Assembly (NCBI RefSeq): GCF_048403405.1
Contig: NZ_CP183129.1
Length of the DNA: 64,000 nucleotides
Reading direction: 5' to 3' (one strand)
Origin: Escherichia coli
GTDB lineage: Bacteria; Pseudomonadota; Gammaproteobacteria; Enterobacterales; Enterobacteriaceae
A program made the position numbers and the translations under genes. Below the pieces are notes generated by a model. The model had not been told where the DNA came from, did not search any database, and saw only the letters and a list, made by a program, of their open reading frames with translations. Below are positions 1 to 64,000 of the stretch, piece by piece; the first letter of the stretch is position 1; each line of letters begins with the position of its first letter.

Positions 1-1
1 A

Positions 2-382
2 GCAATTAAAATACTGAAAAAAGAGGGTATTACTACACTTGGCACCGCTGTATATAGCGCCGCACAAGGGTTATTAGCCGCACTGGCAGGGGCAAAATAC
101 GTTGCTCCGTATGTTAACCGCGTAGATGCCCAGGGCGGAGACGGCATTCGTACGGTTCAGGAGCTGCAAGCGCTGTTAGAAATGCACGCACCAGAAAGCA
201 TGGTGCTGGCGGCCAGCTTTAAAACGCCGCGTCAGGCGCTGGACTGTTTACTGGCAGGATGTGAATCCATCACCCTGCCCTTAGATGTAGCGCAACAAAT
301 GCTCAACACCCCTGCGGTAGAGTCAGCTATAGAGAAGTTCGAACACGACTGGAATGCCGCATTTGGCACTACTCATCTCTAA
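2..382 (+). CDS. fsaB: fructose-6-phosphate aldolase (FsaB/TalC family), 3' portion; 5' end lies outside the window
   Basis: Open frame from base 2 translates [44 protein letters not shown]...; continuous with ORF 182..382; transaldolase-like fold. Confidence 0.8.
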
Positions 383-392
383 AGGAGCAATT

Positions 393-1496
393 ATGGACCG
401 CATTATTCAATCACCGGGTAAATACATCCAGGGTGCTGATGTGATTAATCGTCTGGGCGAATACCTGAAGCCGCTGGCAGAACGCTGGTTAGTGGTGGGT
501 GACAAATTTGTTTTAGGTTTTGCTCAATCCACTGTCGAGAAAAGCTTTAAAGATGCTGGACTGGTAGTAGAAATTGCGCCGTTTGGCGGTGAATGTTCGC
601 AAAATGAGATCGACCGTCTGCGTGGCATCGCGGAGACTGCGCAGTGTGGCGCAATTCTCGGTATCGGTGGCGGAAAAACTCTCGATACTGCCAAAGCACT
701 GGCACATTTCATGGGTGTTCCGGTAGCGATCGCACCGACTATCGCCTCTACCGACGCACCGTGCAGCGCATTGTCTGTTATCTACACTGATGATGGTGAA
801 TTTGACCGCTATCTGATGTTGCCAAATAACCCGAATATGGTCATTGTCGACACCAAAATCGTCGCTGGCGCACCTGCACGTCTGTTAGCGGCGGGTATCG
901 GCGATGCGCTGGCAACCTGGTTTGAAGCGCGTGCCTGCTCTCGTAGCGGCGCGACTACCATGGCGGGTGGCAAGTGCACCCAGGCGGCGCTGGCACTGGC
1001 AGAACTGTGCTACAACACCCTGCTGGAAGAAGGCGAAAAAGCGATGCTTGCTGCCGAACAGCATGTAGTGACTCCGGCGCTGGAACGCGTGATTGAAGCG
1101 AACACCTATTTGAGCGGTGTTGGTTTTGAAAGCGGCGGACTGGCGGCGGCTCACGCGGTGCATAACGGCCTGACCGCTATCCCGGACGCGCATCACTATT
1201 ATCACGGTGAAAAAGTGGCATTCGGTACGCTGACGCAGCTGGTTCTGGAAAATGCGCCGGTTGAGGAAATCGAAACCGTAGCTGCACTTAGCCATGCGGT
1301 AGGTTTGCCAATAACTCTCGCTCAACTGGATATTAAAGAAGATGTCCCGGCGAAAATGCGAATTGTGGCAGAAGCGGCATGTGCAGAAGGTGAAACCATC
1401 CACAACATGCCTGGCGGCGCGACGCCAGATCAGGTTTACGCTGCACTGCTGGTAGCCGACCAGTACGGTCAGCGTTTCCTGCAAGAGTGGGAATAA
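393..1496 (+). CDS. gldA: glycerol dehydrogenase (Fe-dependent alcohol dehydrogenase family)
   Basis: ORF 354..1496 trimmed to ATG 393 ([17 protein letters not shown]) preceded by AGGAG RBS; 367 aa. Confidence 0.9.
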
Positions 1497-1504
1497 CCTA
1501 CTCC

Positions 1505-1530
1505 AAACTCCCGGCTTGTCCGGGAGTTTG
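1505..1530 (+). terminator. stem-loop just downstream of gldA (caaactcccgg-cttgt-ccgggagtttg); no clear T-run
   Basis: Perfect 11 bp inverted repeat directly after gldA stop. Confidence 0.35.
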
Positions 1531-1554
1531 AGAGTGCAGGCAAAGTGGCTCACT

Positions 1555-1690
1555 CGTCACTGCGGGCATGTTTTTCCCCCTCGCCCTTTCAGGGAGAGGG
1601 TCGGAGTGAGGGTAAATATTCGCCCCGGAGCTGGCCTGTTCCCCTCACCCTAACCCTCTCCCCAAAGGGGAGAGGGGACTGTTCGAGCAC
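1555..1690. repeat. GC-rich intergenic repeat cluster (boxC-like: ccctcgccctttcagggagagggt... and cccctcaccctaaccctctccccaaaggggagagggga)
   Basis: Internal inverted repeats; a related copy in the opposite orientation lies at 48445..48612. Confidence 0.6.
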
Positions 1691-1826
1691 TTTTTATACG
1701 TTATCACCCGTCTGAAACTCCCACGTTGTTCAGGAATTTTTTATCCGCTTCTGGACATTTTCTCTACAGAACAATCGTTAGCCCGGAAGGTCGAATCTGT
1801 GACTCTTATTTTCACGGACGAACCAG

Positions 1827-2444
1827 ATGAAAGCTTCACTGGCGCTGGTCAGCCTGCTAACGGCATTTACCAGCCACTCCTTAAAATCTCCCGCCATTCC
1901 ACCAACCGTGGTACAAATTCAGGCCAACACCAACCTTGCCATCGCAGACGGTGCCAGACAGCAAATCGGCAGCACGCTATTTTACGATCCGGCGTATGTG
2001 CAGCTTACCTATCCTGGCGGTGATGTCCCGCGAGAACGCGGCGTATGTTCCGATGTGGTGATCCGCGCCTTGCGCAGCCAGAAGGTCGATTTGCAGAAAC
2101 TGGTTCACGAAGATATGGCGAAGAATTTTGCTGAGTACCCGCAAAAATGGCAGTTAAAGCGCCCGGACAGCAACATCGATCACCGTCGGGTGCCTAATCT
2201 GGAAACCTGGTTTAGCCGCCATGATAAAACACGCCCCACCAGCAAGAACCCCGGTGATTATCAAGCGGGCGATATTGTCTCCTGGCGATTAGATAACGGG
2301 CTGGCGCATATTGGGGTGGTGTCAGATGGCTTCGCCCGCGACGGTACGCCGCTGGTGATACATAACATTGGCGCAGGCGCGCAGGAAGAAGACGTGCTGT
2401 TTAGCTGGCGGATGGTGGGGCACTATCGGTATTTTGTTAAATAA
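1827..2444 (+). CDS. yijF: DUF1287-family secreted protein YijF
   Basis: 205 aa ORF with N-terminal signal peptide (MKASLALVSLLTAFTSHS); matches my recollection of YijF. Confidence 0.8.
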   Translation: MKASLALVSLLTAFTSHSLKSPAIPPTVVQIQANTNLAIADGARQQIGSTLFYDPAYVQLTYPGGDVPRERGVCSDVVIRALRSQKVDLQKLVHEDMAKNFAEYPQKWQLKRPDSNIDHRRVPNLETWFSRHDKTRPTSKNPGDYQAGDIVSWRLDNGLAHIGVVSDGFARDGTPLVIHNIGAGAQEEDVLFSWRMVGHYRYFVK

Positions 2445-2470
2445 GCGATCGCCCCACATGAAGAAAAAAT

Positions 2471-3376
2471 TCAGATGTTTTTTACACTGACAGCTTCTTT
2501 TTTCTTACGGCTCACCAGCGCCAGTGCCAGCACAATCAGCACAATACCGCTACCTTCAACGGCCCCCGGATTCTCACCGAGCAGCCACCAGGAAAAGAGT
2601 ACGCCGCAAACGGGAACGGCCAGTGTGCTTAAGCTGGCAATACTGGCAGGCAAGTTTTTCAGCACAAACAGCCATAAGCTCCACGCCAGCGCCGTCGCCA
2701 GAATCGCACTGTAGGCCAGCGCCCAGAACACGGTGGGCTGCCAGTCAATTTCACGTTGTGGCACCAGTAAAGCGACCGCACTCATCACCAGCGCCGCATA
2801 AAGCATCTGCCAGGATGTTAACGACAATAAATCCACGCGTGGATGGCGGGCGTATAGGCGTTTCGCGACAATCGCGCTCGCCCCCCAACTAACACCGGAG
2901 AGGATTGCCAGCAGGGCACTTTTCATCGAAGAGAAATCGAGTTGCCACGGCTGCAACACCAAAAATAAGCCGAAAGCGGCAATCAGTATCGCGAAATATT
3001 GCCCACGTCGCAGGCGTTCACCGAGAAACAACGCGGCGAAAATCACCACCCAGAACGGCATGGTATAGCTCAGGATCGCCACCTTCCCCGCTCCTCCGCT
3101 AACCAGCGCCCACTGCGCCAGGCCAACCATCCCACAGGTTTGTAACAGGGCAATGGCTAAGGTGTATTTAAACGGTGTCGGGCGCATTCCGCGACCACGT
3201 AATAAAAGGACAATGAATAAAACGAGAGCGCCGAAAATGCAGCGTAAGGCGGTGAAGTCGAAGGCACCGATGTAGCTGGTGACTTGCTTCATGAAAATCC
3301 AGCTATAACTCCAGATAAGTGTGAGCACAACCAGGCCACTGATTGCCAGTGGGTTGCTCTTTCCTGCGGCAGACAT
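2471..3376 (-). CDS. yijE: EamA/DMT-family inner membrane transporter YijE
   Basis: ORF 2471..3409 trimmed to ATG 3376 ([14 protein letters not shown]...); 301 aa, multiple hydrophobic helices. Confidence 0.8.
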
Positions 3377-3427
3377 GAGAGATCCAGTGTGTAGTTTTCC
3401 TGTGGACACTATACGCCGGTAAAGAAA

Positions 3428-3460
3428 CTTCAGCGACTGCCATCAGGCAGTCGCTGAAGA
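3428..3460 (-). terminator. rho-independent terminator of katG
   Basis: cttcagcgactgcc-atcag-ggcagtcgctgaag hairpin followed by a T-run on the minus strand, 9 bp after katG stop. Confidence 0.7.
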
Positions 3461-3468
3461 AGGTCAGA

Positions 3469-5703
<2,235 letters not shown>

Positions 5704-5727
5704 TTATAATTGAATTAATCCACGGAT

Positions 5728-5790
5728 GCGATAGTTGAGATCTTACATATTGTTGGTTAAAGAGATGTAGATCAAATTGATCGTAATTAA
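5728..5790 (-). promoter_or_regulatory. katG promoter / OxyR binding region
   Basis: Minus-strand sequence ...gatcaatttgatctacatctctttaaccaacaatatgtaagatctcaactatc... matches the katG OxyR site as I remember it. Confidence 0.45.
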
Positions 5791-5977
5791 GCTTTTTTGA
5801 TTATGTCCGAATTCGGACAAATGCTTTATAAAAAAGGGTTTTAGCTTTATATCCTTCAAGTAATGAGGGAGAAAACAAGGCTGATAACCTTATTTTCCCG
5901 CCCTCATTTCGAGGCAGCATTTTGTGCTCTGTTTAAAATTTGTGATCACTGTGTGATTTTCACAAAAGGCACAATAC

Positions 5978-6871
<894 letters not shown>

Positions 6872-6910
6872 TTACCTCATCAATCGCTTGTAGTTATATG
6901 TTGTGTTGTG

Positions 6911-6950
6911 AACATCTATCCATTTAGACGTCCAGATGTAAAGATGAAGG
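6911..6950 (-). promoter_or_regulatory. metF operator: tandem MetJ met boxes (aacatcta / agacgtcc / agatgtaa / agatgaag)
   Basis: Tandem 8-bp repeats close to the AGACGTCT consensus about 40-80 bp upstream of metF start. Confidence 0.7.
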
Positions 6951-7140
6951 AAAAGCCGAGGGGCGTCAACCGAAAAATGACCAATGATGGTGAGGAAAAA
7001 TCAGGGAAGTTGAAAAAAACTCATCTTAATTAGAGGCGATAAAAGATTTCTCTATAGCGCAATCCACCTCGCACGTTTTGACTGATATTCTGACAACACA
7101 GCGACACCTGGGCTTATTCGAAAAACAACGTCCTGCCACC

Positions 7141-7200
7141 GGATGGTGATGCTAAGGCATCTGATTCGGCCTGCGCCCTCGCGTAGGCCGAATACTGGAT
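7141..7200. repeat. REP-like palindromic unit (attcggcct-gcgccctcgcgt-aggccgaat)
   Basis: 9 bp perfect inverted repeat, GC-rich, intergenic. Confidence 0.4.
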
Positions 7201-7249
7201 CTGCAAAATCAACTGGTAACAAACAGATGAATCAACTCAATACGTACTT

Positions 7250-8803
7250 TTACTTGATATCTTTCACGCGCATACCGTTGATCTGTTCATCCGTGATGGT
7301 GTTACCCGCTTTGAAGTAATCAACCACGGCGTGATAAACGTAATAACCGCCCGTTGTGTTACGCGCTTTCCCTTCGGTAAAGGCGGTAAAACCATCTCCA
7401 CCATCAGCAAGGAAACTCTGAGTAGCAATGTGGTAAATCGTCGCATCTTCAATGGGTTTGCCATTCAGAGTCAGCGTGATTACCCGCTGACCAACCGGCT
7501 TACTGCTGTCGTACTTCATTTCCAGGCCTTTCGATACCTGTAAAACGCCATTACTTAAACTTGCGCCGTGTTCCATCAAACTGCGTAATTGTTTACCCGT
7601 GAGATCCATCGTCACCAGTTCGTTGGGAAACGGGAAGGTACTGATGACGCCGCCCATCGTAATCGCCCCTGCGGGGATCTCATTGCGAATGCCGCCAGAG
7701 TTGGTTAACGCCAATTGGGTGTTTTTACCCGCCGCTACCAGTAAAGCATCAGCCGCCAGGTTCCCGAGGGAAGCCGATTCACCATAGGCACGTTTTAATT
7801 CAACCGGCGATTTCGCGACCGTTTGTTGCACCACTTCATCAAGCTTTTTATTCCAGCCGTCGATCACCTGTTTTGTTTGCGGATCGGGCTTCCACTCGTC
7901 GGCGTAAATGGTTTTAAGCTCGAAGTTTTTCACCGTAAAATCATGCGGCTTCTCTTTGTAGTCGAGAACCAGTTTGCCCACATCAATCCCGCCGCTGTCA
8001 GTGGAGAGGATGAGCGTATTGCCGACTTTAATCGGTTCCGGCGTACCCACATGCGCATGTCCGGTGATCAAAATATCCAGCCCTTTCACCTGACTTGCCG
8101 TCTGAATATCTTTATCCAGCGCGCGACGCACATCTGTGCCTCCCATACTGGACTGGCGGGCCGGAACACCTTCATGGATCAGGGCGACGGTCAAATCAAC
8201 CTTGCCTTTAAGTTCATCGATATAACGTTGTAGCCATTTAATTTCATCACGCGCTTCAATCCCCACTCGCGTTGCCGCAGATACCGTGTCATTAAAGGCA
8301 AATACACCGTGCAAACCTATAACGCCTATTTTCACGCCGTCTTTTTCGATGATGGTATATGGCTTATCCCAGAATGATTTACTGCTGTTCTGATAAAAAA
8401 CATTGCCCTGCACAATAGGGAATTTTGCCTGACTCAACTGTAATAATGTGTTGTCCCAGCCGTGGTCAAATTCATGGTTGCCTATCGTGACGGCATCAAA
8501 CGGCATAGTATTCATAATATCGATAATAGCCTTACCTTTGGTCAGGCTGCTGATATATGGCCCGGTAAAATAATCACCCGCATCAAAAAACCATGTCGCT
8601 TTATTTTTTGCTTTTTCTTGCTTAACCAGCGTAGTGATATTTGCCCAGCCGCCAATATCCCGTTTACCATCAGCGATCCACGGCACTTTATAAGGCTCGA
8701 CATGCGCATGGAGGTCGTTGGTATAAATGATGGTGACATCTTTGGCGCAAGCCCAAAACGGCAGTGTTAATGCGATACCCGCAGCAAGTATTTTAATTTT
8801 CAT
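7250..8803 (-). CDS. periplasmic bifunctional metallophosphatase/5'-nucleotidase (UshA/YfkN family)
   Basis: 517 aa; signal peptide [20 protein letters not shown]; calcineurin-like motifs NDLHAH, GDYFTG, GNHEFD, GHAH; C-terminal 5'-nucleotidase-like region; RBS aaggga. Confidence 0.8.
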
Positions 8804-8935
8804 AAACAGTCCCTTTCAGTGAGATAAAGGATTGCTACATTACGTTCTGAAAGAGTTATTTATGTGAGAGTAATCACATCCACAGGGGAGCGTTGCCGGA
8901 CAAAATCAACGACCATGTGAAATCGTTGGTGATAT

Positions 8936-10066
8936 ATGTCGACTCTGTTTACGATTAATGCCTGCAAGTCGTTTGGTTGCCGTAATTTAGGGCAGCCAAC
9001 ATCTAAAGATTATAGCTGGCCCGACTATCGGCTGGGTTATCCGGCATTGCACTGTCGGGCATGTGGCAGTTACCCGCCGTTGTTTGACGAGCAACAATTT
9101 CGTGACTGGTTGTCAGTTCACTTATCTACTTTTGCAACAGAGAAAGGCCATTTTTGCCCGGTATGTTATGGCACAAAGACGATTTGTTATGGCCACAATC
9201 CACAGGGGTCGCAACGCATTCAATGTCGTAACTGCAAAAAAGTCTGGACACCTAAACAATATCAGAAAGAAATAACGCCTCCTGAAATAATCGAAACGGT
9301 TGCTCTTCTGGTGCCATTTCAGGGAGCCAGCAATGGGCAGAAACTGTATGTTTTAATCAGTTTTGATGCTCTTCGCGGTAATATTCTTCATCTTTCTACT
9401 AATTACACGCAGCATCAGGCTGGAGAAAGTCTGCATTATCGATACAGAGGGAATGCAGAACCAGAGTTACACGAGAGTAATATTGTACAACGCGTTGATA
9501 TGCGCGAAGCACAATTTCTACGCCGCAGTCAGTTTGATGAAATTCAGTATGGCAGCGCAGCGCTCAAACGCAATGCTAAAGGTGTTATTCTGCGTCCGGT
9601 TATCACTGCACACGGGCATTTCAGAGTACTGAATATTTTATTCCCTACAGTAAAAACACATGTAATTTCACACGAGTGTTTTTTAAGAGGTGCGATTATT
9701 ACGGCCTGGGCAGAACTGTTTCGCCAACAGCAAGGTGAGATTTGGTTTATTGAAGAGGAAATAGCTGACTATACCGATAATACGCCCTGGCGTTTTCAGG
9801 GAAAAACTTATCACGGCTGGTGGAAAAATCAGTGGCAACTCTGGGTTCAGGGCAAAAATCGTAAAATGGTATGTGCATTAACGGGCGGAAATATCAGCAA
9901 AGCTGAAATGCTCTCTTTAGCAACCAGCAGACATTTTATCGACTGGCTACATAAACAAGCAGTATTTACTCACAGCGCCCCGCTTTCCGCAGGGCGCGTT
10001 ACGCAAATACTGCTTTCTCTGGCTCAGGATTACAACAACTGCGCCAGGCGGTTAATATCCGACTGA
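8936..10066 (+). CDS. hypothetical Cys-rich protein with N-terminal zinc-ribbon motifs (CxxC...CxxC), function unknown
   Basis: 376 aa ORF; CRACGS, CPVCYG-x19-CRNCKK reminiscent of IS1/IS1595 transposase zinc ribbons; 3' end overlaps the metL 3' end convergently. Confidence 0.5.
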   Translation: MSTLFTINACKSFGCRNLGQPTSKDYSWPDYRLGYPALHCRACGSYPPLFDEQQFRDWLSVHLSTFATEKGHFCPVCYGTKTICYGHNPQGSQRIQCRNCKKVWTPKQYQKEITPPEIIETVALLVPFQGASNGQKLYVLISFDALRGNILHLSTNYTQHQAGESLHYRYRGNAEPELHESNIVQRVDMREAQFLRRSQFDEIQYGSAALKRNAKGVILRPVITAHGHFRVLNILFPTVKTHVISHECFLRGAIITAWAELFRQQQGEIWFIEEEIADYTDNTPWRFQGKTYHGWWKNQWQLWVQGKNRKMVCALTGGNISKAEMLSLATSRHFIDWLHKQAVFTHSAPLSAGRVTQILLSLAQDYNNCARRLISD

Positions 10067-12462
10067 ATCGCCCCTGCGGTGACGTCGCGCCCCGCGCCAG
10101 GCCCACGGATCACCAGAGGGTTATCGCGATACCAGCGGCTTTCGATGGCAAAGACGTTATCGCACGGCAGCAGTGATGCCAGCGGATGGTCTTCACGCAC
10201 CGCTTCCACGCCCACACGCGCTTTGCCATTGGCATCGAAACGCGCCACGTAGCGCAGCACCAGCCCCATTTCGCGGGCCGCTTCCAGCCGTTGCACCATC
10301 TGCTCGTTAAGTTCATCGCCGTTTTCAAAGAAATGGTCGATGCTACCACCTTCGCAATGGGCAGGCACCAGCGATTCCACGCGCACCTGATCTGGTTCGA
10401 TGTCGTAACCCGCTTCACGCGCCAGAATCACCAGCTTGCGCATCACGTCTTTGCCGGAAAGGTCATCACGCGGATCAGGCTCGGTTAAGCCCTGCTGCCA
10501 CGCCTGATCCACCAGCTCGGTAAACGGCACGCTACCGTCGAATTGCAGGAACAGCCAGGAGAGCGTGCCGGAGAAGATCCCACTGATCGACAAAATAGTA
10601 TCGCCGCTGTCGATCAGATCGCGCACGGTATGGTTGATCGGCAAGCCCGCACCGACGGTGGCGTTGTACAGCCAGTGACGCCCGGTTTTTTCGAAGGCGT
10701 CGTGGATCTGGCGATATTTATTGCTGTCGCTGGCTCCCGCCAGTTTGTTGGCGCTGATGACGTGGAAACCGTGGCTGGCAAAATCGAGATACTGATCAGC
10801 AAGCTGCTGGCTGGCGGTAACGTCCAACACCACTAAATCATCATACGGATGGGCGCGCATCCACAGGAACAGCGACTCTTCATCCTGCTCGACCGCTTCA
10901 TCGTTGAAGAAGGCTAACGCGCGGCTGGCGTCCAGCCCGTCATAACTCAACAGGCTACGGCGGCTGTCCACCACGCCTGCCAGCACAAATTCAAAGCCGG
11001 TACGCGCCGAGAGCGTGCTCTGCTCACGGGCGAACAGTTCCAGCCAGCGGGAACCGATATTGCCCTTGCCGAACAATACCAGGCCGATGCGTTTTTCTGC
11101 GCGGAAGACGGACTGATGCAGCCCCTGAATCAGGCTTTCGGTCGGTCCGGTGCGCAGTACTGCCACCAGGCTGATGCCGTCATCCGACTGCCAGGTAAAT
11201 TCGACCGGCTGGCCTTTCAGTTGCTGCCAGAAGCGGTGGCAATGCAGCGGGTTACGGGTTACGCCCGCCCCAACCATCGCCACCAGCGCCAGCCCCTGAC
11301 GCAGGCGCAGTTCGCCAGGTAATCCCGCTTCGTCGAGGATTTTCAGCGCACTGTCGGCCACTTCTGAGGTGTAGCAAAATTGCAGCAACTGGCGATCGTT
11401 ATGTACGCCAACCGCCAGTGGGCGCACCTGAGCACGTTTCAGGATCTGGTCGATCTCTTTATGCGCCAGTTTGAAATCCTGGCTGGTGGGCACCTGAAAC
11501 TCAATCAAGCAGACATCATCGTGGCTGGTGACAATACGCGCACCAGTACCGGAGGCCAGCACGCGTTCAATGCGCGTGGAACCTTGATCCGGCGTGTAGC
11601 TACAGCGCAGCTGCAGGTCAATTTCGCTGCCAGAAACCGGCTGTAAAGTACGGGCGTGAAGAACGGGAGCCGCCAGACGCGCCAGTTCGCTGGCCTCATC
11701 CAGACGCAGCAACGGCAGCAGGCAGGCATCTTTCACTTTACGCGGGTCGGCACTGTATACCCCGGCGACGTCGCTCCAGATGGTGACGCGAGAAACACCC
11801 GCCAGCGCACCGATTTGTGTCGCGGAATAGTCGGAACCGTTACGCCCCAGCAGCACCGTTTCACCGGCGTTGTTACGGCTGATAAACCCGGTCACCACCA
11901 GACGTTTGCCCGGATGTTGCACCAGTAGCTGTTGCAGCAACGGGTAAGAAAGCCCTTCATCAACCTGCGGTTGCGCAGCGCGTTCAGCGCGTAAAAACTC
12001 GCGGGCATCCAGCCAGGCCGCTGGCAGCCCTTGTTGATTAAGTACCGCAGACATCAGGCGCGCCGACCACACTTCGCCGTGGCCCACCACTTCCGCATAC
12101 ACCGCGTCGTTAATACCGCTGTCGAGCAGCGCCGCCAGGCGTTCCAGATCGCTGACAAAAGCGCTAATGAGGCTATCGGCTTCTTCGGCGGGTAACAGGC
12201 CGCTAATCAGATCGCACTGATAGCGACGCAGCGTTTGTTGAACCTGATGCGCAGAGAGACGATCGGTCTGGCTTAGTTTCAACCAGTTAATCAACTGGTT
12301 AGTGGTGCTACCGGCGGCGGAAACCACCATCATATCGTCAGGCTGAGAGTACTCCGCCATAATGCCCGCGACACGCAAATAACACTTCACATCAGCCAGA
12401 CTACTGCCACCAAATTTATGCAGTTGACGACCTTTCGCCCCTGCCTGCGCAATCACACTCAT
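10030..12462 (-). CDS. metL: bifunctional aspartokinase II / homoserine dehydrogenase II
   Basis: 810 aa; MSVIAQAGAKGRQLHKFGGSSLADVKCY... Confidence 0.95.
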   Translation of the reverse strand: MSVIAQAGAKGRQLHKFGGSSLADVKCYLRVAGIMAEYSQPDDMMVVSAAGSTTNQLINWLKLSQTDRLSAHQVQQTLRRYQCDLISGLLPAEEADSLISAFVSDLERLAALLDSGINDAVYAEVVGHGEVWSARLMSAVLNQQGLPAAWLDAREFLRAERAAQPQVDEGLSYPLLQQLLVQHPGKRLVVTGFISRNNAGETVLLGRNGSDYSATQIGALAGVSRVTIWSDVAGVYSADPRKVKDACLLPLLRLDEASELARLAAPVLHARTLQPVSGSEIDLQLRCSYTPDQGSTRIERVLASGTGARIVTSHDDVCLIEFQVPTSQDFKLAHKEIDQILKRAQVRPLAVGVHNDRQLLQFCYTSEVADSALKILDEAGLPGELRLRQGLALVAMVGAGVTRNPLHCHRFWQQLKGQPVEFTWQSDDGISLVAVLRTGPTESLIQGLHQSVFRAEKRIGLVLFGKGNIGSRWLELFAREQSTLSARTGFEFVLAGVVDSRRSLLSYDGLDASRALAFFNDEAVEQDEESLFLWMRAHPYDDLVVLDVTASQQLADQYLDFASHGFHVISANKLAGASDSNKYRQIHDAFEKTGRHWLYNATVGAGLPINHTVRDLIDSGDTILSISGIFSGTLSWLFLQFDGSVPFTELVDQAWQQGLTEPDPRDDLSGKDVMRKLVILAREAGYDIEPDQVRVESLVPAHCEGGSIDHFFENGDELNEQMVQRLEAAREMGLVLRYVARFDANGKARVGVEAVREDHPLASLLPCDNVFAIESRWYRDNPLVIRGPGAGRDVTAGAIQSDINRLAQLL

Positions 12463-12464
12463 TT

Positions 12465-13625
12465 TTACCCCTTGTTTGCAGCCCGGAAGCCATTTTCCAG
12501 GTCGGCAATTAAATCTTCGCCATCTTCAATACCGGTGGAGATACGCAGCAGCGTCTCTGAGATCCCGGCGGCAGCACGCGCTTCTGGTGCCATGCCTGCA
12601 TGTGTCATGGTTGCGGCGTGAGAGATTAAACTTTCCACTCCCCCTAATGATTCCGCCAGCGTAAACAACGACAGCCCGCCCAGGAAACGACGCAGCGTCT
12701 GCTCATCGCCATCCAGTTCAAAACTCAACATTGCGCCAAAGCCTTTTTGCTGGCGCGCGGCAATTTCATGCCCCTGATTTTCCGGCAGCGACGGGTGATA
12801 CAGTTTTTTCACCAACGGCTGGGTTTGCAGATATTTCACAATCGCCTGCGCGTTGCGCTGGGCCAGCTCCATACGCGGCACCAGAGTTCGCAAACCGCGT
12901 AGCAGCAGATAGCTGTCAAACGCGCCGCCCGTCACGCCAATATTGTTTGCCCACCAGGCCAGTTCGGTGACAACGTCCGGATCTTTAGCAATCACCACGC
13001 CGGCCACCACGTCTGAGTGACCGTTCAGATATTTCGTGCATGAATGCAACACCAGATCGGCACCTAATGCCAGCGGATTTTGTAATGCCGGGCTTAAGAA
13101 GGTGTTATCCACCACACTCACCGCCCCGACTTCCCTTGCCAGATGGCAGATTTTCGCAATATCCACGACGCGTAACAATGGATTACTTGGGCTTTCTACC
13201 AGTATCAGTTTGGGGTTTTCTGCCAGCGCTGCCCGTAATGCCTGTTCATCGCCTTGATCAACAAACAACACGCGATAGCAACCGCGTTTCGCCAGGCTGT
13301 CGAACAGGCGATAGCTACCGCCGTAGCAGTCGTGCGGCGCAACCAGCAGATCGCCAGGTTTCAAAAAGACGGTCGTTACCAGGTGAATCGCGGACATGCC
13401 GGTATTAGTAAGTACGGCACCGGCACCGCCTTCCAGTTCTGCCAGCGCACGCTGAACCACATCGCGCGTTGGGTTGCCACGACGCGAGTAATCATGCGCG
13501 CGCGGTTCATTAAATCCGGTAAAGTTATAGGTGCTGGAAAGATGGATCGGTGGGACAACGCAACCATACTGTTCGTCGTCATTTAACCCGCTACGCACTG
13601 CGATGGTGGCCTGTTTACGCGTCAT
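12465..13625 (-). CDS. metB: cystathionine gamma-synthase
   Basis: ORF 12465..13802 trimmed to ATG 13625 (MTRKQATIAVRSGLNDDEQYG); 386 aa; PLP-dependent; 2 nt upstream of metL. Confidence 0.95.
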   Translation of the reverse strand: MTRKQATIAVRSGLNDDEQYGCVVPPIHLSSTYNFTGFNEPRAHDYSRRGNPTRDVVQRALAELEGGAGAVLTNTGMSAIHLVTTVFLKPGDLLVAPHDCYGGSYRLFDSLAKRGCYRVLFVDQGDEQALRAALAENPKLILVESPSNPLLRVVDIAKICHLAREVGAVSVVDNTFLSPALQNPLALGADLVLHSCTKYLNGHSDVVAGVVIAKDPDVVTELAWWANNIGVTGGAFDSYLLLRGLRTLVPRMELAQRNAQAIVKYLQTQPLVKKLYHPSLPENQGHEIAARQQKGFGAMLSFELDGDEQTLRRFLGGLSLFTLAESLGGVESLISHAATMTHAGMAPEARAAAGISETLLRISTGIEDGEDLIADLENGFRAANKG

Positions 13626-13686
13626 GTGATGAAGTTCCCTGGGCTTGGTCGGTGAAATGTCAGGCACCAGAGTAAACATTGTGTTA

Positions 13687-13720
13687 ATGGACGTCAATAC
13701 ATCTGGACATCTAAACTTCT
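13687..13720. promoter_or_regulatory. metB/metJ divergent operator: tandem met boxes (ggacgtca atacatct ggacatct aaacttct)
   Basis: Four contiguous 8-bp AGACGTCT-like repeats in the metB-metJ intergenic region. Confidence 0.75.
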
Positions 13721-13901
13721 TTGCGTATAGATTGAGCAAATCCCAAATAGCCGTTAAAATTATATGCATTATCACGCCGACAGGTGCATTACACGATGTC
13801 ACGGTAACGCCTGTACGGTAAACTATGCGGGTTTACGGTCAGTACCCACATAAATTGTGTGGTCTGGTCTCAATTTATTGACGAAGAGGATTAAGTATCT
13901 C

Positions 13902-14219
13902 ATGGCTGAATGGAGCGGCGAATATATCAGCCCATACGCTGAGCACGGCAAGAAGAGTGAACAAGTCAAAAAGATTACGGTTTCCATTCCTCTTAAGGTG
14001 TTAAAAATCCTCACCGATGAACGCACGCGTCGTCAGGTGAACAACCTGCGTCACGCTACCAACAGCGAGCTGCTGTGCGAAGCGTTTCTGCATGCATTTA
14101 CCGGGCAACCTTTGCCGGATGATGCCGATCTGCGTAAAGAGCGCAGCGACGAAATCCCGGAAGCGGCAAAAGAGATCATGCGTGAGATGGGGATTAACCC
14201 GGAGACGTGGGAATACTAA
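13902..14219 (+). CDS. metJ: methionine repressor MetJ
   Basis: ORF 13857..14219 trimmed to ATG 13902 ([18 protein letters not shown]); 105 aa. Confidence 0.95.
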
Positions 14220-14228
14220 AGCGGAAAA

Positions 14229-14259
14229 GAGCGGCGCGGAGTTAACCAGCCGCTTTTTT
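14229..14259 (+). terminator. rho-independent terminator after metJ
   Basis: gcggcgcgg...ccgc stem followed by TTTTTT. Confidence 0.55.
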
Positions 14260-14278
14260 CATACATGGACGTTTAACG

Positions 14279-14887
14279 ATGAAAATCAGGCTACTGATCC
14301 TCAGCCTGCTGGTTTCTGTGCCTGCATTTGCCTGGCAACCACAAACCGGCGACATCATCTTTCAGATCTCTCGCTCATCGCAAAGTAAAGCGATCCAACT
14401 GGCGACCCATTCCGATTACAGCCACACCGGTATGCTGGTGATGCGTAACAAAAAGCCCTACGTTTTTGAAGCGGTCGGCCCGGTGAAATACACCCCGCTC
14501 AAGCAGTGGATTGCCCATGGTGAAAAGGGCAAATACGTTGTTCGCCGCGTTGAAGGCGGACTGAGTGTTAAACAACAGCAAAAACTGGCGCAAACGGCAA
14601 AACGTTATCTCGGCAAACCGTACGATTTCAGCTTCTCGTGGAGCGACGATCGCCAGTACTGTTCGGAAGTGGTGTGGAAGGTTTACCAGAATGCGCTGGG
14701 AATGCGCGTGGGCGAACAGCAGAAGCTGAAAGAGTTCGACCTGAGCAGCCCACAAGTTCAGGCAAAGCTCAAAGAACGTTACGGCAAGAATATTTCGCTT
14801 GAGGAAACGGTAGTTTCACCACAAGCCGTTTTCGATGCGCCACAACTCACCACGGTCGCCAAAGAGTGGCCGCTGTTTTCGTGGTAA
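14279..14887 (+). CDS. yiiX: YiiX-family putative lipid-binding hydrolase (signal peptide)
   Basis: 202 aa; MKIRLLILSLLVSVPAFAWQPQTGDIIFQ. Confidence 0.8.
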   Translation: MKIRLLILSLLVSVPAFAWQPQTGDIIFQISRSSQSKAIQLATHSDYSHTGMLVMRNKKPYVFEAVGPVKYTPLKQWIAHGEKGKYVVRRVEGGLSVKQQQKLAQTAKRYLGKPYDFSFSWSDDRQYCSEVVWKVYQNALGMRVGEQQKLKEFDLSSPQVQAKLKERYGKNISLEETVVSPQAVFDAPQLTTVAKEWPLFSW

Positions 14888-14890
14888 TGG

Positions 14891-14974
14891 ATGATGAAAA
14901 AAATAATTCCCGCCGTAGTCTGTTTGTTGCTTTGTAGTTGCACGACCTTTCCGCAAGCTGTCGCTCCGGTAAAC
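14891..14974 (+). pseudogene. 5' fragment of a lipoprotein gene (MMKKIIPAVVCLLLCSCTTFPQAVAPVN) truncated by the IS1 left end
   Basis: ATG 3 nt after yiiX stop; lipobox-like LLCSC; frame runs into the IS1 inverted repeat and stops inside it. Confidence 0.3.
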
Positions 14975-15031
14975 GGTGATGCCTCCAATTAGTTGAATTA
15001 AGGATATAATACTCGCTTTTAAGGTTGTTTC

Positions 15032-15304
15032 ATGGTCACAGTTAACCTTCATTGTCCCCGTTGCCAGTCCGTTCAGGTTTACCGTCACGGGCAGAACCCC
15101 AAAAGACATGATCGATTCCGCGGCCGTGACTGTCACCGGGTATTTCAACTCAGTTACTGTTACGAGCCCCGTAAACCGGGAGTTAAAGACCAAATCGCTG
15201 AAATGGCTTTCAACGGTGCCGGGGTTCGCTATACTGCCCGTACGCTGAAAATCGGCATTAATACAGTCATCCGAACTTTAAAAAACTCTCGCCACGAAGA
15301 ATAA
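15032..15304 (+). CDS. insA: IS1 InsA (zinc-finger / HTH transposition inhibitor)
   Basis: 90 aa MVTVNLHCPRCQSVQVYRHGQ... aligns with IS1 InsA by eye. Confidence 0.8.
   Translation: MVTVNLHCPRCQSVQVYRHGQNPKRHDRFRGRDCHRVFQLSYCYEPRKPGVKDQIAEMAFNGAGVRYTARTLKIGINTVIRTLKNSRHEE
15280..15286 (+). promoter_or_regulatory. A6C programmed -1 ribosomal frameshift motif of IS1 (aaaaaac)
   Basis: Motif at the insA 3' end, as in canonical IS1. Confidence 0.6.
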
Positions 15305-15322
15305 CGTCATCCCCGGTCGCTC

Positions 15323-15738
15323 ATGCTGATGTGGCACTCATCTGCGAACGTAGTCAGCAATGGAGCTTTGTCGGCAGTAAAGCGCGACAGCACTGGCTCT
15401 GGTACGTGTACAACACGAAAACTGGTGGTGTTCTGGCCTACACTTTTGGCCCCCGGACTGATGAAACCTGTCGTGAACTGCTGGCGCTGCTTACCCTTTT
15501 ACCATCGGCATGTTGACCACTGACGAATGGGGTAGTTACGCTAGAGAGTTACCAAAGGAGAAGCATCTGACTGGTAAGATTTTTACTCAGCACATTGAGC
15601 GTAACAATCTGACCCTGAGAACCCGAATCAAACGTCTGGCCCGCAGAACCATCTGTTTCTCGCGTTCTGTAGAACTTCATGAAAAAGTCATCGGTGCTTT
15701 TATCGAAAATATATGTTCTACTAATTGGAGTCATCACC
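15323..15738 (+). pseudogene. insB: IS1 insB, interrupted by an additional frameshift near 15480-15510; reading frame also runs past the right IR
   Basis: InsB-like sequence split between two frames (…AYTFGPRTDETCRELLALLTLLPSAC* / …PFTIGMLTTDEWGSYARELPKEKHLTGKIFTQHIERNNLTLR…). Confidence 0.6.
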
Positions 15739-15793
15739 CTTCTGATGAGCTTTCCTTGGATGATTACCAGACTGAATACACAGCCAAAGATTT

Positions 15794-16117
15794 TTACCTC
15801 ATTCTGCTCTTTTTTCTCAAATGACATATATTATATTTTACATCATATTCATAGGTATATGACATTCCCCCGCCCCCCATTATGTCATTGTGGGTTGATG
15901 TTGGGCTTTCATAAAAAAATACATCTTTTTTTGAACTAGCATTAATTATATTTACTTTATATATTAAAATATTTTCTCCATCTGGAAATATTTTAGCCAC
16001 ACAATATAAAGCAGCTAAATCCGAATTACTTAAAAATATATTGTCATCACTCATAACTCCAGCCATTAAATGACTGGAGACTAAAGCAAGGAAATAACAA
16101 CATTGTATTGCCTTCAT
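15794..16117 (-). CDS. putative immunity protein for the orphan Rhs C-terminal toxin
   Basis: 107 aa from ATG 16117 (MKAIQCCYFLALVSSHLMAG...), GGGAG RBS, start 1 nt after the orphan rhs-CT stop; N-terminal hydrophobic segment; AT-rich. Confidence 0.55.
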   Translation of the reverse strand: MKAIQCCYFLALVSSHLMAGVMSDDNIFLSNSDLAALYCVAKIFPDGENILIYKVNIINASSKKDVFFYESPTSTHNDIMGGGGMSYTYEYDVKYNICHLRKKSRMR

Positions 16118-16118
16118 T

Positions 16119-17654
16119 TTAATTACTCCCTTGCCTGATAATTGCAACTCCATTCCCTTTAGCTTTGGGATTATATTTTAGATAGGTGTTATTTGGTGTT
16201 CCCAAGTAACTACTGTATTCTTTTTTTCCCATTCCATTCATATAAGAATTCGTTAAATCTTTGCTTGAAAAATTTAGACTATCATAAACATCATTTTCTT
16301 TTGTTACTTTATTTCCTTTATCGTCAGAGTAAAAACCGTGAGTGTGATAATCACCTACTCTCTCTGAACCTTCAGGGCATTTTATATTTCGCAAGTCTAC
16401 ACTATCATTATCATTTGAACTTATCGGATTCATAGGGAAATATTCACCTTGCTTCTTACATATTAGTCCACCATATTCTTTATTCTTGTTAATTGATTCT
16501 CCATTACACATTGCCAATGCAAATATTCCAATATCATCTATATTTTTTGATTTAAATTCATATAATCCTAATGGATCCATGCCATTCACCGGGCTCAGCG
16601 GATATGTATACAGGTTCCATCCCCCCTTCAGCCCAATCGGATCCTGAGTGATATACCGCCCCTGCAGCGGGTCATAATAGCGGTGGCGGTTGTAATACAG
16701 GCCGGACTCCTCATCATACTGCTGACCCGGCAGGCGGATGAGCTGCTGCAGCTGATGCGGGTTCTCTTCATTCAGCTGGTTACCCCATTCATCGTATTCT
16801 GCGCACCATTCTGTTGCCCCTTCCGTGCTGACAAGCGCCAGCGGCAGGCCGCGATGGTCGCAGTGGTACAGGTGGATTTTTCGCGCCGGCGTGTACACCG
16901 GGTCCATCTGGTTTTGTATCTGCTCCACCGTCAGGCCGCACGATGCCAGCCAGCGGCGGCTTTCCTCGCTCACCCGGTCAGCCAGGATTTCACTTTCCAG
17001 CCGGTCGAGCATCTGCACCAGCACCGGCGGGAACACCACACTGCCACCGTCTTCACCGCCGGACTGCTGAAGCGCATCCGCCAGGCTGCGGCGCTGCGTT
17101 TTCGCCAGCTCACCGGTGGCAGTTTCAACTCTGATGAGTGGCGTGAAGCTCCCCGGCTGATAAACCGTCTGGATGCGGGTTCTGTCGTTCTGTATTGTGG
17201 TCAGCCGGTCGCCGTCCCAGCCGTACCAGGTCACTTCCGGTTTCCATGACAGCGACATCCAGCCCGTCAGGTCCCGTTCACGCCGCCATACCCGTTTTGC
17301 CACCCTGCGGCCCAGCAGGTCGTAAAGATAGCGACTTTCGACCAGCGGCTCTGCATATTGTGTCCGCGTGTAGTGCACCAGCCGGTGCCGGCTGTCGTAA
17401 TGGTACCGGTGAGTCCGCTCATCATCCGTGCGGATAACCCCTTCCGGGATGAGGTCGGTTTTCTCCGTCAGCCTGCCGTGACGGTCATACCGGTAAAGAT
17501 AGTGCGCGTCACGGGCGATACGGTTATCCGGCCATGCGCTGAGGGGGCTGTCCGGGTGCAGCTCCGGGTCGGGCAGGCGGTTGCCTGCCGGGTCCGTGGC
17601 ATACGGGATATCAATGCCCAGGTTACATATAATAATAAGAGCAATTAACTTAAT
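16119..17654 (-). CDS. orphan Rhs C-terminal module: 5'-truncated rhs core ending in the DPLGL motif plus a distinct ~150 aa toxin tip; no start codon of its own
   Basis: Frame is open from 17654 but first ATG/GTG/TTG is at 17378; residues ...[22 protein letters not shown]...[39 protein letters not shown] are near-identical to the main rhs; tip contains YHTHG. Confidence 0.7.
16606..17608 (-). repeat. ~1.0 kb direct repeat (orphan copy) of the rhs core 3' region
   Basis: Near-identical to 20946..21938 (only scattered mismatches on visual alignment). Confidence 0.8.
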
Positions 17655-17981
17655 TTATTTGTTTATAATGCGCTTACTTAATACAAACCATTGAATATAC
17701 CCTCCTGACAGAAAATAAAGCCATATTATTATCGCCATAATATACTTACTATCAATCCTTACGCCAATAATGTCTGAAACAGTCCCTATAAATATTAGAG
17801 CAATAAAGAATACTATGCCTGTTGGAAAACAGATTACCATCATTCCATAAGACATGAGACTAATTAACTCGCTCACATCACGAGTGGAGTCTAATAGTGA
17901 AAGTCTATGCATGGAAAAGAATAGTATTAAAAGCGATAAAGCCAGCCATATAGCTCTGAATAAAAAAATAATATATTTCAT
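17655..17981 (-). CDS. small polytopic membrane protein (108 aa), candidate stranded immunity protein
   Basis: MKYIIFLFRAIWLALSLLILFF...; about three hydrophobic helices; AT-rich; stop codon directly abuts the orphan rhs frame. Confidence 0.4.
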   Translation of the reverse strand: MKYIIFLFRAIWLALSLLILFFSMHRLSLLDSTRDVSELISLMSYGMMVICFPTGIVFFIALIFIGTVSDIIGVRIDSKYIMAIIIWLYFLSGGYIQWFVLSKRIINK

Positions 17982-18059
17982 TACATCACTCCGGTGAATA
18001 CAAATCTAATAAAGCGTCCAATGTTATTTCCGGAGCACTTCATCTTACATGTTTCTAAA

Positions 18060-19260
18060 GAATCATTAGACCAGTCAGGGCAAGATTACGAAAGCCCGCT
18101 CCCCGCAAGGACTGACGCGAGATAGTTTCTGTCCATGGCTGCTTTTCGCATCTTACGTCTTAACCCTGCCTTGAATACCTTATCATTCGTCAAAATATTA
18201 ATAGCAATGTGCCGTATCCCTGAAAATAATTCTGCTGCGTTTCCTCTTCTTATTTTGCAGTCGTCTTCATTCATTACCACGTCCAGACGCCAGTGCAGCT
18301 TATTCTCCACGTGCCAGTGGTTTCGGATTGCTGTGGCGAACTTCTCAGCGGTTAAATCAGCAGAGCTGATATAATATCTGACCGTCATTTCTGGCTCTTT
18401 CTTTTGTTCTGCTATTATTGACCGAAAGGAGACTGCCACGTATAATTTTTCAGTCCTTTCCATTCAAATGTAAAATCAATAAGTTCATCAGGGACATCGC
18501 AAACAATATGAAGACGGATTTCTTCTCTGCCGTGACTCTTTTCACTAATTGCGTAACTGTCATGCTCTGGATTAATTAATTCTTTCAGCGGAAATGTTTC
18601 CTCAAAGGCTTTATTCAGCCGCCCCTGGTTTCCTTTTACAGCGAATAAGTAATCACCACCCTGTTTTTGTATCTTCTCTGCAATATCTTTCTGGCAACCC
18701 ATCGCATCAGTTGTGATGATTTTCTCTTTAATATACAAAATGTTAAGAAGTTCAGGGATAGCTGTGATCTCATTAGATTTCTCATCCGTCCTGATCTGCC
18801 CCAGGACCAGAATGTGCATTGTTGAGAACGCACTAATGACATGAATCGCTCCCCTGCGGCGACTCTTGTCATAAGAATGCCGGAGTGTTTTTCCATCAAT
18901 TGCGATGACGTCTTTATCATCTGAAGTATGGCAATCTCGCATCCAGTTAATAAAGCACTCGTGAAATTTTGCAGGACTGATACAGGATACAACTCTGGCG
19001 ATGGTATCGTGAACAGGAATACCATTTTCAAAATCACCGTATTGTTTTAAAAAATCGAGATGTGTTTCCCCAAAATCCTCTATATCTTCCCAACCTTCTG
19101 CACCCGAAATAACGGCACAAATAGTCAACAGTAGAATATCCGATAATTTATGTTCCACTTTCCAGGCTTGTCTGTAATCGGGGATAATAGAAATATGCTC
19201 CATCAATTTTTTAAGTTCCATTTTGTTCTCCTTAATTATGTAAGGAGTATTTGATCATGT
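18060..19260 (-). mobile_element. H-repeat / ISAs1-family element (approximate boundaries)
   Basis: Contains the H-rpt transposase; termini not defined by eye. Confidence 0.5.
18086..19221 (-). pseudogene. H-repeat-associated (ISAs1-family) transposase, split by a frameshift near 18415-18463
   Basis: 268 aa N-terminal piece ([28 protein letters not shown]...) and 125 aa C-terminal piece (…[21 protein letters not shown]…) in different frames. Confidence 0.75.
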
Positions 19261-19324
19261 ATAAGCAATAAAAAACAGCTTTAGGTAATGAGGAATATCT
19301 CAATTTTCAAACATAAAATGCGAA

Positions 19325-19920
19325 TTATTTAGTACAAAAAAGCAGCGTTACGTGATCTTTCCCTGGCATGTCATTAGATGAACCAGTTATACAACCCTCG
19401 GAACAGAATCGAGGTCCTAAAGACGGACCAAAAGCGTTTAAACAACTATGTATTGAAAATCCATTACGATTATAAGTTCCTGTATTAACTGACGGTACTA
19501 ATCGTATGCCGTCAGGTTTTCTATTGCTTGCTCCCGGGTCATTAACATTCCAACTCCATAGGCCTTGAGGTATTGGCCCTCTATTTATAAATGTGTACAA
19601 CGGGGATTATTTTTACATTGCATATTATTACCAGAAGCGACTGGAATACTAAGCACATCATAAAAATTATCATCACCTGGTATATCTGAAACACACGAAA
19701 GCATACCTAAAGTTATGCTGTATAAACAGGTGGCTAATCCCAAGGGGATCGATTCCAGAAATCGGGTTCAACGGATACTGATAAAAATTCCACCTACCTT
19801 CCAGCCCAATCGGAGCCTGAGTGTTATACCGCCCCTGCTGCGGTTAATGTTACCGATAATAGTTATAGTACAGCCCTGATTCATCATCATACTACTGCTG
19901 CGGCAGTCTGATGAATTATT
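19325..19920 (-). pseudogene. degenerate orphan rhs-CT remnant (rhs core 3'-end fragment with stops and intact DPLG codons, then a decayed tip)
   Basis: 19770..19920 is roughly 75% identical to the rhs core end by eye; translation gives [51 protein letters not shown] then a stop; 91-aa ORF 19325..19600 follows. Confidence 0.55.
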
Positions 19921-19924
19921 GCTT

Positions 19925-20392
19925 TTACGGATTCTCCTTATTCTTCCTTCTATCCATTCGCTTTAGCTTTAGCTTTTTGAGATCTTGAAGTTTGCTCTTT
20001 GCATCAATATTACCGTTATTTACAGCGAATTCCATCCAATAAATAGCTTTATTCAAATTATAATGTTCTGATAATATTGGATTTGTATCCGATAAAAAAA
20101 ACCCATAATTAAACTGCGCTGTAACACTCCCCTGAGATGCTGATCTTTCTAAGTATCGCAATTGTTTGTAAATGTTATTTTTAGTAAAGCAGTAATATTG
20201 ATATAGTCGAAATGATGCCTCTGAATCACCATGTTGTGATTTATACTTCAGTTTCATCAACTTTTCTTCACTTAAATCATAGGTCATTGCTGTAGACCCC
20301 ATCATACTTTCGTTTTGTTTTATTTTCACATCAGCACCATGCAATTGAAAAATAAAAGAGAAATAAAAAAATAGTAACAAGCATGCTTTCAT
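19925..20392 (-). CDS. putative Rhs immunity protein, secreted, Sel1-like repeat
   Basis: 155 aa; signal peptide MKACLLLFFYFSFIFQLHGA; Sel1/TPR-like segments (…ASQGSVTAQFNYGFFL…, …AIYWMEFAVNNGNIDA…); starts 12 bp after rhs stop; AT-rich. Confidence 0.6.
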   Translation of the reverse strand: MKACLLLFFYFSFIFQLHGADVKIKQNESMMGSTAMTYDLSEEKLMKLKYKSQHGDSEASFRLYQYYCFTKNNIYKQLRYLERSASQGSVTAQFNYGFFLSDTNPILSEHYNLNKAIYWMEFAVNNGNIDAKSKLQDLKKLKLKRMDRRKNKENP

Positions 20393-20403
20393 ACATCTAC
20401 AAC

Positions 20404-23400
20404 CTATCTTATATCACTGGGTTTTTCTGGCGTACCTTGCATATTAGAAATGGGGTGCCCAGATGGCCCATATGTTATCCAATTACCAAGGTCTTTTGTT
20501 GTTATAGCCATTAGATCCTTATTTGAATTAAGGTTCGTTGGTGCTGTTAGCACTGTATCCATTTTTAACTTACCATTAGTTCCTCGCCCCCACCACGTCC
20601 ATAGCGTGTCAGGTCCTATTACATTTGTATGTAACTCTTTAGCTAATTGGCTAGCAAATGAATTTTGTCCTTTACCTGTATTACAAGAAAATAACCAAAC
20701 TGTCATCCCATCTTTATAATTCCCATCAAATTTAATTAGATATGCTAGATCTTTAGCTGTCATGATACTGCGCGTTGCGGATTCAATAGATGTGGGGGTA
20801 CCATGCCCCCCGATTGTGAAAACGCCTGGGATATTAATCTCATCAGCTACAGAATGGATAAGATCACTTTCGGGGTATAAATTTATATCAACCAAACCTT
20901 GCGGATCTACATTTATGACCGGATCCAACGGATACTGATAAAAATTCCATCCCCCCTTAAGCCCAATCGGATCCTGAGTGATATACCGCCCCTGCAGCGG
21001 GTCATAATAGCGGTGGCGGTTGTAATAGAGGCCGGACTCCTCATCATACTGCTGACCCGGCAGGCGGATGAGCTGCTGCAGCTGGTGCGGGTTCTCTTCA
21101 TTCAGCAGGTTGCCCCATTCATCGTATTCTGCGCACCATTCTGTTGCCCCTTCCGTGCTGACAAGCGCCAGCGGCAGGCCGCGATGGTCGCAGTGGTACA
21201 GGTGGATTTTTCGCGCCGGCGTGTACACCGGGTCCATCTGGTTTTGTATCTGCTCCACCGTCAGGCCGCACGATGCCAGCCAGCGGCGGCTTTCCTCGCT
21301 CACCCGGTCAGTAAGGATTTCACTTTCCAGCCGGTCGAGCATCTGCACCAGCACCGGCGGGAACACCACACTGCCACCGTCTTCGCCGCCGGACTGCTGA
21401 AGGGCATCCGCCAGGCTGCGGCGCTGCGTTTTCGCCAGCTCACCGGTGGCGGTTTCAACTCTGATGAGTGGCGTGAAGCTCCCCGGCTGATAAACCGTCT
21501 GGATGCGGGTTCTGTCGTTCTGTATTGTGGTCAGCCGGTCGCCGTCCCAGCCGTACCAGGTCACTTCCGGTTTCCGTGACAGCGACATCCAGCCCGTCAG
21601 GTCCCGTTCACGCCGCCATACCCGTTTTGCCACCCTGCGGCCCAGCGGGTCGTAAAGATAGCGACTTTCGACCAGCGGCTCTGCATATTGTGTCCGCGTG
21701 TAGTGCACCAGCCGGTGCCGGCTGTCGTAATGATACCGGTGAGTCCGCTCATCATCCGTGCGGATAACCCCTTCCGGGATGAGGTCGGTTTTCTCTGTCA
21801 GCCTGCCGTGACGGTCATACCGGTAAAGATAGTGCGCGTCACGGGCGATACGGTTATCCGGCCACATGCTGAGGGTGCTGTCCGGGTGCAGCTCCGGGTC
21901 GGGCAGGCGGTTACCTGCCGGGTCCGTGGCATACGGGATGCGGATATCCAGATTCGCTGCGGTGGTGTGGACGCCGGTCAGCCTGCCGGTGTCGCTGTAG
22001 CTGTAACTCCGGGTCTGGCGCGGGCTGCTGATGCGGATGAGTTCGCCGTTGTCGTTCCAGGTGTAATCGCGGTCATACTGCAGGCTGTTCAGGTGCTGGC
22101 TCTGTAACTGCCCGGCAGAGGTGTAAGCGGTGGTGAGTTCATAACGGCCGAAGCTGCGCAGCGTTTCCCGGTGCAGGCGGTCGCGGGTGAAATCCACCAG
22201 CGGTGTGTCGCCGAGTTTCATGCCTGACAGCCAGCCGCTGCCGTAGGTCAGCCATTCCACGGCGGGCAGGCTGTCCGGTATACAGCGGTTCGCCAGTCCC
22301 TGCGCGTTGTACGCATGTCTGGTTTCATGCTGCCAGAGCAGTGCTTCCGTCTGCGGGTGATGCACCGTCTGGCGCTCACCGGTCAGGCGGCCTTTCTCAT
22401 CATACCCGTAATGCACCGTCACCCGGTGGCCTTCGCTGAGATGGCTGATGCCTGTCAGCCAGCCGCGTTCGTCGTACCGCCACTGTTCTGCGGTTTCACC
22501 ATTCACCGTTCGCTGTGTGATGCGGTCTGCTTCGTCATAGTGCCAGTGGGTGACCAGCCCCTCATCCTCGCTGCGGATAAGTTTGCCGGTCAGGTCGTGG
22601 TGATAACGCTGTGTGCGGCCGTCAAAGCCGGTTTCCTGTATCAGCCGGTCAAGTACATCGTAACGGAAGGTGGTGTGGCTGCCGTTTTCACTGGTCAGGC
22701 GGATGACCCGCCCGGCAGCATCGTATTCCATACTGCGCGTCAGACCGCCCTGCGTGGTACGGATGGCCTTTCCCCACGCATCGTACTGTGTCCCGTTTCT
22801 GCTGTCGTCCGGGGCAATGACGGCGGTCAGGTCACCGGCGGCGTTGTATTCATACCGCGTTTCATGGCCCTGCATGTCTTTCACCGCAATTAACTGTCCA
22901 CGGCTGTCGTATGCGCGGTACTGGCTCAGGCCTTCCTCGCGGTGCACCGTCGTCACCTGACCAAAACGGTCATGGTCATAGCGGGTTACATAACCGGAAC
23001 AGTCGGTAAAGCTCAGCAACTGACCGTAACGGCTCCACGTCATGGTTTTCCGGCTGCCGGTGGCATCTTCCGTTGCGCAGGGGAAGTCACTGTGTGGATT
23101 ATCATAACGGTAGCGGGTGATATCGCCGTCAGGGGCGGTTTCCTGAATCAGACGGCCGGATTCATCATATTTGCGGCGCAACTCCAGCCCGTCAGTCCCG
23201 GTGGCTGACGTTAACTGGTTGTGGTGGTTATAGTAAAATGCCGATGCCCTGCCATCCGGTGTGGTGATGCGCGTGATGAGTCCCGTCACCACATCCGGGC
23301 TGTACTCAGTCGTCCGGCCTGCGGCATCCGTCTGTGCCTTAAGCCTGCCCACCGCATCAAACTGACTCTGCGCGACGCTGCCGTCCGCGTGTTCCTTTTT

Positions 23401-24633
23401 CACCACCCGCTTCAGCCCGCCTTCGCCCTGCGTGTGCAGCACTTCACGGCGGTCCAGACTGTCGGTGATGGTGATGCGGTCTTTCTCATACTGATACGTG
23501 TAGCTTAAGCCTGCCGGGTTTAGCTGCTCTGTCACCCGCCCGTCGCTGTCGTAACGGTAACGGATTTCCGGCCGGCCCGCGCGGCGGTGCGCCACCATCC
23601 GGCCCCGGTATTTATCATCGTAAGTAAAGCTGCGCACCTGTTTGCCACTGCGGTCATACACCGCCGCCAGTTCGCCGCGTGGCGTCCAGCCATAGCGCAC
23701 CAGCGGCGCGGCAGGTAAATTCTCCGGGTATTCAGGGTCGTGTGTCAGCCACACGGCAGACAGACGGATACCGTTGTCCCGGCCATATTCCGTGTAGTCC
23801 GGCAGGGTATCAGGAAAAGCGGACGGTTCCGTCCCGCCGGAAGTGGCCTTCTGCCGGGCCTCTTCTGCCCGCTGCGCCTGCGTGGTCAGTACCAGCCGGA
23901 AGTGACGCCCGGCACCATCCGTCACGCCGGTGATTTCGCCGCTGAATTCACCGCCAGCCTCACGGTGAAACGTCTGTGTGCGCCCGAAGCGGTCCACCAG
24001 CCCGGTCAGTACCCGGTACGGCGGCAGCGGCGCGGGCAGCACCTCATCCGCCTCCGGCACCTGCTCACACCAGCCGAGTACCCACCACGGCCCCTGCGGA
24101 CTGTTTGTCGCCAGATAACGATGCGGACTCAGGCGGAGTTCTTCCGGCAGCGCCTGCCAGAGTGCGGCCAGCCGGTGACCTTCATCCAGTTTCAGGACAC
24201 CGCCACGCACCAGCCAGAGTGATTCGCTGCGGCTGTAACCGTCCTCACCGGGAAACAGGTGCTCAAAATACAGGCTCCTGCCGCCGTTATCACTGAGTAT
24301 CAGTGTGTTATCGCGCAGCTGTAGGCGGATATCCGCAGGCATTTTCCAGCCGGGGCCGAGGCTCCCCACCGGCGCGGGCGTTTTTGTCCGGTAACTGCTG
24401 TAGGTGCGGGAGAGGATGAACGGCAGCGGGCCGGGCAGGGCAAGGTCGGTTTCGCCGGGAAGGACCTTCGCACCGAGCAGCGGATTGACCGGATGGCCGG
24501 ACGTCACCCCGCCGGGGCACACCGAACAGGCCACGCCGGTGGGGGCACCAATACGTACCCCGGCAGAACCCTGAACAATGCTACCGCCATACTGCGTCAT
24601 GTCGCCCTGACGCGCCGCCGGTTTTCCGCTCAT
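20404..24633 (-). CDS. rhs: Rhs-family polymorphic toxin (PAAR-like N-terminus, YD repeats, core ending PxxxxDPxGL, variable C-terminal toxin tip)
   Basis: 1409 aa; N-terminus [31 protein letters not shown]; many YD-type repeats; ...[14 protein letters not shown] followed by a ~162 aa AT-rich tip. Confidence 0.9.
20946..21938 (-). repeat. ~1.0 kb direct repeat (main rhs copy) shared with the orphan rhs-CT
   Basis: Near-identical to 16606..17608. Confidence 0.8.
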
Positions 24634-24752
24634 CGTAAAATCCTTTTGAAATAAATAAGAACCAGAAGCCTAGCGCCAGTCAACAACAGGAAATGATAAT
24701 GAGTTAACACCCCGGAATTTTTCAGAATTTATAAAAGGCAAATTACAGGCAC

Positions 24753-24779
24753 AAAAAAAGCGCCGTGCGGCGCTTTTTT
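24753..24779 (-). terminator. rho-independent terminator of rpmE (bidirectional hairpin)
   Basis: aaaaaaa-gcgccg-tgc-ggcgc-tttttt. Confidence 0.7.
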
Positions 24780-24792
24780 CGGAAATCCGGTC

Positions 24793-25044
<252 letters not shown>

Positions 25045-25048
25045 CTAA

Positions 25049-27406
<2,358 letters not shown>

Positions 27407-27561
27407 ACCGCTCACGATGCGAGGCGGATCGAAAAATTCAATATTCATCACACTTTTCATGAAAATTCTGTAACCGTTTTCACGCGCTATCTGCTAAAAA
27501 TGTTGCCGATGTGAAGTAAACATGGATGTAGTACGCCTGACGTGCCAGGCGAGGAGTGAGT

Positions 27562-28587
27562 GTGAAAGCGAAGAAGCAGGAAACTGCCGCGACCATGAAA
27601 GACGTTGCCCTCAAGGCAAAAGTCTCTACAGCGACTGTCTCCCGAGCATTAATGAATCCCGATAAAGTCTCCCAGGCCACCCGTAATCGGGTTGAAAAAG
27701 CGGCCCGGGAAGTGGGTTATTTACCGCAGCCTATGGGGCGCAACGTCAAGCGTAATGAATCCCGCACCATTCTGGTGATTGTCCCGGATATCTGCGATCC
27801 CTTCTTTAGCGAAATTATTCGCGGTATCGAAGTTACGGCGGCAAATCACGGATATCTGGTGCTGATTGGCGACTGTGCGCATCAAAATCAGCAGGAAAAA
27901 ACCTTTATCGATTTGATCATCACCAAGCAAATTGATGGCATGTTGCTGCTGGGTTCAAGGCTGCCGTTTGATGCCAGCATTGAGGAACAGCGTAATCTGC
28001 CGCCGATGGTGATGGCGAACGAATTTGCACCGGAACTGGAGCTGCCTACCGTTCATATCGACAATCTGACCGCCGCATTTGATGCAGTAAATTATTTATA
28101 TGAGCAAGGGCATAAACGGATTGGCTGTATAGCCGGTCCCGAAGAGATGCCGCTGTGTCACTACCGCCTGCAAGGCTATGTTCAGGCGCTGCGTCGCTGC
28201 GGCATTATGGTTGATCCGCAATACATCGCCCGTGGCGACTTCACCTTCGAAGCCGGAAGCAGAGCAATGCAACAGCTGCTTGATCTTCCACAACCGCCTA
28301 CTGCTGTCTTCTGCCATAGCGATGTGATGGCGCTCGGCGCACTTTCTCAGGCAAAACGTCAGGGGCTGAAAGTCCCGGAAGACCTTTCCATAATCGGTTT
28401 TGATAACATCGACCTGACGCAATTTTGTGATCCGCCGCTGACAACCATCGCGCAGCCGCGTTACGAAATCGGTCGGGAAGCTATGCTGTTATTGCTTGAT
28501 CAAATGCAGGGGCAACACGTTGGCAGTGGCTCTCGTTTAATGGACTGCGAACTTATCATCCGGGGATCAACACGCGCGTTACCTTAA
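27562..28587 (+). CDS. cytR: LacI-family transcriptional repressor CytR
   Basis: GTG start at 27562 (VKAKKQETAATMKDVALKAKVSTATVSRAL), 341 aa. Confidence 0.9.
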   Translation: MKAKKQETAATMKDVALKAKVSTATVSRALMNPDKVSQATRNRVEKAAREVGYLPQPMGRNVKRNESRTILVIVPDICDPFFSEIIRGIEVTAANHGYLVLIGDCAHQNQQEKTFIDLIITKQIDGMLLLGSRLPFDASIEEQRNLPPMVMANEFAPELELPTVHIDNLTAAFDAVNYLYEQGHKRIGCIAGPEEMPLCHYRLQGYVQALRRCGIMVDPQYIARGDFTFEAGSRAMQQLLDLPQPPTAVFCHSDVMALGALSQAKRQGLKVPEDLSIIGFDNIDLTQFCDPPLTTIAQPRYEIGREAMLLLLDQMQGQHVGSGSRLMDCELIIRGSTRALP

Positions 28588-28678
28588 AGTAAACCTTTAA
28601 GACTGCCGTGACTGGTCAAAGGCCCGCCGCTTAAGTAACATGGCGGGCTGACGAACGAATAAATACAGCGAAACGATA

Positions 28679-29638
28679 GTGGCACAACGAGATTATGTAC
28701 GCCGCAGCCAACCGGCACCTTCGCGGCGAAAAAAGAGCACCTCACGGAAAAAGCAACGAAATCTGCCTGCGGTTTCTCCCGCTATGGTCGCTATTGCTGC
28801 CGCCGTTCTTGTGACCTTTATCGGTGGTCTGTACTTCATTACGCATCACAAGAAAGAAGAGTCCGAGACGCTGCAAAGCCAGAAAGTGACCGGAAACGGA
28901 CTACCACCAAAACCAGAAGAACGCTGGCGCTACATTAAAGAGCTGGAAAGTCGCCAGCCGGGTGTGCGTGCGCCAACAGAACCTTCTGCCGGTGGTGAAG
29001 TGAAAACGCCGGAGCAACTGACACCAGAACAACGCCAGCTTCTTGAACAAATGCAGGCTGATATGCGCCAGCAGCCAACGCAGCTGGTTGAAGTTCCGTG
29101 GAATGAGCAGACGCCGGAACAGCGTCAGCAAACGCTACAGCGCCAGCGTCAGGCGCAGCAATTAGCGGAGCAGCAACGCCTGGCTCAGCAGTCGCGTACG
29201 ACTGAACAAAGCTGGCAGCAGCAGACGCGTACGTCGCAAGCCGCACCGGTACAGGCGCAACCGCGCCAGTCTAAACCGGCGTCTTCTCAGCAGCCGTACC
29301 AGGATCTGCTGCAAACTCCTGCGCACACGACTGCGCAGTCGAAGCCGCAGCAAGCTGCGCCAGTTGTTCGTGCCGCTGACGCGCCAAAACCGACGGCGGA
29401 GAAAAAAGACGAACGCCGCTGGATGGTGCAGTGCGGTTCGTTCAGAGGCGCGGAACAGGCAGAGACGGTACGTGCTCAGCTGGCGTTCGAAGGCTTTGAC
29501 TCGAAAATCACCACCAACAATGGCTGGAATCGTGTGGTCATTGGCCCGGTGAAAGGCAAAGAGAACGCAGACAGCACCCTCAATCGGTTGAAGATGGCGG
29601 GTCATACAAACTGCATTCGGCTCGCCGCCGGGGGTTGA
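28679..29638 (+). CDS. ftsN: cell division protein FtsN (SPOR domain)
   Basis: 319 aa; GTG start; MAQRDYVRRSQPAPSRRKKS; Q/P-rich linker. Confidence 0.9.
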   Translation: MAQRDYVRRSQPAPSRRKKSTSRKKQRNLPAVSPAMVAIAAAVLVTFIGGLYFITHHKKEESETLQSQKVTGNGLPPKPEERWRYIKELESRQPGVRAPTEPSAGGEVKTPEQLTPEQRQLLEQMQADMRQQPTQLVEVPWNEQTPEQRQQTLQRQRQAQQLAEQQRLAQQSRTTEQSWQQQTRTSQAAPVQAQPRQSKPASSQQPYQDLLQTPAHTTAQSKPQQAAPVVRAADAPKPTAEKKDERRWMVQCGSFRGAEQAETVRAQLAFEGFDSKITTNNGWNRVVIGPVKGKENADSTLNRLKMAGHTNCIRLAAGG

Positions 29639-29662
29639 AACCCTCAAAATCCCCCCCATCTA
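29634..29662 (+). promoter_or_regulatory. sigma32 heat-shock promoter of hslVU (gTTGAAA-N13-CCCCATcTA)
   Basis: Match to sigma32 -35/-10 consensus about 70 bp upstream of hslV. Confidence 0.7.
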
Positions 29663-29730
29663 TAATTGCATTATGCCCCGTACTTTTGTACGGGGTTTGT
29701 ACTCTGTATTCGTAACCAAGGGGTCAGCTC

Positions 29731-30261
29731 GTGACAACTATAGTAAGCGTACGCCGTAACGGCCATGTGGTCATCGCTGGTGATGGTCAGGCCACGTTGG
29801 GCAATACCGTAATGAAAGGCAACGTGAAAAAGGTCCGCCGTCTGTACAACGACAAAGTCATCGCGGGCTTTGCGGGCGGTACTGCGGATGCTTTTACGCT
29901 GTTCGAACTGTTTGAACGTAAACTGGAAATGCATCAGGGCCATCTGGTCAAAGCTGCCGTTGAGCTGGCGAAAGACTGGCGTACCGATCGCATGCTGCGC
30001 AAACTTGAAGCACTGCTGGCAGTCGCGGATGAAACTGCATCGCTTATCATCACCGGTAACGGTGACGTGGTGCAGCCAGAAAACGATCTTATTGCTATCG
30101 GCTCCGGCGGCCCTTACGCCCAGGCTGCGGCGCGCGCGCTGTTAGAAAACACTGAACTTAGCGCCCGTGAAATTGCTGAAAAGGCGTTGGATATTGCAGG
30201 CGACATTTGCATCTATACCAACCATTTCCACACCATCGAAGAATTAAGCTACAAAGCGTAA
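29731..30261 (+). CDS. hslV: ATP-dependent protease subunit HslV
   Basis: 176 aa [30 protein letters not shown]. Confidence 0.95.
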
Positions 30262-30270
30262 GGATCTCCC

Positions 30271-31602
30271 ATGTCTGAAATGACCCCACGCGAAATCGTC
30301 AGCGAACTGGATAAGCACATCATCGGCCAGGACAACGCCAAGCGTTCTGTGGCGATTGCTCTGCGTAACCGCTGGCGTCGCATGCAGCTCAACGAAGAGC
30401 TGCGCCATGAAGTGACTCCGAAAAATATCCTGATGATCGGCCCGACCGGTGTCGGTAAAACTGAAATCGCCCGTCGTCTGGCTAAGCTGGCGAATGCGCC
30501 GTTCATCAAAGTTGAAGCGACCAAATTCACCGAAGTGGGCTATGTCGGTAAGGAAGTGGATTCTATTATTCGCGATCTGACCGATGCCGCCGTGAAAATG
30601 GTACGCGTCCAGGCTATCGAGAAAAACCGTTATCGCGCTGAAGAACTGGCAGAAGAACGTATTCTCGACGTGCTGATCCCACCTGCTAAAAACAACTGGG
30701 GACAGACCGAACAGCAGCAGGAACCGTCCGCTGCTCGTCAGGCATTCCGCAAGAAACTGCGTGAAGGCCAGCTTGATGACAAAGAAATCGAGATCGATCT
30801 TGCCGCAGCACCGATGGGCGTTGAAATTATGGCTCCTCCGGGAATGGAAGAGATGACCAGCCAGCTGCAGTCCATGTTCCAGAACCTGGGCGGCCAGAAG
30901 CAAAAAGCACGTAAGCTGAAAATCAAAGACGCCATGAAGCTGCTGATTGAAGAAGAAGCGGCGAAACTGGTGAATCCGGAAGAGCTGAAGCAAGACGCTA
31001 TCGACGCTGTTGAGCAGCACGGGATCGTGTTTATCGACGAAATCGACAAAATCTGTAAGCGCGGCGAGTCTTCCGGTCCGGATGTTTCTCGTGAAGGTGT
31101 TCAGCGTGACCTGCTGCCGCTGGTAGAAGGTTGCACCGTTTCCACCAAACACGGGATGGTCAAAACTGACCACATTCTGTTTATCGCTTCTGGCGCGTTC
31201 CAGATTGCGAAACCGTCTGACCTGATCCCGGAACTGCAAGGTCGTCTGCCAATCCGCGTTGAGCTGCAGGCACTGACCACCAGCGACTTCGAGCGTATTC
31301 TGACCGAGCCGAATGCCTCTATTACCGTGCAGTACAAAGCACTGATGGCGACTGAAGGCGTAAATATCGAGTTTACCGACTCCGGTATTAAGCGCATCGC
31401 GGAAGCGGCATGGCAGGTGAACGAATCTACCGAAAACATCGGTGCTCGTCGTTTACATACCGTTCTGGAGCGTTTAATGGAAGAGATTTCCTACGACGCC
31501 AGCGATTTAAGCGGTCAAACCATCACTATTGACGCAGATTATGTGAGCAAACATCTGGATGCGTTGGTGGCAGATGAAGATCTGAGCCGTTTTATCCTAT
31601 AA
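30271..31602 (+). CDS. hslU: ATP-dependent protease ATPase subunit HslU
   Basis: 443 aa; Walker A GPTGVGKT. Confidence 0.95.
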
Positions 31603-31633
31603 TCGCGTTCAATCATTTTCATCATTGTTTGAT

Positions 31634-31656
31634 GGGGCTGAAAGGCCCCATTTTTA
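31634..31656 (+). terminator. rho-independent terminator after hslU
   Basis: ggggc-tgaaa-gcccc + TTTTT. Confidence 0.75.
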
Positions 31657-31668
31657 TTGGCGCGTATT

Positions 31669-32595
31669 ATGACTGAACAACAAATTAGCCGAACTCAGGC
31701 GTGGCTGGAAAGTTTACGACCTAAAACCCTCCCCCTCGCCTTTGCTGCAATTATCGTCGGGACGGCGCTGGCATGGTGGCAAGGTCACTTCGATCCGCTG
31801 GTCGCCCTGCTGGCACTGATTACCGCCGGGCTATTACAGATCCTTTCTAACCTCGCCAATGATTACGGCGATGCGGTAAAAGGCAGCGATAAACCTGACC
31901 GTATCGGACCGCTACGCGGCATGCAAAAAGGGGTCATTACCCAGCAAGAGATGAAACGGGCGCTCATTATTACCGTCGTGCTCATCTGTCTCTCCGGGCT
32001 GGCACTGGTTGCAGTGGCGTGCCATACGCTGGCCGATTTTGTCGGCTTCCTGATTCTTGGCGGGTTGTCGATCATTGCCGCTATCACCTACACCGTGGGC
32101 AATCGTCCTTATGGTTATATCGGTCTGGGTGATATTTCCGTACTGGTTTTCTTTGGCTGGTTGAGCGTCATGGGGAGCTGGTATTTACAGGCTCATACAT
32201 TGATTCCGGCACTGATCCTTCCGGCGACCGCATGCGGCCTGTTGGCAACGGCAGTACTGAACATTAATAACCTGCGTGATATCAATAGCGACCGCGAAAA
32301 TGGCAAAAACACGCTGGTGGTGCGCTTAGGTGAAGTGAACGCGCGTCGTTATCATGCCTGCCTGCTGATGGGCTCTCTGGTGTGCCTGGCGCTGTTTAAT
32401 CTCTTTTCGCTGCATAGCCTGTGGGGCTGGCTGTTCCTGCTGGCGGCACCATTACTGGTGAAGCAAGCCCGTTATGTGATGCGGGAAATGGACCCGGTGG
32501 CGATGCGACCGATGCTGGAACGCACTGTCAAGGGAGCGTTACTGACTAACCTGCTGTTTGTTTTAGGGATATTCCTAAGCCAGTGGGCAGCATAA
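31669..32595 (+). CDS. menA: 1,4-dihydroxy-2-naphthoate octaprenyltransferase
   Basis: ORF 31657..32595 trimmed to ATG 31669 (MTEQQISRTQAWLESLRPKT); 308 aa; UbiA family membrane protein. Confidence 0.9.
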   Translation: MTEQQISRTQAWLESLRPKTLPLAFAAIIVGTALAWWQGHFDPLVALLALITAGLLQILSNLANDYGDAVKGSDKPDRIGPLRGMQKGVITQQEMKRALIITVVLICLSGLALVAVACHTLADFVGFLILGGLSIIAAITYTVGNRPYGYIGLGDISVLVFFGWLSVMGSWYLQAHTLIPALILPATACGLLATAVLNINNLRDINSDRENGKNTLVVRLGEVNARRYHACLLMGSLVCLALFNLFSLHSLWGWLFLLAAPLLVKQARYVMREMDPVAMRPMLERTVKGALLTNLLFVLGIFLSQWAA

Positions 32596-32687
32596 CTGAC
32601 AAATATCAATTAACAATTGATGATTTTGCCAACAGCCTACATAGCGCGATATACTGAAAATTCTCGCAGCAACTGAATGTTAAGCCT

Positions 32688-33173
32688 ATGAAATACGATA
32701 CTTCCGAGCTTTGTGACATCTATCAAGAAGATGTTAACGTCGTGGAACCGCTGTTCTCCAACTTTGGCGGACGGGCGTCGTTTGGCGGACAAATAATCAC
32801 GGTAAAATGTTTCGAGGACAACGGGTTGCTGTACGATCTGCTCGAACAGAATGGCCGTGGTCGTGTTCTTGTCGTCGATGGCGGTGGTTCTGTTCGTCGC
32901 GCACTGGTCGATGCTGAACTGGCGCGTCTGGCAGTACAAAATGAATGGGAAGGTCTGGTCATTTACGGCGCGGTGCGTCAGGTAGATGACCTGGAAGAGT
33001 TGGATATCGGCATCCAGGCGATGGCGGCAATTCCGGTTGGTGCCGCTGGCGAAGGCATTGGCGAAAGCGATGTCCGCGTCAATTTTGGCGGTGTCACCTT
33101 CTTCTCCGGCGACCATCTTTATGCCGACAATACCGGGATTATTCTTTCTGAAGATCCGTTGGATATTGAATGA
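32688..33173 (+). CDS. rraA: RNase E inhibitor RraA
   Basis: 161 aa [23 protein letters not shown]. Confidence 0.95.
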
Positions 33174-33176
33174 TAG

Positions 33177-33202
33177 AAAAGGCACCGCAAGGTGCCTTTT
33201 TT
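33177..33202. terminator. bidirectional rho-independent terminator between rraA and zapB
   Basis: aaaa-ggcacc-gcaa-ggtgcc-tttttt. Confidence 0.75.
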
Positions 33203-33257
33203 CTGCGTTACCTGTTGGCCTACACAGTAAAGAAATTACGCGAAAGATGAAGCGTAA

Positions 33258-33551
<294 letters not shown>

Positions 33552-33699
33552 TTACCGGTGACGCCTTAATAAATACGAGCGCACTTTAGTTAGCTCCGAT
33601 TGTATGAAGCCGCGCCATCGCTGTCCAGCGGCACGCCTTGCAGATTACGGTTTGCCACACTTTTCATCCTTCTCCTGGAGACATAATCCACACCAATCG

Positions 33700-33927
33700 A
33701 AAATGTTAATAAATTTGTTGCGTGAATGATCTAACAAACATGCATCATGTACAATCAGATGGAATAAATGGCGCGATAACGCTCATTTTATGACGAAGCA
33801 CACACATTTTAAGTTCGATATTTCTCGTTTTTGCTCGTTAACGATAAGTTTACAGCATGCCTACAAGCATCGTGGAGGTCCGTGACTTTCACGCATACAA
33901 CAAACATTAACTCTTCAGGATCCGATT
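33700..33927 (+). promoter_or_regulatory. glpFKX promoter region (GlpR operators and CRP site expected; not individually resolved)
   Basis: Position upstream of glpF; assignment from established operon knowledge only. Confidence 0.3.
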
Positions 33928-36304
<2,377 letters not shown>

Positions 36305-36438
36305 TGTAAATGCCGGATGAAGCGTTTATGCCGCATCCGGTAGTCCTGAATCGTGCGGGGGCAACCCCGCACACATCAATAATCCCGCCCTTCCCCTGTG
36401 CTACACTTCGCGCCATTCCTTACTGCTTAGAGTTTGCT

Positions 36439-37449
36439 ATGAGACGAGAACTTGCCATCGAATTTTCCCGCGTCACCGAATCTGCGGCGCTGGCTGGCTA
36501 CAAATGGTTAGGACGCGGCGATAAAAACACCGCGGACGGCGCAGCGGTAAACGCCATGCGTATTATGCTCAACCAGGTCAACATTGACGGCACCATCGTT
36601 ATTGGTGAAGGTGAAATCGACGAAGCACCGATGCTCTACATTGGTGAAAAAGTCGGTACTGGTCGCGGCGACGCGGTAGATATTGCTGTTGATCCGATTG
36701 AAGGCACGCGCATGACGGCGATGGGCCAGGCTAACGCGCTGGCGGTGCTGGCAGTAGGCGATAAAGGCTGTTTCCTCAACGCGCCAGATATGTATATGGA
36801 GAAGCTGATCGTCGGACCGGGAGCCAAAGGCACCATTGATCTGAACCTGCCGCTGGCGGATAACCTGCGCAATGTAGCGGCGGCGCTCGGCAAACCGTTG
36901 AGCGAACTGACGGTAACGATTCTGGCTAAACCACGCCACGATGCCGTTATCGCTGAAATGCAGCAACTCGGCGTACGCGTATTTGCTATTCCGGATGGCG
37001 ACGTTGCGGCCTCAATTCTCACCTGTATGCCAGACAGCGAAGTTGACGTGCTGTACGGTATTGGTGGCGCGCCGGAAGGCGTGGTTTCTGCGGCGGTGAT
37101 CCGCGCATTAGATGGTGACATGAACGGTCGTCTGCTGGCGCGTCATGACGTCAAAGGCGACAACGAAGAGAATCGTCGCATTGGCGAGCAGGAGCTGGCA
37201 CGCTGCAAAGCAATGGGCATCGAAGCCGGTAAAGTATTACGTCTGGGCGATATGGCACGCAGCGATAACGTCATCTTTTCTGCCACCGGTATTACCAAAG
37301 GCGATCTGCTGGAAGGCATTAGCCGCAAAGGCAATATCGCGACTACCGAAACGCTGCTGATCCGCGGCAAGTCACGCACCATTCGCCGCATTCAGTCCAT
37401 CCACTATCTGGATCGCAAAGACCCGGAAATGCAGGTGCACATTCTCTGA
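36439..37449 (+). CDS. glpX: fructose-1,6-bisphosphatase class II GlpX
   Basis: ORF 36310..37449 trimmed to ATG 36439 (MRRELAIEFSRVTESAALAG); 336 aa. Confidence 0.9.
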   Translation: MRRELAIEFSRVTESAALAGYKWLGRGDKNTADGAAVNAMRIMLNQVNIDGTIVIGEGEIDEAPMLYIGEKVGTGRGDAVDIAVDPIEGTRMTAMGQANALAVLAVGDKGCFLNAPDMYMEKLIVGPGAKGTIDLNLPLADNLRNVAAALGKPLSELTVTILAKPRHDAVIAEMQQLGVRVFAIPDGDVAASILTCMPDSEVDVLYGIGGAPEGVVSAAVIRALDGDMNGRLLARHDVKGDNEENRRIGEQELARCKAMGIEAGKVLRLGDMARSDNVIFSATGITKGDLLEGISRKGNIATTETLLIRGKSRTIRRIQSIHYLDRKDPEMQVHIL

Positions 37450-37470
37450 GTGATTTGATCGATTGAGCCT

Positions 37471-37498
37471 TCCAGTCCTTCGGGACTGGAATTTTTTT
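37471..37498 (+). terminator. rho-independent terminator after glpX
   Basis: tccagtcc-ttcg-ggactgga + TTTTTTT. Confidence 0.8.
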
Positions 37499-37545
37499 GT
37501 TCGGAGAACGAAGATAAGGCAAGTCAATCAAAACAGGAGAAAAAC

Positions 37546-38292
37546 ATGGCTGATTGGGTAACAGGCAAAGTCACTAAAGTGCAGAACTGGACCGACGCCC
37601 TGTTTAGTCTCACCGTTCACGCCCCCGTGCTTCCGTTTACCGCCGGGCAATTCACCAAGCTTGGCCTTGAAATTGACGGCGAACGCGTCCAGCGCGCCTA
37701 CTCCTATGTTAACTCGCCCGATAATCCGGATCTGGAGTTTTACCTGGTCACCGTCCCCGATGGCAAATTAAGCCCGCGACTGGCGGCACTGAAACCGGGC
37801 GATGAAGTGCAGGTGGTTAGCGAAGCCGCTGGCTTCTTTGTTCTGGATGAAGTACCAGATTGCGAAACGCTATGGATGCTGGCAACCGGTACAGCGATTG
37901 GCCCTTATTTATCGATTCTGCAACTGGGCAAAGATTTAGATCGCTTCAAAAATCTGGTCCTGGTTCACGCCGCACGTTATGCCGCCGACTTAAGCTATTT
38001 GCCACTGATGCAAGAACTGGAAAAACGCTACGAAGGCAAACTGCGCATTCAGACGGTGGTCAGTCGGGAAACGTCGGCGGGATCGCTCACCGGGCGGATA
38101 CCGGCGTTAATTGAAAGTGGTGAACTGGAAAGCGCGGTTGGCCTGCCGATGAATAAAGAAACCAGCCATGTGATGCTGTGCGGCAATCCACAGATGGTGC
38201 GCGATACGCAACAGTTACTGAAAGAGACCCGGCAGATGACGAAACATTTACGTCGCCGACCGGGCCATATGACAGCGGAGCATTACTGGTAA
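37546..38292 (+). CDS. fpr: ferredoxin/flavodoxin-NADP+ reductase
   Basis: 248 aa MADWVTGKVTKVQNWTDALFSLTVHAP. Confidence 0.95.
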   Translation: MADWVTGKVTKVQNWTDALFSLTVHAPVLPFTAGQFTKLGLEIDGERVQRAYSYVNSPDNPDLEFYLVTVPDGKLSPRLAALKPGDEVQVVSEAAGFFVLDEVPDCETLWMLATGTAIGPYLSILQLGKDLDRFKNLVLVHAARYAADLSYLPLMQELEKRYEGKLRIQTVVSRETSAGSLTGRIPALIESGELESAVGLPMNKETSHVMLCGNPQMVRDTQQLLKETRQMTKHLRRRPGHMTAEHYW

Positions 38293-38296
38293 GCGG

Positions 38297-38725
38297 TTAC
38301 TTATCGATAAACGGCACGATGAGCAAATCCGCACTCAACTTATTGATCATCCCGCGATATGCCGGCATCAAACGGTTGATAAATGAGTGGTGATGACCAC
38401 AGACAAGGAGGTCGCACTGCTCTTTTTGCATAATTTCCAGCAGTGTTTCCGGCATTTCTCCGCGTTCAATACGCAGTTTTGTCTTCGGCCATTGAATATT
38501 TTTCGTCAGTTTATACAGCTTGTTATCCGACTTATTCTTCAACAATTGAAGAATATCTTCTGTTGCAGGGAAGTAGATACCCGGATACAACTCGCTTAAG
38601 CCATCATCAATATGAATTAACGTCAGGTGAGCGTCATTATGTCTGGCGAGCTCCAGGGCTTTATTCACCAGTAAGGCATCTTCTTCATTCCCGGAAATTG
38701 CCACGCCAATGTGTTTATAAGCCAT
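38297..38725 (-). CDS. uspD: universal stress protein D
   Basis: 142 aa [28 protein letters not shown]. Confidence 0.9.
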
Positions 38726-38751
38726 GTTTAACTCCTTCTAAAGCAACTCCA

Positions 38752-39051
38752 TCAAGCTAACGAACGCAGTGATAACTCAAAAATAATCATCTCGGCCTGG
38801 CATGAGAAGGTGAAGGCCGCATCAAGCTCAACTTGCCCTTCCAGATCCTTAATCTTATAGGCCACGCTGGCCCCTTCATCTGCAGAGGATGCAGCGGCGG
38901 CAAGCTCTTTCAGTTTGGTCATAAAGGACTCTGCTTCTTCGCGGGTGGCAAAAAAACGCGAAAACTTACTGGTACAGTTGTCGTTATCAATCACCGTACC
39001 GATATCAATCGCACATCCTTTAGTACTGCATTTATCTACGACATCTTTCAT
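38752..39051 (-). CDS. yiiS: UPF0381-family protein YiiS
   Basis: 99 aa [30 protein letters not shown]. Confidence 0.8.
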
Positions 39052-39262
39052 AGGGCACCTCTGTATATTCGCCTCTCTGTCGATTACGACTTAAGAATAA
39101 TGCGCCGTTAAGGGAAGAACAAACAAGTAATGATCTTATGGATTACCATTTTTTTTGATATTGCTTAAGGTGAAGAGTTCAGAAGGATTTTCCGGGCATT
39201 GTCATTTGCATCGTGGAAATAACAATCCCGGAAAAAAATAGCAGTAAGAGATATATTAAAGG

Positions 39263-39703
39263 TTAATTACTTGATTTATTGTCGGCTTTATACTTCACAT
39301 CCTGGGTATCTTTACCATATTTATTTTCGCCTTGTGTGCCAACAAACGCACCAAGATCGATAAGCATCATCACCAGAATCAACGTCGGGACAAAACGCCC
39401 TACCGCCCATTGCCAGACACCCGGTAAAATCGCCCAGTTACCCGCCAGTAGCATCCACGCCACAATCATCAGAAATGCCCATGCGCCGGAACGCCCGCGA
39501 TCATGCAAGCGCTTAACGGTTACTGCCGCTGTTGGCCAGAGCAAGCACACAAGGCAAAACGCCGCAGTCTGAATATCGAGTAAATTTTTACCCGCCAGTG
39601 AGAAAAGCACCAGCATGCCTGCGAACCACAGGCCTATCCAAATCCAGAAATCACGGCGTCCAATACGCCCTTTAAATGAGAATAACCATTGCTGTATGGT
39701 CAT
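39263..39703 (-). CDS. yiiR: DUF805-family inner membrane protein YiiR
   Basis: 146 aa MTIQQWLFSFKGRIGRRDFWIWIGLWFAG. Confidence 0.8.
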   Translation of the reverse strand: MTIQQWLFSFKGRIGRRDFWIWIGLWFAGMLVLFSLAGKNLLDIQTAAFCLVCLLWPTAAVTVKRLHDRGRSGAWAFLMIVAWMLLAGNWAILPGVWQWAVGRFVPTLILVMMLIDLGAFVGTQGENKYGKDTQDVKYKADNKSSN

Positions 39704-39803
39704 GTAAGTTCCTTGATGGTTGTCTTTTCCAGGATTCTACCCTTTTGACAAGGGCGACAGATATCGTTTTAATCGGAGCCAGTCATAACAAAAGGTACTG
39801 TCA

Positions 39804-40403
39804 ATGAAGCCAGGGTGTACGCTGTTTTTTCTCTTATGTTCTGCATTAACCGTTACAACAACGGCGCATGCACAAACACCAGATACGGCAACGACCGCGC
39901 CTTATCTGCTGGCTGGAGCCCCTACTTTCGATCTCTCCATCAGCCAGTTTCGAGAAGACTTTAACAGCCAGAATCCCAGCCTGCCACTGAACGAATTTCG
40001 TGCCATCGACAGCAGTCCCGACAAAGCCAATCTCACTCGTGCTGCAAGTAAAATTAATGAGAACTTGTATGCTTCTACAGCGCTGGAGCGCGGTACCTTA
40101 AAAATCAAAAGCATTCAAATGACCTGGCTACCCATCCAGGGGCCAGAGCAAAAAGCCGCGAAAGCGAAAGCTCAGGAATACATGGCAGCGGTGATCCGCA
40201 CACTCACCCCATTAATGACCAAAACACAAAGCCAGAAAAAACTGCAGTCGCTACTAACGGCGGGGAAAAACAAACGTTATTACACCGAGACCGAAGGTGC
40301 ACTGCGTTATGTTGTCGCGGACAACGGCGAAAAGGGGCTGACCTTCGCTGTTGAACCGATTAAGCTGGCGCTATCTGAATCGCTTGAAGGTTTGAATAAA
40401 TGA
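39804..40403 (+). CDS. yiiQ: DUF1454-family secreted protein YiiQ
   Basis: 199 aa; signal peptide MKPGCTLFFLLCSALTVTTTAHA. Confidence 0.8.
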   Translation: MKPGCTLFFLLCSALTVTTTAHAQTPDTATTAPYLLAGAPTFDLSISQFREDFNSQNPSLPLNEFRAIDSSPDKANLTRAASKINENLYASTALERGTLKIKSIQMTWLPIQGPEQKAAKAKAQEYMAAVIRTLTPLMTKTQSQKKLQSLLTAGKNKRYYTETEGALRYVVADNGEKGLTFAVEPIKLALSESLEGLNK

Positions 40404-40510
40404 CAAAAAGCAAAGCCTTTGTGCCGATGAATCTCTATACTGTTTCACAGACCTGCTGCCCTGCGGGGCGGCCATCTTCCTTTATTCGCTTATAAGCGTG
40501 GAGAATTAAA

Positions 40511-41278
40511 ATGCGACATCCTTTAGTGATGGGTAACTGGAAACTGAACGGCAGCCGCCACATGGTTCACGAGCTGGTTTCTAACCTGCGTAAAGAGCTG
40601 GCAGGTGTTGCTGGCTGTGCGGTTGCAATCGCACCACCGGAAATGTACATCGATATGGCGAAGCGTGAAGCTGAAGGCAGCCACATCATGCTGGGTGCGC
40701 AAAACGTGGACCTGAACCTGTCCGGCGCATTCACCGGTGAAACCTCTGCTGCTATGCTGAAAGACATCGGCGCACAGTACATCATCATCGGCCACTCTGA
40801 ACGTCGTACTTACCACAAAGAGTCTGACGAACTGATCGCGAAAAAATTCGCGGTGCTGAAAGAGCAGGGTCTGACTCCGGTTCTGTGCATCGGTGAAACC
40901 GAAGCTGAAAACGAAGCGGGCAAAACTGAAGAAGTTTGTGCACGTCAGATCGACGCGGTACTGAAAACTCAGGGTGCTGCAGCATTCGAAGGTGCGGTAA
41001 TCGCTTACGAACCAGTATGGGCAATCGGTACTGGCAAATCTGCAACTCCGGCGCAGGCACAGGTTGTTCACAAATTCATCCGTGACCACATCGCTAAAGT
41101 TGACGCTAACATCGCTGAACAAGTGATCATCCAGTACGGCGGCTCTGTAAACGCGTCTAACGCTGCAGAACTGTTTGCTCAGCCAGACATCGACGGCGCG
41201 CTGGTTGGCGGTGCTTCTCTGAAAGCTGACGCTTTCGCAGTGATCGTTAAAGCTGCAGAAGCGGCTAAACAGGCTTAA
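40511..41278 (+). CDS. tpiA: triosephosphate isomerase
   Basis: 255 aa [30 protein letters not shown]. Confidence 0.95.
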
Positions 41279-41287
41279 GTCTGACAG

Positions 41288-41310
41288 GTGCCGGATTTCA
41301 TATCCGGCAC
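41288..41310. terminator. bidirectional terminator hairpin between tpiA and cdh
   Basis: gtgccggat-ttcat-atccggcac. Confidence 0.6.
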
Positions 41311-41332
41311 TTACTTTCCTTAACTCCTCGCC

Positions 41333-42088
41333 TTAACGCAAAATCTCACACTGATGATCCTGAATTTCCTCGGCTGAAGCACGGTTAAGCGTCAGTAGAT
41401 TTCGTTGTGTCGCCAGCAATACAAATGAGTTATCACTCTGCCGTACCATCGCCAGCCCGTAGCTTCCCATATGTTCCCGCGCCTCAGGTACTTCTTCTGC
41501 CAGCATCATAAATGGACTGCGTTGTACCAGTTCGCTTTCCGTTACCCGACGCGCCAGGTATTCATGCCCGCGCAAACCACCTGGCAGTGGCAACCAGCGG
41601 CTGCTGATGTTCGCCAGATTGTTATCCAGCTGTTCGCGCACATCAGGACGAATACAAGAGATATGAATATGAAAATGGTTTTGCGTACGCCCGGTGCGGG
41701 AGTTGATCGCCAAAGAAACCGCGCGATCGGGAACCGGCTGGCCGTATTTTTTGCTCATAAAATCACGCGCCTGCCAGGCCAACCAAAAGAAGTTCGGCGT
41801 TGAAGGATCGGTCAACAAAGGACTTTCAGTACCGTTAATACGATACGTTGGCATCAACAGATATTGCAGTGGGCCATTAAGATCTTTTAAAACCACGTAT
41901 CCGGCATTGGGTTTGACTTCCGCACATGGCGAAGGATTTTGATTTTGCTGTTGATTGGGCAAACATTCCTCAAGGACAATCTTACGTAATGTATCCGACT
42001 CTTCACCGGTTAATTTCCAGTAACCAATACCGGCAGCCACAACGGCGATAACTATCATCACCAAAAAAAGAAGACCCGCTTTTTTCAT
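41333..42088 (-). CDS. cdh: CDP-diacylglycerol pyrophosphatase
   Basis: ORF 41333..42280 trimmed to ATG 42088 ([20 protein letters not shown]); 251 aa. Confidence 0.9.
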
Positions 42089-42143
42089 CTTTTTTTCCCT
42101 GTACCTCAAAGAGATGCAAGGGTAACGCAAAATCGTGACAAAT

Positions 42144-42175
42144 AAAAAACCCGGTCGCGAGAAACCACCGGGTTT
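42144..42175 (-). terminator. putative terminator after sbp
   Basis: A-run, cccggt...accggg stem, T-run. Confidence 0.45.
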
Positions 42176-42194
42176 GATAATTATCCTGGGGAAA

Positions 42195-43184
42195 TCAGCG
42201 TTTGCTGATCTGATCGAACGTACCGCCGTTAGCAAAATGCTCTTTTTGCGCTTTCGTCCAGCCGCCGAACTCTTCATCAATGGTGAATAACTTCAATTTT
42301 GGAAACGCATTTTCGTACTTTTTCGCTACCTCAGCGTCGCGCGGACGGTAGTAGTTTTTCGCGGCAATTTCCTGACCTTCTGGCGAGTAGAGATATTTCA
42401 GATAGGCTTCCGCCACCTCTTTGGTGCCTTTTTTCTCGACCACTTTATCGACCACCGACACGGTTGGCTCTGCGAGGATAGACTCACTCGGCGTAACGAT
42501 TTCGAATTTATCTTTCCCCAGTTCATTCGCTGCCAGCAGAGCTTCGTTTTCCCAGGCGATCAGTACATCGCCAATTCCGCGCTCGACAAAAGTGTTAGTG
42601 GAGCCGCGCGCGCCAGAATCCAGAACTTCGACGTTTTTATACAGTGCCCGAACAAAATCCTGTGCTTTTGCCTGATCGTTGTTGTTGTGATGCAGCGCGT
42701 AGCCCCAGGCTGCCAGGTAGTTCCAGCGCGCGCCACCAGAGCTTTTCGGATTAGGCGTGATCACCGAAACACCCGGTTTAATCAGATCGTTCCAGTCATG
42801 GATCTGCTTCGGATTGCCCTTACGCACCAGGAAAACAATGGTGGAAGTGTACGGTGCGGAGTTATCCGGCAGACGTTTGATCCACTCTTTATCAATCCGC
42901 CCGCGTTCCGCAATCGCGTCCACGTCATAGGCCAGAGCCAGAGTGACAACATCAGCTTCAATACCATTGATTACCGACGTCGCTTGTTTGCCTGAACCAC
43001 CGTGTGACTGACGAATCACCACGTTATCGCCAGTTTGCTGTTTCCAGTGGGCGCTGAATGCCTTGTTGTACTGTTCGTACAATTCGCGCGTTGGATCATA
43101 TGAAACGTTAAGAAGCTGAATATCCTTTGCCATAACGCTGGTTGCCGCCAGCAAAAATGTTAACCCTACGCCCCACTTGTTCAT
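42195..43184 (-). CDS. sbp: periplasmic sulfate-binding protein
   Basis: 329 aa [35 protein letters not shown]. Confidence 0.95.
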
Positions 43185-43295
43185 CGCCCGACTCTCTTAT
43201 GTTGTGTTGTGATGAGCAAAGCGTGCCAGAAGGTTAACCAAACATTAAAGAATAAAAAAAGATTGGCTATAACTTGCGGGTATATGTTGAGGGAT

Positions 43296-43320
43296 TAAAA
43301 AGGCGGAAGAAATCCGCCTC
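43296..43320 (-). terminator. rho-independent terminator downstream of pfkA
   Basis: ggcgga-agaaa-tccgcc flanked by A/T runs. Confidence 0.5.
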
Positions 43321-43346
43321 ATATTGCTGACAAAGTGCGCTTTATC

Positions 43347-43450
43347 GATGCCGGATGCGGCGCGAACGCCTTATCAGGCCTACAAAAGTTTGCAAATTCA
43401 ATAAATTGCAGAATTCACGTAGGCCTGATAAGCGAAGCGCATCAGGCATT
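43347..43450. repeat. REP / BIME (two inverted palindromic units: gatgccggatgcggcgcgaacgccttatcaggcctac ... gtaggcctgataagcgaagcgcatcaggca)
   Basis: Classic REP consensus in convergent orientation. Confidence 0.85.
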
Positions 43451-43503
43451 TTTGCTTCTGTCATCGGTTTCAGGCTAAAGGAATCTGCCTTTTTCCGAAA
43501 TCA

Positions 43504-44466
43504 TTAATACAGTTTTTTCGCGCAGTCCAGCCAGTCGCCTTTGAACGGACGCTTCATGTTTTCGATAGCGTCGATGATGTCGTGGTGAACCAGCTGTTCG
43601 TTCTGGATACCTACGCAACGACCGCCGTAACCTGCCAGCAGCAGATCGATAGCGTAAGCGCCCATACGGGAAGCCAGAATACGGTCGTAAGGCACCGGAG
43701 AACCACCGCGCTGGATGTGGCCCAGCACAGTTGCGCGGGTTTCACGACCGGTTTCTTTCTCGATGAAATGCGCCAGTTCGTCAACATCACACATATGTTC
43801 GGTAATCGCCACGATCGCGTGTTTTTTACCTTTCGCGATACCCGCTTTGATTTCGTTTACCAGGTCTTCACGGCTGAATTCAACTTCCGGAACTACAACG
43901 AATTCACAGCCACCGGCAATGGCCGCAGCCAGGGTCAGATCGCCACAATAACGACCCATCACTTCCACCACGGAAATACGCTGGTGAGAAGAAGAGGTAT
44001 CACGCAGACGGTCGATCGCTTCTACAACGGTGCTCAGCGCAGTGAAGAAACCGATAGTGTAGTCAGTGCCTTTGATGTCGTTGTCGATAGTGCCAGGCAG
44101 ACCGATGCACGGGAAGCCCATTTCGGTCAGACGCATTGCACCCATGTAGGAACCGTCACCGCCGATAACCACCAGCGCGTCGATACCACGTTTTTTCAGG
44201 TTTTCGATAGCCACGGCGCGGATGTTCTCGTCGCGGAATTCCGGGAAACGCGCAGAACCGAGGAACGTACCACCACGGTTGATCATGTCAGACACGCTGT
44301 AACGGTCTAGCTGTACCATACGGTCTTCATACAGACCCAGATAGCCGTCATAAATGCCCATTACTTCCAGACCTTCTGTCAGCGCAGAACGAACAACCCC
44401 GCGAATTGCGGCGTTCATGCCTGGCGCATCACCGCCGCTTGTCAACACACCGATTTTCTTAATCAT
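43504..44466 (-). CDS. pfkA: ATP-dependent 6-phosphofructokinase I
   Basis: ORF 43504..44562 trimmed to ATG 44466 ([25 protein letters not shown]); 320 aa. Confidence 0.95.
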
Positions 44467-44646
44467 GACTACCTCTGAACTTTGGAATGCAAAATGAAAT
44501 CTGTTGCCGGAAGTCTTCTTGCACATCGAAGTGATCCAACGAATGTGCAAATAGTATAACAATCACTTCCTGCTGAATTGATTCAGGTCAGGCCAAATGG
44601 CGGTATTTTATACACAAAATGCGGGTCTGGCTCTCTTTTATACTGA

Positions 44647-45549
44647 TTATGAAAGCATAGACCGTTTACCCTCCCTGGGTACGACGGAACAGGGGTCCTG
44701 ATGGATAATCACATCCGATCCCGGAAAACGCCGTAAAATAGCCTGCTCTACCTGATCCGCCACCATATGTGCCTGAACCAAAGGCAGAGAGTCTTCCATT
44801 TCCAAATGAATCTGAATAAAGCGGGTCGGCCCTGACTGCCGCGTGCGAAGATCGTGAGCGCCGCTAACACCCGGCCAGGAAGTCACGATATCAATAATTT
44901 CTTGCCGTTCTTCATCAGGCAATGCGCGATCCAGTAATGACTGTACCGCCTCATATCCCATGCGTAACGCGCTATATAAAATATAGATGCCGATTCCCAA
45001 TGCAAACAGAGCATCGGCGCGATGCCAGCCATACCAGGACAACCCCAGCGCCAGCAGAATTGCGCCGTTCATCATAACATCAGACTGGTAATGTAGCATA
45101 TCAGCCCGCACCGCCTGGCTTTGCGTCCGGCGCACCACCCACCGCTGAAACGAGACAAGGATAATCGTACAAATTAGCGCCACAATTGTCACGATAACCC
45201 CGACGCCTGGATCTGTCATCGGTGTTGGAGATACCAGATGTTGAATACCCGTCAAAAAGAGGAATAGTGCCGAACCGGAGATAAACATACTTTGCGCCAG
45301 CGCCGCGAGGGACTCAGCTTTACCGTGACCAAACGAGTGATTATCGTCGGCAGGTTGCAGGGAATATCGCACCACCAGTAAATTCGTCAACGACGCGCCG
45401 ATATCCACCAGCGAATCCACCAGCGCGGCGAGAATACTCACCGACCCGGTATACCACCATGCAAAAATTTTAATCAGCAATAGCAGCGAAGCCATCGCCG
45501 TCGCAGCAATCGCCGCCCGACTGACCAGCCGTCCATAAGATTGATTCAT
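44647..45549 (-). CDS. fieF: cation diffusion facilitator (Fe/Zn efflux) FieF/YiiP
   Basis: ORF 44647..45567 trimmed to ATG 45549 ([21 protein letters not shown]); 300 aa. Confidence 0.9.
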
Positions 45550-45630
45550 AAATACTCCCGCTATCAACTGACGCTAGTATAACGGAAGCAAATCATCTGC
45601 AATGCATTAAGCAGCAGGCAAATTGAGGAT

Positions 45631-45690
45631 AAAAAAAACCCCCACATCATGTGGGGGAAGACAGGGATGGTGTCTATGGCAAGGAAAACA
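45631..45690 (-). ncRNA. cpxQ: CpxQ-like 3'UTR-derived sRNA of cpxP (includes the terminator hairpin)
   Basis: Minus-strand ...uuccuugccauagacaccaucccugucuu-cccccacaugaugugggggUUUUUUUU immediately after the cpxP stop; matches the CpxQ sequence as I remember it. Confidence 0.5.
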
Positions 45691-45697
45691 GGGTTTA

Positions 45698-46198
45698 CTA
45701 CTGGGAACGTGAGTTGCTACTACTCAATAGCTTCAACGATGAACTTTTTTGCCATTGCGTCACGTCGCGCAACTGCTCCATTCGTTGTTGATGTTTCTCG
45801 TTTAAAACCGCTTGCTGCTCCGGCGTTAACAGGCGATACATTTGGTTGCGGACTTTTGCCATCTCAACCTGACGAGCAATTTGCTCATTCGCCATTTTTT
45901 CTGCCTGCGCGCGCACAGCGTTTTCATCAAAATTTTCTGCGGTGACAAGGCGATGCATTGTCTCCAGTTCGCTAACATTAACAGGAGGCTGTTCGTGCCG
46001 GGCCTGTTGCATAAGATCTCGCATCTGCTGACGCTGATGTTCGGTTAAACTTATGCCGTCGAACATATGGCTCTGCGTACTGCGCTGCGTAAGTTCTTCA
46101 CCCGGATGCCAGTTATCGCCTGAACCGACTTCAGCAGCGTGGCTTAATGAACTGACTGCCAGCGTTGAGGCCATGACGGCAGCGGTAACTATGCGCAT
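45698..46198 (-). CDS. cpxP: periplasmic stress adaptor CpxP
   Basis: 166 aa from ATG 46198 ([24 protein letters not shown]); two LTxxQ motifs. Confidence 0.9.
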
Positions 46199-46277
46199 CA
46201 TTTGCTCCCAAAATCTTTCTGTCGCGATTCAACGATAGAGAGTTTACGATTCAGGCTGCAAACATGCGTCAGGGGGT

Positions 46278-46292
46278 GTAAAACAACGTAAA
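46278..46292. promoter_or_regulatory. CpxR-P binding box GTAAA-N5-GTAAA in the cpxP/cpxRA divergent region
   Basis: gtaaaacaacgtaaa is an exact consensus match. Confidence 0.75.
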
Positions 46293-46347
46293 GTCATGGA
46301 TTAGCGACGTCTGATGACGTAATTTCTGCCTCGGAGGTATTTAAACA

Positions 46348-47046
46348 ATGAATAAAATCCTGTTAGTTGATGATGACCGAGAGCTGACTTCCCTATTAAA
46401 GGAGCTGCTCGAGATGGAAGGCTTCAACGTGATTGTTGCCCACGATGGGGAACAGGCGCTTGATCTTCTGGACGACAGCATTGATTTACTTTTGCTTGAT
46501 GTAATGATGCCGAAGAAAAATGGTATCGACACATTAAAAGCACTTCGCCAGACACACCAGACGCCTGTCATTATGTTGACGGCGCGCGGCAGTGAACTTG
46601 ATCGCGTTCTCGGCCTTGAGCTGGGCGCAGATGACTATCTCCCGAAACCGTTTAATGATCGTGAGCTGGTGGCACGTATTCGCGCGATCCTGCGCCGTTC
46701 GCACTGGAGCGAGCAACAGCAAAACAACGACAACGGTTCACCGACACTGGAAGTTGATGCCTTAGTGCTGAATCCAGGCCGTCAGGAAGCCAGCTTCGAC
46801 GGGCAAACGCTGGAGTTAACCGGCACTGAGTTTACCCTGCTCTATTTGCTGGCACAGCATCTGGGTCAGGTAGTTTCCCGTGAACATTTAAGCCAGGAAG
46901 TGCTGGGCAAACGCCTGACGCCTTTCGACCGCGCTATTGATATGCACATTTCCAACCTGCGTCGTAAACTGCCGGATCGTAAAGATGGTCACCCGTGGTT
47001 TAAAACCTTGCGTGGTCGCGGCTATCTGATGGTTTCTGCTTCATGA
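46348..47046 (+). CDS. cpxR: envelope stress response regulator CpxR (OmpR family)
   Basis: 232 aa MNKILLVDDDRELTSLLKELLEMEGF. Confidence 0.95.
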   Translation: MNKILLVDDDRELTSLLKELLEMEGFNVIVAHDGEQALDLLDDSIDLLLLDVMMPKKNGIDTLKALRQTHQTPVIMLTARGSELDRVLGLELGADDYLPKPFNDRELVARIRAILRRSHWSEQQQNNDNGSPTLEVDALVLNPGRQEASFDGQTLELTGTEFTLLYLLAQHLGQVVSREHLSQEVLGKRLTPFDRAIDMHISNLRRKLPDRKDGHPWFKTLRGRGYLMVSAS

Positions 47047-48416
47047 TAGGCAGCTTAACCGCGCGCATCTTCGCCATCTTCTGGCTGACGCTGGCGCTGG
47101 TGTTGATGTTGGTTTTGATGTTACCCAAGCTCGATTCACGCCAGATGACCGAGCTTCTGGATAGCGAACAGCGTCAGGGTCTGATGATTGAGCAGCATGT
47201 CGAAGCGGAGCTGGCGAACGATCCGCCCAATGATTTAATGTGGTGGCGGCGTCTGTTCCGGGCGATTGATAAGTGGGCACCGCCAGGACAGCGTTTGTTA
47301 TTGGTGACCACCGAAGGCCGCGTGATCGGCGCTGAACGCAGCGAAATGCAGATCATTCGTAACTTTATTGGTCAGGCCGATAACGCCGATCATCCGCAGA
47401 AGAAAAAGTATGGACGCGTGGAACTGGTCGGTCCGTTCTCCGTGCGTGATGGCGAAGATAATTACCAACTTTATCTGATTCGTCCGGCCAGCAGTTCTCA
47501 ATCCGATTTCATTAACTTACTGTTTGACCGCCCGCTATTACTGCTGATTGTCACCATGTTGGTCAGTACGCCGCTGCTGTTGTGGTTGGCCTGGAGTCTG
47601 GCAAAACCGGCGCGTAAGCTGAAAAACGCGGCCGATGAAGTTGCCCAGGGAAACTTACGTCAGCACCCGGAACTGGAAGCGGGGCCACAGGAATTCCTTG
47701 CCGCAGGTGCCAGTTTTAACCAGATGGTCACCGCGCTGGAGCGCATGATGACCTCTCAGCAGCGTCTACTTTCTGATATCTCTCACGAACTGCGCACCCC
47801 GCTGACGCGTCTGCAACTGGGTACGGCGTTACTGCGCCGTCGTAGCGGTGAAAGCAAGGAACTGGAGCGTATTGAAACCGAAGCGCAACGTCTGGACAGC
47901 ATGATCAACGATCTGTTGGTGATGTCACGTAATCAGCAGAAAAATGCGCTGGTTAGCGAGACCATCAAAGCCAACCAGTTGTGGAGTGAAGTGCTGGATA
48001 ACGCGGCGTTCGAAGCCGAGCAGATGGGCAAGTCGTTGACGGTTAACTTCCCGCCTGGGCCGTGGCCGCTGTACGGCAATCCGAACGCCCTGGAAAGTGC
48101 GCTGGAAAACATTGTTCGTAATGCTCTGCGTTATTCCCATACGAAGATTGAAGTGGGCTTTGCGGTAGATAAAGACGGTATCACCATTACGGTGGACGAC
48201 GATGGTCCTGGCGTTAGCCCGGAAGATCGCGAACAGATTTTCCGTCCGTTCTATCGGACCGATGAAGCACGCGATCGTGAATCTGGCGGTACAGGTTTGG
48301 GGCTGGCGATTGTTGAAACCGCCATTCAGCAGCATCGTGGCTGGGTTAAAGCGGAAGACAGCCCGCTGGGCGGTTTACGGCTGGTGATTTGGTTGCCGCT
48401 GTATAAGCGGAGTTAA
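47043..48416 (+). CDS. cpxA: envelope stress sensor histidine kinase CpxA
   Basis: 457 aa; H-box SHELRTPLTR; 4-bp overlap with cpxR. Confidence 0.95.
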   Translation: MIGSLTARIFAIFWLTLALVLMLVLMLPKLDSRQMTELLDSEQRQGLMIEQHVEAELANDPPNDLMWWRRLFRAIDKWAPPGQRLLLVTTEGRVIGAERSEMQIIRNFIGQADNADHPQKKKYGRVELVGPFSVRDGEDNYQLYLIRPASSSQSDFINLLFDRPLLLLIVTMLVSTPLLLWLAWSLAKPARKLKNAADEVAQGNLRQHPELEAGPQEFLAAGASFNQMVTALERMMTSQQRLLSDISHELRTPLTRLQLGTALLRRRSGESKELERIETEAQRLDSMINDLLVMSRNQQKNALVSETIKANQLWSEVLDNAAFEAEQMGKSLTVNFPPGPWPLYGNPNALESALENIVRNALRYSHTKIEVGFAVDKDGITITVDDDGPGVSPEDREQIFRPFYRTDEARDRESGGTGLGLAIVETAIQQHRGWVKAEDSPLGGLRLVIWLPLYKRS

Positions 48417-48444
48417 ACTCGGCGCAGAGCCGTCCCCTTCGGGG

Positions 48445-48612
48445 TGAAGACAACAGGTCAGCACTGTGCGAACTGATACCCTCACCCCGGCCCTCTCCCT
48501 GAAAGGGCGAGGGGGAAAAACGTAGCCCTGTTCAGCAACGGAGCTGAGCACCGCTCCGGACAGTCCCCTCGCCCCTCTGGGGAGAGGGTTAGGGTGAGGG
48601 GAAAAATTCAGC
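48445..48612. repeat. GC-rich intergenic repeat cluster (boxC-like), related to 1555..1690 in opposite orientation
   Basis: ccctcaccccggccctctccctgaaagggcgaggggg ... cccctcgcccctctggggagagggttagggtgagggg. Confidence 0.6.
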
Positions 48613-48671
48613 ACAATGCAAACGGCACTGCTCTCACCGGAAACCATGCCAGATTTCGTATTAAGGCAGAC

Positions 48672-49346
48672 TTATTTTCCCCACAACCGGCGGGAAAAAT
48701 CTTCGATCTTGCCGCTCAGTCGGCGCTTTTGCATCGTCCGCGTCCAGCTTTTCGATAACCCGGCGGCGGAGAGTAAACGGTGATACTGCTCGTCATCAAA
48801 CGGCATATGCCATGCGATGGCGGCAGCCTCCTGCACGGTCACATCACTGACACGGGAAACCAACTCCAGCGGCGCATCAGCAGATACCAACCCTGGCGCA
48901 ATCACGCTATACAACCACCCCACTTTACCCGTGTTTTGCATCAACTGCGCTATATCGCTGATATCAAAATGGTAATTGAGTTTATAGCAAGGTGAGCGTG
49001 GCTGGCTGACCTGAATTAATGCCTCTCCCCAGCGGAAAATATCGCCAATATAAACATTACTTTCCGTCAGACCGTCGGTTGAGAGATTTTCGCCAAACGC
49101 AGGCGCAACAAACAACTCCGCCTGTTCCGGAAATTCCCGCGCCCAGTAGAGATAGTGCTCACGAGGATAATGACACAGCGCTCTGTCTGGCCCGCCGTGA
49201 ACCTTTTTCTCCGCCTGCTCGTCACCTTCCAGCCCCAGCTCCGTCAGCATCAACTCACCATCAACCTGGATTTTAGCAATTGCGCTGGGTTTGCCTTCGG
49301 GATAAGCCTGAATCTTGCCTGTGTATACATCAACCGGATATCGCAT
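48672..49346 (-). CDS. yiiM: MOSC-domain protein YiiM
   Basis: ORF 48672..49376 trimmed to ATG 49346 (MRYPVDVYTGKIQAYPEGKPS); 224 aa. Confidence 0.85.
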   Translation of the reverse strand: MRYPVDVYTGKIQAYPEGKPSAIAKIQVDGELMLTELGLEGDEQAEKKVHGGPDRALCHYPREHYLYWAREFPEQAELFVAPAFGENLSTDGLTESNVYIGDIFRWGEALIQVSQPRSPCYKLNYHFDISDIAQLMQNTGKVGWLYSVIAPGLVSADAPLELVSRVSDVTVQEAAAIAWHMPFDDEQYHRLLSAAGLSKSWTRTMQKRRLSGKIEDFSRRLWGK

Positions 49347-49494
49347 CTGTTCCCTCTCCACGAGAAATTTCCCCATTAGACCATATTTATTTTATGTCAG
49401 GCGTGCTGTTTTCGCGGTAAGTATCCAGGCAGGAACTCAATAGCAAACCGGACGAACGTTAGTTCATCCGGCTGTGGGGATTAAGGAAGCAGGT

Positions 49495-50439
49495 TTATTT
49501 CACCGTACCTAAAATTTCGATTTTCGCTGCTCTGGCTTTGACTTTACGTGACCAGATAGAGGTAAGAATTGGCACCAGAATCGAAGTCACAATGACCGCC
49601 GTCGCGACCAGCGAAGTTGCTGCCGGAGCCATCGGTTTAAACGCAGGCACCATTTCTGCAATCAGCACAGGTGTCGCTACCGCGGCCCCTGCGGAACTGG
49701 AAGCGGCAATTCCGGCAGTGCCATCGCCACCGCCAATCAATTTATCGGCGATAATCAACGGAATACCGGTCACGATAATTACTGCCACACCCAACAGGAT
49801 CCCCAGCAAACCTGTCTGGGCAATTACAGTCAAATCAATGGTATTGCCCAGCGCGAAGGCAAAGAATGGAATCAGCGTCTGCACCGCTTTGCTGAAAAAT
49901 TCTCGTAATTCAGGGTCAAGGTTCCCAAGGGCAAAGCCCACCAGGAACGGTAATACTGCGCCGACGAAAACATGCGGTTCAAACGAGGCAATCCCGGCAG
50001 TGCCCAGAATAATCATCGTCATGAGCGGCCCGGACTCCAATGACATCAACACAAATGCCCCAGCTTCTTCTTTTGTGCCGTACTGCTGCATGATGGAAGC
50101 GTAAAGTCCGCCGTTGGTCATATCCATCGCCGCCACCAGCGCCAGCGTTGAAAGTCCGGCAAAGAATCCAACTTCAACACCATGTTCCGGAATAATGCGC
50201 GAGGCAATTGCCGCAACCACCCACGCGACGGCAATTTTTGTTACCACCAGCGTACCGGATTTACGCAATACCGTTCCCGTCGCGCTTAATTGTATTGACG
50301 CCCCCATGCAAAAAAACCACACCGCCAGAATGGGCACCGTACCGGTAATCATCCCGTTGGTGAATGATCCAAAATATTTCCCCGCCTCCGGCGAGAAGGT
50401 GTGGCACAGTGCGCCAAGGAATAGCGGGACGAGCATCAT
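49495..50439 (-). CDS. kdgT: 2-keto-3-deoxygluconate permease; N-terminus here starts at MMLVPLF, with the expected upstream 13 codons in another frame
   Basis: 314 aa ORF; polytopic membrane protein; see finding on the C6/G3 homopolymer at 50436..50477. Confidence 0.85.
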
Positions 50440-50649
50440 CCCCCCGGGATTTTCTCAATCGAGCGTTTTATCTGCATTTCCATCACCTGTCGGCATATTT
50501 TTAAGGGCTGATGCGTAATTCCTCAATGGAGCATCAGTGTTGATGGAAACGAAGATAGACATTCATTTAATCAATAAAAGTGATCAAAACCACATCAATT
50601 GAAACACTGTTTTATTTTTATCGGATCATTGTTTTTATTTTGAAATTGA

Positions 50650-51360
50650 TCACAAATAAATATCCTCCGGCATAGCCGGAGGTTTTTCAAATGCGCCTAT
50701 AAGGCTCTCTTACCAGCCGCGCCCTAACAGGCGCACACGATCTGACATTTGCATCCAACTTCGTTACTTACGGCCCGTAAACGGGCTGCCCGGATAGGGA
50801 ATCGATAACTGCTCTCCCATTTTATCCTCTTCAAGCTGGTGCTTTATGTAATCCTGTATCTTCGCCGTGTTCTTACCCACCGTATCGACGTAGTACCCTC
50901 TGCACCAGAACTCCCTGTTCCTGTATTTGAATTTCAAATCACCAAACTGCTCGTAAAGCATCAGACTGCTTTTCCCTTTCAGATATCCCATAAAGCCGGA
51001 TACGCTCATTTTGGGCGGGATCTCCACAAGCATATGGATATGATCTGCACAGCATTCAGCTTCCAGAATCCGTACACTTTTCCACTCACACAGCTTTCTC
51101 AAAATACTGCCTATTGCTCTACGCTTCTCTCTGTAGAACACCTGTCTTCGGTATTTTGGCGCAAAAACTATGTGATATTTACAGTTCCATCGGGTGTGCG
51201 CTAAGCTCTTTTCGTTCCCCATTGGGACCCCCTTTTGATTTCTTGTTTGACACTTGCAGTTGCCAGACCGCAAGGTGTTTTAACAAATCAAAAGGGGTTT
51301 TAATAACTGGCTTAAAGCTGAAAGCTTTCCGGAACCCCCAGCCTAGCTGGGGGTTTTCTG
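50650..51360 (-). mobile_element. IS200-like element (IS200/IS605 family), approximate boundaries
   Basis: Contains IS200-type TnpA; characteristic perfect hairpins cctccggc-ata-gccggagg (50665..50683) and cccccagc-cta-gctggggg (51334..51353) near the ends. Confidence 0.75.
50764..51225 (-). CDS. tnpA: IS200 transposase TnpA (HuH Y1 family)
   Basis: MGNEKSLAHTRWNCKYHIVFAPKYRRQVFYREKRRAIGSILRKLCEWKSVRILEAECCADHIHMLVEIPPK... ; HxH motif; ~153 aa. Confidence 0.9.
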   Translation of the reverse strand, partial: PMGNEKSLAHTRWNCKYHIVFAPKYRRQVFYREKRRAIGSILRKLCEWKSVRILEAECCADHIHMLVEIPPKMSVSGFMGYLKGKSSLMLYEQFGDLKFKYRNREFWCRGYYVDTVGKNTAKIQDYIKHQLEEDKMGEQLSIPYPGSPFTGRK

Positions 51361-51451
51361 TGCACAACAAAAAAACCACCGCCGTTGGCGATGGTTCATT
51401 TTTTAAGCTGATATGCGGCGTAAACGCCTCATTGCAGCAGGCGGCAAATGA

Positions 51452-52072
51452 TTATTTTTTCGCCGCGAAACGTGCCGCTGCTTCGTCCCAGTTCACCACG
51501 TTCCAGAACTCTTTGATGTAGTCAGGACGGCGGTTCTGGAATTTCAGGTAGTAAGCATGTTCCCACACATCCAGGCCCAGAATCGGGAAGCCGGAAGCGC
51601 CAGAAATAGCTTCACCCATCAGCGGGGAGTCCTGGTTAGCAGTAGAAACCACCGCCAGTTTATCGCCTTTCAGCACCAGCCATGCCCAGCCGGAACCAAA
51701 GCGGGAAGCTGCCGCTTTTTCAAATTCTGCTTTGAAGTTATCAACGGAGCCGAAGTCACGTTCGATAGCCGCTTTCAGGTCACCCTGCAGGGTGGTGCCT
51801 TTTTTCAGACCTTTCCAGAACAGGCTGTGGTTAGCGTGACCGCCAGCGTTGTTGCGCAGTACGGTTTTCTTGTCTGCTGGCAGCTGGTCCAGTTTGGTGA
51901 TCAGCTCTTCAACCGGCAGGTTGGCAAATTCTGGCAGGCTTTCCAGCGCCGCGTTGGCGTTGTTGACGTAGGTCTGATGGTGTTTGGTGTGGTGGATTTC
52001 CATGGTCTGCTTATCGAAGTGCGGTTCCAGGGCATCGTAAGCATACGGCAGGGATGGCAGGGTATAACTCAT
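51452..52072 (-). CDS. sodA: manganese superoxide dismutase
   Basis: ORF 51452..52078 trimmed to ATG 52072 ([32 protein letters not shown]); 206 aa. Confidence 0.95.
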
Positions 52073-52356
52073 ATTCATCTCCAGTGTTGTCGGGCGGCCG
52101 ATTGTTAATGCCGCGTAAGCAGTTGGTTCATTATAGTTAATTAAATGATATTGAAAATGATTATCAATGCCGTACTTTTCGTAAGGGTATGGTTTTGCAG
52201 GAAAATGCCCGAGATGTGAAGCAAATCACCCACTTAATGCCGTGATTGCCAGTAAATCGACAACGGCGGCAACAGGCGAAAGGTTAATCGACAGCACGAT
52301 TTTTACACTCATCTCGTCGGAGATGTGACGCGACGAAAAATGATGAGGATAAGAAG

Positions 52357-53391
52357 ATGAGTAACGCGATTACGATGGGGATATTTTGGCATTTGATCGG
52401 CGCGGCCAGTGCAGCCTGTTTTTACGCTCCGTTCAAAAAAGTAAAAAAATGGTCATGGGAAACCATGTGGTCAGTTGGTGGGATTGTTTCGTGGATTATT
52501 CTGCCGTGGGCCATCAGCGCCCTGTTACTACCGAATTTCTGGGCGTATTACAGCTCGTTTAGTCTCTCTACGCTGCTGCCTGTTTTTCTGTTCGGCGCAA
52601 TGTGGGGGATTGGTAATATCAACTACGGCCTGACCATGCGTTATCTCGGCATGTCGATGGGGATTGGTATCGCCATTGGTATCACGTTGATTGTTGGTAC
52701 GCTGATGACGCCAATTATCAACGGCAATTTCGATGTGTTGATCAATACCGAAGGTGGACGCATGACATTGCTCGGCGTTCTGGTGGCGCTGATTGGTGTA
52801 GGGATTGTGACTCGCGCCGGGCAGTTGAAAGAGCGCAAGATGGGCATTAAAGCCGAAGAGTTCAACCTGAAAAAAGGGCTGGTGCTGGCGGTGATGTGCG
52901 GCATTTTCTCTGCCGGAATGTCCTTTGCGATGAACGCCGCAAAACCGATGCATGAAGCCGCTGCCGCACTGGGCGTCGATCCACTGTATGTCGCTCTGCC
53001 AAGCTATGTTGTCATCATGGGCGGCGGCGCGATCATTAACCTCGGTTTCTGCTTCATTCGTCTGGCAAAAGTGAAGGATTTGTCGCTAAAAGCCGACTTC
53101 TCGCTGGCAAAACCGCTGATCATTCACAATGTGTTACTCTCAGCACTGGGCGGGTTGATGTGGTATCTGCAATTCTTTTTCTATGCCTGGGGCCACGCGC
53201 GTATTCCGGCGCAGTATGACTACATCAGCTGGATGCTGCATATGAGCTTCTATGTATTGTGCGGCGGTATCGTCGGGCTGGTGCTCAAAGAGTGGAACAA
53301 TGCAGGTCGCCGTCCGGTAACGGTGTTGAGCCTCGGTTGTGTAGTGATTATTGTCGCCGCCAACATCGTCGGCATGGGCATGGCGAATTAA
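52357..53391 (+). CDS. rhaT: L-rhamnose:H+ symporter
   Basis: 344 aa [28 protein letters not shown]. Confidence 0.95.
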
Positions 53392-54236
53392 TCTTTCTGC
53401 GAATTGAGATGACGCCACTGGCTGGGCGTCATCCCGGTTTCCCGGGTAAACACCACCGAAAAATAGTTACTATCTTCAAAGCCACATTCGGTTGAAATAT
53501 CACTGATTAACAGGCGGCTATGCTGGAGAAGATATTGCGCATGACACACTCTGACCTGCCGCAGATATTGATTGATGGTCATGCCAGTCTGCTGGCGAAA
53601 TTGCTGACGCAAAACGCGCTCACTGCACGATGCCTCATCACAAAATTTATCCAGCGCAAAGGGACTTTTCAGGCTGGCCGCCAGCCGGGTAATCAGCTTA
53701 TCCAGCAACGTTTCGCTGGATGTTGGCGGCAACGAATCGCTGGTGTAACGATGGCGATTCAGCAACATCACCAACTGCCCGAACAGCAACTCTGCCATTT
53801 CGTTAGCAAACGGCACATGCTGACTACTTTCATGCTCAAGTTGACCGATAACCTGCCGCGCCTGCGCCATCCCCACGCTACCTAAGCGCCAGTGTGGCTG
53901 CCCTGCGCTGGCACTAAATCCCGGAATCGCCCCCTGCCAGTCAAGATTCAGCTTCAGCCGCTCCGGGCAATAAATAATATTCTGCAAAACCAGATCGTTA
54001 ACGGAAGCGTAGGAGTGTTTATCGTCAGCATGAATGTAAAAGAGATCGCCACGGGTAATGCGATAAGGGCGATCGTTGAGTACATGCAGACCATTACCGC
54101 GCCAGACAATCACCAGCTCACAAAAATCATGTGTATGTTCGGCAAAGACATCTTGCGGATAACGGTCAGCCACAGCGACTGCCTGCTGGTCGCTGGCAAA
54201 AAAATCATCTTTGAGAAGTTTTAACTGATGCGCCAC
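53388..54236 (-). CDS. rhaR: AraC-family rhamnose regulator RhaR
   Basis: ORF 53388..54347 trimmed to GTG 54236 ([29 protein letters not shown]); 282 aa. Confidence 0.85.
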
Positions 54237-54309
54237 CGTGGCTACCTCGGCCAGAGAACGAAGTTGATTATTCGCAATATGGCGTACAAATACGTTGAGA
54301 AGATTCGCG

Positions 54310-55146
54310 TTATTGCAGAAAACCATCCCGTCCCTGACGAATATCACGCGGTGACCAGTTAAACTCTCGGCGAAAAAGCGTCGAAAAGTGGTTACTGTCG
54401 CTGAATCCGCAGCGATAGGCGATGTCAGTAACGCTGGCCTCGCTGTGGCGTAGCAGATGTCGGGCTTTCATCAGTCGCAGGCGGTTCAGGTAACGCTGAG
54501 GCGTCAGTCCCGTTTTCTGCTTAAGCTGCCGATGTAGCGTACGCAGCGAAAGAGAAAATTGATCCGCCACGGCATCCCAATTTACCTCATCGGCAAAATG
54601 GTCCTCCAGCCAGGCCAGAAGCAAGTTGAGACGTGACGCGCTGTTTTCCAGGTTCTCCTGCAAACTGCTTTTACGCAGCAAGAGCAGTAATTGCATAAAT
54701 AAGATCTCGCGACTGGCGGTCGAGGGTAAATCATTTTCCTCTTCCTGCTGTTCCATCTGTGCAACCAGCTGTCGCACCTGCTGCAACACGCTGTGGTTAA
54801 CGCGCCAGTGAGACGGATACTGCCCATCCAGCTCTTGTGGCAGCAACTGATTCAGCCCGGCGAGAAACTGAAATCGATCCGGCGAGCGATACAGCACATT
54901 GGTCAGACACAGATTATCGGTATGTTCATACAGATGCCGATCATGATCGCGTACGAAACAGACCGTGCCACCGGTGATGGTATAGGGCTGCCCATTAAAC
55001 ACATGAATACCCGTGCCATGTTCGACAATCACAATTTCATGAAAATCATGATGATGTTCAGGAAAATCCGCCTGCGGGAGCCGGGGTTCTATCGCCACGG
55101 ACGCGTTACCAGACGGAAAAAAATCCACACTATGTAATACGGTCAT
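54310..55146 (-). CDS. rhaS: AraC-family rhamnose regulator RhaS
   Basis: 278 aa [35 protein letters not shown]. Confidence 0.95.
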
Positions 55147-58159
<3,013 letters not shown>

Positions 58160-58163
58160 ACAC

Positions 58164-58290
58164 TGCCTGATGCGGCGCAAGCGCCTTATCCGGCCTACGG
58201 GTCGGCAATAGTTGTAGGCCTGATAAGACGCGACAGCGTCGCATCAGGCATTGATTGCCGGATGCGGCACGAGTGCCTTATCCGGCCTAC
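58164..58290. repeat. REP / BIME cluster (three palindromic units) between rhaA and rhaD
   Basis: gcctgatgcggcgcaagcgccttatccggcctac; gtaggcctgataagacgcgacagcgtcgcatcaggca; gccggatgcggcacgagtgccttatccggcctac. Confidence 0.85.
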
Positions 58291-58343
58291 AGATCGTATA
58301 TCCGGCAACAGGCACGGACGTCCAATTAACAGGAACACAGAAC

Positions 58344-59168
58344 ATGCAAAACATTACCCAGTCCTGGTTTGTCCAGGGAATGATCAAAGCCACCACCGAC
58401 GCCTGGCTGAAAGGCTGGGACGAGCGCAATGGTGGTAACCTGACGCTGCGCCTGGATGACGCCGATATCGCGCCTTATCACGGCAACTTTCATGCACAAC
58501 CGCGCTATATCCCGCTCAGCCAGCCCATGCCTTTACTGGCAAATACACCGTTTATTGTCACCGGCTCCGGCAAATTCTTCCGCAACGTCCAGCTTGATCC
58601 TGCGGCTAACTTAGGCGTCGTAAAAGTCGACAGCGACGGCGCGGGCTACCACATTCTCTGGGGGCTAACTCACGAAGCCGTTCCAACCTCTGAACTTCCG
58701 GCGCACTTCCTCTCTCATTGCGAACGCATTAAAGCCACCAACGGTAAAGATCGGGTGATCATGCACTGCCATGCCACCAACCTGATCGCCCTTACCTACG
58801 TACTGGAAAACGACACCGCGGTCTTCACTCGCCAACTGTGGGAAGGCAGCACCGAATGTCTGGTAGTGTTCCCGGATGGCGTCGGCATTTTGCCGTGGAT
58901 GGTGCCCGGCACCGACGAAATCGGCCAGGCGACCGCACAGGAAATGCAAAAACATTCGCTGGTGTTGTGGCCCTTCCACGGCGTCTTCGGCAGCGGTCCG
59001 ACACTGGATGAAACATTCGGTTTAATCGACACCGCAGAAAAATCAGCACAAGTATTAGTGAAGGCTTATTCGATGGGCGGCATGAAACAGACCATCAGCC
59101 GTGAAGAGCTGATAGCGCTCGGCCAGCGTTTCGGCGTTACACCACTCGCCAGTGCGCTGGCGCTGTAA
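58344..59168 (+). CDS. rhaD: rhamnulose-1-phosphate aldolase
   Basis: ORF 58251..59168 trimmed to ATG 58344 ([25 protein letters not shown]); 274 aa. Confidence 0.95.
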
Positions 59169-59177
59169 GGAGCAAAC

Positions 59178-59492
59178 ATGATCCGCAAAGCCTTTGTCAT
59201 GCAGGTTAACCCCGACGCCCACGAAGAGTATCAGCGTCGGCATAATCCAATCTGGCCGGAACTGGAAGCAGTGTTGAAATCTCACGGTGCGCATAACTAC
59301 GCCATTTACCTCGACAAAGCGCGTAATCTGCTATTTGCCACAGTAGAGATTGAATCTGAAGAACGGTGGAATGCGGTAGCCAGTACTGATGTTTGCCAAC
59401 GTTGGTGGAAATATATGACCGACGTTATGCCAGCTAACCCGGATAACAGCCCAGTCAGTAGCGAGCTGCAAGACGTGTTTTACCTGCCTTAA
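59178..59492 (+). CDS. rhaM: L-rhamnose mutarotase
   Basis: 104 aa [30 protein letters not shown]. Confidence 0.95.
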
Positions 59493-59499
59493 TGAGTTG

Positions 59500-59526
59500 C
59501 GGTGCCGGAAAATATCCAGCACCGCG
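59500..59526. terminator. bidirectional hairpin between convergent rhaM and the porin gene
   Basis: gcggtgc-cggaaaatatcca-gcaccgc. Confidence 0.5.
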
Positions 59527-59532
59527 CCTTCA

Positions 59533-60927
59533 TCAGAAGAAGTATTTAAAGCGAACGCGTGCCCCGTAACGGTCATCAGTATCATCACCGTGTTTTTTAT
59601 CACCGTCGCTATCCAGAATGGAGTAATACGTCCCGAGGTAAATATTAAAGTTCTCCATATCCATCACATTAGCGAACTGATAAGACGCATGAATGGTATG
59701 AATGGTGTACGTCCCTTCATCATCAATCCAGCAGTCGTTATCACAAACTACACCGCTGAATTCATCAATCTTATTGTGCGCGTAGATATAACCGAGCTCG
59801 AAACGTTTCCACAGCGCGTTAATCCCGGCAGTGAAATCTTTCTCATTATTAGCATCTAAATAGGCGGTATTAAGATTAACCACGACGCCATTTTCCGGAT
59901 CCGTTTTCAGGCCATTCCAGGTCATGCTCATACCATAGCCGGTACGATCGGACTGATCGACAAAATTACCCTTGCTATCGGTATAACCATAAGCATTATT
60001 TACCACGTTCGCTTCCATCGCTGCGGAAACGGTGAATTCTTCTGTCGGCGACCAGGCAATTACCGGACGCAGATAAGCAACATTTTTCTGCTGCTCCATA
60101 TCGCGTCCATGATAATTACCGTCATTATATAAAGATGTTCCGTCTTCAAGTAACGTGTTTAATTCAAAATACCAGTTATCGAGTTGTTTGCTGACGAGGA
60201 AATTACCGCCAGCGTTAGAGCGCCCGCGGCCCTCTTTCATCATATAGATATAACCGCTGCCATCGTCATAAAGATCGTTCGCAGTATTACCGGAATGTTC
60301 AACAAAGGTATCCTGATTCAGCGGGAACATATCATAGGCTTCGAAACGACCGACTTTGACCTTCCAGTCATTCTCTTTCCCAAAGAAGAATACCGCGTCA
60401 TCAATATTCACTGAACCGTGCATATCCCCCAGCGGTTGTGCGGAGAACCCGGCGAAATAACCATTATCCAGTTTTCGCATACCATCAAAACCTAACAGAA
60501 TACGACCATTGAGATTCCACTGTTCATTAGTGGGATCGCTATTCACATCAGCGTTGGTCATTGCCAGCAGGCCATGATTACTTTCTGCATCCATATTAAA
60601 TTCTACGTCGCCGTAGATTTTTAAATCGCCATAACCTGAGAGCAAAAGATTAGGTGAGGTGGAATTTTTCTTTGCAGATTCCGCCGTTGCCTGTCCATTT
60701 ACCGGCGTATTGCCCTGGGCAGCCTTAATTTCGCGGATCTCAGCGGCTTGTTGTGTCTGCAGCTGTTTAACCTGGCTCTCTGCTTTTGCTGCCCGCATTT
60801 CTGCCGCTTCCAGGCGTTCTTCCAGCAATGCCATGCGTTGTTCCAGCGTTAAATGCTGTGTTTTTGCCATTCCGGTACTACATGCCAATAATAAACCGAT
60901 GGCTAAAGATAATGTCGATTTTTTCAT
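59533..60927 (-). CDS. outer-membrane beta-barrel porin, probably carbohydrate-selective (LamB/ScrY/OprB-like), with N-terminal coiled-coil extension
   Basis: 464 aa; signal peptide MKKSTLSLAIGLLLACSTGMA; coiled-coil LEQRMALLEERLEAAEMRAAKAESQVKQLQ; C-terminal ...RVRFKYFF (terminal Phe OMP signature); family call is by resemblance only. Confidence 0.65.
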   Translation of the reverse strand: MKKSTLSLAIGLLLACSTGMAKTQHLTLEQRMALLEERLEAAEMRAAKAESQVKQLQTQQAAEIREIKAAQGNTPVNGQATAESAKKNSTSPNLLLSGYGDLKIYGDVEFNMDAESNHGLLAMTNADVNSDPTNEQWNLNGRILLGFDGMRKLDNGYFAGFSAQPLGDMHGSVNIDDAVFFFGKENDWKVKVGRFEAYDMFPLNQDTFVEHSGNTANDLYDDGSGYIYMMKEGRGRSNAGGNFLVSKQLDNWYFELNTLLEDGTSLYNDGNYHGRDMEQQKNVAYLRPVIAWSPTEEFTVSAAMEANVVNNAYGYTDSKGNFVDQSDRTGYGMSMTWNGLKTDPENGVVVNLNTAYLDANNEKDFTAGINALWKRFELGYIYAHNKIDEFSGVVCDNDCWIDDEGTYTIHTIHASYQFANVMDMENFNIYLGTYYSILDSDGDKKHGDDTDDRYGARVRFKYFF

Positions 60928-61403
60928 TATTTACGTTCCCTGAAATAAAAGAGACCCTACGCTTTCCAAAAGGAATACGTATATAGAGAAATATAAGGTG
61001 TGCACTTTCGAATTTTTAATCCAACTTCAGCAGGCCGATGGATAGTATCCCGCTGCATAATATGAGTAAATCCGCTGATTTCCTGGAACGTGAGGAATAT
61101 AACAATAGTGCCGTTTTTAACCAAATATCGTAAAAAATATTAGATATAATTCACGCTGACTCATAAGCCACAAATATAAATAACCTTGCTGCAAAACATG
61201 TGCGGCAGTTAAACATTCACAACATCATTAAATAATGATTTTTTATTCACTGCATTTATTTTTCCCATCAATATGTGCCTTACACCGCAAAATTTATCCT
61301 TCACTCTGCCTTATATTGTCACGACTTCACGACATATCCGCGCTCATCACAAAACCGCCCCGCCGTTACAATTAACTATAATATTTTTTCATGGAGTCCA
61401 ATA

Positions 61404-61850
61404 ATGGCAGCACTTACTGCAAGCTGTATTGACCTGAATATTCAGGGCAATGGCGCTTATTCCGTTCTGAAGCAGTTGGCGACAATGGCGTTACAAAACG
61501 GTTTTATCACCGACTCACACCAGTTCCTGCAAACCCTGCTGCTGCGCGAAAAAATGCACTCCACCGGTTTTGGTTCCGGCATCGCCGTGCCGCACGGTAA
61601 AAGCGCCTGCGTTAAACAACCGTTCGTGTTATTCGCCCGCAAAGCGCAGGCCATTGACTGGAAAGCCAGCGACGGCGAAGACGTCAATTGCTGGATCTGC
61701 CTCGGCGTGCCGCAAAGTGGCGAAGAGGATCAGGTCAAAATCATCGGCACACTGTGTCGCAAAATTATCCACCAGGATTTTATCAACCAACTGCGACAGG
61801 GCGACGCCGACCAGGTGCTTGCTTTGTTAAATCAAACCCTCAGCTCATAA
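61404..61850 (+). CDS. frvA: PTS fructose-like EIIA component
   Basis: ORF 61275..61850 trimmed to ATG 61404 (MAALTASCIDLNIQGNGAYSVLKQLA) with GGAG RBS; 148 aa. Confidence 0.85.
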   Translation: MAALTASCIDLNIQGNGAYSVLKQLATMALQNGFITDSHQFLQTLLLREKMHSTGFGSGIAVPHGKSACVKQPFVLFARKAQAIDWKASDGEDVNCWICLGVPQSGEEDQVKIIGTLCRKIIHQDFINQLRQGDADQVLALLNQTLSS

Positions 61851-61860
61851 GGAAGTGGCG

Positions 61861-63312
61861 ATGGAGTCATCCTTACGTATTGTCGCGATCACCAACTGCC
61901 CCGCCGGGATCGCTCACACCTACATGGTGGCGGAAGCCCTGGAACAGAAAGCCCGTTCTCTCGGTCATACCATTAAAGTTGAAACTCAAGGATCAAGCGG
62001 CGTCGAAAACCGCTTATCCAGCGAAGAGATTGCCGCTGCCGATTACGTGATTTTCGCCACCGGGCGTGGCCTGAGCGGTGACGATCGCGCGCGATTTGCC
62101 GGGAAAATGGTTTATGAGATTGCCATCTCCCAGGCGCTGAAAAATATCGACCAGATTTTCAGTGAATTACCGACAAACTCACAACTTTTTGCCGCAGATA
62201 GCGGCGTGAAGCTCGGCAAACAGGAAGTGCAAAGTGGCAGCGTAATGAGCCATCTGATGGCGGGTGTCTCTGCGGCGCTGCCGTTTGTCATCGGTGGCGG
62301 TATCCTGGTGGCGCTTGCCAACATGCTGGTGCAGTTCGGTTTGCCGTATACCGATATGTCGAAAGGCGCGCCGTCGTTTACCTGGGTGGTTGAATCCATC
62401 GGTTATCTCGGCTTCACCTTTATGATCCCCATCATGGGCGCTTATATTGCCTCGTCGATTGCCGATAAACCCGCTTTCGCTCCGGCGTTTCTGGTTTGCT
62501 ATCTGGCGAATGACAAAGCCCTGCTCGGCACCCAGTCTGGCGCGGGCTTCCTCGGCGCGGTGGTGCTGGGGCTGGCGATTGGCTATTTCGTCTTCTGGTT
62601 CCGTAAAGTGCGCCTTGGCAAAGCATTACAACCGCTGCTCGGTTCCATGCTGATCCCGTTCGTCACTCTGCTGGTTTTCGGCGTACTGACTTACTACGTT
62701 ATCGGACCGGTGATGTCCGACCTCATGGGCGGGTTGCTGCACTTCCTGAACACCATTCCTCCGTCAATGAAGTTTGCGGCAGCGTTTTTGGTCGGTGCGA
62801 TGCTGGCGTTCGATATGGGCGGCCCTATCAATAAAACCGCCTGGTTCTTCTGCTTCTCACTGCTGGAAAAACACATTTACGACTGGTACGCCATCGTCGG
62901 CGTTGTCGCGCTGATGCCGCCTGTCGCGGCGGGTCTTGCGACGTTCATTGCGCCCAAACTGTTTACCCGACAGGAAAAAGAGGCTGCCAGTAGTGCCATT
63001 GTGGTCGGTGCCACAGTCGCAACCGAACCGGCTATTCCTTACGCTCTGGCAGCTCCGTTGCCGATGATTACCGCCAATACGCTGGCGGGCGGTATTACCG
63101 GCGTGCTGGTGATCGCTTTCGGAATCAAACGTCTGGCGCCAGGTTTGGGTATCTTTGACCCGCTGATCGGCCTGATGTCGCCGGTGGGTTCGTTTTATCT
63201 GGTGCTGGCGATTGGCCTCGCGCTGAACATTTCATTCATTATCGTCCTGAAAGGATTATGGTTACGCCGCAAAGCGAAAGCCGCGCAACAGGAGCTTGTC
63301 CATGAACATTGA
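61861..63312 (+). CDS. frvB: PTS fructose-like EIIBC component
   Basis: ATG 61861 (MESSLRIVAITNCPAGIAHTYMVAEALE); 483 aa; EIIB Cys motif NCPAGIAHT; polytopic EIIC. Confidence 0.85.
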   Translation: MESSLRIVAITNCPAGIAHTYMVAEALEQKARSLGHTIKVETQGSSGVENRLSSEEIAAADYVIFATGRGLSGDDRARFAGKMVYEIAISQALKNIDQIFSELPTNSQLFAADSGVKLGKQEVQSGSVMSHLMAGVSAALPFVIGGGILVALANMLVQFGLPYTDMSKGAPSFTWVVESIGYLGFTFMIPIMGAYIASSIADKPAFAPAFLVCYLANDKALLGTQSGAGFLGAVVLGLAIGYFVFWFRKVRLGKALQPLLGSMLIPFVTLLVFGVLTYYVIGPVMSDLMGGLLHFLNTIPPSMKFAAAFLVGAMLAFDMGGPINKTAWFFCFSLLEKHIYDWYAIVGVVALMPPVAAGLATFIAPKLFTRQEKEAASSAIVVGATVATEPAIPYALAAPLPMITANTLAGGITGVLVIAFGIKRLAPGLGIFDPLIGLMSPVGSFYLVLAIGLALNISFIIVLKGLWLRRKAKAAQQELVHEH

Positions 63313-64000
63313 GTTACTGCAACAGTTGTGCGAAGCCAGCGCCGTCAGCGGCGATGAACAGGAAGTTCGCGACATCCTGATAAACACGCTGGAACCTTGC
63401 GTTAATGAAATCACCTTTGATGGTCTGGGTAGCTTTGTTGCCCGTAAGGGGAATAAAGGTCCAAAAGTTGCCGTTGTCGGGCATATGGATGAAGTCGGCT
63501 TTATGGTCACCCACATCGACGAGAGCGGTTTTTTGCGTTTCACCACCATTGGTGGCTGGTGGAATCAGTCGATGCTCAACCACCGGGTAACCATACGCAC
63601 ACACAAGGGAGTGAAAATCCCTGGTGTGATTGGTTCCGTCGCGCCTCATGCGTTAACCGAAAAGCAAAAGCAACAGCCGCTTTCATTTGATGAGATGTTC
63701 ATTGATATTGGCGCGTACAGTCGCGAAGAGGTGGAAAAACGCGGCGTGGAAATTGGCAATTTTATTAGCCCGGAAGCCAATTTTGCCTGCTGGGGCGAAG
63801 ATAAAGTGGTCGGCAAGGCTCTGGATAATCGCATCGGCTGCGCGATGATGGCTGAGCTACTACAGACAGTAAATAACCCCGAAATTACGCTGTACGGCGT
63901 CGGCAGCGTGGAAGAAGAAGTTGGGCTACGCGGGGCACAAACCTCGGCTGAACACACTAAACCGGATGTGGTGATCGTGCTGGATACCGCTGTCGCAGGT
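63302..64000 (+). CDS. frvX: M42-family aminopeptidase/cellulase-like FrvX, 5' portion (3' end outside the window)
   Basis: ATG 63302; MNIELLQQLCEASAVSGDEQEVRDILINTLEP...; open to the window end; overlaps frvB stop. Confidence 0.8.
   Translation, partial: MNIELLQQLCEASAVSGDEQEVRDILINTLEPCVNEITFDGLGSFVARKGNKGPKVAVVGHMDEVGFMVTHIDESGFLRFTTIGGWWNQSMLNHRVTIRTHKGVKIPGVIGSVAPHALTEKQKQQPLSFDEMFIDIGAYSREEVEKRGVEIGNFISPEANFACWGEDKVVGKALDNRIGCAMMAELLQTVNNPEITLYGVGSVEEEVGLRGAQTSAEHTKPDVVIVLDTAVAG

Follow-up and report, generated by a model that had tools for sequence, protein, structure and literature searches.

An operon for a PTS of no established substrate lies beside a porin gene at the end of a 64,000-nucleotide stretch of Escherichia coli DNA (hereafter the window). 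This arrangement raises the question of whether the operon, frv, is intact or a cryptic remnant, and whether the porin and the PTS form a coupled uptake route, as a preliminary description of the locus had suggested. We consider it probable that the locus comprises a known, intact frvABXR cassette whose predicted promoter is under joint activation by FrvR and CRP, and that the neighbouring RafY-type porin is a separate unit.

Identity and integrity of the frv genes

Positions 61404-64000 contain the first three genes of the known E. coli PTS operon frvABXR, intact and under purifying selection:

61404..61850, + strand: frvA, encoding a 148-aa PTS enzyme IIA of the fructose/mannitol type (ATG at 61404, stop codon 61848-61850)
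61861..63312, + strand: frvB, encoding a 483-aa PTS enzyme IIBC of the fructose family (ATG at 61861, stop codon 63310-63312)
63302..64000, + strand: frvX, homolog of M42-family (TET-like) metallo-aminopeptidases (ATG at 63302; 232 of its 356 codons inside the window)

The start of frvX overlaps the end of frvB by 11 nt, and frvX leaves the window incomplete. In the list of open reading frames frvB begins at a GTG at 61855; the start in RefSeq and in K-12 is 61861. The good ribosome-binding sites that had been claimed for these genes are indeed present, with a Shine-Dalgarno sequence 7 nt before each start codon: GGAG at 61393 for frvA, AGGA at 61850 for frvB, and AGGAG at 63290 for frvX.

The window is 100% identical to the genome of strain TUM14771, where the RefSeq annotation reads frvA-B-X-R and all four genes are full length, including frvR, which lies beyond the end of the window and is intact in that genome. 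In the TUM14771 annotation frvA, frvB, frvX and frvR lie in this order on a single strand in the interval from rhaM to yiiG, and the K-12 layout agrees. FrvA and FrvB matched their NCBIfam equivalog models from end to end, with scores of 289 bits against a cut-off of 151 (NF007389) and 1029 bits against a cut-off of 806 (NF008493), respectively. The part of FrvX inside the window reached 540 bits with NF007367, whose cut-off is 569, and the full-length protein from TUM14771 scored 833 bits; FrvR from the same strain scored 1038 bits against an equivalog cut-off of 426. FrvA also matched PF00359 (121.5 bits), and its His64, within GIAVPHG, is the phospho-accepting site and aligns with GVAIPHG of PtsN structures. 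FrvB matched Pfam PF02302 and PF02378, with the IIC membrane domain at approximately residues 134-406; Cys13 of its IIB domain, within NCPAGIAHTY, aligns with ACPVGVAHTY of the fructose IIB structure 5DLE.

The frvABXR operon of K-12 (b3900-b3897), which Reizer, Michotey, Reizer and Saier reportedly described in 1994 (Protein Science) on the basis of the genome sequence, is like the operon described here in gene order, protein lengths, position between rhaM and yiiG, and 135-bp control region. Amino-acid identity to the K-12 proteins is 95.3% for FrvA, 99.6% for FrvB, 97.5% for FrvX and 97.4% for FrvR. The two loci differ in that rhaM is separated from the frv control region by a 1.8-kb porin module here and by 164 unrelated bases in K-12-type strains, and in that yiiG, downstream of frv, is a pseudogene here. 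The dN/dS values of the frv genes were 0.015-0.13 relative to K-12 (0.13 for frvA and 0.015 for frvB) and 0.04-0.13 relative to Citrobacter braakii, with similar values for rhaM and rhaD, and FrvB is 87-93% identical between genera. The equivalog matches, the K-12 lengths and the low dN/dS agree with the claim that the operon is present and intact, with frvA, frvB and the start of frvX located as described.

The predicted frv promoter and its regulator

Alignment of the region upstream of frvA across genera located a set of conserved elements, with the transcription start placed solely from the position of the -10 hexamer:

61274..61289, + strand: CRP-like site TGTGCCTTACACCGCA (pattern TGTG-N8-CRCA), about 98 nt upstream of the inferred frv transcription start
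61317..61334, + strand: inverted repeat TGTCA-N8-CGACA, the predicted FrvR operator, by its conserved arms and fixed position
61367..61372, + strand: -10-like hexamer TACAAT of the predicted frv promoter, with the inferred start near 61379

The 16 sequences compared, drawn from 9 genera, all show these three elements at a fixed spacing, in flanks that are otherwise unalignable. The CRP-like site is present in all 16 upstream regions and precedes the inverted repeat by 42 nt in 12 sequences, by 41 nt in two, and by 32 nt (one helical turn less) in the remaining two; in E. coli its right half is weak (CCGCA). The arms of the inverted repeat vary little or not at all, the right arm reading TGACA in most genera and CGACA in E. 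coli, and the inner bases are free to vary. The repeat always lies 50-51 nt before the -10 element, even in Hafnia, where the cassette occupies an unrelated locus. The -10 element is conserved as TA[ACT][ACT][ACT]T. Its distance to the start codon is 33-37 nt in 15 of the 16 sequences; Hafnia is the exception, with about 57 nt.

The inverted repeat occurs only once in the 64-kb window, whether the match must be exact or one mismatch is tolerated; about 1.9 one-mismatch matches would be expected by chance in 64 kb, meaning that the motif by itself is not statistically rare. The case for an operator therefore rests on its positional conservation. We observed no good -35 element for the frv promoter, where the corresponding region reads CTCATC and includes a conserved GCTCA at 61342-61346. 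Similarly, a scan for consensus sigma-70 promoters and terminators found no full promoter for frvA and fewer promoter-like sites than in shuffled sequence, as expected of an activator-dependent promoter. In a scan of positions 58000-64000 against Rfam (E <= 1), the only matches were REP-type naRNA4 elements between rhaA and rhaD, and the porin-frv region had none.

FrvR carries an HTH_11 domain at residues 5-60 and a second, weak HTH at residues 79-116, and its N-terminus matches AcpB/EbpR/MafR (Mga-like) weakly. Its C-terminus contains an EIIA-like domain (PF00359, residues 455-560) with a conserved histidine in an AIPH motif. Regulators of the MtlR/LicR/Mga type are PTS-controlled activators of Gram-positive bacteria, and FrvR is like them in the N-terminal HTH_11, the weak Mga-like N-terminus and the C-terminal EIIA(2) with its conserved histidine. 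By contrast, neither a PRD domain nor EIIB(Gat) was detected in FrvR by Pfam (E <= 0.01 for PRD), which leaves the middle of the protein, about residues 120-450, with no assigned domain, and a PDB sequence search with FrvR returned no match. The analogy to MtlR/LicR-type regulators is therefore incomplete as regards the PRD, and control of FrvR by phosphorylation is conjectural.

From these features of the sequence we predict that the CRP-like site, the inverted repeat and the -10 element before frvA constitute a promoter activated by FrvR and CRP, which is a modest new point. FrvR would bind the inverted repeat, the centre of which is about 54 nt upstream of the presumed transcription start, and, with CRP acting from 61274-61289, would switch on a promoter whose -10 element is not accompanied by a usable -35 element. 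FrvR would probably be an activator rather than a repressor. Its predicted operator is located immediately before the -35 region, a position also seen with activators. Joint activation by FrvR and CRP would explain silence of frv until an inducer is present and glucose is absent. The control region, footprinted across 9 genera, is a testable handle on an operon that has been without a substrate since 1994, and the predicted operator together with the activator gene would offer a direct means to turn frv on and screen substrates.

The frvABXR genes and the 135-bp control region are a self-contained cassette: Hafnia carries frvABXR in the same order between unrelated genes, and Buttiauxella carries frvABXR with no porin. 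The operon had been described as cryptic, a term that is apt in the sense that no substrate or inducer is established, but not in the sense of decay, given that the dN/dS values are like those of the rha genes. A decaying, non-functional relic, retained by chance and en route to loss, might be expected from the clean deletion of frv in approximately 22% of the complete genomes of E. coli (B2/ST131 and Nissle among them), from IS1 deletions that take out frv in a few other genomes, from the failure to find a consensus sigma-70 promoter, and from the lack of any reported substrate or phenotype in the searchable literature. We consider such decay extremely unlikely, because the four genes are full length in TUM14771, the dN/dS values are low, the catalytic motifs are intact, FrvB and the control region are conserved across genera, and the operon has been kept in 4,191 of 5,426 complete E. 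coli genomes.

The porin gene and the rhaM-fdhD interval

The region between rhaM and the frv control region has the following features:

59178..59492, + strand: rhaM, encoding L-rhamnose mutarotase (TIGR02625 at 191 bits, Pfam rhaM, RefSeq annotation), the last gene of rhaBADM
59494..61268: porin module, comprising the gene and its control region, bounded by BLAST breakpoints relative to K-12 at 59493 and 61269
59533..60927, - strand: RafY-family carbohydrate porin, 464 aa (Pfam Porin_8 (RafY), 513.9 bits against a cut-off of 25, residues 104-464)
61042..61104, - strand: predicted porin promoter, with -35 TTTACT (61070 to 61065), -10 TACTAT (61047 to 61042), and the inferred start near 61035
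61104 to 61089, - strand: porin CRP-like site TGTTATATTCCTCACG, at about -61.5 from the inferred start, a class I geometry

The porin begins with a signal peptide (MKKSTLSLAIGLLLACSTGMA) followed by a coiled-coil-like stretch and ends in RFKYFF; a PDB sequence search returned no match. The gene is missing from K-12 and has a GC content of 44.9%, as compared with 51.5% for the window. It has been named 'rafY2' in O157:H7 (PMC4809568).

The preliminary description placed frvA directly downstream of the porin gene. The porin gene is on the minus strand, so that the two genes are in fact transcribed divergently over a 476-bp spacer. The proposed coupling would make the porin and the frv PTS one uptake route, with the porin admitting the frv substrate and the two co-regulated from the shared spacer. 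Direct adjacency of porin and frv in five loci of other genomes (one Escherichia sp., two Enterobacter and two Trabulsiella) is consistent with this idea, as is the presence of CRP-like sites in both predicted promoters. The positions of both sites, predicted relative to inferred start sites, are conserved across genera. However, the porin and frvA promoters are separately conserved modules on opposite strands and not one regulated unit. The porin promoter block is kept, with or without frv alongside, in approximately 18 of 22 porin orthologs, which represent several genera, and the frv inverted repeat was not found in the porin promoter. Moreover, structural breakpoints lie between the two promoter modules: homology to K-12 resumes at 61269, five bases before the frv CRP-like site, and the deletion in B2 strains begins at 61387, just upstream of the frvA start codon.

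We next compared the occurrence of the porin and frv across genomes, a check that the preliminary description had proposed. Among 5,426 complete E. coli genomes, 1,376 have both units, approximately 1,181 have only the porin, approximately 2,815 have only frv, and approximately 54 have neither; these counts come from subtraction of three BLAST tallies, uncorrected for phylogeny, and could be the outcome of a small number of deletions in particular lineages. In these counts the porin and frv are inversely associated (odds ratio approximately 0.02); the preliminary description had named a lack of co-occurrence or co-expression as grounds for refuting the coupling. The scarcity of genomes lacking both units (about 54, as compared with about 650 expected under independent losses) could be read as favouring a shared route, but the genomes without both units that we examined are single IS1-mediated deletions. 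For the same reason, and because a few lineage-specific events fit the counts, we rejected functional redundancy as an explanation for this scarcity.

At 34 orthologous porin loci of other genera, rhaM was nearby in 29 (at least 8 genera) and frv in only 12-13; at least 17 of these loci had the porin without frv, and in seven loci azlCD and an XRE-family regulator gene lie between the porin and frv. In addition, frvABXR of Hafnia and Buttiauxella occurs without the porin, and RafY-type porins typically share a strand and an operon with MFS symporters and glycosidases rather than with a PTS. A single porin-frv route is thus very unlikely, and the coupling proposed for it fails on opposite strands, separate conserved promoters, inverse association, and frv without porin elsewhere. 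Since the two genes are divergent neighbours in Escherichia, Enterobacter and Trabulsiella, and both are apparently CRP-dependent, some co-expression under catabolite derepression is likely. With the porin link gone, the frv find is ordinary, a long-known, textbook-annotated operon with a separate porin nearby, and the locus as first presented matters little.

The porin is its own unit: it has a predicted class I CRP promoter to itself, and it is present or absent in a pattern of its own. We also considered whether it belongs functionally to the rhamnose locus, for instance in uptake of a rhamnose-containing oligosaccharide, rather than to frv or to raffinose-type systems. The porin ortholog is next to or near rhaM in 29 of the 34 loci, a far steadier link than that to frv. 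By contrast, rhaM, the left-hand neighbour, is convergent with the porin gene, which has its own promoter, so that co-transcription is impossible; K-12 keeps the whole rha system and lacks the porin; and unrelated sugar cassettes surround the porin at the rhaM site (raf; a GH32 enzyme with a beta-helix protein; a GH4 enzyme with a PTS IIC). This variety makes the adjacency to rhaM look like inherited synteny at a variable spot, and we regard a functional tie to rhamnose as highly improbable.

The preferred reading, in which the porin stands apart from both neighbours, is also consistent with its relatives. RafY, identified by Ulmke, Lengeler and Schmid in 1997 according to the passage of PMC4809568 that cites them, is encoded on a plasmid, shares 77.6% amino-acid identity with the window porin, and belongs to the same Pfam family. 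Plasmid rafY is the last gene of the same-strand operon rafR-A-B-D-Y, with a repressor, an alpha-galactosidase, a symporter and an invertase, whereas the chromosomal E. coli porin gene stands alone between rhaM and frvA. Elsewhere, RafY relatives likewise share strand and operon with genes for a LacI-type repressor, a symporter, and an enzyme that is GH36, GH32 or trehalase-like. Since these relatives serve symporter and glycosidase operons of the raffinose/fructan type, the E. coli porin is best read as an orphan general glycoporin. Capture of the plasmid raf operon from the rhaM-side locus was also considered and dropped, because the identity between the iron-dependent alcohol dehydrogenase fragment near plasmid rafY and the dehydrogenase beside rhaM is just 42-47%.

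Overall, the interval from rhaM to fdhD is a variable site, with independent gain and loss of frvABXR, of the RafY-type porin and of several sugar cassettes. This picture of the interval, together with the frv control region, may be useful to those working on orphan PTSs.

FrvX and the substrate of the frv PTS

The statement that the substrate of this PTS is not established holds. A 2023 review enters frvA and frvB as 'putative, fructose-like'. Searches of the literature for frvA, frvB, frvX, frvR and 'frv operon' returned listings and no functional study, and no substrate is established in the literature that could be searched. Many matches are other uses of the same letters, such as frvA of Listeria.

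Phosphate would be expected, from the protein families, to pass from phosphoenolpyruvate to EI, HPr, FrvA His64 and FrvB Cys13 in turn, and the IIC domain of FrvB would import and phosphorylate some sugar or sugar conjugate. The IIA(2), IIB and IIC families and the phospho-site motifs are common to frv, FruBKA (fructose) and MngA (2-O-alpha-mannosyl-D-glycerate). However, FrvB scored 269 bits with the FruA model (cut-off 793) and 258 bits with the MngA model (cut-off 763), far below both cut-offs, indicating that FrvB is neither protein. The linked genes also differ: no FruK kinase or MngB glycosidase is linked to frv, which has an M42 peptidase homolog and an EIIA-containing regulator instead. 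The operon thus encodes a transporter, an M42 metallohydrolase and a regulator, without a kinase, isomerase or glycosidase.

Full-length FrvX matched PF05343 at 338 bits, and the closest solved structures in a PDB sequence search are the M42 aminopeptidases 1VHE, 5DS0 and 1Y0R. The motifs GHMDEVG, LDNR, EEEVG and LDTAV, which we take to be the metal ligands of the M42 family, are present in the part of FrvX inside the window. By its resemblance to TET-like M42 metallohydrolases, FrvX probably acts on the frv substrate or its product. One scenario that combines these features is that the substrate is a sugar-amino acid or sugar-peptide conjugate, such as a glycated compound or a glycopeptide fragment, which FrvB would import and phosphorylate and FrvX would cleave, with FrvR at TGTCA-N8-TGACA as the inducer-responsive activator. 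We regard this scenario as speculative and, in all its parts together, rather unlikely.

The other two E. coli M42 genes are also within PTS clusters of no established substrate, sgcX in the sgc cluster and ypdE in the fry/ypd cluster of K-12. Like frv, both clusters link a PTS of this kind to an M42 homolog; they differ from frv in their PTS families and regulators. FrvX scored 281 bits with the second E. coli M42 model (NF007421). Among the three M42 proteins of E. coli, YpdE alone has been characterised (PMC3511314).

Integrity of the frv operon

We confirmed that the object in the window is the already known frvABXR operon. Positions 59100-64000 match the E. coli TUM14771 chromosome at 100% identity, and RefSeq annotates there, in order, rhaBADM, an opposite-strand 'carbohydrate porin', frvA, frvB, frvX, frvR, a yiiG pseudogene and fdhD.

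Genes of the rhaM-frvX region
59178-59492, + strand: rhaM (RefSeq annotation of the identical genome)
59533-60927, - strand: porin gene (RefSeq 'carbohydrate porin' in the identical genome)
61404-61850, + strand: frvA (Shine-Dalgarno motif 7 nt before the ATG)
61861-63312, + strand: frvB (Shine-Dalgarno motif 7 nt before the ATG)
63302 to window end, + strand: frvX (232 of 356 codons inside the window; Shine-Dalgarno motif 7 nt before the ATG; 11-nt overlap with frvB)

These coordinates and Shine-Dalgarno motifs agree with the preliminary description, which had called frvA, frvB and the start of frvX intact with ribosome-binding sites. It had also placed frvA downstream of the porin gene; the two lie on opposite strands, and frvA is the divergent neighbour of the porin gene.

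FrvA and FrvB match their NCBIfam equivalog models end to end, above cut-off (289 and 1029 bits, respectively), and carry Pfam PTS_EIIA_2, PTS_IIB and PTS_EIIC domains; FrvX and FrvR, taken at full length from the identical genome, both exceed their own equivalog cut-offs. In alignments with solved structures, His64 of FrvA (GIAVPHG) falls in the phospho-histidine motif known from PtsN, and Cys13 of FrvB (NCPAGIAHTY) in the phospho-cysteine motif known from fructose IIB domains. The M42 motifs GHMDEVG, LDNR, EEEVG and LDTAV all fall within the window portion of FrvX, whose closest solved structures are TET-type M42 aminopeptidases. Relative to K-12, the four Frv proteins are equal in length and 95-99.6% identical, with dN/dS values of 0.13 (frvA), 0.015 (frvB), 0.056 (frvX) and 0.086 (frvR); the neighbouring rhaM and rhaD gave 0.036 and 0.049, and values against Citrobacter braakii were similar to those against K-12. 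Judged from these sequence comparisons, the frv operon is a maintained functional unit, not a decaying one.

Two features flank this region. Downstream of frvR, past the window end, yiiG is a frameshifted pseudogene lacking its N-terminus (locus record L001, 13077-13719); it is likewise a pseudogene in a B2-type strain (L002, 10182-10872) and intact in K-12. Between rhaA and rhaD, 58107-58287 holds REP-type repeats matching Rfam naRNA4 (RF02564), with one minus-strand copy at 58217-58287 scoring 74 bits, above the gathering score, and weaker copies adjoining it.

Distribution of the porin and frv

The adjacency of frv to a porin gene had been read as a possible hint of coupled uptake, with co-occurrence as the suggested check. 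Across 5,426 complete E. coli genomes, with presence defined as at least 80% coverage, frvAB was present in 4,191 and the porin in 2,557, and the two were contiguous in 1,376. By subtraction, ~1,181 genomes have only the porin, ~2,815 only frv and ~54 neither, so that co-occurrence is inverse, with an odds ratio of ~0.02 from raw genome counts without phylogenetic correction. A small number of lineage-specific events probably lie behind these counts. K-12-type strains have 164 unrelated bases in place of 59494-61268, the stretch that holds the porin gene with its upstream region. B2-type strains, ST131 and Nissle among them, keep the porin and the entire spacer but have a clean loss of frvABXR that begins 18 bp before the frvA ATG. 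In the inspected genomes that lack both units, IS1-mediated deletions extend from rhaM or the porin gene to fdhD.

At these deletions, IS1 sits exactly at the truncated rhaM or porin 3' end (L087, 7079-7942; L088, 4001-4819); deletions of this type remove the porin gene, frvABXR and yiiG, and account for the rare genomes without porin and frv. Independent loss would predict ~650 such genomes rather than ~54, a shortage that is most likely a phylogenetic artefact of a few deletion events.

Each unit also occurs without the other in further genera. Among 34 loci with porin orthologs (66-99% identity), rhaM is nearby and convergent in 29, and frvABXR is nearby in only 12 (13 with a locus whose frvA is distant, at the locus edge). 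Five of these porin genes sit directly next to a divergent frvA, in one Escherichia sp., two Enterobacter and two Trabulsiella genomes; in seven, azlCD and an XRE/cupin regulator gene lie between porin and frv, and at least 17 of the 34 have no frv despite enough flank to show one. Conversely, Hafnia alvei has frvABXR as a block of the same four genes, flanked by unrelated genes, and Buttiauxella has frvABXR beside fdhD, both without a porin at the locus.

By its Pfam match (Porin_8, 514 bits) the porin is a RafY-family protein, and it is named rafY2 in O157:H7 (PMC4809568). A scan for its relatives with one genome per species gave 80 loci, the 34 ortholog loci among them. The E. coli plasmid RafY, 77.6% identical in amino acids, is encoded by the terminal gene of a canonical rafR-A-B-D-Y operon. 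At the rhaM locus of Klebsiella/Raoultella the ortholog ends a same-strand cluster with a GH36 alpha-galactosidase, a LacY-type symporter and an acetyltransferase; in two Enterobacter genomes, genes for a LacI-type regulator, GH36 and LacY-type symporter come after the ortholog; and in Klebsiella michiganensis it follows a GH32 and an inulin-fructotransferase-like beta-helix protein. Less closely related paralogs lie beside a trehalase-like hydrolase and an MFS_2 symporter, or beside LacI, a LacY-type symporter and a GH32. The usual partner of a RafY-family porin is therefore a same-strand symporter plus glycosidase, not a PTS. A 2026 preprint describes a LacI-type repressor regulating a Klebsiella RafY-family porin together with a permease and a hydrolase. 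The E. coli chromosomal porin looks like an orphan general glycoporin.

The rhaM-fdhD interval is a variable site. Cassettes around the porin differ by genus: GntR, PTS IIC and GH4; GH32 and an inulin-fructotransferase-like beta-helix protein; LacI, an MFS_2 symporter and a beta-helix protein; and a type I restriction-modification system (L008, 1695-5121; L018, 4662-7843; L020, 9686-13615; L034, 10177-17177). In Citrobacter, Kluyvera and relatives, an azlC-like gene, a small ORF and the XRE/cupin regulator gene lie between frvA and the porin (L010, L017, L022, L025, L028, L031 and L034, about 6000-7700). One of these records, L025 (CACSKA010000012.1, 'Chryseobacterium sp. 18061'), has the enterobacterial fdhD-frvRXBA-azlCD-porin arrangement and an FrvB 87% identical to that of E. 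coli, and is probably mislabelled or contaminated.

Control modules in the porin-frvA spacer

For 14 sequences, the 260 bp preceding frvA were aligned, and the motifs that emerged were then sought in the 200 bp before frvA in those 14 plus Hafnia and Buttiauxella. Only three elements are conserved, the remainder being unalignable.

Predicted control elements
61274-61289: frv CRP-like site, TGTG-N8-CRCA (cross-genus conservation)
61317-61334: frv inverted repeat, TGTCA-N8(9)-YGACA (cross-genus conservation)
61367-61372: frv -10-like element, TA[ACT][ACT][ACT]T, here TACAAT (cross-genus conservation)
61104 to 61089, - strand: porin CRP-like site, TGTTATATTCCTCACG (conserved block)
61070 to 61042, - strand: porin promoter, -35 TTTACT and -10 TACTAT, 17 nt between (conserved block)

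In 16/16 sequences the -10 element follows the inverted repeat at 50-51 nt. The CRP-like site precedes the repeat by 42 nt in 12 sequences, by 41 nt in two and by 32 nt in the other two, the last spacing being shorter by exactly one helical turn. Taken by itself, the repeat motif is too common to be significant, so it is the conserved position that serves as evidence; the repeat has one exact match in the 64-kb window and none in the porin module. The three-element architecture accompanies the cassette at its unrelated locus in Hafnia, and K-12 homology restarts at 61269, five bases before the CRP-like site, indicating that the 135 bp at 61269-61403 belong to frv. The porin promoter block, whose CRP-like site falls at about -61.5 relative to the inferred transcription start, is kept in ~18 of 22 orthologs, with or without an adjacent frv. 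The spacer thus appears from its sequence to hold two separate control modules, one for the porin and one for frv. Together with the occurrence of each unit without the other, this argues against coupling of the porin to the frv PTS: the adjacency is real, yet it is a lineage-specific juxtaposition of independent modules. What is new here is limited to the footprinted frv control region and a three-state structural polymorphism, both modest.

In L025 and L031 a 10-bp deletion shortens the distance between the CRP-like site and the repeat by one helical turn, leaving both on the same DNA face. The azlC-like/XRE insertion sits directly upstream of this CRP-like site. Within 59533-61403, GC content is 44.9% in the porin gene and 35.9% in the porin-frvA spacer, against 52-55% in the frv genes and 51.5% in the window; the low values fit a separate origin for the porin module, and the composition of the AT-rich spacer suggests that it could be bound by H-NS.

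Candidate mechanism of frv

Protein families suggest a phosphate relay in which EI and HPr would carry the group from PEP to FrvA His64, FrvB Cys13 would receive it next, and the sugar, entering via the FrvB IIC domain, would be phosphorylated on uptake. FrvR has an N-terminal HTH_11 domain, a second weak HTH and a weak match to Mga-like N-termini, then a central part with no domain assignment, and a C-terminal EIIA(2) domain that keeps the AIPH histidine. It resembles PTS-controlled activators of the MtlR/LicR/Mga kind; unlike these, it has no PRD domain by Pfam. In the predicted frv promoter the -10 is reasonable but a usable -35 is missing, and the repeat centre lies ~54 nt and the CRP-like site ~98 nt upstream of the inferred start. 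The best reading of this arrangement is that FrvR and CRP would jointly activate the promoter. Joint activation would explain why a consensus promoter scan gave no match for the frv promoter, and also the apparent silence of frv under laboratory conditions.

The earlier statement that the frv substrate is not established stands, since we found neither substrate nor phenotype in the searchable literature. frvA and frvB figure in a 2023 review as putative fructose-like components, and FrvR is mentioned in the searchable literature only within transcription-factor lists. Because the cassette has no kinase, isomerase or glycosidase, FrvX is the sole candidate processing enzyme. An M42 aminopeptidase study uses 'proteins of the Frv operon' only as a database label and notes that, of the three M42 proteins in E. 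coli, YpdE alone is characterised (PMC3511314). Three FrvX homologs from Shigella dysenteriae and S. boydii (P0083, P0086 and P0095) are 299-302 aa long rather than 356, suggesting that frvX is truncated in these lineages.
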